Source: Octopus vulgaris (Eukaryota). From it: a stretch of 64,000 nt of DNA. This document shows positions 1 to 64,000 of this stretch, one piece after another; the stretch's first letter is position 1; each line of letters starts with the position of its first letter. The position numbers and the translations under genes were made by a program. The notes under the pieces are model-generated. The model ran no database searches. It was not told the DNA's origin and saw nothing but the letters and a program-made list of their open reading frames with translations. The stretch spans positions 19,406,001-19,470,000 of the forward strand of contig OX597835.1 in NCBI GenBank assembly GCA_951406725.2, given 5' to 3'.

Positions 1-146
1 TCTGTCTCTCTGTTTCTTCCTGTCCCTCTCACACTGTCTCTCTCTGTCTGTCCCCCTCTCTTTCTCTCTCTCTCTGTCTTTCTCTGTGTCTATCTGTCTA
101 TCTGTGCATCACTAGTAATAAAGCACGAATAGAAATAAAGCACTAC

Positions 147-597
147 AACACAACTTGAAATGCATAGCAACGAAAATCGTGTGTTTCGATGTTCCTCCCA
201 ATTTGCAATATTTTGAGACAGATTATATATCAAGAAAAATACGTAGGAGAGAAAACTAGCAGTTTAACAGAAATTAAGACTATGTTGCAATATTTTATTT
301 AATAAATATCTTGAAGTTGATATTCAATATGTGTAAAAAAAAATATTGCATGGGAAAATGATAGTAATTATAATTACTCTTGATTACATTTATCAAAGTC
401 TATAAAGCCGTACGTTTACCTGAAGCACTTATAAATGCTAACTCAAAAACTGCTGATACGCCAATGCTCATTACAGAGCAGCAATCTACAATATATTCTT
501 TTCAAGTAATGAATTAGCTGATGCAATGAACACACAGACACTCTTATGAACATATACAAATGCACATGTGCACATACATATATACATATATAAATAA

Positions 598-653
<56 letters not shown>

Positions 654-1168
654 GCATGTATGTATGTATATGATAATATATATATTATATATGTATATAT
701 AGTTTATATGCATATATAACACAACTTGAAATGCATAGCAACGAAAATCGTGTGTTTCGATGTTCCTCACAATTTGGAATATTTTGAGACAGATTATATA
801 TCAAGAAAAATACGTAGGAGAGAAAACTAGCAGTTTAACAGAAATTAAGACTATGTTGCAATATTTTATTTAATAAATATCTTGAAGTTGATATTCAATA
901 TGTGTAAAAAAAAATATTGCATGGGAAAATGATAGTAATTATAATTACTCTTGATTACATTTATCAAAGTCTATAAAGCCGTACGTTTACCCGAAGCACT
1001 TATAAATGCTAACTCAAAAACTGCTGATACGCCAATGCTCATTACAGAGCAGCAATCTACAATATATTCTTTTCAAGTAATGAATTAGCTGATGCAATGA
1101 ACACACAGACACTCTTATGAACACATACAAATGCAGATGTGCACATACATATATACATATATAAATAA

Positions 1169-1216
<48 letters not shown>

Positions 1217-1280
1217 GCATGTATGTATGTATATGATAATATATATATTATATATGTATATATAGTTTATATGCATATAT
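147..1280. repeat. Tandem duplication, two copies of a ~571-bp unit (147-717 and 718-~1280)
   Basis: AACACAACTTGAAATGCATAGCAACG starts at both 147 and 718. The copies are near-identical, including the internal (TA)n tract. Confidence 0.95.
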
Positions 1281-1400
1281 ATGTATACGTTTGTATGTAT
1301 ATAGTTATATATATAGTATATATATATAGTATATATATAGTATATATAGAGTATATATATATATAGTATATATAGTATGTATATAGTTTGTATGCAATAT

Positions 1401-1790
1401 ATAGTTAATCCAAACAAGAAAACACAAAAAGAAACACTGCAACGCGAGGACGTGGAACAAATAAAGTATTATTGGACTTTCAGGAAAGAAGGGAAGAAGG
1501 AGGGTTTAACGTTTCGAGCGGAGCTCTTCGTCGGAAACATAGGAGAATGAAAGATCCGGAGAAGGGAAAACAGAGGAAGAAAAATCGGCAGCGGTACTCA
1601 CGAGGTCACATATTGAAAGACCGGAAGTAGAAAGGTGGAAGAATAATGTTTTTTTAAAGACAGGAGAGCTTTCAAAGACAGTAGGTGGTATGTCAAAGAC
1701 AAGGAAAGTGACTGGGGGGGGAATGTGTGCGGATGTGTGCGTGCGCGGAGGTCGGCGGGTGCGCGCGTGTGTGTATGTGTGCATTGATGA
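1401..1790 (-). mobile_element. Non-autonomous hammerhead-bearing element (family H2-like, Penelope-pLTR/retrozyme type)
   Basis: Abuts a TA-rich tract. Shares the layout GTATTA...TCAGGAA...GTTTCGAGC..GCTCTTC with 49671-49878 and 59901-60134. The right boundary is approximate. Confidence 0.55.
1504..1538 (-). ncRNA. Minimal type I hammerhead-like motif (U4C core variant)
   Basis: Minus strand reads GTTT-CCGACGA-A-GAGC(TCC)GCTC-GAAAC-GTT-AAAC. Stem I is GTTT/AAAC, stem II is GAGC/GCTC, and stem III is the palindrome AACGTT. Confidence 0.6.
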
Positions 1791-1830
<40 letters not shown>

Positions 1831-1861
1831 TGTGTGTGTGTATGTGTGTATGGCGAACAAC

Positions 1862-2098
1862 TGGCGAGTGAGCTGGCAGAAGCGTTAGCACGTCGGGCGA
1901 AATGCTTAGCGGTATTTCGTCCGCCGTTACGTTGTGAGTTCAAATTCCGCCGAGGTCGACTTTGCCTTTCATCCTTTCGGGGTCGATAAATTAAGTACCA
2001 GTTACGCACTGGGGTTGATGTAATCAACTTAATACCTATGTCTGTCCTTGTTTGTCCCCTCTGTGTTTAACCCCTTGTGGGTAATAAAGAAATAGGTA
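1862..2098 (+). mobile_element. tRNA-derived SINE type A (central domain resembling Meta/MESC)
   Basis: GAGCTGGCAGAA..GAGTTCAAATTCC (box A/B-like) followed by GCCTTTCATCCTTTCGGGGTCGATAAATTAAGTACCAG. More than 15 copies or fragments occur in the window. Confidence 0.85.
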
Positions 2099-2202
2099 TG
2101 TAAGAATAAGGAGTGGTGTTTTTGTGTCCAGCCACAGGTCAAAAACAAAGAGGTATGTGTGTGTGCGTGTATGCATATGTATCGTTCGTGTGTGTTTTGT
2201 TA

Positions 2203-2239
<37 letters not shown>

Positions 2240-2240
2240 A

Positions 2241-2305
<65 letters not shown>

Positions 2306-2883
2306 CATACATATATATTTGTGTATATATACTTATGCATATAAATATGCCTTCACATGTATTTTCCTTTATTTTCTGTTACATAATATGATTATTCATT
2401 ACTCAAGAAAATGAACAACAGAGACGGAAAATGAGTTTTTCCAAAGGCTTTGGGCGTTCCGAATGGTATTTCTTTGCATGATGGAATTTACTTTCTCCAA
2501 TCCGGTTCTTTCACCGTTAGTTTATGATGAGTTGCAAGAAATAATATTTCACGCTGACACACACAAAAAGGAATAAATTAGTTTGCACTTAACTGAAGGA
2601 ACTGTTCGTAGGTGATTTTTTGTATAAGTTACGAGCATTGGAGTAATAGTTTCTGAATATGAAGTGCGAAAATTCTGGACTTTTGAGCTGCATGGACATG
2701 CTTCGAACCCCTTTTGCTCAGTTGTGTTAAGAATTTCCTCTTCAGGAGAATGCAAATGTCGCTAAACACACTGTAGTATTTATATTAATTTTCCCCCAAC
2801 AGGATACTATTTCTGGACACTATGTGTTAGTTTACGTCTTCGAATATATTCTCTACGGCACAGTGAAGAATACATCCCCTAGA

Positions 2884-3274
2884 GGGGAGGCGCAATGGCC
2901 CAGTGGTTAGGGCAGCAGACTCGCGATCATAGGATCGCGGTTTCAATTCCCAGACCGGGCGTTGTGAGTGTTTATTGAGCGAAAAACACCGAAAGCTCCA
3001 CGAGGCTCCGACAGGGGATGATGGTGATCCCTTCTGTACTCTTTCACCACAACTTTCTCTCACTCTTACTTCCTGTTTCTGTTGTACCTGTATTTCAAAG
3101 GGCCGGCCTTGTCACTCTCTGTGTCACGCTGAATATCCCAGAGAACTACGTTAAGGATACACGTATCTGTGGAGTGCTCAGCCACTTACACGTTAATTTC
3201 ACGAGCAGGCTGTTCCGTTGATTCGGATCAACCGGAACCCTCGTTGTCGTAACCGACAGAGTGCTTCCAAATCC
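2884..3274 (+). mobile_element. tRNA-derived SINE type C, full length
   Basis: GGCGCAATGGCCCAGTGG box A and GGTTTCAATTCC box B. Near-identical to 42677-43076. Imperfect TSD ACATCC(C/T)CTAGA. Confidence 0.9.
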
Positions 3275-4384
3275 ACATCCTCTAGATTCCATAACGATCT
3301 CAAGGACGTAGGGGAAGCTGAGGGGGGACACTTTAGGCAAACTGTTACTACCGGTCCTAGGGGACATCTAGTTGCTACTTTTATCTTTCGCTAGATTATT
3401 GGATTTCACATTCGGAAAGTGTGTTTCTCTACAACCCCGGGCCAACTAAAGCCTTGTGAGTGGATATATGTGACGGGATATATGTGTGTGTCATTTTGCC
3501 TGGGTCTGTCCCCACACCCATCATTTAACAGCCAGTGTATCTGTCTCCACGAAGCTTAGCGGTTCGGCAAAACAAACCGATAGAAAATGTATCAGGCTTA
3601 CAAAAGAAGAAATGGGTATATTTATTTGACTAAAACTTCAAGCCTGTGCTCTTGCCTGGCTGTAAAGCAAACGTCTGAAACCAGTCCTTTGGACCAATAT
3701 TTCTACATAAATTTTAATACATTCTTCGTTTACCACTTCAGACATGTTTTTTTTTTGTTTAACACATTATTTCCCCCATATTTGTCTTCTGTATTAAAAG
3801 CTCATTATTCATCATCATCAATGTTTTCTTTACAAATTCCGTATTCTCTTAAGTTGTATCATCCAAATTTAATTTTTGTTTCCATTTTTTAATTTTCAAT
3901 ACCCACACGCACACACATGAAAGAAGTATATTGTGTATATATATACATCATGCATCCATTTTATTAATTTATTATCCTTTGTGTGCTGGAGTGTTTAGAG
4001 TTTCTCTTACATTCTTTTTACAGTTTTTTTTTTTTGACACCGGTTACTTTATAAGATCCGTTTTATGTAGAAAGTTATTTCCAATAAATATTCTTCTTGT
4101 AAATATTTTATTTAATTTTTCGGAATATAGTTTTCAGGAATTCCCTTTAGTTTTACAGAATTTGAACATCAACGCAATATAGTTTTATATTTTCTCCTCA
4201 TCTATTTTTTTAACCTTCAAACAATTTTCATCTTTCTAACGTATTATTAATAACCTTCCCAGCCTTTCATCTATAACTTTTTTTTCCTCTAAACCTCACT
4301 TTAAAATTATTTCTGGTGTGTTTCCTATTTACTTATAATTTAGTCTATTAATTTGCATTGACCTATCACTCTATTATCCTTTCT

Positions 4385-4563
4385 ACTTTTAGTTGAATCA
4401 CTCATTAGACTGCGGTCATGCTGGAGCACCGCCTTGAAGCATCTTAGTCGAGTGAATCGAACTTGGTATTGATTTTCCTTCGATACCTGGTAATTATTCT
4501 GAGTCTCTTGTGCTGAAACTCTAAATTATAGTGACCTAAACATACCAACATTCGTCGGTGATG

Positions 4564-4637
<74 letters not shown>

Positions 4638-4720
4638 CATATATATACATATATATATATTTTTACATATATATATATATATGTATATATATACATATAC
4701 ATATATATATATATATATAT

Positions 4721-4775
<55 letters not shown>

Positions 4776-4945
4776 CACATACGTCGGACATCTTTCAGTT
4801 ACGGTCTACCAAATTCGCTGATATGTCTTTGTTCTGTCCGAGGGTATTGTAGAAATCACTCGACCAAGGTGCCACACGGTGGGACTGAACGCAGAACCAT
4901 CGGAAGCATGTAACTGAGAGACAGGCGTCTTACTACACTACCAGG
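4385..4945 (-). mobile_element. SINE type B (CORE-like), degenerate, with expanded internal TA/CA microsatellite
   Basis: Homologous to the 32140-32555 and 51856-52264 copies. Confidence 0.7.
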
Positions 4946-7364
4946 CCTGCGTCTATGTTATAAATATATTCACTGTACATCCATAATTTAGATTTCTCTC
5001 TAGATACGAAAATAACATGCTCCAGGAAGAAAATCGATGTGACATTAAATTTCGCTAAACCTACCAAATATTTCAGAATTTTATTCAATTCACAGCTTAC
5101 TTGCAAGATTAAATGAGTTAACTTTCATGTGAGCGTTAACGTAGATTATTATTCTATGCATTACTTTTAAAATTTTCTTCCTGAATGCTAGTTATCACTA
5201 CACACATACACACACATATACGCGTGTATATATGTGTGGCTATTGAGTTCCCGAAATAGCAGTAATTATTCACGAAGGATTAAAATTTATGTAGTGATGT
5301 TCTTTGCAGAATTAGTGTGTTCGAATTCAGTCATATTTCTCTATCAGTAAAAGTGTTCGTATCGCATAGATTTATCTCCGAGAAAAGAAGATACTTCTAT
5401 GAAGCAATAATTTAGTTTTTAAATGTATTTCTTTTCAGTATATGCATGGTAGATTGAAGAAGAAATGGCATACGATTGTGTTCTAAGTAACCGTTTATTT
5501 ATGATTTCCTGGACAAGAATTGTTGATTATTCCAGTTGTGCAACGCATTCTATACATATTTTTACATGCGGGACCCGTTCATGGGTCGATAAAGTATTCG
5601 CTGTTAGTGAAGAAGATTTATGATAAACAATAACACACTCTTACAACAAGGTTCTGTGATCTTTTCAGTGTCAAATAAAATACTTGTAGTGTGCAGTTCC
5701 GTGCCTTTGAATAATTAACTCAGTATTTGATTTCATAAGCACCACCAATGAACACAGATTGCTTCAATTGTGGGCTCTCCTCAAATACGATAAATAGCAT
5801 GCGATTTCGAATAAATTTCTATTTTACCACATTGGAAAATGATGGATTCATTGAATGACGTCCAACGTGGGAATTACCATAATGAAAGACTGAAAGGCGT
5901 TGTTTGGAATGCCGTTTCTGTTTTTTTTTTTTTTTACATAATACTTCGTATTGAGGGAATGCAAAAGACGATTGAATAAATCCTACTATAGTGTAGTATT
6001 TGCAACCAGTTCACAATTACATGGTCAGCGATATGATATTGACAATTAACTATCTTATACTGGAACTCATTTGGTACGCCATCGTGCGTAGAATCAATGA
6101 AATATACTAATTAATTTGTATCTTAGCTCATCTGCAATAATTAAAAACTACAGAAGGATTATAAGTTCAGTGAAGTCATAAGTCAGGCTTATTCGGAACA
6201 CATAAAACCATATATGATCTCACTGAATCACGCTGCTTTTAATTTTCCTTTTATAGTAATTGCATCGATATTTGATATCACATATCTAGCGGTACATAAA
6301 GTGACTGGCTTTGTGAGGAAGCGTGTATAAACTATAGCAGGAATAGTACGTCATTCATTTCAGCCGAGAGCCGGCTTCAGGTCAGGTAGAACGATATAGG
6401 CTCTCACTACCAGACCACTTCTCATTTTATTTGTACACTAATTACCAAATGTACACTACAATATTATTTCTGCACAATATTGTGTTGATATATCAAAAAC
6501 ACTTTTTAGGGGAAATTTTTTTGTGTGTAGGGGGAGTATGGATGTGACTAAACCGAAGAAGAAAACACAAAAAGAGGAAAAATAAACACTTTCTGTTGTT
6601 AAATACACTTATTTACTCACTGCCATAAACCCTTAGTTTTCTTACGAACAAAATAAAAATTGTGCTTTACGTGGAAGAAATAATTTCGTATTAGTTTATA
6701 TCTAATCATGCAAATATGCTAACTACTAAAATCTACACCGACTGAAGATCGATTATATTATATTGATTAGTATTAATACATAGCTAGGTTGACTGAGATA
6801 ACTTATGTGGGCCTAACATCATCAAAGTTGAATGGAATTATACGTGATCAACAAACATTAACTCATCGTTTATTCGTTTCGTAATGTTAATGTAAAACAT
6901 ATTAAATACCGAACAAGCCTCGGTAAATCTTTGCAGATAATCAATGAATTCTTATTTTCTGATGTGTGTTGCATATATTTCATAAGACAGGAAGGAATAG
7001 CAGAGACTATACCACAAGACAGATCGTTAATATATGTCGATCCTGAATATTAACATATTCACCTCTAGCTTATTCAAATCACAATCTCCAGATAATTTGA
7101 TTGTATACCAAACGATGATTATATTCTGTCTCTTCAGAATATTAAATAAAATCCACACCATTAGCTCAGAAAAAAAATACTTAACTTCTCATTATTGCAA
7201 TTCTGTCGATGGGTCAATAAAAACAGTCCCACGAGATCATACGATGTAGTTCCACACGTTACAATATCTATATCTCTAGATTATTAAATCTGTTTTATAC
7301 ATATAATTCAACTATTTAAATCTAGTTAGTAATATTCTTTTCTACATAAGACACAAGGCCTGAA

Positions 7365-7735
7365 ATCTTTAGAGAGTAAAGTAATCGATTACATCGACAC
7401 CAGTGTATAACTGATACTTAATTTATCAACCCCGATCAAAATCGACCTCGGCGGAATTATTACTTAAATTTGGACGAAATACTGCTAAGTTCTTTGCCCG
7501 GTGTGATATTGCTATCCATTGAGGCGGCGAGTTGGCTGAATCGTTAGCACACCGGATAAAATACTGAGAGGCATTTCATCCGTCATTACGTTCGGAGTTC
7601 AAATTCCACCAAGTTCGACTTTGCCTTTCATCTTTTCAAGGTAGGTAAAATAAGTACCGGTTGAGTATCAGGGTCGATGTAATCAAATCACTCCACACCC
7701 GGATATTGCTGGCTTTGTACCAAAATTTCAAACCA
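7365..7735. mobile_element. Two degenerate SINE A copies in divergent orientation
   Basis: Minus copy at ~7365-7500 and plus copy at ~7523-7735. Confidence 0.7.
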
Positions 7736-8106
7736 ATGTTGCTATGCATTCACCAATCCATCTTCTTACGGCTCACAATTTCCGGTAGCAGAATCCCCTT
7801 TCGTCACAATTTAGTTTCATTCTCAAGCCTGACCAACTGAGAATTTTTATATTTTCCAATCATCTCCATCTCCTTTGTCTCCTGCCAGTTAATTCCGCAA
7901 GAAGAATTCGATCATTATCTATGATTTTCGTATCAAACGTACACAGTACCAGAACTGTAGCCTCTAAAGGTAGAGAAAATAGCTACATATTGTTTGTTAA
8001 AAGATGTCCTTCATCATCATTAAATTCTGTTCATCAGTATGACGCTCGCATGCTACAGAAGGAAAAAAAAAAATCGACATCGTTGAAATGAGAATATCTA
8101 GATTCT

Positions 8107-8513
8107 TGACCTGGACACTAAAGAAAGCTGACCAGAAGAGAATTAATGCATTCGAGCTTTGGTGTTGGAGAAGACTTTTACGGATTCCATGGACAGCGAG
8201 GCTCACCAATGGAGAAGTTCTTAAGCAGATCAGGCCGAAAAGGTCGCTAGAAGCTAGGATCACCAAGCATAGATTGGCATGTTTTCGGTCATATTATGCG
8301 GAGAAAATCCCTGGAGAAGGACATCATGCTCGGAATGGTCAGTGGCAAGAGAAGAAGAGGCCGACCAAGAACCCTCTTGCTTGACACCATCAAGAGTGAT
8401 ATCGGAATGGACATAGCCAATCTGAAAGAAGCGGCCCAGGAGAGAACTGACTGGAGGACACTGATCCAACGAGTAACCGAGAGTCGACTTCGACAGAGCG
8501 GATAGATAGATAA
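8107..8513 (+). mobile_element. 5'-truncated RTE-clade LINE 3' end (frameshifted RT C-terminus)
   Basis: WTLKKADQKRINAFELWCWRRLLRIPWT, then a frameshift near 8284, then GHIMRRKSLEKDIMLGMVSGKRRRGRPR..DWR, typical of RTE/BovB C-termini. Short GATA tail. Confidence 0.9.
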
Positions 8514-9349
8514 AGATTCTAGTCGATTCCATCGAGATTCTTGATATTATCAACCTAGTGTGACACGTTAATTCTCCCAACGACGACCAAGACACAGAGA
8601 CGTAGATCAGAAGATCATATGGACAGTGGTCACACAGCATCTCTCTAGGGAGTGGCGGGTGGATGAGTGGGGGTAAATAACCGACAGAATAATTTTATAG
8701 GAAGAATAAAATATCGAAATTTACATAGAATAAAGCTGACTCTGAACAGCATTTCGGAATGTATAATTTTGTCAGCTACATCAAAGATTGGTTCTCTTAT
8801 TTTATATTCAATATAATGGTATTCTTCTATCAATGGAGATATTTGTAGCAAATTGATCGTTTGTAGCGTGATTGCGTAGATAGCATAGATAGACGGTAGT
8901 CATATTAATCAAACTGGCAAATCATCTGAGACTTATTTCTAAAAAGACTGATTAATTATCAACCGTGGCTCGTAATTACTCAAACGCCTCCCAGTCATAT
9001 CGTCCCTTATTGAATTCTATTAGGAAGAATAGCAAGAAGTTTTTGAAATATTCATAAAAAGAATAATGGAGAAACAATGACGATCGCCATCTCCATCATT
9101 ATCATCGTCATCATCGTTGCTCCCTCGATACCGTTGTTGTCGTTGTTGTTGTCGTCGGCGTCTTCGTCGTCAACGTTATCAGTTAGAACACCGACAAAAA
9201 TGTGAGTATCAGTAATATCAACAGTGATACTAAGATAGCGACAATAACAGCATCGATTAGTACGGGAGCAATCTCAGTACATTTCCACATGCAAATATAG
9301 ACGTACCTAAATCCATACATCCATCCGTCCATCCACCCAACCATATAAA

Positions 9350-9350
9350 C

Positions 9351-9395
<45 letters not shown>

Positions 9396-9408
9396 CATGT
9401 TTATATGA

Positions 9409-9441
<33 letters not shown>

Positions 9442-9835
9442 TGTATATATACATGTATATATATATATATACACATGTATATATGTATATACATACATGT
9501 ATATATGTATATACATACATGTATGTATGTATATATATGTATGTATATATGTATGTATATATATATGTATATATATGTATACCTATACATGTATGTATAT
9601 GTATATATATGCATGTATATATGTATATGTATGCATGAATATATATACATGCATATATATGTATACATGTATGTATATATATACGCGTGTGTGTGTTTGT
9701 GTGTATATATACACTAATATATATAAACAAACATATGTAGACATGTATATAAATACACAAACATATGTGCATGTGTATATACGCGTATGTGTGCACCCGT
9801 GTGTGTATATGTATGTTTATGTGTATGTGTGTGGA
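9350..9835. repeat. Compound (TA)/(TATG)/(TG) microsatellite
   Basis: Visible low-complexity dinucleotide and tetranucleotide repeats. Confidence 0.9.
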
Positions 9836-10139
9836 TGTATTAGTTCACAAGCGTAATGTGCTTTACGGAAAGCTAAAATGTTATCAAGAAAGAAAATGTA
9901 TTCTGTAATAATGAATATGTTTAGCATAAATTAACGTAAAAATAACCCTGATGTCATGCACATATAAGCAGAAATATCATCAATATCAAATGAGCGATAA
10001 CCACTGTATGTGGAGATTAGGCTTGCTAGAAACACTAACCAAATATCTCCTCAATTCATATTTTGTCTTCTCTAGGCACAAGAGGATTTGGGGGAGGTGC
10101 AAATATCCTCCCTCAGGACGCAACTAGAGGCTAATATAT

Positions 10140-10712
10140 CGAAGTCCAAAGGATGAAAGGCACAGTCGACCTCGACGGAATTTGAACTCAGATCGTAAAG
10201 ACAGGCGAAATAACGCTAAAGCATTTCGTCCGTCGTGCTAACATTTCTTATTTCTTTATTGCCCGCAAGGGGCTAAACACAGAGGGGACAAACAAAGACA
10301 GACAAACGGATTAAGTCGATTACACCGACTCCAGTGTGTAACTAGTACTTAATTCATCGAGCTGGCAGAAACGTTAGCACGCCGGACGAAATGCGTAGCC
10401 GTATTTCGTCTGCCGTTACGTTCTGAGTTCAAATTCCGCCGAGGTCGACTTTGCCTTTCATCCTTTCGGGGTCGATAAATTAAGTCCCAGTTACGCACTG
10501 GGGTCGATGTAATCGACTTATTCTCCTTGTCTGTCCTCTCTGTGTTTAGCCCCTTGTGGGTAATAAAGAAATAGGTACTTTATTTATCGACCCCGAAAGG
10601 ATGAAAGGCAAAGTCGACCTCGGCGGAATTTGAACTCAGAACGTAGCGGCAGACGAAATACTGTGAAGCATTTCATCCGGCGTGCAAACGTTTCTGCCAG
10701 CTCGACGCCTTC
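10140..10712. mobile_element. Nested/inverted cluster of SINE A copies
   Basis: Minus fragments at ~10140-10365 and 10575-10712 surround a plus copy at 10368-10575. Confidence 0.85.
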
Positions 10713-10957
10713 CTCAATTCATATTCTGTTGTCTAAAAAACAGTTGTGAGGGGGATAACTTAAACATTTGATGCAGTATTTATGAAGGCAAAGAAAGGAA
10801 ATGAAACGGACAATATCAAATTCTCTTTGATTCTCGATGTTGAAGATCAAGTCTCAACTAGATTTAAAGAAACGTAAAATCAGCAACATAGAGTAATTCA
10901 TCTATTATTCATGTGGCGTAAATATAACCGTAATGTATATATATATATATATACATA

Positions 10958-11320
10958 TAAATAGAAAGATGAATAATCTTGTAGTAGATTAATAAAAGTT
11001 TAACCGATACCTTAGTAGCAAAAATCACAGCAGTAAAACAGCACGGTTGGAGGTACAACCATATGGTGTTGCAACCGTGCGTTGGTGCGGATAATTGAAA
11101 TTAGAACATTATTGGTGAATTGAAGAAATGGAGCTGAACGCAGATTGAACAGAAATCGTTTTATTTCATTCTACACGTGTTTCGAAAGGCACAAATTACC
11201 AAAATCCGATGGAATAATGGGACCATATTGTGTCTTTCTCTTCAGGAAGAAAATAGGAAATCCGTTGGAAAAACAAAAACAGAACAGAGGCGGAGCAAAA
11301 ACAAATCGAACTATGCTCCT
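10958..11320 (-). mobile_element. Hammerhead-bearing non-coding element, family H1, inserted in (TA)n
   Basis: Reverse-complement homologue of 53811-54171. Flanked by (TA)n on both sides, with the 16-nt terminal piece ATCGAACTATGCTCCT repeated at 11343-11358. Confidence 0.8.
11162..11256 (-). ncRNA. Type I hammerhead ribozyme, intact core
   Basis: Minus strand reads TATTTTCTTC-CTGAAGA-GAAAGACACAA..TTGTGCCTTTC-GAAAC-ACGT-GTA^GAATGAAATA. Stem I pairs at 9 of 10 positions and the cleavage triplet is GUA. Confidence 0.8.
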
Positions 11321-11355
11321 ATATATATATATATATATATATATCGAACTATGCT

Positions 11356-11422
<67 letters not shown>

Positions 11423-11988
11423 GCATGTATATTCTTTTACTTCTTTAAGTCATATGACTGTGGCCATGCTGGTGCACCGCCTTAAAATATCTAGGCGAAG
11501 AAATCGACCGCGGGACTTATTTTTTTGTAAGCCTAATACTTCTTTGACTACTTCACCGAACCTCTAACTTACGGGATGTAAACATACCAACACCGGTTGA
11601 CAAGCGGAAGTGGTGGGACAAACACAGACACAAAGACACCCACTCACAGCTATATATATATATATATGTTTGACATTAATGGTAATAGGATAGTGGGGAC
11701 TGGAGAGTGGGGACGAAGCATTGATTGATTTAGTACACAAGTCCGTGATAGTAGTATTAGCGATGATACTTGAGTTTGTTAGTGGATCTGTGGTGGAGGA
11801 AGTAGGAGTGGTTGGGATTGGTCTCTGGCAGGGTTACAATGGAATGTTTGTAATTGGCAGCTAAGTGTAGTAGCAGTAGTAGTAGGAGGAGGAGAAGAGG
11901 AGAAGATGAAGAAGGGGAAGAAGTGGCGGGGAGTAGCAGTAGAAGATGGAAATAGTGACGACGACGACGACGATGATGGTAGTGTGTC

Positions 11989-12645
11989 AGGCGGCTAGCT
12001 GGCAGAAACGTTAGCACGCCGGGCGAAATGCTCAGTGGTATTTCGTCTGCGGTTACGTTCTGAGTTCAAATTCCGCCGAAGTCGACTTTGCCTTTCATCC
12101 CTTCGGGGTCGATAAATTAAGTACCAGTTACGCACTGGGGTCGGTATAATCGACTTAATCCGTTTGCCTGTCCTTGTTTGCCCCCTCTGTGATTAGCCCC
12201 TTGTGGGTAGTAAAGAAATAGGTATCCGTTTGCCTGTCCTTGTTTGTCCCCTCTGTGTTTAGCCCCTTGTGGGTAATAAAGAAATAGGTATTTCGTCTGC
12301 CGTTACGTTCTGAGTTCAAATTCCGCCGAGGTCGACTTTGCCTTTTATCCTTTCGGGGTCGATAAATTAAGTACCAGTTACCCACTGGGGTCGATGTAAT
12401 CGATTTAATACCTATGTCTGTCCTTGTTTGTCCCCTCTGTGTTTAGCCCCTTGTGGGTAATAAAGAAATAGGTATTTCGTCTGCGGTTACGTTCTGAGTT
12501 CAAATTCCGCCGAGGTCGACTTTGCCTTTCATCCTTTCTGGGTCGATAAATTAAGTACCAGTTACGCACTGGGGTCGGTATAATCGACTTAATCCCTTTG
12601 TTTGTCCCCTCTGTGTTTAGCCCCTTGTGGGTAGTAAAGAAATAG
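11989..12645 (+). mobile_element. Head-to-tail multimer of SINE A
   Basis: One head followed by repeated bodies that restart at GGTATTTCGTCTGC directly after the AAAGAAATAGGTA tail. Confidence 0.9.
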
Positions 12646-13008
12646 ATGGTAGTGTGTCTATTTTGGTAAGGTGGCCATGATCCTGTTGCTCTTTTAGCTA
12701 CTGATGTGATTGTTGTTATTGTTGTTCATCATGGGTTGCAGGGAATAAAAAATATTCTCGCTAGTTTATCCACGTGGTTACTCACGGTGCGATACGAAGA
12801 AGAGATATGCTTTAGTTCATTCTCCGTTTTTCTCTCGTGTCTGTTATTAAAGAGATGAACAACTCTTTTAGCAAAGAGATTGAAGTTTGAGGCATGTAAG
12901 TTCTCAGTTTGAAAGAGAATGAACCATGAGTTAATGAGAGTATCCACTTCAATATCCGACCAGATGCTATTTTAAAAGACGTGTTGTGTTGGCACATATA
13001 TATATATT

Positions 13009-13141
13009 AACAACATATAAACAAGGGCAAAAGAAAATTATTTCTATGCCAATATGCTGATAACCATATTATATACCCACTACATAAATCAGCATATTGG
13101 CATAGAAATAATTTTTCTTTTGCCCTTGTTTATAAGTTGTT
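13009..13141. repeat. Near-perfect inverted repeat (~53-bp arms, 26-nt spacer)
   Basis: AACAACATATAAACAAGGGCAAAAG..ATGCTGAT (13009-13061) pairs with ATCAGCAT..CTTTTGCCCTTGTTTATAAGTTGTT (13088-13141). Confidence 0.95.
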
Positions 13142-13275
13142 TATAATTTTAAAACCTTTGAAGGTATTTACATATACTGTGACTTTTGATGAATTTTTTT
13201 TCTGTAAAAATCATCATCCTATATTTGTAGTAGTATTAGTGGTAGTAGTAGTAGTATATATATATATATATATAA

Positions 13276-13628
13276 TATGGGTTCAGTCCCACTGTCTGGC
13301 ACCTTGGGCAAGTGTCTTCTACTATAGCCTCGGGCCGACCAAGGCCTTCTGAGTGGATTTGGTAGACGGAAACTGAAAGCCCGTCGTATATATGTATATA
13401 TATATATGTATGTATGTGTGTCTGTGTTTGTCCCCATAGCATTGCTTGACAACCGATGCTGGTGTGTTTATGTCCCCGTTACTTAGCGGTTCGGCAAAAG
13501 AGACCGATAGAATAAGTACTGGGCTTACAAAGAATAAGTCTCGGGTCGATTTGCTCGACTAAAGGCGGTGCTGCAGCATGGCCGCTGTCAAATGACTGAA
13601 ACAAGTAAAAGAGTAAAGAGTAAAGAGT
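13276..13628 (+). mobile_element. SINE type B (CORE-like), 5'-truncated
   Basis: GGTTCAGTCCC box B, CCTTGGGCAAGTGTCTT core-like segment and a (GTAAAAGA)n tail. Confidence 0.9.
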
Positions 13629-13787
13629 AATATATATATATGCGATGACAGGCGTCTTCCAGTTTCTATCTACCAGATCCACTCGCAAAATTTTGGTCGG
13701 GCCAACGCCAGAGTATAAGTCATGCAGTGGGACTGAACTCTGAACCGTGTAGTTGGGAAACAAGTATCTTACGACATAGCCATGTTA

Positions 13788-13823
<36 letters not shown>

Positions 13824-14069
13824 TCGCATGTTCTTTTACTGGTTTCAGTCATCAGACTGCGACCATGCTGGAGTACCGCCTTCAAGGAAACTATGTAAAT
13901 ATTATCGACATTCTCTCAATTATATCAATTTCGCATTTTGATACACGCCGATGACAGATCTTGTATTGTTGTGATTGTTGATATTGTTGTTATTTGACGC
14001 TACGCTTTTTCTGTGTCGTCCTATTTTCTTACCTCCCTAGCGTGGAGATGGATATACAGATATACAGAC

Positions 14070-14630
<561 letters not shown>

Positions 14631-14707
14631 CACGATGTATATTCTGCCGCTATCTATATATTTCTACGGCGGTATGTATCACTTTTTTTTTATCACATTA
14701 TACATGA

Positions 14708-14774
<67 letters not shown>

Positions 14775-15130
14775 GTATGTTTCTGTGAGATGACTTATTG
14801 ATTAAAAGCTGGAGCAGATTAATGAGCGTGAGTGTAGGTTTGTTTATGTTTATATAACAGGAACTTGTGATAGTGCATGTCACCCTACCGGAATTTGTAC
14901 GTGTTAGAGCTGTATCAATAAATACCACCGTGTTTCTCAATCATTCTTCTATCACACAAACCTACTATATCACATTCTTAGACTTCTCTTCTATTACATA
15001 ATGGAGAAAGTACATGCTTTGCATTTTTTATTGGATAGGTGGAGTGTTTAGTGCTTAGGAAATTATGCAAAAGTATGATTCTATTAGAATTACATGATTT
15101 GCGTGATAACTGCAATCAACTTCGGATATA

Positions 15131-15320
15131 TCTTTATATATAAAAGTCAAGTTGTGTGTCTGTCTCCTACGATTTAGATTCCTAACTACTCGCACATTTT
15201 GCGGTGCAGTTTAACCAAAACCGGGTATCTTATAGTCGTGATTCATATCGAGCCCTTCTGGGTTTTAGCGCGCGTCTACGATGAGTCTACGATTAAAAAA
15301 AAAAATTTACCATCATTTCA
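15131..15320 (+). mobile_element. Helitron-like 5' terminal fragment
   Basis: A^TCTTTATATATAAAAGTCAAGTTGTGTGTCTGTCTCCTACGATTT has the 5'-TC start and resembles the terminus at 60510, which precedes a RepHel-like N-terminus. Confidence 0.55.
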
Positions 15321-15440
15321 ATTTGCGTCATACTCACTAAAACAGAAGCAAGAACCTGAGAGAAAACAAGGGAAAACAGTGTCTATTAGTAGACATGGAG
15401 GTCTCAATATCTGCACAAAATAGAAGAGCAACCTTTGAAA

Positions 15441-15558
15441 ATGATTCCGGGTTCAGTCCCACTGCGTGGCACCTTGGGAAAGTGTCTTCTACTATAGCTT
15501 CGGACCGACCAAAGCCATGTGAGTGGATTTGGTAGACGGAAACTGAAAGAAGCCCGTC

Positions 15559-15598
<40 letters not shown>

Positions 15599-15821
15599 GC
15601 GTGTGTGTGTTTGTGTGTCTGTGTTTGTTCCCCTAGCATTGCTTGACAACCGATGCTGGTGTGTTTATGTCCCCGTTACTTAGCGGTTCGGCAAAAGAGA
15701 CCGATAGAATAAGTAATGGGCTTACAAAAGAATAAGTCCCTGGGTCGAGTTGCTCGACTAAAAGGCGGTGCTCCAGCACGGCCGCAGTCAAATGACTGAA
15801 ACAAGTAAAAGAGTAAAAGAG
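15441..15821 (+). mobile_element. SINE type B
   Basis: High identity to other type B copies, with a GTAAAAGA tail. Confidence 0.9.
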
Positions 15822-16509
15822 TTTATGAGAGCATTTTTATACACAGTGATAATTTGTTAATCTCATCCGTTGTTGATGATTTCAAAAGAGTGTATTTGTT
15901 TGTCCTTGCATGATGCGTGTTGCTGTATAGGACTGAGCAACGCATATCATGCAAAATTCGAGTGACGACGCTCATAGTTACTTCTCAACTTCTTAGACAC
16001 TCATTTTATTTCGACCATGAAGACATCACGCTCCATGAAATTGTTTACTATTCATTCTGCCTCATAGCTGCTCCTTGCAAAAACCTGATAATATTGTACT
16101 CGATAACTTTGGTCTGTGATGTTGATCTTTTCATCCATTCTGAAAAGCTTAAAAGAAAACATATTTATCAAAAAGAAAACATACTTCAATATTTCTTAAA
16201 ATCGAATTTCTCGCACACGACAGCAGCAGGCAAGTCTATTCTCTATTAGTCTGGCTGATGGAAAACAAACAACGAATGACATTCTGTTGAGTGCCTCGTT
16301 TCAAATTTACAATGGAGAGAACGCAAGAAAATTGCATGAATATATAACGAAAGAAAGGCAACTAAGAAATGATATCATGCACAGACATCAGGTGCAAGCG
16401 TAGCTGTGTGGTAAGAAGCTTGTATAGCACCTTCGGCAAGTGTCTTCTACTATAGCCTGGAACCAACCAAGGCCTTGGAAGTGGAGTTGGTAGAGGGAAA
16501 ACGGTATTA

Positions 16510-16596
16510 AAGGTGGTGTTGTGGATTTCCACCTCGGCATCCGAGACTCAGAGTTTTATGTTGGCTATTGAATAATTGGCACATATTATTTTACAG

Positions 16597-16686
<90 letters not shown>

Positions 16687-16763
16687 CTATATATATATAT
16701 ATAACTATATATATATATATATATATGTTGGTTATTGAATAATTGGCACATATTATTTTACAG

Positions 16764-16771
<8 letters not shown>
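16510..16771 (+). mobile_element. Degenerate, 5'-truncated copy of hammerhead family H3 with a repeated 3' segment
   Basis: GGTGTTGTGGATTTCCACCTCGGCATCCGAGACTCAGAGTTTTAT matches 60373-60417. The ~47-nt 3' piece recurs at 16724-16771 after (TA)n. Confidence 0.65.
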
Positions 16772-16806
<35 letters not shown>

Positions 16807-16810
<4 letters not shown>

Positions 16811-17270
16811 CTCAGAACCTAAGACAGACGAAATACTGCTAAGCCCTTCACCTGCTAACGTTTCTTTTTTCGTTACTGCTACATACAGAGGGAACAAACA
16901 AGGACAGACAAACGGATTAAGTCGATTATATCGATCCCAGTGCGTAACTGGTACTTATTTAATCGACCCCGAAAGGATGACAGAAAAAGTTTACCTCGGT
17001 GGAATTTGAACTTAGAGCGTAGCGGCAGACGAAATACCTATTTCTTTACTACTCACAAGGGGCGAAACACAGAGAGGACAAACAAAGGACAGACAAACGG
17101 ATTAAATCGATTATAGCGACCCCAGTGCGTAACTGGAACCTATTTAATCGACCCCGAAAGGATGAAAGGCAAATTCGACCTCGGCGGAATTTGAACTCAG
17201 AACAAAGATAGACGAAATACCGCTAAACATTTCACCCGACGTGCTAACTTTTCTGCCAGCTCGCCGCCTT
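16807..17270 (-). mobile_element. SINE A tandem multimer
   Basis: Reverse-complement head at ~17270 followed by repeated bodies. Confidence 0.85.
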
Positions 17271-18088
17271 CAATAATTATAATTATTATAATAATTGTCT
17301 GAAGAATGACTTGACTCCTTTAGACAGCAAATACACAATAAGGAGAGTGCGATGTGATTTGAAATGACTTAGAGACATTTCTACTTTATGCTTATCTTCT
17401 TCGGGTTCAAAATTGAAAACAGAAAATTAAAGAGACGTATAAGCAAAAAAAAAAAAAACAAGATTTCAAGTGAAAATAATAATAGGTTGTACAAGAATAC
17501 ACGAAGTACCAGTGATACACTATTTACGTGAATATACGTGCATATCTAAAAGCGTATATATTTATTAATTTGCGTAAACGTTGTTGGAGTTATTAGATCT
17601 CGTATTGATATACATATTAAACATTTCTGTGTGAGTGTACAAGTCATGGATGAATATAACATGGCTTCAAACACGAGAGCTCTGATAAAATTGATACACT
17701 TGTGTTTCTGTTTCTTCTAAGTTATGTTTATTGGTGTTGTTGTTGTTGTTGTTGTTGCTTTTTTCCCTCGTTATTATTTGAATATGTTCAGTCATATTTC
17801 TAAGTTTATTGTTTGTATGTTGTATACATAATAGCTTCCCATCATCAGACTGCACCAGATTTTAGTAAATAAACTTACAAAACAGAAATGCATACATAAA
17901 CAAATATAAATATGATACAACAACCAAAAAAAAAAAAATAAATAAAATAAATAAAATAAGTGGTTGCCATATAGAGCCATGGCGATAGATAGATATACAT
18001 ACATACATATATAGCAATACATTTATGAATTGTGAAAGATGATTAAAATAATAGCGACAGAAAATACAAGTTTATCTATCTATCTATG

Positions 18089-18213
<125 letters not shown>

Positions 18214-18222
18214 ATCTATATA

Positions 18223-18255
<33 letters not shown>

Positions 18256-18274
18256 CTCTATGTATCTATTTCTG

Positions 18275-18320
<46 letters not shown>

Positions 18321-18390
18321 CTAACTATATGTATATACCTATCTCTCTATGTATCTATTTTGCATATATATGTATATATATATACATACA

Positions 18391-18462
<72 letters not shown>

Positions 18463-18553
18463 TATATTTGTGTCTCATTAGGTATGCACAGGTACACACA
18501 GAAATATATATGTATGCACAAATATTTTTCCATCCATACAGACACGGAGACAT

Positions 18554-18587
<34 letters not shown>

Positions 18588-19428
18588 GCATGGACGCACA
18601 TACATAAGTCAGTATGAATTTAGAGAGAAAGTGATGGAGACAGAGTGAGGGAGGAATAGAGATATAGAGAAAGTGAGAAGGGGAGACATGGAATGTTATA
18701 TACATATATTTATATTTTATGTTGGATTAATTCTTCAAAATGGAACAAATCTCATTTTACCAAAATTTCCAAAACATTGCATCAAAAGAATTTGCATATA
18801 TGTATTTGTTATTGTTTATTTTATTATATTTATAGTGTGTAAATTTTCCTGATTATTTTCTTTTTTTTGTTTTTGTTTTGAACAAATTCTTCGAGATTTT
18901 AATGGTTTTCGAAAATCTCGACAGATTCTTTGAAATAAGTGAATTAATTAATAGCTTGGTGGAAAGTTCTGTTGCCAAACAAATTATCTTCCATTGGCGT
19001 GACATGATGATCGGCCTATAGAATGTTCTCTTTCTATTTATCAGAACACATCGGAGAGAAGAAAAAAGAAAATGGTGCTAAATTAAAAGCGATAAGATTC
19101 AAGGACAAGAATATGTATATTACTACTCGGTTCCATAGAAACTTCCACAATACATTACCTAATTGATATCTGAATCTTCGATGTGTTCTTACAAAGACAT
19201 TATCTTCTTGGGAAGTTTGGCAATTTCAAAAATTGAAGACAAGGTTGATGATGGATCTAAACTTGATGAGAGTGGTGATGACGATGTCGACACTGCTTAG
19301 AATTATATTATTCCAATGATGATGATGAGGAGGAGAATGACGATAATGATGATATTTGATATTAATAACCTTATTATTTGCTATCACTATCGCTGTTTGT
19401 AATTCAATAATTATATATATTCTTACAC

Positions 19429-19516
<88 letters not shown>

Positions 19517-20402
19517 TTGTATGTATGTATACGTTATACGTTTCTACATATATACTTATGTATATTGATGTTTGTGTAATGCAAATATATGCGCGTATAT
19601 CTGATTATGAGTAAACTTTCCTGTAATTGTACATTAATATATGTGTGTACAGTAATATGTGTGTGTGGGCGAGCACATATTGTACATAAATATGTGTGTG
19701 TGTGTGCCTGTCAATGTGTTTGTGTATACCTTGTCTATGCGGAAGTAGTTTTAGATATGCTCAGTAATTGAAATTAATTTATATGCATATAATATCGTGC
19801 ATAAATCTGGACTATTAATTCATCTTATAATTTAGAATATCGAAAAATAATATTCTGAAATATAACGTGGTATATTTAAATATAGATTTATTACAGCAAA
19901 TTTCAAAACCTTTACATATTTTAAAGATTGTACATCAATAGGGATATATTTGCTAATGACAAAATGTTGAAGCATCTGATTGTTACGGAATGCCACGGAA
20001 CCGTTCTACAATGAAAATATACCAGCGTTTTCTTTTTACCGCGAGTTCATGAAACAATGAGAAATATATGAATGTCACAGCAAAGCAACTATTCTTTTTT
20101 TTCTGTCATTGCTAATTATTACGGCACTCTATTTTGGTATAGTGAAACATTTAATGTTGTATTGATAGAAACTTTATCGTGTAATTTCAAACTTTGAAAG
20201 ATTCTACTACACTCTGGTAATATAAAATGGTAATGTATAACTCTTGATCATTACATTGAATAAAAGCAGAATATTATTGTAATGCAATATTGTATGACCC
20301 GAACCCAGCCGGGTGAGAATCGGTATTCATTACGTGGCACCTACAATATTTTATCGAACCAAACACGAGGAAATACAAGTTCGACTCCAACTAGATTCGA
20401 GG

Positions 20403-21114
20403 TTAGAACTTGAAAAAAATTAAGTAAATATCGCAAAATGGTCTATCAAGACTTGCAATAATGAGGGGCCGGATTGGGTTAAGTAGGTAAATGCAAACTG
20501 TGTTGCACTGACAAGTTGGTGTAAATACGCGAAGTCTAAATTTTGCGAATAGTCTGATGACCCTCCGGCCCGAGGACACCTTTCTCATAACGATCTCAGA
20601 CGCTTCGTAAATAACTTTGTGGGCGGAAAATTTACTCCTGCAGTAAACCAATATAAAGTCCTTTCGAAATGACACAGTGTTTGTGGTAACAACCTTAACA
20701 ATAGAGTATCGACTAACAAGATTATCAACTCACATAGTCATACGTAGATATTTCCTTTAATATAAATTATATGAAATTTACAGCGATGTTTATAATTCTA
20801 TGTAATAAACCAGCAAGGCTTATTCTACACCCAGAAAAATAAAAAATATCTTTCTCTTAACCCTTTCGTTATATCTCGTTCACATTAGAACTTGAAAAAA
20901 ATTAAGTAAATATCGCAAAATAGTCTATCAAGACTTGCAATAATGAGGGGCCGGATTGGGTTAAGTAGGTAACTGCAAACTGTGTTGCACTGACAAGTTG
21001 GTGTAAATACGCGAAGTCTAAATTTTGCGAATAGTCTGATGACCCTCCGGCCCGAGGACACCTTTCTCATAACGATCTCAGACGCTTCGTAAATAAGTTT
21101 GTGGGCGGAAAATT
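20403..21114. repeat. ~230-bp direct repeat (20403-20632 and 20885-21114)
   Basis: The copies differ at about three positions and are separated by a 252-bp unique spacer. Confidence 0.95.
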
Positions 21115-24100
21115 GGTTCAGTGGCATCATACAGCTCTTAGGTGAATTTTGGTTTTCTGTTAGAGACATGAGAAATTTGAATCCTAGCTGAAGAACACCA
21201 CTTCTTTTGTTTTCTCTAGTCCATGAAGCTTAAACAAGTTTGAAGGGGACAGCCCTTTATTCACTGACAACTTAATAAAACAAAATTTTGTGTGCGCTAC
21301 GTCTGAAGCAAAATGCAGGATGGTGATTGCTGGAATATAAGTTGGTCGTATCTTTAGGTATTTAAATAAAAGGCGACAAGGTACTAAACAAATTTTACAG
21401 CACCAACGAGGGTAACATTATGGAATATTTAGAAATAAACCGGAATGTTTCGATGATAACAAATTGTCACTTCATTAATCTGACACTGATCCATACTTAG
21501 ATTGTGTATTACGTCATCACTATTTCAACGATGCTTTTGTATTTAGGATAAATCAGCTTCAGATTCTCTCTCTCTCCAACATACACACAAGTGCACAGCG
21601 GTATACACGTGTCATTACTGAGGAACGTCTTTGCACATAAGACAAACCGATTTATTGCGTTATCCCTTTATTTCTCTCAATCAGTATGTATCTCAGTGAA
21701 TTACGTATAAGCCATATCATTAACGAAAGGAATATTGTGACAAACTTTCAATTCCCGTGGGAGATAGTGTCGTCTTTAAATTATCACCAACCAAAATTCA
21801 AACTATATGACACACTCAGAATATACAGAACTTATCTCTACCTAAGTATGATCATTTAAATAATTATGTATCGATTTCGTACAATGAAACAGCTTTCTAG
21901 AGGGAAGCCTCGACACCTGAACTGTTGGGAGCATAACTGAAATTTACATAAAATCGTACACTGTGAAACATATTAAAGAATACAGATATATAGGAGAGAA
22001 TAATCCTACATATTCAAATGATGTAACAATAAGTGGAAAGTAATTAATCATAAGCACCTGTTGGAAATGATTGCGATCATAGAGAGGTCGTTGATAGAGC
22101 TGATAGGAATAACGGTGATATCAGACCGTATGGAGGAGAGATGAATGATTCGGGAGGAATAGAATAGATAAGACAATAGCCTTCACCGAGAAATACAACC
22201 GGCTTTCATAACAATAATTCATCTTGGAAAGAGAAATATATGACGAAAAATATTGGTGCCAGAACCATCCGGTTATATTAACCGTAGTGTAATAAAACAG
22301 TGAATTATAACATCTGTAATTGTCTTTTTTATGCTGCTTCTGATATTGTTTGTTTATTTGGCTTCTTCACACATCCACCCCGAGCTGAAAGTTATTACTG
22401 TCAGAACGATTCTGCTTTGTTAACAATGATCTTAAAACCAAAATTTATTGTCCAAAATGTTCTTCATTGTTTATTAGGATTACGATAGCTTTCCAGGAGA
22501 CCTCTTTGAGCAACTTTCCAATGACATTATTTAGGTGTCTGATCTCGAGTTATTTCATTTTTTTTTCTTACTTTAAATACTTTTAAGGGCGTAAAGTTTG
22601 GTTCGAGAACCATTTGGTTGCTATTTCTCGAGGATACATCGGTTTAGTTAAGGATCGCTTTTTGCCCTCATTTTAAAATACAAAAATTTGCACAAATAAT
22701 CTGGTTTCATTGTAGGAGATATTTCTTATTCTTGACGTTGTGAAATGACATCCAGCTTGTTTGAAACTATACTGCAGATTCCTTTCTGTAGTGTTTGCTT
22801 CTTGTTCAATCATACAATAACTGCTTACGTATATCATTCAGTATTGATGACGCATTGCTAAAGAAAGGTACAGGAGCATTGATTCGCTGCGAAAACCAAT
22901 CATTTATGTTCTAAGCAACATGTTATACAGTCTGATTGAAGATATATATATATATGTGCAAAGCATATTATTTATTAAAGATTTCCTTTCAAGGTCATCG
23001 CTGTTTAATACCAGAATATGTTTCTGCTGCAGCATTCCTTTATGCCACAGTGACAAAGGTTTTTCGAAAACATCTCTGTACTGCAAGATACAGTAAATCT
23101 ACATTAACATTTCGCATCGGAAATAATCAATAACTGATAAATACAAACAATTGTAGACCAAACGGAGAAGGAATATAAAATAAGGAATAACAAATGATAT
23201 CAAGAAAATAGCCGATTCTTTTGTCAGATGACCCACAATTATTCTTATTTGGGTCACATGAACCAATGGGCTCTTTTGGAAATATTAAATCATCTTCACA
23301 CTTGATTAACTGATTAGATTATATCTTATCGTATTTTGCTTTAACTTGCTGCAAAGTTTTAGACATATTCTATAAAGGTCAGCATTTATGCGGCTGTTTG
23401 ATATTGGCACGAAGCTGAGAGGTGATATTTTATAATAGCAGTGCCATGTTTCTGTTCTGATTTCAATAACTAATTGCTGAAAATAATAGACGAGCCATTT
23501 GCATGATGCCATAAAGTGTAGTTGACACAATTTCGTTTCCAATAGAATTTGAAGATAAACTATTAATGCTGATATCAACGATACTCAGCTCTAACAAGAT
23601 AAAGTAAGAAACTGGATTCATATAATGTAGAAAGAAAAACTATATGTTATTCTTCGAAAGAAGAAGGACAGTATAGCGGACGAAGACACCGTGATGGAGA
23701 TCGGTGTGCTCGAAAAAATAAATATGGTAAATCTGTTTCAAAAGAGCGCAGCCAACGGTGCTAATGGAAGAATGCGTATAATAATGTACATTTAGTATAA
23801 TATATTAAAATGTGAGATGGTGGAGTCGAGCCAGAAGGTGTTTCAACACACAAATTGACTGATCAAGGCCAACACAGAGAAAAAAAAGAACAGTAAAACA
23901 TATATATATATATCAATATTCTACTTCCAAATCGAACTGAAATGAGAGATCTTAGATTATTGCTTCACCTGTTCGATATAGCAAGAAAATAATTCCTCAA
24001 ATAAACCCAATCTATTGTAACACGTAGTCATATTGGGAGAAATAGTCGTAGGTAGAGATTGGGTCTGATTAAAACACGAGATGTTAACGGTATATATATT

Positions 24101-24151
24101 TCGATTATAGATATTGTGGCAGAAGGCTAGAAACAAATAGTTTATAAGTGC

Positions 24152-24208
<57 letters not shown>

Positions 24209-24698
24209 CAGACACATATAAAAAGAGAGGGAGGAATAGGTAGATAGATAGGGATATAAATATATTCCTTTCCTTTACTTGACCACGGCCATGATGGAGT
24301 GACGCCTTTGGTCGAAAATATCGACCCAGATAGATAGACATTAATTAATATTCATCAGACACACGTTTTCCACAATAGTAAACCAAATTTAAATTTTATA
24401 GAAGGTAGATTTTTCCCTCCTATAACCGACTGGCCTTGTGCCTAGAGTAGAAATTATTAATCAGAGTGTAAAGGCAAGAATATTGTTTTTCACATTATCA
24501 TATTCAGTAGACATCAGCAGCTATGACAGACTGGTAAGAATCTTGCTTGTCAACCATATGGTTCTGGGCTCAGTCTCACTGCGTGACAACTCGGGTGAAC
24601 ATATTTTCACTACAGCCCCGGGCCTGCCATAGTTTTGTTAGTGGATTTGGTTGAAGGTAAAACTGAAAGGCTACCATATATATTTTTATAGATGTATA

Positions 24699-25391
24699 CA
24701 AGGTGCGATGGGTAAATTATCGCCATTTTATGTTTTTAATTTCGCGCATGCGCATTGTCTGTTTTTGATTTTGTCGACTATAGAGTATAGTATGATCAGC
24801 TGGGCACCATCTGTGAGAAAAAAAACCAACCCTATGACTGATTTCACTCTGCAATAAATACAGAAACGACATGATGTGCTGTTTGACATTCACGCCAGAA
24901 GCTCCAATACGAACATTTCAAAGTGTCTGTGGTGACAGTTTGAGGACACTGCCATCTCAGGATACGTACCGAGAGTGATAAAAATCAAACATCCAGTCAA
25001 CAATGGTGTTTGGAGTGATCACCAGTGAGTGCAACATTATGCCTCCGTTCATCTTCCCACAGGGATTCAAACTTAATACGGAGACCTACATGAAGTGCCT
25101 GGAGGAGATAGTGCTGCCGTAGATGAGGAGCACGTTTTCTGTAAGATCCTATATCAGGCAACAGGAATCTGCCCTATGTCACACAAGCAGAAGAACCCAA
25201 TTGTGGCTGTCAGACGATTTCTGGGATCACATCACCCCTAGCATCTGGCCATCAAAGTCTCTAGACTGCAAACACCTTGATTAATATGTGTGGAGTGCAG
25301 TTGAGTGAGAGACCAACAACACTCCTTGTAACGTCAAAGATGGACTGAAGGCAAGGATTATGGCAGCATTCACCGAATTAAACAAGGAGAG
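24699..25391 (+). mobile_element. Decayed Tc1/mariner transposon, DD37D (maT) type
   Basis: TA^CAAGGTG terminus. Translation from ~25000 gives MVFGVITSECNIMPPFIFPQG..QQ(D>E)SALCHTS..IWPSKSLDCKHLD*YVWSAVE, with 37 residues between the second and third catalytic positions. Contains stops and an internal deletion. Confidence 0.85.
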
Positions 25392-25868
25392 AGTCTTCTC
25401 TTCCTTCATCAGTAGAACACTCTAGGCGAAATATATGAAAATATTTATACATGCTGATGTGGCTAGTCATTGACACCCCTGACGGAATATAGAATAGATT
25501 ATAAGAGAATACACTTGTAAAGAGTAGAGGTCGATAGTAGTGGAGAGAACGTTTTAGACGACAATATATTCATCGCAGCGTCTATGTGTGTGTGCGTGTG
25601 TGTGTGTGCGTGTGTGTGTGTGTGCGTGTGTGTGTGTGCGTGTGTGTGTGTGTGTGTGTGCGTGTCTGAGCTTGTCTCGAACTACGGCTCGACGAGCAGT
25701 GTACGTCGAGTGAACACATTGATTAAACCTCCACTGCATAATTTATATATACCAACCTGTGGCAAGATAGAAAAGTGGCGATGAGATATTCGAAGCTCGT
25801 GTAAGACGGTTAATTATTTTTTTTTTTTTGTACGAAACCCCCCCCCAAAAAAAAAAGAATTAACATAG

Positions 25869-26112
25869 ATTTGTTGGCTCGCGTGGTACAGTTGAAACAG
25901 CAACAATACCAGCAGATACTGGAAGCTATGTTGAAGAAGTCTTAAAATTTGAAATCGATATCTACATAAGATTCAATTCTGGTACTTCCGATAAAATAGC
26001 AACAACCAAAATATACTCCATTCTGAAGATGAGACTGAGAAAAACTAGAACATTCGACGTTGGATTTACAAATGCTTTCGCAACCATACAATCTACAACA
26101 AATATACTAAAT
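25869..26112 (+). CDS. Candidate isolated coding exon of an unidentified host gene
   Basis: CATAG^ acceptor, 81 open non-repetitive codons (FVGSRGTVETATIPADTGSYVEEVLKFEIDIYIRFNSG..TTNILN), and ^GTAAGA donor, with in-frame stops just outside both ends. The polypyrimidine tract is weak. Confidence 0.35.
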
Positions 26113-26168
26113 GTAAGAATATAGGCAGTACGTAATGGTATTTTCAAAAATTGTCTAAAAGAACATCT

Positions 26169-26201
<33 letters not shown>

Positions 26202-26644
26202 TTCAAAACACAAATTTCCACACATCTAAAAGCGTAACATACACATACACACACGTCACGTTCATATATATACAGAAGTGTAGATCTAGAATCAGATAAA
26301 ATCTAAAATGGTGAAAAAAAAACCTCTCTTCCAGCGAATGAGCCATGCAGACATCCATCCAGCTATGCAGTCAGAGAAACAGGCAAATATATAGAAAGTC
26401 TAGCAGTCGAATGTTTACCAATGAAAATAAAATAAACACTAACTGTGTGATCAACGAATTGATAAGTATAAAGATAAGATCAACTCGAATAAATTTGTCA
26501 ATAGAAAATCTAAAATATATAGAGGTATGTGCATATATGTATGTTCATATATATATATGTGTGCATGTATCTGTATGTATAAATAAGTATATATATATAT
26601 ATAAGTATATATATATATATATATAAGTATATATATATATATGC

Positions 26645-26690
<46 letters not shown>

Positions 26691-26860
26691 GTATATATAT
26701 ATATGTGTGTGTATATATAAATGTATATATATAGGTAATATATACGCATATATATGTGTATATATATATATATATAAGTATATATATACATATGTGTATA
26801 TATGTATATAGAAATGTATATATATACTTATATAAGTATATATATATATCTATCTCTCTA

Positions 26861-26930
<70 letters not shown>

Positions 26931-27350
26931 CATATATATATATATATAATGTCAATACAAACGCTGAATCGTGTTGAGTAAAATATATTTTATGACATAT
27001 TTACAGAAGTTTATTTCAAGTAATACTTTATTGTTGTACGTATTTTAAAAAGAAACGGGTGAGGTGGGGGGAGAAGAAACCCGTGAAGAGGCGGATAAAG
27101 AGAAACGAAGAAGAGATAAACAGTATAACCAAGATTGGAATAAATAAAATAAAATAAGAGAATAAGTAGAGAGAATCGACTTGTCTGGAAGAATGTCATA
27201 AATCCTTGTGGCTGTCTTCAATAAAACTGCTGCAAACAGCTTCCCATCCTCAAAAGACATCGGTTTGTGTTCGTGTTGGTGACGTGTATTTTGTGTCACA
27301 ACTTTTTCTCGTTAAATGCCTCTTATACGCCCATAACTTCATGTGCACCA

Positions 27351-27381
<31 letters not shown>

Positions 27382-27880
27382 CAATTTCTTTATCACTTTT
27401 TATGGGTCTACATTCGGAAAGAATTTGTGCATATGTCTGTGCCTGAATGACAAATTTCGTGAGTAAGTTTGCGTATGTTTAGCTGAGTTTGTAACTGCGT
27501 GTGTAATATTGTCAGTAAGAAAATGTTTTATATATATATAATTAATAGTATTGTGTCATTCGAGACGAAGCGAAAACTCCATATGTAGGAGGAGGACGTT
27601 CTATCTAAAGTGTATTTCAAGAAACCAACAAATTGACTCGAAAGAATGGATCTCAATTATTGATTATTTATGCTCCCGGACACGAAAACAACGAATGGTA
27701 AAGTTAACATATGCAATATTTGAGCTGAGAACGTGAAGTGCCCGATTCAATTAACGAGCGTGTCTTGGAGAGCTGAAGCAATGTTGCCAATTTCTCAGCT
27801 GTCTACACACAAACAGTCATAAGAATTGAGATACACACACTGATACATACGAATATAAACACAGACACACGCAAACACAC

Positions 27881-27910
<30 letters not shown>

Positions 27911-27912
<2 letters not shown>

Positions 27913-28179
27913 GATTCTTTATTGGCCACACAGGGCTGCACACAGATGGGACAAGTTAGAAGGTAGAGCTTTTCTTTTGCGGGAGAAAAAAAAAGGTGGC
28001 GTAGGTTTTCGATCAAAAGGGATCGTAAAAGGGAAAAAAGAACAAAAAAAACAAGAAAAAAAAGAAAAAAAGGAAAAGAAAAAGAAAAAATGGAAAAGGA
28101 ACAAAAGAAAAGAAAAATGAAAAAAGAAGAAAAAAGAGGAAAAAAGGGGAAGAGGAAAAAAAACGGTCAATAGGGATCG

Positions 28180-28180
<1 letters not shown>
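27911..28180 (-). mobile_element. Probable 3' UTR of a non-LTR element inserted into (GATA)n
   Basis: Unique 270 bp with (GATA)n on both sides. The minus strand is T-rich and ends ..GGCCAATAAAGAATCTT(ATCT)n. Confidence 0.55.
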
Positions 28181-28234
<54 letters not shown>

Positions 28235-28243
28235 ATAGATAGC

Positions 28244-28305
<62 letters not shown>

Positions 28306-28913
28306 TACATAAATCTAATTTGAATTTAAAGAAAATCAAGGATTTGAATGTAGACGTTAAATGCAGTTTCCAAACCTTCTTTCAGGGAATGTCCCAGCTT
28401 GTACCTCTGCGGAACAGATTCACCACTTATGGCTGTCAGGCGTCATTAACGATACTTTCCATTCATCTTTGTAACTAGTCCCGAAATTCCAGGGTGCACG
28501 TAGGGCATATTTTAAAGATTAATGTAGAAGATTGAGTATAACAAAAATCGTTTTTTGTCCTAGTGGACATGGAATAATGCAAGGCACAACTCCTTGAATG
28601 AGAATAATAGGTGTGTGTTCACAGATTTACATTTCGATTCCGCTTCGGGGTAAATGGTGGTATTGATATTCATGTTAAAGGACTTGTCTTGTATTTTTGT
28701 ATTTTGTTTCCTCATCAAATTACCCTCACTGGCACAAATGCATCCGAATTGCTAGAATCTCTAAATGCCACCATTTTCTAGATCGAATGGTATGAAAAGC
28801 AAAGTCTACCTCGGCGGAATTTGAACTCGGAATGTAAAGACGGACAAAATAAAGCTAGGTATTTCTCCAGGCGTGTCCGCTCGTCGCCTTTATCTAGCTG
28901 ATATAATTAACAG

Positions 28914-29235
28914 AGTGGAGGCGCAATGGCGCAGTGGTTAGGGCAGCAGACTCGCGGTCGGAGCATCGCAGTTTCGATTCCCAGTTTCGATGTGTGTGTT
29001 TATTGAGCGAAAACACCAAAAAAGTTCGACGAGGCGCCGGCAGGAGGTGGTGGCGACCTCTGTTGTACTCTTTCGCCACAACTTTCTCTCTCACTCTCTT
29101 CCTGTGTCTTGAGTAACGGTGCGATGGAATGGCGTTCAATCCAGCTGGGGGGGGGGGGGGGCACATACGCCATAGAAACCGGGAAACCGGCCCCACGAGC
29201 CTGGCTAATCTTGCAAAGGGCGCATAAATAAATAA
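28914..29235 (+). mobile_element. SINE with type C head and an alternative 3' tail
   Basis: 11-bp TSD ATAATTAACAG (28903-28913 and 29236-29246) and a (TAAA)n tail. Confidence 0.85.
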
Positions 29236-29969
29236 ATAATTAACAGCAACATAACCATCAAAATAGAAAAAAAGTTTAAATAAATATCATTTATTATGAT
29301 GCTTCTAGAATATTCTCATAATCAAGTAAGACACAATCATCATAACAGACATACACTACTTCAGTGTATATTGGAGTTATTTTTCATATTTATTTGTCAC
29401 TTTATTATTGAATAACACTTTTCTCACAATAACGCACATTGAACTAAGTCCTAAACAAAACACAAAGTTAAATCAATAAAGGAAAACTATATTATTTGAT
29501 CTGCGAATATATGCAGTGCTATTTTGTATTTGTCGTTTCAGAAAAATATGGAAATATTAGCCTTGAACTTCTATTTCAAGAATTTTACATCCAATATTTT
29601 GCCAACATGTCCAGTTTCCGACTAATATTAATCTACAAATGTCATTAGGAAATACGCTGGTAAACAGCAAGGCTGCATCGCAGGTATTTGCAATTTGAAA
29701 TTGCCCTTGGCAAATCTACAGCTTTTTCGTGGGCGTCATCGAAGCACGCATACGCTTATATACATAAGTATACATACAGACATACCCGGAGACACTCACG
29801 CAAACGCATGAAGACACACTTATGCAAAACGATACGAATAAGGATTAAAATAACTATACTCGAAAACTGTTATAAGTTTTCAGAACTGAAGTCATGAAAC
29901 TCTTTCTCTCCCTATCTCACACCTATATTTAGGTACACACAAACATAGCTGCACATATATATGCATACA

Positions 29970-30070
<101 letters not shown>

Positions 30071-30209
30071 TTATACACACATACACATATGTATATACAA
30101 TATATGTACACAGAAACTGGAAAATTTGGTAAATTTCTATTCGCAGATGCATTATGAACATGATTGTTGATGCTGCTGTTGTTGTTATTATTATTATTAT
30201 TATTATTAA

Positions 30210-30260
<51 letters not shown>

Positions 30261-30504
30261 CATTATTATTATTATTATTATCAAGAATATACATTTTTGA
30301 ATCCAATTAATGATAATAATAATGATGTTATAATAGTAATGATGATGATAATAATGATAATAGTAATTATAATGATGATAATAATAACAATTATAATAAT
30401 AGTGTTAATAATAGTAATAATGATGATAATAATAATATAGGATTGATTTAACCTCTCCAGAAGATATAGAAGCAAAAGAATCGCCATTGTCAAGTGAACG
30501 ATAA

Positions 30505-30847
30505 GTGTAAAGACCCCCTTCGGTCATGAATGACCATGGGATTGCACCTAGAAAGTTACCCTCCTAAACACAAGTCCGGGCAAGGTTGTTTATGGAAGGC
30601 CAGCAGTCGCCCAGACATACCAGCCTCCCCTCTCCACGCCACCAGCGTTATCCAAGGGAAAGGCAAAGGGGCTGATACAGCTTGGCACCAGTGACGTCGC
30701 AACTCATTTCTACAGCTGAGTGAACTGGAGCAACGTGAAATAAAGTGCCTTGCTCGAGAACACAACACGCAGCCCGGTCCGGGATTCGAGCTCACAACCT
30801 CACGATCGTAAGCTCGACGCTCTAACCACTGAGCCATGCGCCTTCAC
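30505..30847 (-). mobile_element. tRNA-derived SINE type D, full length
   Basis: Minus strand GGCGCATGGCTCAGTGG..GAGCTCGAATCCC. TSD GTGAAC(G/A)ATAA at 30494-30504 and 30848-30858. Confidence 0.9.
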
Positions 30848-30853
30848 GTGAAC

Positions 30854-30888
<35 letters not shown>

Positions 30889-30889
<1 letters not shown>

Positions 30890-31552
30890 CTGGGTAATCT
30901 GTAAAAACCTGGATTTGCCCCATGAAAAAAACTGGTGGGAACACAAACCACCCCCAGTGCTTGAAAATGACCACATCTCACTCCTCTGGAACTTCACCAT
31001 TCAAACTGACAGAAAGATAGATGCAAATAGGCCAGACATCATATTGAAAGACTTCAAACAAAGAACATGCCTACTCATTGATATGACTGTCCCAATCGAT
31101 ATAAACGTATCTGCCAAGACCTACCAAAAACTGAGCAAATATAAAGATCTTGAAATAGAAATCAGCAAAATGTGGAACCTGAAGACTAAAACAATACCTG
31201 TTGTCATAGGTGCCCTGGGAATGATAGCAAAAGGGGCTGATAGCTACTTAGCTCAGATACCAGGAAACCCCAAAATGGCAGAAATTCAAAAGATAGTGCT
31301 CATGGGAACTGCTCATATCCTACGCAAAATACTTTCTATGTAATCTCAAGGTTTAAAACAAACATAATTTTCGGTTTAAAAAAAATAAAAAAAATAAAAA
31401 TAAAAAAACCCCCTTTTTTTAGACATTCACCCCCCAAATATATGGCACACTAGGCATAACAACAACATGAACTTCCAACCCTGTTGTCTCTTGAGGTCTC
31501 TGGGTGAGACTTGGAGCCAACTTGTACAAATATAAAGCAAAAGTCAAACATA

Positions 31553-31553
<1 letters not shown>
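30889..31553 (+). mobile_element. 5'-truncated R4/Dong-clade non-LTR retrotransposon inserted in (AAT)n
   Basis: Flanked by (AAT)n on both sides. Encodes a restriction-like endonuclease C-terminus followed by a 3' UTR. Confidence 0.9.
30891..31343 (+). pseudogene. Uninterrupted C-terminal restriction-like endonuclease domain of an R4/Dong ORF
   Basis: LLWNFTIQTDRKIDANRPDII..LLIDMTVP..KLSKYKDL..IPVVIGALG..QKIVLMGTAHILRKIL contains the RPD..D..K..KY motif. Confidence 0.9.
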
Positions 31554-31622
<69 letters not shown>

Positions 31623-31623
<1 letters not shown>

Positions 31624-31722
31624 TATTGAGAAGTACATGTAAAAAATAGGGGCTGCATTAGATATGGAGCAGTTGCAGAAAACTACATTGCGTGGAACCA
31701 CTCGAATACTCCGAAAGTACAT
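31623..31722 (+). pseudogene. Older Dong-like ORF 3' end
   Basis: IEKYM*KIGAALDMEQLQKTTLRGTTRILRKY immediately after (AAT)n. An inverted copy lies at 32914-33013. Confidence 0.7.
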
Positions 31723-32139
31723 CTCCAGCGTTAGAAGCTGTGCAAGGGCTATAATAATAAGATAATTGTGCAACCCTGATAATATAAATATGATTGAAAA
31801 CATTCAATATAGTTATGTACAAGGAAAATTTGAAGACAAATATTATGACGTAATATCATTTTTGAATCTATGAAGATATGCCGTTAGGATAAAATCTATA
31901 TTTTCTGTAGACACACACACACACACTAACGAGGCTTTGGTCGACCCGGGGCTATAATTTGCGCCGTTTGTCCAAGTTTTTTATGCTGTGTGACTGAACT
32001 CAGAAAATGTATTTGGTATGCAATCTGCTTACCTCTCAGCCACGCTATATGTTTGTATGTGTCTGTTCGGGTGCATGTGCTTCTCGCGTCCACCGCTTGA
32101 TAAATCCAGTTGTTCTTATACGTTTCTTTATTTTCTTTT

Positions 32140-32555
32140 TTTCTTTTTACTTGTTTCAGTCATTTGACTGCGGCCATGCTGGAGCACCGCCTTTTAGTCG
32201 AGCAAATCGACCCCGGGACTTATTCTTTGTAAGCCCAGTACTTGTTCTGTCGTTCTCTTTTTGCCGAACCGCTAAGTGACGGGGACGTAAACACACCAGC
32301 ATCGGTTGTCAAGCAATGCTAGAGGAACAAACACAGACACACAAACATATACAGACACATATATATATATATATATATATACATATATACGACAGGCTTC
32401 TTTCAGTTTCCGTCTACCAAATCCACTCACAAGGCTTTGGTCGGCCCGAGGCTATAGCAGAAGACACTTGCCCAAGATGCCACGCAGTGGGACTGAACCC
32501 GGAACCATGTGGTTGGTTAGCAAGCTACTTACCACAGAGCCACTCCTGCGCCTGT
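32140..32555 (-). mobile_element. SINE type B, full length
   Basis: Minus strand GGCGCAGGAGTGGCTCTGTGGTAAG..GGTTCAGTCCC, core-like segment and tail. Confidence 0.9.
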
Positions 32556-32913
32556 AAATTATTGATTAACATCTGTGGTCGATTTTTACTGAGGTCAATC
32601 TGTGCGATTAAACTCTTGAAGATAGTTCCCCAAGATGTACGCACTCCAATTACTGAAATGTATATATAATATAGAAATAAAATATAGCATTTGCGTTTTT
32701 TTCTCATTCCTTTAGGTATTTTTCTCCACTTAGACATGGGTCTTATTTAAGAACAAATCATACTGCGATAAATACCATGCGAGAAACATTGATATCAGCG
32801 ATTGGTGCGAAATATACATTTGTTTATATCGCTTGCAAGCTCAATCGAGATACCAGCATCTGTTCTGATATTGTTTTCTATATATCACTGGAAGGGAGAT
32901 AAGTCGCTACTAT

Positions 32914-33020
32914 ATGTACTTCCAGAGTATTCGATTGGTTCCACGCAATGTAGTTTTCTGCAAGTGCTCCATATCTAATGCAGCCCCTATTTGTTAGATG
33001 TATTTCTCAAGATATTATTA

Positions 33021-33086
<66 letters not shown>

Positions 33087-33318
33087 CATTATTATCGTTC
33101 ACTTGATGACAATGGCGATTTTTTTTGCTTCTATATCTTCTGGAGAGGTTAAATCAATCCTATATTATTATTATCATCATTATTACTATTATTAACACTA
33201 TTATTATAATTGTTATTATCATCATTATAATTACTATTATCATTATTATCATCATCATTACTATTATAACATCATTATTATTATCATTAATTGGATTAAA
33301 AAATGTATGATATTCTTG

Positions 33319-33376
<58 letters not shown>

Positions 33377-33455
33377 CAACAGCAGCATCAACAATTATGT
33401 TCATAATGCATCTGCTGTGCTCTAATGATACATGTGTATCAGCGAATAGAAATTT
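32914..33455 (-). repeat. Inverted duplicate of 30131-31722 lacking the SINE D and young Dong insertions
   Basis: Collinear reverse-complement match on both sides of the insertion sites. Confidence 0.9.
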
Positions 33456-33570
33456 GCGGTCGTGCATCCATTATTGACAAGACCAAGAAATCACGTGATA
33501 TAGTGGTCTCAATGCTGGAGGTGGCGAGTATATTTATGACCCCGCTAGTGATATAAACAAGTGTTTATAA

Positions 33571-34017
33571 AGGCGGCGAGCTGGCAGAAACGTTAGCACG
33601 CCGGGCGAAATGCATAAAGTTATTTCGTCTGCCGCTATGTTCTAAGTTCAAATTCCGCTGAGGTCGACTTTGCCTTTCATCCTTTCGGGGTGGATTAAAT
33701 AAGTACCAGTTACACACTGGGGTCGATATAATCGACATAATCCGTTTGTCTGTCCTTGTTTTCCCATCTGTGTGTAGTCCCTTGTGGGCAGTAATGAAAT
33801 AAGAAACGTTAGCACTCCGGGCGAAATGCATAACCTTATTTCGTCTGCCGCTACGTTCTAAGTTCAAATTCCGCTGAGGTCGACTTTGCCTTTCATCCTT
33901 TCGGGGTGGATTAAATAAGTACCAGTTACACACGGGGGTCGATATAATCGACTTAATCCGGTTGTCTGTCCTTGTTTGCCCTCTCTGTGCTTAGTCCATT
34001 GTGGGTAGTAAAGAAAC
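33571..34017 (+). mobile_element. SINE A tandem dimer
   Basis: Two near-identical units sharing private variants (GGGGTGGATTAAATAAG, TTCTAAGTT). Confidence 0.9.
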
Positions 34018-34192
34018 AGTTATAAGCAAGTGTGCATTTTTCACCAAAATATAGATAGATACATACATATATATATATAAATAGATAGATAGAGAGATAC
34101 ATATATATGTGTGTGCTTGTGGAGGTAGCAATCTATCCGTTTATATGTGTATGCTGTATGTGTGCATGTGTGTGTGTGCGTGTGTGTGTGTG

Positions 34193-34229
<37 letters not shown>

Positions 34230-34746
34230 TAATGTTATATGCTGATAACTGATTTTTATTACTATTCAGAGACTGAAAACATATTACACAAGCAAGCATG
34301 TTGAAAGCGATGTGTGTGTTTGCACGTGTATGCGTGCTCGTATCTGTGCATGTTAGAATGTGTTGCTGTATAAATACATGCATATTAATGTCCATATATA
34401 TCTATATATTTATATATATATATATACATGTATATACATACATGTGTATGTTATACATACGCACATGTTATATACACCCCACACACGTATATGTAGATAT
34501 ACGCATACAAGAGTACTCATACGCACCCGTATTATCACTCACAAGCACACAAAGAGATTCATATGTATAAAATAGTAGGGAGACATGCAAGCCAACAACT
34601 ATATACCCTTATGACCCACATGAAAGCCAAATAATGGGAGGAAATTGTAAAAGCGTCACCTATCATAACATTAACAGATTTACATGACAATAAATATAAA
34701 ACAAAAAAAGGGAAATAAAAATAAATAACCATAACAATAATAATGA

Positions 34747-41265
<6,519 letters not shown>

Positions 41266-41381
41266 TGTCGATGGTAGGAAGTGAAAATAAGAAAATGGAC
41301 AGCAATAATAAAATCAACTGTATTAATGATTATAAATAAATGATCAAATATAAGCTGATGAAACACAAAGAACGTATTTGG

Positions 41382-41443
<62 letters not shown>

Positions 41444-41455
41444 TTATATATATAC

Positions 41456-41524
<69 letters not shown>

Positions 41525-42485
41525 CGTATATATACATATATATATATATACAGAAATATATGGAGCCAGAAACATTAATATATAGATGCAAACATATGCA
41601 TACACGCCACAAAAGCACTAATGTAACAGCTGCTATAAAATAATTCCTTTGAATCCACTTTTTATCTGACTTCGGTTCTGCTTCATTTTTTTATTTTTCT
41701 TGTTTGTTTTTGGTTCTACTTACTGCTTTCTAATTCGATCTAACTATTCTCTTGTTTATTTGCCTTTCATACAACATTATAGACATCCTGCGTTTGCCTA
41801 ATTCCCCGAGTCCCCAATCATCCGAGTGATCCACCTTCTCTCCGATGCACCTGTAATGTGATTCACTGATTATTAATTCATTACTATAAGGTTTTTAGTA
41901 GGTATCTTACTATTGGCATAGAAACACACAGCAGGTTGTATGCAATTTCTGAAAGCTTTCCTGCCGCTGGAATTGCGTTTATATTAACACTAATGTTCGT
42001 ATTACGCTTAGCTTAGCGTTATTAGTGTGTGTTTAAGTTTGAGCGTGTGAAAATATGTTTGTGTGTGAATACATATATACTTTTTCCAATTTGCGTATAC
42101 GTATAGAGATATATCGATTGTTGCTGTACATATTTATATATAAATATATATATATATATATATCTAGAAAAGAACAAGCTATTTTACATACTGTTACTCT
42201 TTTACTTGTTTCAGTCATTTGACTGCGGCCATGCTGGAGCAACGCCTTTTTTTTTTTAGTCGAGCAAATCGGCCCCAGAACTTATTCATTGTAAGCCTGG
42301 TACTTATTCTATCGGTCTCTTTTGCCGAACCGCTAAGTTATGGGGACGTAAACACACCAGCACCGGTTATCAAGTGATACATACACGCATGCAGAAGAAC
42401 ATACGGAAATAATCACTCCCTCTAGTAATACGTTGGTATACCTGCGTGTGTGTATGTATATACATGCATTTGTCAATGCATATAC

Positions 42486-42555
<70 letters not shown>

Positions 42556-42676
42556 GTGTGTATCTTTATATCTACGTGTGTATGAATTAATTTATTTTAA
42601 TATTATCTCAACAGTTTTCAAGAAATACAGTTCAATATATGCAGCATACATTTCAATGCAGATTATTAAATAAATT

Positions 42677-43076
42677 GTGGAGGCGCAATGGCCCAGTGGT
42701 TAGGGCAGTGGACTCGCGGTCGTAGGATCGCGGTCGTAGGATCGCGGTTTCGATTCCCAGACCGGGCGTTGTGAGTGTTTATTGAGCGAAAACACCGAAA
42801 GCTCCACGAGGCTCCGGCAGGGGATGGTGGTGATCCCTGCTGTACTCTTTCACCAGAACTTTCTCTCACTCTTACTTCCTGTTTCTGTTGTACCTGTATT
42901 TCAAAGGGCCGGCCTTGTCACTCTCTGTGTCACGCTGAATATCCCCGAGAACTACGTTAAGGGTACACGTGTCTGTGGAGTGCTCAGCAACTTACACGTT
43001 AATTTCACGAGCAGGCTGTTCCGTTGATTCGGATCAACCGGAACCCTCGTCGTCGTAACCGACGGAGTGCTTCCAC
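42677..43076 (+). mobile_element. SINE type C, full length
   Basis: Perfect 12-bp TSD ATTAAATAAATT (42665-42676 and 43077-43088) and a short internal tandem duplication in the tRNA head. Confidence 0.95.
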
Positions 43077-43356
43077 ATTAAATAAATTAGTTAAAATTAT
43101 ATGTAAGTGAATTGCGAAAATTAGCCCCCATAGTATCCTTGGCAAATGGGCTGAGGGAGAAGACACCTTTGTACTTCTAGGTGTGAAGAAGAAACATGTT
43201 CCACGCTTATGAGCGTGAAAGGTCTTCCTGTGTATATCGAAACAAAAACATATATTCTTGCATAGAGCAGATGGAATCATTTGATTCTTTCTAAGTCACT
43301 GACTTAGTATATTTACATGTATAACTATGTGTATAAGGTATATTCATATGTATATA

Positions 43357-43576
43357 CTGTTGTGTCTGGTGAGAGTCATTTTCTTTTGGTGCCTTATAAT
43401 TTAACACACTCACCGGTAAAATTTACACTTATTCCTTATTCAAGACCATTGAAAAAGGTTGCAAAACGCAACGAACATTTTAGAAAAATAAAAATAAGGA
43501 ATAAATGGAAATTTTACTGGTGAGTGTGTTAAATTATAAGGCACAAAAAGAAAATGACTCTCCCCAGACACAACAG
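43357..43576. mobile_element. MITE with ~84-bp terminal inverted repeats
   Basis: CTGTTGTGTCTGG..ATTCCTTATT pairs with AATAAGGAAT..CCAGACACAACAG. TA on the left flank. Confidence 0.8.
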
Positions 43577-43723
43577 AATATTCTTCAACACACGAACTCG
43601 CATAAAGAATCATGTAAACCAAATGCAAAAATGAAACATATGTATATCCACACATACATAATACATATATTTATATGCATAAATATTACATATAAACATA
43701 CACATTATATATATATATATATA

Positions 43724-44181
43724 CACAATTTAAAGGACTGACTACTAAAAGTGGACGGTCAATATGCTAGATATAGACGTCAAAATCGCTATTTTCCACG
43801 AAGAATGTGTTCTCAAGTAAAAACTCAGCACAAAACCAAAGTGTAAAAAAATAAGCAAGACAAATGAAAATATACGAAATAATAACGATTACCTATGTAC
43901 CGATCAGTTTCACTTGTATATGCACACGTGAAAATCTGCAAGCTCATCAGCATAGTCAGTTGTATACAAACATAATTTCCAGAACTAAATACCAAAACGC
44001 TTGATCGAAGTCCCGCAAGCATAGAGTTCAACAAATTATATTTATGTGTATCTTTCAAATGCCTTCACTTTGGCGCGCTGAGATCGGAAATCTACCCTTC
44101 AGTTAATAAATTACAGCGATTTTGACGTCTATATCTAACATAGTGACCGTCCACTTTTAGTGGTCAGTCCTCTAAATTTTG
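43724..44181. mobile_element. Tc1/mariner-type MITE with ~70-bp TIRs and TA target duplication
   Basis: TA^CACAATTTAAAGGACTGACTACTAAAAGTGGACGGTC.. pairs with ..GACCGTCCACTTTTAGTGGTCAGTCCTCTAAATTTTG^TA. Confidence 0.85.
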
Positions 44182-44969
44182 TATGTAAAAATATTTTAAT
44201 CTTCGGATTTCTTTAATATGCTAGGCCACTGGTTTTAATTGATTAATATCAATTTCTACCCTTATTCAATTATATATATATATGAAAAACATCACCAACA
44301 TCACCAGCGGTGGTGCCCCAGCATGACCGCGGCCTTCGGGCTAAAATATTTTAAAGGATTTTAAGGATTTAATTATTTCTTCATAACAGGTCAGATTTTA
44401 TCCATACATTTCATAATGTTTTACTATATGATTAATCTAACATACTGCAAACTATCAAAACTCCTAATTTCTAGTAATTTCTCATGATCAAGCTTATATA
44501 CGCTGGCAGAGTCGCTAGCGGGTCAGACGAAATGAAAAAAGACGTTACTTTCGGATTCATATTGTGGTATATTCATAATCCGGCAGCCATTAATTTTTGC
44601 CTTTCACCCTGTTAAGCTGCTTATATTGGGGTTGGAAAAAATCGTGTCATTATTTCCTCCTAAATTTGCTGCTTTTGCATGGAGTTTAAAATTAGTGCAA
44701 ACCGTTTCCTTCTTCTTTTTCTTCATGGTCAACCTTGCTTTCATCGATTCCAGGTCGATGAAATAAGCGTCATTTTAACAACGGTGCCATATGAAACCGA
44801 CTTGCCTCCTCCCTTCAAAATTTCTAGCCATTAATAGTAATGCTGGTACTTCTGTCGATGTGACTGCTATTGTAATTTCTATTGGTCTTAACTATTACCG
44901 CCATTGCTATTAATGTCCTTGTGACACTTGTTTCTCTCAGTTGTAGCTGTAAGAGAAATAGCAGCAGAT

Positions 44970-45048
<79 letters not shown>

Positions 45049-45183
45049 ACACAATAATATCATTATTATGACAGCTATAGCAGGAGTGAATGTAGACGTA
45101 TTTGTTGCCGCAGTAATATTGATGGATATACGCATGAATGTGAGGTTAGATGTTTGTGTGTGTGAGCGAGAGAGAGAGAGAGT

Positions 45184-45241
<58 letters not shown>

Positions 45242-45554
45242 CTTTGTACTTCTGCTTTTGTGTATATGCGTTTGTTGATGTGTGGAATATATAAACCAGG
45301 AGAATGGGAAACTCACTGGATCTAATGATATAATTTATTTTCCCAAATATTTTATATTAAATTCTCAAGTTCATAGATCAGTTGTCTTGTTATTTTAAGA
45401 TTGGTTTAATGTTATTTCAGTGAATTATACTAAAAATATTACGAATTGTCCAGAACCATACTCACAACTACTCAAGTGTGTGTATGTGAGTTTATATATT
45501 TGTACGTACGTGTGTATGTATATCTATGCATGTATATATGCATATGAATATATC

Positions 45555-45593
<39 letters not shown>

Positions 45594-45609
45594 GAAGAAA
45601 AAGACAGAG

Positions 45610-45647
<38 letters not shown>

Positions 45648-45834
45648 TGATAGATAGATAGAGTAAAAGATAGAGTGATAAATAGAGTGATAAAGTGATA
45701 GATAGAGAGATAGATAGATAGTGATAGAGTGATAGATAGAGTAATAGATAGTGATAGATAGACAGACAGATAGTGAGAGAGATAGAGATGTAGAGAGAGA
45801 TAGAGAGAGAGATGGTAGTTAGTTAGATAGATAA

Positions 45835-45870
<36 letters not shown>

Positions 45871-45879
45871 GTAGGTAGG

Positions 45880-45926
<47 letters not shown>

Positions 45927-46014
45927 GTAGATAGATGGATAGATAGATAGATAGATAGATAGGTAGATAGATGGATAGATAGAGAGATAGATAGATATAG
46001 ATAGATGGCTAGAC

Positions 46015-46058
<44 letters not shown>

Positions 46059-46090
46059 GGATAGATAGATGGATTGATAGATAGACAGAT
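45555..46090. repeat. (TA)/(GA)/(GATA) compound microsatellite
   Basis: Visible directly. Confidence 0.95.
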
Positions 46091-46871
46091 AATATCTAGA
46101 GAAATGCCAAGCAAGATGTGGAGTGAGAATGTGCGAGACAGAGAGATACTGACAGAAGGAGTGAAAGAAAATTTCTTACTTTTAGTGGCGAAGAATGCTC
46201 CATGTTACTTTTAAATCGAATTACCATTTTTAGGCAATTTCACAATGGAATGACGACGAAAAATTATAAAACCATGTTATAATTAAATCTTCGCTTTGGT
46301 TTCAAACTATTTCTGAGCTGGTTTTATACATTCATATAATTTTATCTCGGTTGTATTTGAGATATACATTTGATATTTTTATCTATTTGCTTTACAATGA
46401 AAATATCAAATTTATTTATTTCCATATATATTTTTCTGTCGTTTTTCTTTTTCCTGAAATTCGTACATTTAATTTGTTTTTTATTTTAATTATATCTTCT
46501 GCTATTGAAGACATAACATTGATGTTTGCATAAATTTGTATCAGTGCCGTTTGTCTAATTTCTACTTGTCTGGCTATAATATAAATACATTCGTACACAC
46601 ACACACCTACTTATATAGGTATGTCCATATATAAATATGTATGTATACGCATATATACATACATACATATATATATATATATACACACACATACATACCT
46701 ACAAGTATACATATTCATCTACGTTTATAATATACATGTACGAATATATGTATATACATACATATATATATATACATACATATATATACATATATATATA
46801 CATATATATGCATATATATATACATACCTACAAATGTACATATTTATCTACGTACATATACATGCATGAGT

Positions 46872-46916
<45 letters not shown>

Positions 46917-46982
46917 TACATATTTATATATAATACACATATATACCAATATAAATATATATTTATATGTATGTATACCTAT

Positions 46983-47041
<59 letters not shown>

Positions 47042-48344
47042 TACATATATTTTTGTATGTATATTCACGTGTGTATACGCACGTCAGTACATAGGTTGAT
47101 TCGTATTTGCTGATATATCCACCCCTGTCTTGTCGCATTCCTGCGTTTATCACTGCTCACGTAACTGAAATACGATGGAAAATAGATATTTATAGTATAA
47201 AATATTTATAGATTATCAGTTATAAGTTGCAAAGTACTATAATTTACACATTAAATATGAGACAATTGAAAAATAATGGGAATATATTTAAAGAAAACAT
47301 ATGTAATATACAGCATACTAATAAAGATATATATGTTTTTCATTTCTGTTATATTTGCTAATTTCTCTTCCATGTATGCGATTCATTATTTTCAATTTTG
47401 TTTTATATTCGGTGTTTCTGTTCTAACCAGTAGTCAACTATCGACAAATATTTTATTTTGTGCATTCATTTATATATAAATTCATGTCATAAGTAAATTT
47501 ACGTTATAAATGTTCCACTCTTGTCTATCGTAATTAGATACGTGTATCGCATTCAATGGCAAAGGGTGGAGAGTGTTTTTCTGAATTATCTGAAATATGT
47601 ACAACCTATATTTGCATTGAGTACATGGGGGATAAGGAACGCACACACACTCACACACACACACACTCACACACAGACAAACTCACACACACACAGAGGT
47701 ATATATCATGTGCGTATATGCCTTGGAACTTCCATATGGGAACTTCGGTACTCGTCTCCGTTTGGGTTTGAATACACGAGGTTTCACGAGATTGTACAGG
47801 GTTTCAAAATGAATAAATAAATACAAATCATAGTGTCATAAAGAAACATCAGTTGTTGTCTCCTTGCATTAACCCTTGGGATTTTGCAAATCTCATGTAA
47901 GGTCGTGCATACACAACCTTCATTATACAGTTTCATATATATATATACATTTGACACATCATCGAAGTGGACTACAGCAAAGAATAAAAAGAAATCTGTT
48001 TTCCTCTACGGTTGCATATTAATGGATATAACACAAGACTTTACGTTAGACATATCAACAGTGAAGTCATTCATGTAGACTTTTTGGTGACTAATTCGTC
48101 ACTAAGACACTGGTGTTTAGTGATTATGTTGTTCACTGTATGAGTATTAGCTGATGGGCAAAAATGACCGAGTACCGCATTTAGAACTTGATAAAGAAGG
48201 TTCGTGCCCGATTGCTTCACCTTAATCAGCTCTATAACCATTCATTTTAAATTTTAGCAGAAGGCCAACAATTTGGGGTGAGATAGTAAGTCGATTACAT
48301 CGACCTCGGTGCTCAACTAGTCCTTATTTTATTGACTCTGAAAC

Positions 48345-48598
48345 GCTCCAACTGCTATGATTTCATCTGAAACGAAGGAGAGGGGAGTTCTCCGTTCGGG
48401 TTGCGGATCCGTGGAATAAGCTGCCGGACGAGATAGTGAAGATGCCGACGACCGCTCGGTTCAAAGTCTCTCTTGACCAGAAATGGCCTGAACTCTTTGC
48501 ATGAACACCCTCCCTGTACATAACTCCATGTCCCCCTACATGGACTTGCTTTTTGCTTTTTGAGCCAAAAAATTAACGTAACTTAACCTAACCTAACC
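48345..48598 (+). mobile_element. CR1-like LINE 3' end
   Basis: 48361-48504 encodes FHLKRRRGEFSVRVADPWNKLPDEIVKMPTTARFKVSLDQKW, matching the FS.RV...WN.LP..V.....FK..LD motif. Short 3' UTR and a (TAACC)n-like tail. Confidence 0.85.
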
Positions 48599-49468
48599 TG
48601 ACTCCAAAATTATGAATACCACAGTTCAATCGTCCTCATCATATAATACACATCAGCACACGGAATTTTTAAAATGATGGAAATTAGTTATTCGTGAAAT
48701 CCGATGATATCACTCAGCGATCGACAGTGGAATCGCTTAAATAAAGAATACACCAGAAACAATATAAATTGAAGCTCAATAATCAATTAAAGCAAAGCTG
48801 TAGCAATAAGAATATTAATAAGAACACACGATCTTCTGAAAACTTCAATAAATGTTTGTATTTACCCTATGCTTAGAGATGTGAATTATAAATATTAAGG
48901 AAAATACAATATATTTATTCACACATAGAACTCGATTATCGTATAGCTTAGAGCGAATAAATAAATACGAAGATACCCCAAATAAGTAACCTTAACCAAT
49001 TCAAGAAACTGGTATTTGGAGAGATATTTATAATTTACTGCTCCAAATAAGTTAAATACGAACTTGTTTATGCTTTTTGCCGTAGGACGTTTCAGCATAA
49101 CACACACACACACTCACACACATACACATAAACTTACACACACACACACACACACAAAAAAAAAAAAAACGAATGGATTAATAAGGAATATTTCCAAAAT
49201 GTGTTTAAAATGAATTCTTTCATTTGTCCTCTGGCTGAAAAAATATTTTCGTCAGGTCTTATAACTATCTTACAACGAGAAAAACAATTGCGTTGGCGCT
49301 TGCTATATGCATCTATTTAAAAATATATCCTTTGGGTTGTTTACCATACTGTTCATCTGCATAGACTTTATATAAACACATATATACATATGTACCATTA
49401 AATATCTGTATGTATTAATCTATCTAACAAGAAATACACCCCCCATACGCACACACATAGACGCACAG

Positions 49469-49522
<54 letters not shown>

Positions 49523-49603
49523 GCATAAATTTATGTTCAATATCATATATATGTAGATGCCTAAATATATACTCGTACATATGTATATATCATGTATGTA
49601 TAG

Positions 49604-49670
<67 letters not shown>

Positions 49671-49875
49671 GTATAGGGAGAGTTTACGAAAAAAACAAAA
49701 CAAAAAACGAAGACAGGTTGTGTACAAAACAAACAGATGTATTAGTATAACGCTCAGGAATAGAAAAAGCCTTTTATGTTTCGAGCCTACGCTCTTCTAC
49801 AGAAAGGGACACAGAAAAAACAAGGAGAGAAACAAGGAGAGAAAAAATGTGTGTGTGGCTAACGATCTATCATGG

Positions 49876-49878
<3 letters not shown>
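49671..49878 (-). mobile_element. Hammerhead-bearing short element, family H2, inserted in (TA)n
   Basis: (TA)n on both sides and homologous to 59901-60134. Motif CCTTT-CTGTAGA-A-GAGC(GTAG)GCTC-GAAAC-ATA-AAAGG at 49770-49807. Confidence 0.7.
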
Positions 49879-49954
<76 letters not shown>

Positions 49955-51135
49955 TAAATAAATGTACATACGCACACACACCTATGTATGTATATGCTTG
50001 CAAGCATTTGTGTATTCATTGTGTAAATGAGCGACAAGATTATTCGATCTTCTACGGGAGCAATGCAGATATAATGACATGGCCTTTGAGACGAAAAACA
50101 GGGTGAACTTAGATGCATTGTTTCTGTACTATATTTCTCTCCACAGAAAGAGACACCTGCTTGATAGTAGTGAACGAATAACACTTTTAATGCTTTCTAG
50201 GTATATTGCTCCGACACAAAAACATAGACTTGCGAATCATGAATATGGAAGTGTTAAAGTCTATTTTGTTTAGTCAAGTGAAATGTCCGAGAAGGTGCTT
50301 CAGGTCCCAGATTATGCTTACTTGTTCGGTTTCTGGTGTTAGGTGTAGGCGAAATAGCAGCAGAGGTGATGGCGTTGTCATAACAGGAGGGCTGACGGTG
50401 TAGAGTTGATGTTATAAGTGTTTTGGACTTTTCGGAGCTTATGATGGTTGTGCTTAGAGTAGCGGTCATGTGTTTGAAGAGGTAGAATTAGAAATGCCGC
50501 TTTAAGACATGGATTAGTGCGAAATAGCGCAGGAGCCTCATTAGTCAAGGGTCCCCGTGCTAGTTTGTATATAATTTGGCTTGAATTCAATACATAAATA
50601 TTATAGCACCTAGTATATTGATTTTCCTCGGGAGGCCTACAATGAATTTAAAACGACTCTGGAACTCAGTACTAGTGTGGCTGTTCAAAGATCATTCAGC
50701 TTACGACGGTTATAGTGATCATTGTCATAACTTTTGTGCTAGTGATGTGAATATATTAATTCCCATTCGAAACGTGTATGTTCTGATACAACTTAATCTA
50801 TGCTGTGGTACTTACCCTGAAAGAAACACTCATATTAGATTTCCGGTGCAAAATTCACTCTTGCTTGTATTGCCAACAGGGGGGTAAATCCTTACCACCT
50901 CCAGTGACAAGCCAACCAGATATGATTTCGACAAGCCTTGGTTTTGTCAATGATGGACACTCGACCGCTAAGGAGAGCCGTGATTCATCTCTCGACTAGT
51001 AATATAGTTATGAATATTCATCATTACGTTGATGGAGTTAGAGTGCTGATTATCGCCGTTACATTTGTTTTGTCTCTACCAATCAAAATCAGTCAGAACG
51101 ATAATGTTTCTGCTGTTGATATGATAGACGTTGAT

Positions 51136-51815
51136 GGCGGCGAGCTGGCAGGAGCGTTAGCATACCGCCTGAAATGCTTAGCGGTATTTCGTCTGTCTTA
51201 ACGTTCTGAGTTCAAATTCGGCCGAGGTCTACTTTGCTTTTCGGGGCTGATAAATTAAGTACCAGTTGCGTACTGGGATCGTCTAATCGACTGGCCTCCT
51301 CCGCCCAAATTTCGGGCTGTATGCCTTGAGTGGAAAAGGAAATTATAGATTTTGGTTCGGCGGCGAGCTGGCAGAAACGTTGGCGCATCGGGTGAAATGC
51401 TTAGCGGTATTTCGTCTGTCTTTACGTTCTGAGTTCAAATTCGGCCAAGGTTTACTTTGATTTTCATTCATTCGGGGCCGATAAATTAAGTACCTGTTGC
51501 GTACTGGAGTCGTCTAATCGACTGCCCCCCCCCCTCCAACAAAATTTCGAGCTGTGTGCCTAGAGTGGAAAAGTAAATTATACATTTTGGTACGGCGGTG
51601 AGCTGGCAGAAACGTTTCGGGCCTTGTGTCTCGAATAGAAAAAAATCGTTAGCCGCCGGGCGAGTACTTAGCGATATTTCGTCCGTCTTCATGTTCTGAG
51701 TTCAAATTCCTCCGTGGTCGACTTCGCTTTCATCTCGGAGTTGATAAAATAAATACCAGCTGAGTACAGGGGGTCGATATAATCGACTATTCTACTTACC
51801 CAAATTTTCAGGCCA
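51136..51815 (+). mobile_element. Three tandem SINE A-head copies with an alternative tail
   Basis: GGCGGCGAGCTGGCAG-type heads at ~51136, 51359 and 51594. Confidence 0.85.
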
Positions 51816-51855
51816 TCCAACGATGATGTTACAAATAGTGTGTACTGTGTATAAT

Positions 51856-52264
51856 CTTTACTCTTTACTCTTTTATTTGTTTCAGTCATTTGACTGCGGC
51901 CATGCTGGAGCACCGCCTTTAGTCGAGCAAATCGACCCCGGGACTTATTCTTCGTAAGCCCAGTACTTATTCTATCGGTCTCTTTTGCCGAACCGCTAAG
52001 TGATGGGGACGTAAACACACCAGCATCAGTTGTCAAGCAATGCTAGGGGGACAAACACAGACACACCACAAACATATACACACACATATATATATATATA
52101 CATATATACGACGGGCTTCTTTCAGTTTCCGTCTACCAAATCCACTCATAAGGCATTGGTCGGCCCGGGGCTATAGCAGAAGACACTTGCCCAAGATGCC
52201 ACGCAGTGGGACTGAACCCGGAACCATGTGGTTGGTTAGCAAGCTACTTACCACACAGCCACTC
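51856..52264 (-). mobile_element. SINE type B, near full length
   Basis: High identity to 32140-32555. Confidence 0.9.
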
Positions 52265-52643
52265 AATGATTTCGAGTAGCGTGAAATTTTTCGTTTAGCA
52301 CTCTTTGTCTCTGCTCTGATTGGAAACAATTGAATATTTCTTCGTTTCCGGAAACCTGGTCGTCATTCATTCATTGTTTAAATTTGCACGATACACAGAG
52401 ATTATCGCAGGAAATACCACTCGTCTTGATTTCGGCATAGTTTCATGTACTTCCGCTCTCTCAAGGGAATATTGCAGCGTCTCGAGACAGATTTAATATG
52501 CGTGCGTAAGTACCTGCATACCTATATAGAATTGCACACACAAGCGAACACAAACACATACATACGCTTACGTGCATGAACACACGCATACACAAAGAGA
52601 ATCAGACGCAGGCAAATACGGACACATGAATATATCTGTGTTG

Positions 52644-52681
<38 letters not shown>

Positions 52682-52883
52682 ATATACATATAAATATATA
52701 TATGTATACATATATATATATATATTTATATGTATACATACATTTATATATATATATATATAAAGTGTATGTATACATATAAATATATATATATGTATAT
52801 ATATATATACATATATATCTATATATATATATGTATATATGTATATATTTATATATAAGTATATATATATATTTATATATATG

Positions 52884-52914
<31 letters not shown>

Positions 52915-53160
52915 GCATATATATATATATAATGTGTGAGTGTGTGTGGGTGGGTGTATATGTATACTGGTACATACATAATAGTGAACAAATAATTATA
53001 TGCATATAAACATGCATAAAACAGTGGATCGAGGACGATACATGTGTAACTATATACACACATATAAATACATGTCTATATACGTTTGCATAGATCCATG
53101 TAGCTATTTGCATAGATTTAGAATGAGTTTATGAAGTCTGTCTACGTGTAAGTGTTTGTA

Positions 53161-53253
<93 letters not shown>

Positions 53254-53645
53254 CTGTTTGTATATCCTAAAATACAATAATAGTGTACTTTTGCTTGTAA
53301 TGTTTATAACGGAGAGCACGGAATAAATAGAGGATGGGGATGATGAAAACGAGGGAAATGAAGGGTTGAAGAATGACATGAGAGAATATAAAGGTATGAC
53401 AATGAGAAATTTGTGACAGTAGCCTCTACGTTCTGAGTTCAAATTTCGCCGAGGTCGATTTGCCTTTCATCCTTTCGGGTTCGATAAATTAAGTACCAGT
53501 TATGCACTGGGGTTGATGTAATCGACTAATCCGTTTGTCTGTCCTTGTTTGTCCCCTCTATCTCCTTTCAGTTTCCGCTATCAAACCCACTCACAAGACT
53601 GTCATCAGCCTGAGGTTTTGGAGAAAACTCCTGCAAAATTTGCCA

Positions 53646-54172
53646 CGGATATTCTTTAAATAGTCAGAAATTTAGTCTCGGTCACAAAGAACATCTACGC
53701 ATCCCGTGCTCTCACCCACCGGAATGACCGCTGCCTGACCTGTTAAAATCTTCAACGCACCCACCACCCGATTTCAACATACATTGATAAACAGTTTGGC
53801 CATGGGCTCTTAGGAGCCTCGTTCGATTTGTTTTGCTCCGCCTCTGTTCTGTTTCTGTTTTTGCCAACGGATTTCCTATTTCTTCCTGAAGAGAAAGACA
53901 CAATATGGTCTCCTTATTCAATCGGAATTTGGTAAATTGTGGCTTTCGAAACACGTGTAGAATGCAATAAAACGATTTCTGTTCAATCTTCGTTCAACTC
54001 CATTTCTTCAATTCACTAATAATATTAAAATTCAATTATCCGCACCAACGCATGGTAGCAACACCATATGGTTGTACCTCCAACCGTGCTGTCTTCTGCT
54101 GTGATTTTTGCTACCAAGGTATCGGTTAAACTTTTGATTAATCTGCAACAAGATTATTCATCTTTCTATTTC

Positions 54173-54176
<4 letters not shown>
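53646..54176 (+). mobile_element. Hammerhead-bearing element, family H1, longer copy ending in (TA)n
   Basis: 53811-54171 is homologous to 10958-11320. Bracketed by an ~80-bp direct repeat (53565-53645 and 54269-54350). Confidence 0.8.
53877..53969 (+). ncRNA. Type I hammerhead ribozyme, intact core
   Basis: CTGAAGA at 53886-53892, stem II GAAAGACACAAT/ATTGTGGCTTTC (11 of 12 bp), GAAAC at 53948-53952, palindromic ACACGTGT, GTA^ at 53957-53959, and stem I TTC/GAA plus TATT/AATA. Confidence 0.8.
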
Positions 54177-54248
<72 letters not shown>

Positions 54249-55382
54249 AAATTATATACGATGAGCTTCTTTCAGTTTCCGTCTACCAAATCCACTCACA
54301 AGACTGTCATCAGCCCGATGTTTTGGAGAAGACTCCTGCAAAATTTGCCATGCTATGGGGCTGAACCTTGTACCTTGTGGTTTGGAAGAAAGCTTCTTTT
54401 CGTACTTTTGATATAGCGACAGAGTTTTATAAGTTTCTATGAGAAAATTAACGAAAATTGATAGCAGAAAATTATTCTGGGCAAATATTATTTTGAAAAG
54501 TATAAAAATTTATTCCTCTAAATAAAAAAAAATAACTGTTTAAAAATAAAAGTATATAAAATCAACATATGTCGAAGGAAACCTAGTTTTCTCTAAATTT
54601 TATGTATGTATCGGACAGATTATTATAAGGTCAACATATTTGGGTTAGTTTTATAGTTACAGTCAGTTTGCTATAATAAACACGACAGGAGAAGCTTGTA
54701 GGTGTCTTTGATATGCATCGAGAAATATCGACTCCGCACAAATACTTTATTACTGATTGATGCCGTATCGCATCTCTCCAGAAATCAATGTTCCGTGACT
54801 ATCTTACTTGGCTGATAGCCATCATTCTCGCTGCCAACAGAACCCGGCAGCCAAAGAACGACCGTTTAACATACCGCTGCTCTTTTCTGAGGCCAACCTT
54901 AATTGATCTTTGGCTACGATCTTTGCAACTTGTTCATCGTTTCTCTTCCACCCTACTTCCACCCTACTCACTTATGCTTCTCCTCCTCTTCGTTTTTCAT
55001 TCATCTGTGTTCGTCTTAATTACTTCTGCAAATGATTCCACCTCAAACTTTTGTTTTGTTTATTCATTTCTCCCATCGCCATTGATGTCGATATTCATGT
55101 TGTTGTCTTGGCTGTTGCTGCTGCTGTTGTGTATTTTGTTCTAGTTGTTGTTCATTAGAGATTGCTTTGTTTATTGTTTAAGATGATACTATCTATTAGT
55201 TTCGTCATGAAATTAATTGCGATACATTTTTCGACTTTCTGTATTGTGAGTTCAAATGCCACCGAAATCAGCTATATTTTTTTCTTGTTGTGGGTTCAAA
55301 AACAGAAAGAACGAGACACCGGCTCCTGTGGTTATTAGTGACTCCAAACTTTTCCACTTTTTTTTGCTCAATAAATGAAATG

Positions 55383-55420
<38 letters not shown>

Positions 55421-55604
55421 GTTCTTCTTCTTCTTCTTAGCAGTATTTTACCTGTCGCTACGTTCGGTGTTCAAATTCCACCGGGGTCGACTTCACCTTT
55501 CATCAATTCGCGCTCGATAAATTAAGTACCAGTGAAACACGGGAGTCGAGTAATCGACTGGTCACCTCCCACAAATTTCAGGTCTTTTGCCTGTAGTAGA
55601 ATAG

Positions 55605-56047
<443 letters not shown>

Positions 56048-56747
56048 TATTATTATTATTATTAATAATAATAATAATAATTTGTTTTATCGTCTGGCGT
56101 ATATAGAACTATTATATATATATATGTATTTCATCAAAATCCAGAAGACTGGATCGAGTGAAGCAGGCCCAGATTAAAAAATAATTAACACCAATCTGGT
56201 GGATAAAACTTATAAGACCAAAGAAAGCGCAATAACAACCCTTAAAAATAAGGGGTTGTGGCTAATTCAGGCATAGCTCGATCGGAAGGTGGTGAAAATA
56301 AAGGTGGCTGATGTGCAAACAGAAGTGAATAAATCTTTGCCGGTGGCAACCCTGTTATACGGCATACAAAAATAAATCAAGTGCACAAAATAGTGTAGGA
56401 AAATTGGTAAGACAGAGGAGTAAAATTATTCATACAAGCCTATTAGGATAGTATATTTAAAGCTTGAAATAATAAAAAAAAAAGTCTTGTGACTCGACTT
56501 CGTATAATCCTTGGGATGCCACAACTTTTTCTACCAAATAAAATTTAACAGACATTGGTCGTCCCGGAGCTAAAATAATAATAAAAACAGTCTAGACCAA
56601 TGTGCCACGCAGAAGAATCGAACACGAAAACGTGTTTGCAAATCATGCTCCTTAAGCTCACTGTTCTAGTAAATATTGTAAAATAAAATTTTGAAATAAC
56701 TTGTATAGCAATATCGATATAATTTTTAAGATTCCTTATTACGAAGT

Positions 56748-57077
56748 TTAAAAAAAGACTCCGCCGGTTACGACGACGAGGGTCCCAGCTGATACGATCA
56801 ACGGAACAGCTTGCTCGTGAAATTAACGTGCAAATGGCTGAGCATTCCACAGACACGTGTACCCTTAACGTAGTTCTCGGGGATAATCAGCGTGACACAG
56901 AGAGTGACAAGGCTGACCCTTTCAAATACAAGTACAACTCATTTTTGCCAGTTGAGTGGACTGGAGCAACGTGAAATAAAGTGTCTTGCTCAAGGACATA
57001 ACGCGTCGCCGGGAATCGAAGTCACAACCTTACGATCATGAGCAGAATGCCCTAACCACTAAGCCACGCGCCCTCAC
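56748..57077 (-). mobile_element. Chimeric SINE with a type D-like head and type C tail
   Basis: 11-bp TSD TATTACGAAGT. Head and core match 30505-30847, while the 3' half matches 42890-43070. Confidence 0.9.
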
Positions 57078-57559
57078 TATTACGAAGTACCGCGATACGT
57101 AATATTATTTTTGAGATGTTAGCAAGGCACGATGAACCCGTAGTCATTTCCACACTTATAATGAATTATGTTTCCTACGACTTCCAGTAGTTTTGGAATG
57201 CAGCGTTGATCGAAATATATGTGGCCGTGAAGTAGGGATTCATTATTAATTTTATGTAATATGCAAGCTATATTTCGAAATAAACTTATAAATATCGTGA
57301 CATCGCAACGCAATTATTAACCTCCCTCACTTTCTGTGTGTACCCCACTCTCAGTATGTACCTCTCTCTTTATTCTCCTCTTTCTTTCCTCTCCTCTCTC
57401 TCTCTTTCTCTCTCTCACTCTATTTACATCTGTATGTATACATGCTGTTAAGTTAGACATGGGCTGGAGCAATCTTTGGTTGAAACATCTGTTATCTCAA
57501 TAATATATATTGATACATACACATAAAGTTATAGACATACTTACACACACACACACATA

Positions 57560-57629
<70 letters not shown>

Positions 57630-57660
57630 ATTATTATTAATATTATTATTATTATTATTA

Positions 57661-57773
<113 letters not shown>

Positions 57774-57932
57774 ATTTCTAAATTTCTGAACGAGGAACAT
57801 TCAGTAACAGTATCTAGAGTAAAGATTATATGCCAACATAATGCGGCAGTACTGATTAGGAATAAAAAACAGTAACATTCGTCCTAATCAGGACTACCAC
57901 ATTATGTTGGCAAATAATCTTTACTATATAGA

Positions 57933-57984
<52 letters not shown>

Positions 57985-58114
57985 GTGGGGGTACCGTTGT
58001 TGGTTTTCGATAACGTATTAATCTACAGCAAACCAAGGAATCGGGATGTTGCAATATTTATTGTCAGGCATAAAAGAAAAAAAATATTAGATATCTATAA
58101 TTTTGCCGAGAGTT

Positions 58115-58380
58115 TCATTTCACATAAGAAAAAAAAGTGATTGTTTATTTAGTTGTTTTGCGAATACAATCGGTGAATAACATTACGATTTCCTTACTAT
58201 TTGCTAGCTATCTCCATATAATTCTTATTAAGTCGGATTCCTCGTATGAAGTAAGCAAGATATTTCCGAGAGCTTTGGTTTTTGCTATCTTCTCAAACAA
58301 TCCGATAGAGTCTATAATAAACATTGCAAACCTCCAGGAATTTTATAGGCTATTCTCTGGATGGACATATTCATGTATAC
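58115..58380 (+). repeat. ~265-bp segment duplicated at 62095-62359
   Basis: Collinear and highly similar. Confidence 0.95.
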
Positions 58381-58879
58381 CAGAAGGGATATAATATTTA
58401 TTAATCTGATGCCTATATTTCCTTGTTACTTTATGAACAATCAAGTGAAATAATTTTCCTGCCGAAGCACGCAGTGTAAACTTCATCTTTGTTTTTTGCT
58501 TTTTTTTTGCCTTTGTCCTGTTATTGACCTTCGAGAAGTGGATGCAATGGATAAGTGAGTGTGTATGATATAGGATAAAAGGAAATAACGAAGTCGTGCG
58601 GAGAGTAAAAGAAGACGAAATATATCTTGGAGGAAGAGAGCAATGCACATTTGTGAGTCTGTCTATCGACTCATCAATTTGTCACATTCTCTCTCTCTTT
58701 CTCTTTCTCTCTCTCTCTCTCGATTTATCTATCTATCTATTTGCATGTCTCTCAACATATTTTATACTCTCTTTGTGTCGTCTCTCCCTGTCCCTCTCAT
58801 ATGTGTATGTATGAATGCATGTGTATATATATATATATACATGTATGTGTGCATGTATATATGTATATATATATATATA

Positions 58880-59175
58880 TATCACCGTTACCGTTACCGA
58901 CCAGGGTATCAGATGTTGCTACACATCGCTGGTCACAATGCGCTTCGCATTGTTTTAGCCTTCAAATGACGCCACCCCGCTGGCTAAGCCAGCAGGCCAA
59001 CAGAAGAAAGAGTGAGAAAAAGAGTACAGCAGGGATCGCCAGCACCCCCTGCCGGAGCCTCGTGGAGATTTTAGGTGTTTTCGCTCAATAAACACTCACA
59101 ACGCCCGTTCTGAGAATCAGAAGCGCGATCCTACAACCGCGAGTCCGCTGCCCTAACCGCTGGGCCATTGTGCCT

Positions 59176-59178
<3 letters not shown>
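58880..59178 (-). mobile_element. SINE with type C head and a third tail type
   Basis: Minus strand GGAGGCACAATGGCCCAG head. The tail ends GGTCGGTAACGGTAACGGTGAT. Inserted in (TA)n. Confidence 0.85.
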
Positions 59179-59233
<55 letters not shown>

Positions 59234-59551
59234 GTGTGTGTGTTAGTACATATATATATATATATATATATATATGTGAATTTATCCATGTACATGTTAT
59301 AAACTATATTAGAAATACTTATTGCAAAGTTCAAACATGTTCTCTGATGAAGAAATCAAAAGTGTGTGAAGTGTATGTATGTGTGCATGCGTGTCTATAT
59401 TTTTGCTGTTCATATGTAAATAAATATTATGTGCATATATATATGTATATGCGTGTGTGTGTATTATGTATATAACCATTTATATAGATACATATACACA
59501 ACATAGATCTACATATATATGCATATCTATATATATATATGCATGTACATA

Positions 59552-59584
<33 letters not shown>

Positions 59585-59848
59585 ATAACCATTTATATAC
59601 ATACATATATACAACATAGATGTACATATATATATTTATATCTGTATATTTATATATTTATATATGTATCTATATATATATGCATGTATACACACACATA
59701 TATACGCACATATATGTATATAAATATATATCCGTGTGTGTGTATGTGTGTTTCTGTGCGTGTATATACGTATAGGCACATGCCTTTCTTTACTCATTTA
59801 TATACATGCTTGTATATATTCACATAGGTATAAGTATTCTTTTTTAAT

Positions 59849-59900
<52 letters not shown>

Positions 59901-59902
<2 letters not shown>

Positions 59903-60129
59903 CGGGAAGCTTTATGAAAATAGACAAAAAACGAAGGCAGGTTTACGGAAATAAACAAAAGACGAAGGCAGGTGGAATACAAACAAACAATTGTATTAGT
60001 ATGGCGCTCAGGAAATATAAATAAATCAAGTCTTTAACGTTTCGAGCATACGCTCTTCAACAGAAAGATACAGAGAGAAGAAACACAGAAAGAAGGAGAG
60101 AAAACAAATGCGTGCAGAGGCTAGCGAAT

Positions 60130-60134
<5 letters not shown>
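59901..60134 (-). mobile_element. Hammerhead-bearing short element, family H2, inserted in (TA)n
   Basis: Motif TCTTT-CTGTTGA-A-GAGC(GTAT)GCTC-GAAAC-GTT-AAAGA at 60031-60068. (TA)n on both sides. Confidence 0.7.
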
Positions 60135-60190
<56 letters not shown>

Positions 60191-60193
<3 letters not shown>

Positions 60194-60441
60194 ATAAAAC
60201 GGTAAGATAACAAAAGAAAGAAAGAGACCTCAATATTATGTAAATAGAGGAAATTTATCTATACAATATGTTACATTACTCGGTAGTCAAGATAAAACTC
60301 TGAGTTTCAGATGCTGAAGTGGAAATCCACAACACCATCTCTTCGGTTATCTAGCCAGATAACCGAAGAGATGGTGTTGTGGATTTCCACTTCAGCATCT
60401 GAAACTCAGAGTTTTATCTTGACTACCGAGTAATGTAACAT

Positions 60442-60449
<8 letters not shown>
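60191..60449. mobile_element. Family H3 element with a perfect 93-bp fold-back containing a hammerhead-like motif on each strand
   Basis: Arms 60260-60352 and 60357-60449, loop AGCC. Motif AGATAA-CCGAAGA-GATG..CATC-T-GAAAC-TCAGA-GTT^TTATCT. (TA)n on both sides. Confidence 0.8.
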
Positions 60450-60511
<62 letters not shown>

Positions 60512-61012
60512 TTACATATTAAAAGGGAAGTTGTTTGTGTGTTGTGTGAACCACTTCTACTCCTACGATTTTCAACCGAATGCCATCTAATTTGACATGT
60601 GTGCTCTCTTTGACTTAGGGTGAATTTTCTCATAATTTTTTCCACTGTACCCGCAACATAAATAGATTACTTTCAATTCGCTTAGGATTTAACTTGAGCC
60701 AGCGAAAACAACGCAACACACACCAAGTTGGAAAATAATCAATACTTTACATTATCAGCTGTGGAGAGCTCTAATCGACTGCTTGCAGAGTACTGCCAGC
60801 AGTATTCATTTGCGAGTTACCCCTGTTTTCACGTGAACGCTCTTTTTCGTGTAATTATTCCAACTTAAACTTGCCACTTCAAGGTCTTCCACAAAATTAA
60901 AAATCCTTAATTCGTTTGTTTGATTAACATTTTTGCCAACTACATTTTACTACTGTTTGGGTGCTACACATTCATCGCTTTTCCCTTAGTAATTTTTCTA
61001 TTGCGTAAAAAG

Positions 61013-61303
61013 ATCATCATCATCATTGTTCGACCGTGGTCGAGACAAGGGAATTTACTATGTTACGCCAGACTTCACGGTCCATCATAGCATTACATCA
61101 GGGTAGGAGAGTGTGCGCCCTCTGGTATTGCGAGTAGATGGCTTCCAGAGGAGAAGAGTAGAAATTACTTCTTTTTCAGCTCTACAACAATGTCCAGCAA
61201 ACTGGACTCTCCTAACTTTCACAAGAGATGACACAGGTGGTAGTTTCCCATATATTTGCATTTTGGTTGGATGGCGCTTCCACGAGAGATTTTGAGCTCT
61301 CAA
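61013..61303 (-). mobile_element. RTE/RTE-X LINE 3' fragment
   Basis: LRAQNLSWKRHPTKMQIYGKLPPVSSLVKVRRVQFAGHCCRAEKEVISTLLLWKP..RGRTLSYPDV, with a (GAT)n tail on the minus strand. Confidence 0.85.
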
Positions 61304-61305
61304 CC

Positions 61306-61680
61306 ATGCCTTGATGCAAAACATCCAATATAGGTCGGAAAACAAATGCTGTAAAGAAAAGTAAACGTATGCATGCAAATGAATCTGCCGAGGAGTCCGC
61401 CAGGAGGAACACTCTCAATGCAGTTAGGATGTCTTCAGTACGAAGAAGGGAAAGTGAAGAGCAACGTTGTGATCGGTCAGCATGTATTGCTGCGCAACGA
61501 GCCGTCCAGAGCAACGAGCAACGTTCATCACGCCGAACAAGAAATGCTTCCTCAACTGCTGCTGCACGAGCTGCAGAGACTGCAGCACAACGCGCAGATC
61601 GACTTACAAGTGATGCTGCAGCTATTGCTGCCGCGCGCGCTACGGCCAATGTTGTATGTGAAACCCTGCGAAACAGTTGA
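61306..61680 (+). pseudogene. Helitron Rep/helicase-like N-terminus (pseudogenised)
   Basis: MP*CKTSNIGRKTNAVKKSKRMHANESAEESARR..RESEEQRCDR..AETAAQRADRL. The TGA/TGC codons are CpG-decay of CGA/CGC (MPRRK). The E(S/T)xEQRxxRL repeats are typical of Helitron N-termini. Confidence 0.65.
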
Positions 61681-61885
61681 GCAGCAGTTGAGGAAGCATT
61701 TCTTGTTCGGCGTGCTGAACGTTGCTCGTTGCTCTGGACGGCTCGTTGCACAGCAATACATGTTAACCGATCACAACGCTGCTCTTTACTTTCCCTTCTT
61801 CGTACTGAAGACATCCTAACTGCATTGAGAGAGTTCCTCCTGGCGGCCTCATTCATTTGCACGCATACGTTTACTTTTCTTTACA
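61350..61885. repeat. Large inverted repeat (~210-bp arms, ~116-bp spacer)
   Basis: 61350-61563 pairs with 61680-61885, with scattered substitutions and one short indel. Confidence 0.95.
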
Positions 61886-62657
61886 CTATTTCTCTTTTTG
61901 TCATATCTCTATGCTCAACCTTGCCATCTGCTAAACAGCACATGTCAGCAGTTATGTAATAAGGAAAATAAACTCAATTACTGCCGGTTTTTTTACAGAT
62001 CAACTTACTGTCCCAATGGAAAACAATAATAATTGTGAAGGCGTCAATAAATTCAGTAACAGTGAAACACAGGGTCGATATAAACGACTGGCCCTCATTT
62101 CACATGAGAAAAAAAGTGATTGTTTATTTAGTTGTTTTGCGTATACAATCGGTGAATAACATTACGATATCCTTACTATTTGCTAACTATCTCCATATAC
62201 TTCTTATTAAGTCAGATTCCTCGTATGAAGTAAGCAAGATATTTCCGAGAGCTTTGGTTTTTGCTATCTTCTCAAACATTCCGATAGAGTCTTTAATAAT
62301 CAACGCAAACCTCCAAGAATTTTATAGGCTATTCCCTGGATGGACATATTCATGTATACACAGGGTCTATATAAACGACTGGCCCTCATTCATAAAATTT
62401 CAGGCCGTGTACTTATAGCAAAAAGAATAATTATTGCTATTATTGTGATTCTGGATTATAATGTGTTAACATTTCAATGTAGCGGAATGTTTTACTACCG
62501 TATACTGCAATAATATATGTGTGTGTGTGTGTGTAATTTTATTTTGTTATGTATATATAAAAGCCTGTTGGTGAGGCTGCTCGTGTATAATTGCAGTATA
62601 TACGCATATATGTATATATTTCTCTTCAAGCATGTACGCCGCAAAAATCGCGGAGAT

Positions 62658-62701
<44 letters not shown>

Positions 62702-63017
62702 ACACACACACGCACACACGCACACGCACACACAGGGGCAATTAAGTTACATCAATCGTACTGATTATAGTGGGCATGATGAAATCTATCCAAAATATCT
62801 CTTTGACTAACAAATCCACACCTACATCCATCCTATCATCGCTAATTTCTATAACTGATTTTTTTTTTCATAAATCTCTGATATTCCATATCAATAATAC
62901 TAACGAAAATAAAACATTAGAAGTTTAATTATACGTACTGTGTGTAATCTTGTGTTTCATCTTGTGTTAATCCACGTGCGTGTGCGGATTTGTCTGTGTG
63001 CATACATGCATATGCAT

Positions 63018-63067
<50 letters not shown>

Positions 63068-63172
63068 GCATATATTTATATGTGGATTATATATATGTAT
63101 ATATGCATGTTTCTGTGGGTACAAATATGTTTGTGCATGTATATTTGTGCATACATACACATACACACACAC

Positions 63173-63205
<33 letters not shown>

Positions 63206-63374
63206 CATATGTAGTAACTGTCTGTCAATCTATCTCACTCTATATATATGGTTTATGAATATCTGTATACAAGCATGTCAATATGTAGATATATACGTTT
63301 GTGTGAATGTATTTTTGCGTATACATATATATGTCTGTATATATATGTATATATATGTGTGTGTGTGCATGTAT

Positions 63375-63426
<52 letters not shown>

Positions 63427-63546
63427 TGAGAGAGAGTTACATAAATATATGTGTATACATAGTCATATATATACATGTGTATATACATATATATGCACAT
63501 ATGTATATATGTTGGTGTACATATAGAAATATACACACACAAACAC

Positions 63547-63767
<221 letters not shown>

Positions 63768-64000
63768 CTCCTTCAATTTTATCCCTGTGTCGAATTTCCG
63801 AATGCAAATGTAATTTAGTATTGCATCATAAATTTAATTAAACGTTTGATGTACATTTTTCTTCACAATAAATGTCGTTCATATTTTTTTCTTTGTGCAC
63901 ATTTTAGGAGAAATTTGAAATTTGTTCCCGATTTATTTCCTGATTCGATTCATTTACATGTCAAATAATATTTTTTTAAAAAGTATCCTGATGTTTTACT

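Follow-up and report, generated by a model that had tools for sequence, protein, structure and literature searches.

What are two related, apparently non-coding sequences, each with what looks like a type I hammerhead ribozyme, doing on opposite strands of a 64-kb window of the Octopus vulgaris genome (the window being the whole stretch of DNA analyzed here)? The preliminary description had read them as members of a TA-targeting, ribozyme-processed, non-autonomous retroelement family with a 360-bp unit. Both copies are present with the CUGAAGA, GAAA(C) and GUA elements reported for them, and they align at 346 of 385 columns. Their ends required small corrections, copy A running over 53649-54175 (it does not start at 53646) and copy B over 10959-11321. 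We found that both are tail ends, cut short on the 5' side, of a Penelope-like element (PLE) that codes for protein and is present in many copies; their features are collected in Table 1.

Table 1. Features of copies A and B in the 64-kb window; unit positions refer to the 3,734-nt reference unit taken from locus L069.
Feature	Position	Strand	Remarks
Copy A, 5'-truncated 3' end (pLTR/3' UTR) of PLE	53649..54175	+	unit positions 3208-3734; 96% identity to L069 unit
Copy B, shorter 5'-truncated 3' end of PLE	10959..11321	-	unit positions 3370-3730; 93% identity to unit
Hammerhead of copy B	core from 11245; predicted cut between 11172 and 11171	-	same parts as copy A
Stem I 5' strand UUC	53883..53885	+	predicted to pair with GAA 53960-53962
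Hammerhead core CUGAAGA	53886..53892	+	in 18/18 aligned variants, one of them CUGAUGA
Stem II arm, 55 nt	53893..53947	+	12-column outer stem, internal loop, predicted inner hairpin
Stem II strands of copy A	53893-53904 with 53936-53947	+	one mismatch in copy A
GAAA	53948-53951	+	sequence
Stem III palindrome ACACGUGU	53951-53958	+	self-complementary; sequence
GUA triplet	last base 53959	+	predicted cut after 53959; cleavage predicted only
Proximal fixed end (unit ~3584)	54020..54027	+	stop point of inverted partner copies; putative second RT start
Tail of ~150 nt to the distal fixed end (unit 3734)	54028..54175	+	comparison of copies
(TA)n target repeat	54176..54245	+	sequence

A search of the genome with the window copy gave 2,169 candidates, and the 40 that were scored were all 97-100% identical over nearly the full query. 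Counting exact motifs genome-wide, we obtained 1,824 hammerhead 5' halves and 1,857 tail ends, with 0 matches for the reversed controls; the window subfamily has about 1,850 exact-motif copies. These copies have one 3' end in common and differ in how far upstream they reach into an ORF, with 5' ends scattered over a unit of 3,624-3,734 nt. The ORF of the reference unit encodes 904 amino acids, with a reverse transcriptase (RT) followed by a GIY-YIG endonuclease (EN), and lies upstream of the hammerhead-bearing 3' part. In three loci (L069, L070 and L071), open frames of 908, 908 and 899 residues stand directly upstream of the common 3' sequence. Pfam scans of the ORF gave no hit, and its RT/GIY-YIG identity was assigned by alignment to homologues, with an Argonauta protein among the nearest. 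It shows the signatures YRDD and VY..YVG..R..H..E..N and carries S/N-rich inserts. Codon differences between subfamilies follow a purifying pattern, with 164 synonymous versus 77 non-synonymous changes in 500 codons. The claim that the sequences encode no protein holds for the two fragments, as tblastn of the ORF against the window gave no match, but not for the family.

The reference locus L069 has the architecture of a PLE: part of a pLTR lies upstream, and a truncated copy is attached in inverted orientation. At L206-L207 (G000:C1:119.51-119.53 Mb), three full units of 3,624 nt and a truncated one follow each other head to tail, with 899-aa open frames in two of the units; in tandem units the start codon is placed 49 nt past the distal fixed end. 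Contigs from four sequencing runs, which we can only guess to be RNA and in which neither ends nor strand are readable, cover 29-30 of 30 bins of the element; one of these runs bears a second species label. Within L069, one contig of the X2 run joins the ORF (5321) to a point just upstream of the hammerhead (7223) with GT..AG ends, a junction seen in that single contig with 27 letters on its short side, the RNA nature of the run again being a guess. The start of copy B falls approximately at the acceptor of this junction.

Regarding the flanks, TA repeats lie on either side of copy B, while copy A is flanked on both sides by an 85-nt repeat (53562-53645 and 54266-54350; 92% identical), which probably resembles an octopus SINE. 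We discarded this repeat as a target-site duplication of copy A: the repeat, at 92% identity between its two sides, is probably older than copy A, which shares 97-99% identity with the copies nearest to it. The window also contains a 6.6-kb low-complexity tandem array (34684-41335), a short-stem hammerhead-like motif near 1534 on the minus strand, whose core reads CCGACGA and whose stem III region is palindromic, and, at 60191-60447, the inverted end pair of a second, very young Hydra-type PLE with a 717-aa ORF that has the CxCx5C linker. Most of the 150 EN hits scored for this second PLE are 100% identical, tandem arrays of ~2.6 kb are frequent, and it carries a hammerhead-like motif with a variant core (CCGAAGA) and an arm of ~30 nt.

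To which PLE clade does the element belong? Hydra PLEs are described in section 11 of Craig et al. 2021 (PMC8557442) by RWK and DKT motifs, the absence of CCHH, a CxCx5C linker between RT and EN, CxxC and CxH motifs, a short length and TA insertion, and the linker is proposed there to aid TA targeting. The ORF of the present element shows Hydra-type motifs, namely QSDKT, CNLC and CPH (FPH in the L069 copy), and CCHH is absent. RWL is found in place of RWK, a motif that occurs within the first 90 residues of 47 of 107 homologues, and the unit exceeds the 'generally shorter than 3 kb' given for Hydra elements. The linker, searched as CxCx4-7C, is missing from all 60 translated segments that precede the EN (the loci being in part redundant) and is present in 75 of 78 EN-bearing homologues; it is also absent from the sister subfamily and from a 51%-identical relative in L383. 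Two other ORFs of the same genome served for comparison: protein identity was 39.5% with one of Hydra type that has the linker, and 23% with one of Neptune type. In a quick tree of 40 rows, comprising the first 36 of 108 proteins and leaving out the named Hydra references, the RT nests among unnamed linker-bearing Hydra-type homologues with an SH-aLRT of 98, apart from two Neptune/Penelope-like outgroups. Assignment to Neptune was rejected: neither the CX2-5CxxC linker nor CCHH is present in the EN, and identity is at the 23% given above. Judging by these motifs, we file the element as an EN+ PLE that would work like Hydra; it is not a strict Hydra member, since the CxCx5C linker is missing. 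This lineage targets TA without the linker.

The insertions themselves were examined in the first 94 of the 1,857 tail matches. In agreement with the TA targeting proposed from the two window copies, both of which end in (TA)n, 88 of these tail ends run into (TA)n, while 6 continue into the next unit; the sister subfamily likewise ends in (TA)n. An inverted partner lies adjacent in 54 of the 94. All of these partners but one end at unit positions 3567-3591 (53 copies; the remaining one at 3523), and none at the distal end. For 40 of the 94 sampled copies, both window copies included, we detected no adjacent proximal-ended partner. Conversely, the proximal end followed by TA has 421 exact matches in the genome, and among the first 30 of them (from the same chromosome as the tail-end sample, and overlapping it) the partner was distal-ended in 22 and proximal-ended in 0, with 6 running out of the locus and 2 showing no partner end. 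According to these results, the insertions give genomic support for a model with two starts of reverse transcription and add to it a strict distal-proximal pairing.

The 5' ends speak to the role of the ribozyme. The predicted cut is crossed by 55 of 88 direct and 49 of 54 inverted copies, and we found no pile-up of 5' ends at it (2 of 88 start within 2 nt, with 1.0 expected), which leaves the earlier description of the copies as ribozyme-processed without backing. As 55 of the 88 run through the cut site, the template was likely uncut or re-ligated at the hammerhead. The 5' ends of paired copies lie at most 30 nt apart in 17 of 54 pairs, compared to 6.2 by permutation. A mild excess of 5' ends at unit positions 3500-3530 (13 versus 6.05, P 0.009, in a window chosen after looking) takes in the predicted cut but also two palindromes, TTTCGAAA and ACACGTGT, and these would make head-to-head joining more likely. 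Formation of the inversions by fold-back of one cDNA was tried and rejected, since in 28 of the 54 pairs the inverted copy reaches more than 30 nt further 5' than the direct one.

The hammerhead shows CUGANGA, GAAA and NUH together with three helices, stem I being 3 bp long. A Rfam scan lists no hammerhead among the best 150 of 226 window matches, and in 53800-54050 it gave one unrelated match only (E 6.7). Taken by themselves, the motifs have no better folding energy than shuffled sequences (z of 0.42 and -0.19). Hence, the case for a hammerhead rests on the related copies, which we compared using 18 variants picked to span the subfamilies out of 51 distinct cores seen. All 18 retain the catalytic nucleotides as well as the cleavage triplet, while the arm sequences drift. 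In the outer stem II, 4 of 12 pairs are changed on both sides and 90.7% of cells are paired, compared with 28-51% in slid controls; 0 of 500 shuffles reach the covariation score, two of five shuffle measures being non-significant (213 and 335 of 500). The variants are related, and the compensatory changes therefore amount to few independent events. Run without guidance, RNAalifold recovers 10 of the outer stem II pairs. The long stem II of 10-11 bp that had been described is thus sustained, but the ~31-nt region within it is not a plain loop, as it holds a predicted inner hairpin with 82% of cells paired, less well kept than the outer stem. Stem I pairs as well, though with only 3 contiguous pairs in the window subfamily versus 6 in sister-subfamily copies; these 3 pairs are invariant in the 18 variants and so say nothing on covariation. 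The window subfamily has one or two stem II mismatches.

The stem III palindrome has CG, UA or UG as its central pair depending on the subfamily, and every version could pair in a dimer; for ACACGUGU the predicted energy of the intermolecular duplex is -10.3 kcal/mol. In the predicted minimum-energy fold of the dimer the palindromes pair and the core is buried in a competing hairpin. Altogether, a PLE-type type I hammerhead of retroelement origin, as first proposed, is supported by the compensatory changes between subfamilies and by the retained palindrome, and its self-cleavage is predicted. The long arm is the likely cause of the Rfam miss.

Does this arm occur beyond the present family? A loose pattern (CTGANGA-N44..66-GAAA-N6-TAG) has 10,312 matches in the genome; its reversed version has 1,553 and its order-swapped version 2,938. 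Among the first 30 matches, 12 of which belong to the present PLE lineage, 15 have a perfect palindrome, which the pattern does not demand (5.7% background); at least 3 stem I pairs, one base of which the pattern fixes, are found in 20 of 22 palindromic matches versus 1 of 8 others. Eight loci (L108, L110, L116, L122, L123, L128, L132 and L135) represent other families with stem II arms of 44-65 nt, differing palindromes and family-specific stem I pairing, and several of them score weakly against the model of the present family. A second long-arm family, with a 44-nt arm, seemed to be linked to a Neptune ORF in L293, a link that we rejected on account of a TA repeat lying between the two; its 28 oriented loci contain no ORF within ~1.7 kb upstream, and no ORF could be tied to a third long-arm family. 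The distant relative in L383 (about 380-1160; 51% EN identity) has neither linker cysteines nor the S/N insert; after it comes a long-arm hammerhead of its own, whose triplet is GUC, and the sequence ends in TA at a proximal-type site. We also considered that long arms might explain 'half-core' Naiads and rejected it, because in the Naiad_Ovul consensus GAAA comes before CUGAUGA near the 3' end, as seen by eye.

The most probable explanation, and one in which we place considerable confidence, is that copies A and B are 5'-truncated 3' ends of a coding, Hydra-like Penelope retrotransposon inserted in (TA)n, with a predicted type I hammerhead that has a 55-nt arm. It builds on the anatomy of the element, the ORF, the two fixed 3' ends, the TA flanks and the compensatory changes described above; its cycle would follow that of an Anolis PLE, for which Frangieh et al. 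2024 (PMC11167929) describe cutting of both strands, two internal RT starts that define a tail, and a hammerhead that the protein assists and that insertion in vitro can do without. The RT-GIY-YIG protein would nick both strands of the TA repeat, and reverse transcription would start at two internal AU-rich sites of the RNA, one for each strand, which lie ~66 and 216 nt beyond the ribozyme cut in the 3' direction. Both cDNAs would usually pass the ribozyme and end early, in many cases at nearby template positions, and would then be joined head to head. The hammerhead is likely slow, cleaving as a dimer through ACACGUGU or aided by the protein of the element, which would leave most templates intact at the ribozyme site. 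Its job would probably be to cut read-through or tandem transcripts to unit length, so that 265 nt of leader remain ahead of the start codon. TA targeting without the CxCx5C linker likely rests on the nuclease core and on AAUA-like RNA ends.

The main rival is a cycle with efficient cutting by the hammerhead, in which ligation closes the unit-length RNA into a circle; this circle would serve as the RT template, and rolling round it would give pLTRs and multimers. Copies crossing the cut site fit such a circle equally well, and DNA alone does not separate it from an uncut template. One could also argue that the L206-L207 array favors it, because its full units are 0-1 nt apart from each other versus 50-189 nt from four other copies, and a circle of this kind is the model proposed in PMC4209133. 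Nevertheless, the same arrays arise when pLTRs cross over unequally or when a tandem already in place is transcribed. In the Anolis work (PMC11167929), in vitro insertion was normal with hammerhead mutants, and none of the reads had its start or end at the cut. We regard the circle as an unlikely route that still deserves serious attention. The absence of a 5'-end pile-up at the cut would also agree with a hammerhead fold that has lost cleavage and is retained for the protein as a handle, either for binding or for dimerisation, as would the short stem I, the stem II mismatches in the youngest subfamily and the competing predicted hairpin. Yet the catalytic nucleotides and the triplet persist in 18 of 18 variants despite drifting arms, and palindrome and stem I pairs occur together among the loose-pattern matches. 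This joint retention of core, triplet and stem I makes a non-catalytic handle less likely, and we judge it quite improbable.

As for the non-autonomous, ribozyme-processed retrozyme or SINE-like family with which this analysis began, most copies are indeed short and non-coding, no ORF match exists in the window, and animal retrozymes have been argued to stem from PLE pLTRs (10.64898/2026.07.22.740005). But the copies have no fixed 5' end and form no short tandem monomer, and they are collinear with the 3,734-nt ORF-bearing unit, so that the proposed 360-bp unit dissolves into truncations of different length; we give this reading hardly any credence. Extending the preferred, Hydra-like cycle, we offer a speculative and rather doubtful proposal: the linker-less PLE may find TA via its RNA, with two AAUA-like priming sites used in fixed order by one protein dimer; the 55-nt arm may be a protein-binding switch that holds the ribozyme off until the RT has passed; and long-armed dimeric hammerheads (~7,000 above background, missed by Rfam) may form an overlooked structural subclass that occurs in several families.

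Hammerheads in PLEs, TA targeting of the Hydra type, inverted copies and tails have all been described before, and one octopus Hydra family is on record. What the present analysis adds is a young coding family with a long arm that evades the models, a lineage that still targets TA after losing the linker, and the strict pairing of ends. The role that hammerheads play in PLEs, and the proposal that TA targeting depends on the RT-EN linker, can both be tested in one element, since this family is young, has open ORFs, offers ~1,850 countable insertions and targets TA without the linker. The long arm means, besides, that current models can miss thousands of predicted hammerheads in a single animal genome. 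Our literature search found no paper on this family, and Lunse et al. (on PLE hammerhead dimers) or the supplements of PMC4209133 may show long-arm variants.

Compared with the Hydra clade as described in PMC8557442, the element has in common a single ORF with RT then GIY-YIG, DKT, no CCHH, and CxxC and CxH around E and N, as well as (TA)n insertion, a 3' type I hammerhead with palindromic stem III and an attached inverted copy. It differs in the missing CxCx5C linker, in its size (3.6-3.7 kb, with an ORF of 899-904 aa), in RWL for RWK and in its stem II, whose 55 nt with the loop contrast with at most 24 nt in all 26 Hydra rows of File S2 of that work, so that the preliminary description was right to call it atypically long. 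The N-terminus and hammerhead of Hydra-1_Obim also differ by eye from those of the present element. The minimal PLE hammerheads of Cervera and de la Pena 2014 (PMC4209133) are likewise type I, located in pLTRs, with a short stem I, a palindromic stem III and a presumed dimer, but their helix II is given as 6-8 bp, whereas here a 12-column stem encloses an inner hairpin. A long stem II arm is also listed in File S2 of PMC8557442 for PLE-X1_sMoe of Selaginella (9-bp stem, ~35-nt loop, ~53 nt), so an arm of this length is uncommon but has a precedent; that element is an EN-less, rDNA-targeting plant PLE, flagged as deviating from the canonical structure, and the likeness considered here is one of arm size. 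Animal non-LTR retrozymes share a type I hammerhead in repeated animal sequence, but they are described in PMC7229834 as 150-450-bp tandem non-coding monomers, while the present copies are truncations of a coding element, and short non-coding tandem monomers bounded by hammerheads were not found among the sampled copies. Finally, with the Poseidon element PAc of Anolis (PMC11167929) the element shares two fixed ends and a tail, hammerhead-intact templates and AT-rich targets. Its tail is longer, ~150 nt versus the 30-40 bp quoted for Penelope, both of its starts lie upstream of the ORF, and its ends pair strictly one distal with one proximal, whereas the RT start of PAc is reported without strand difference.
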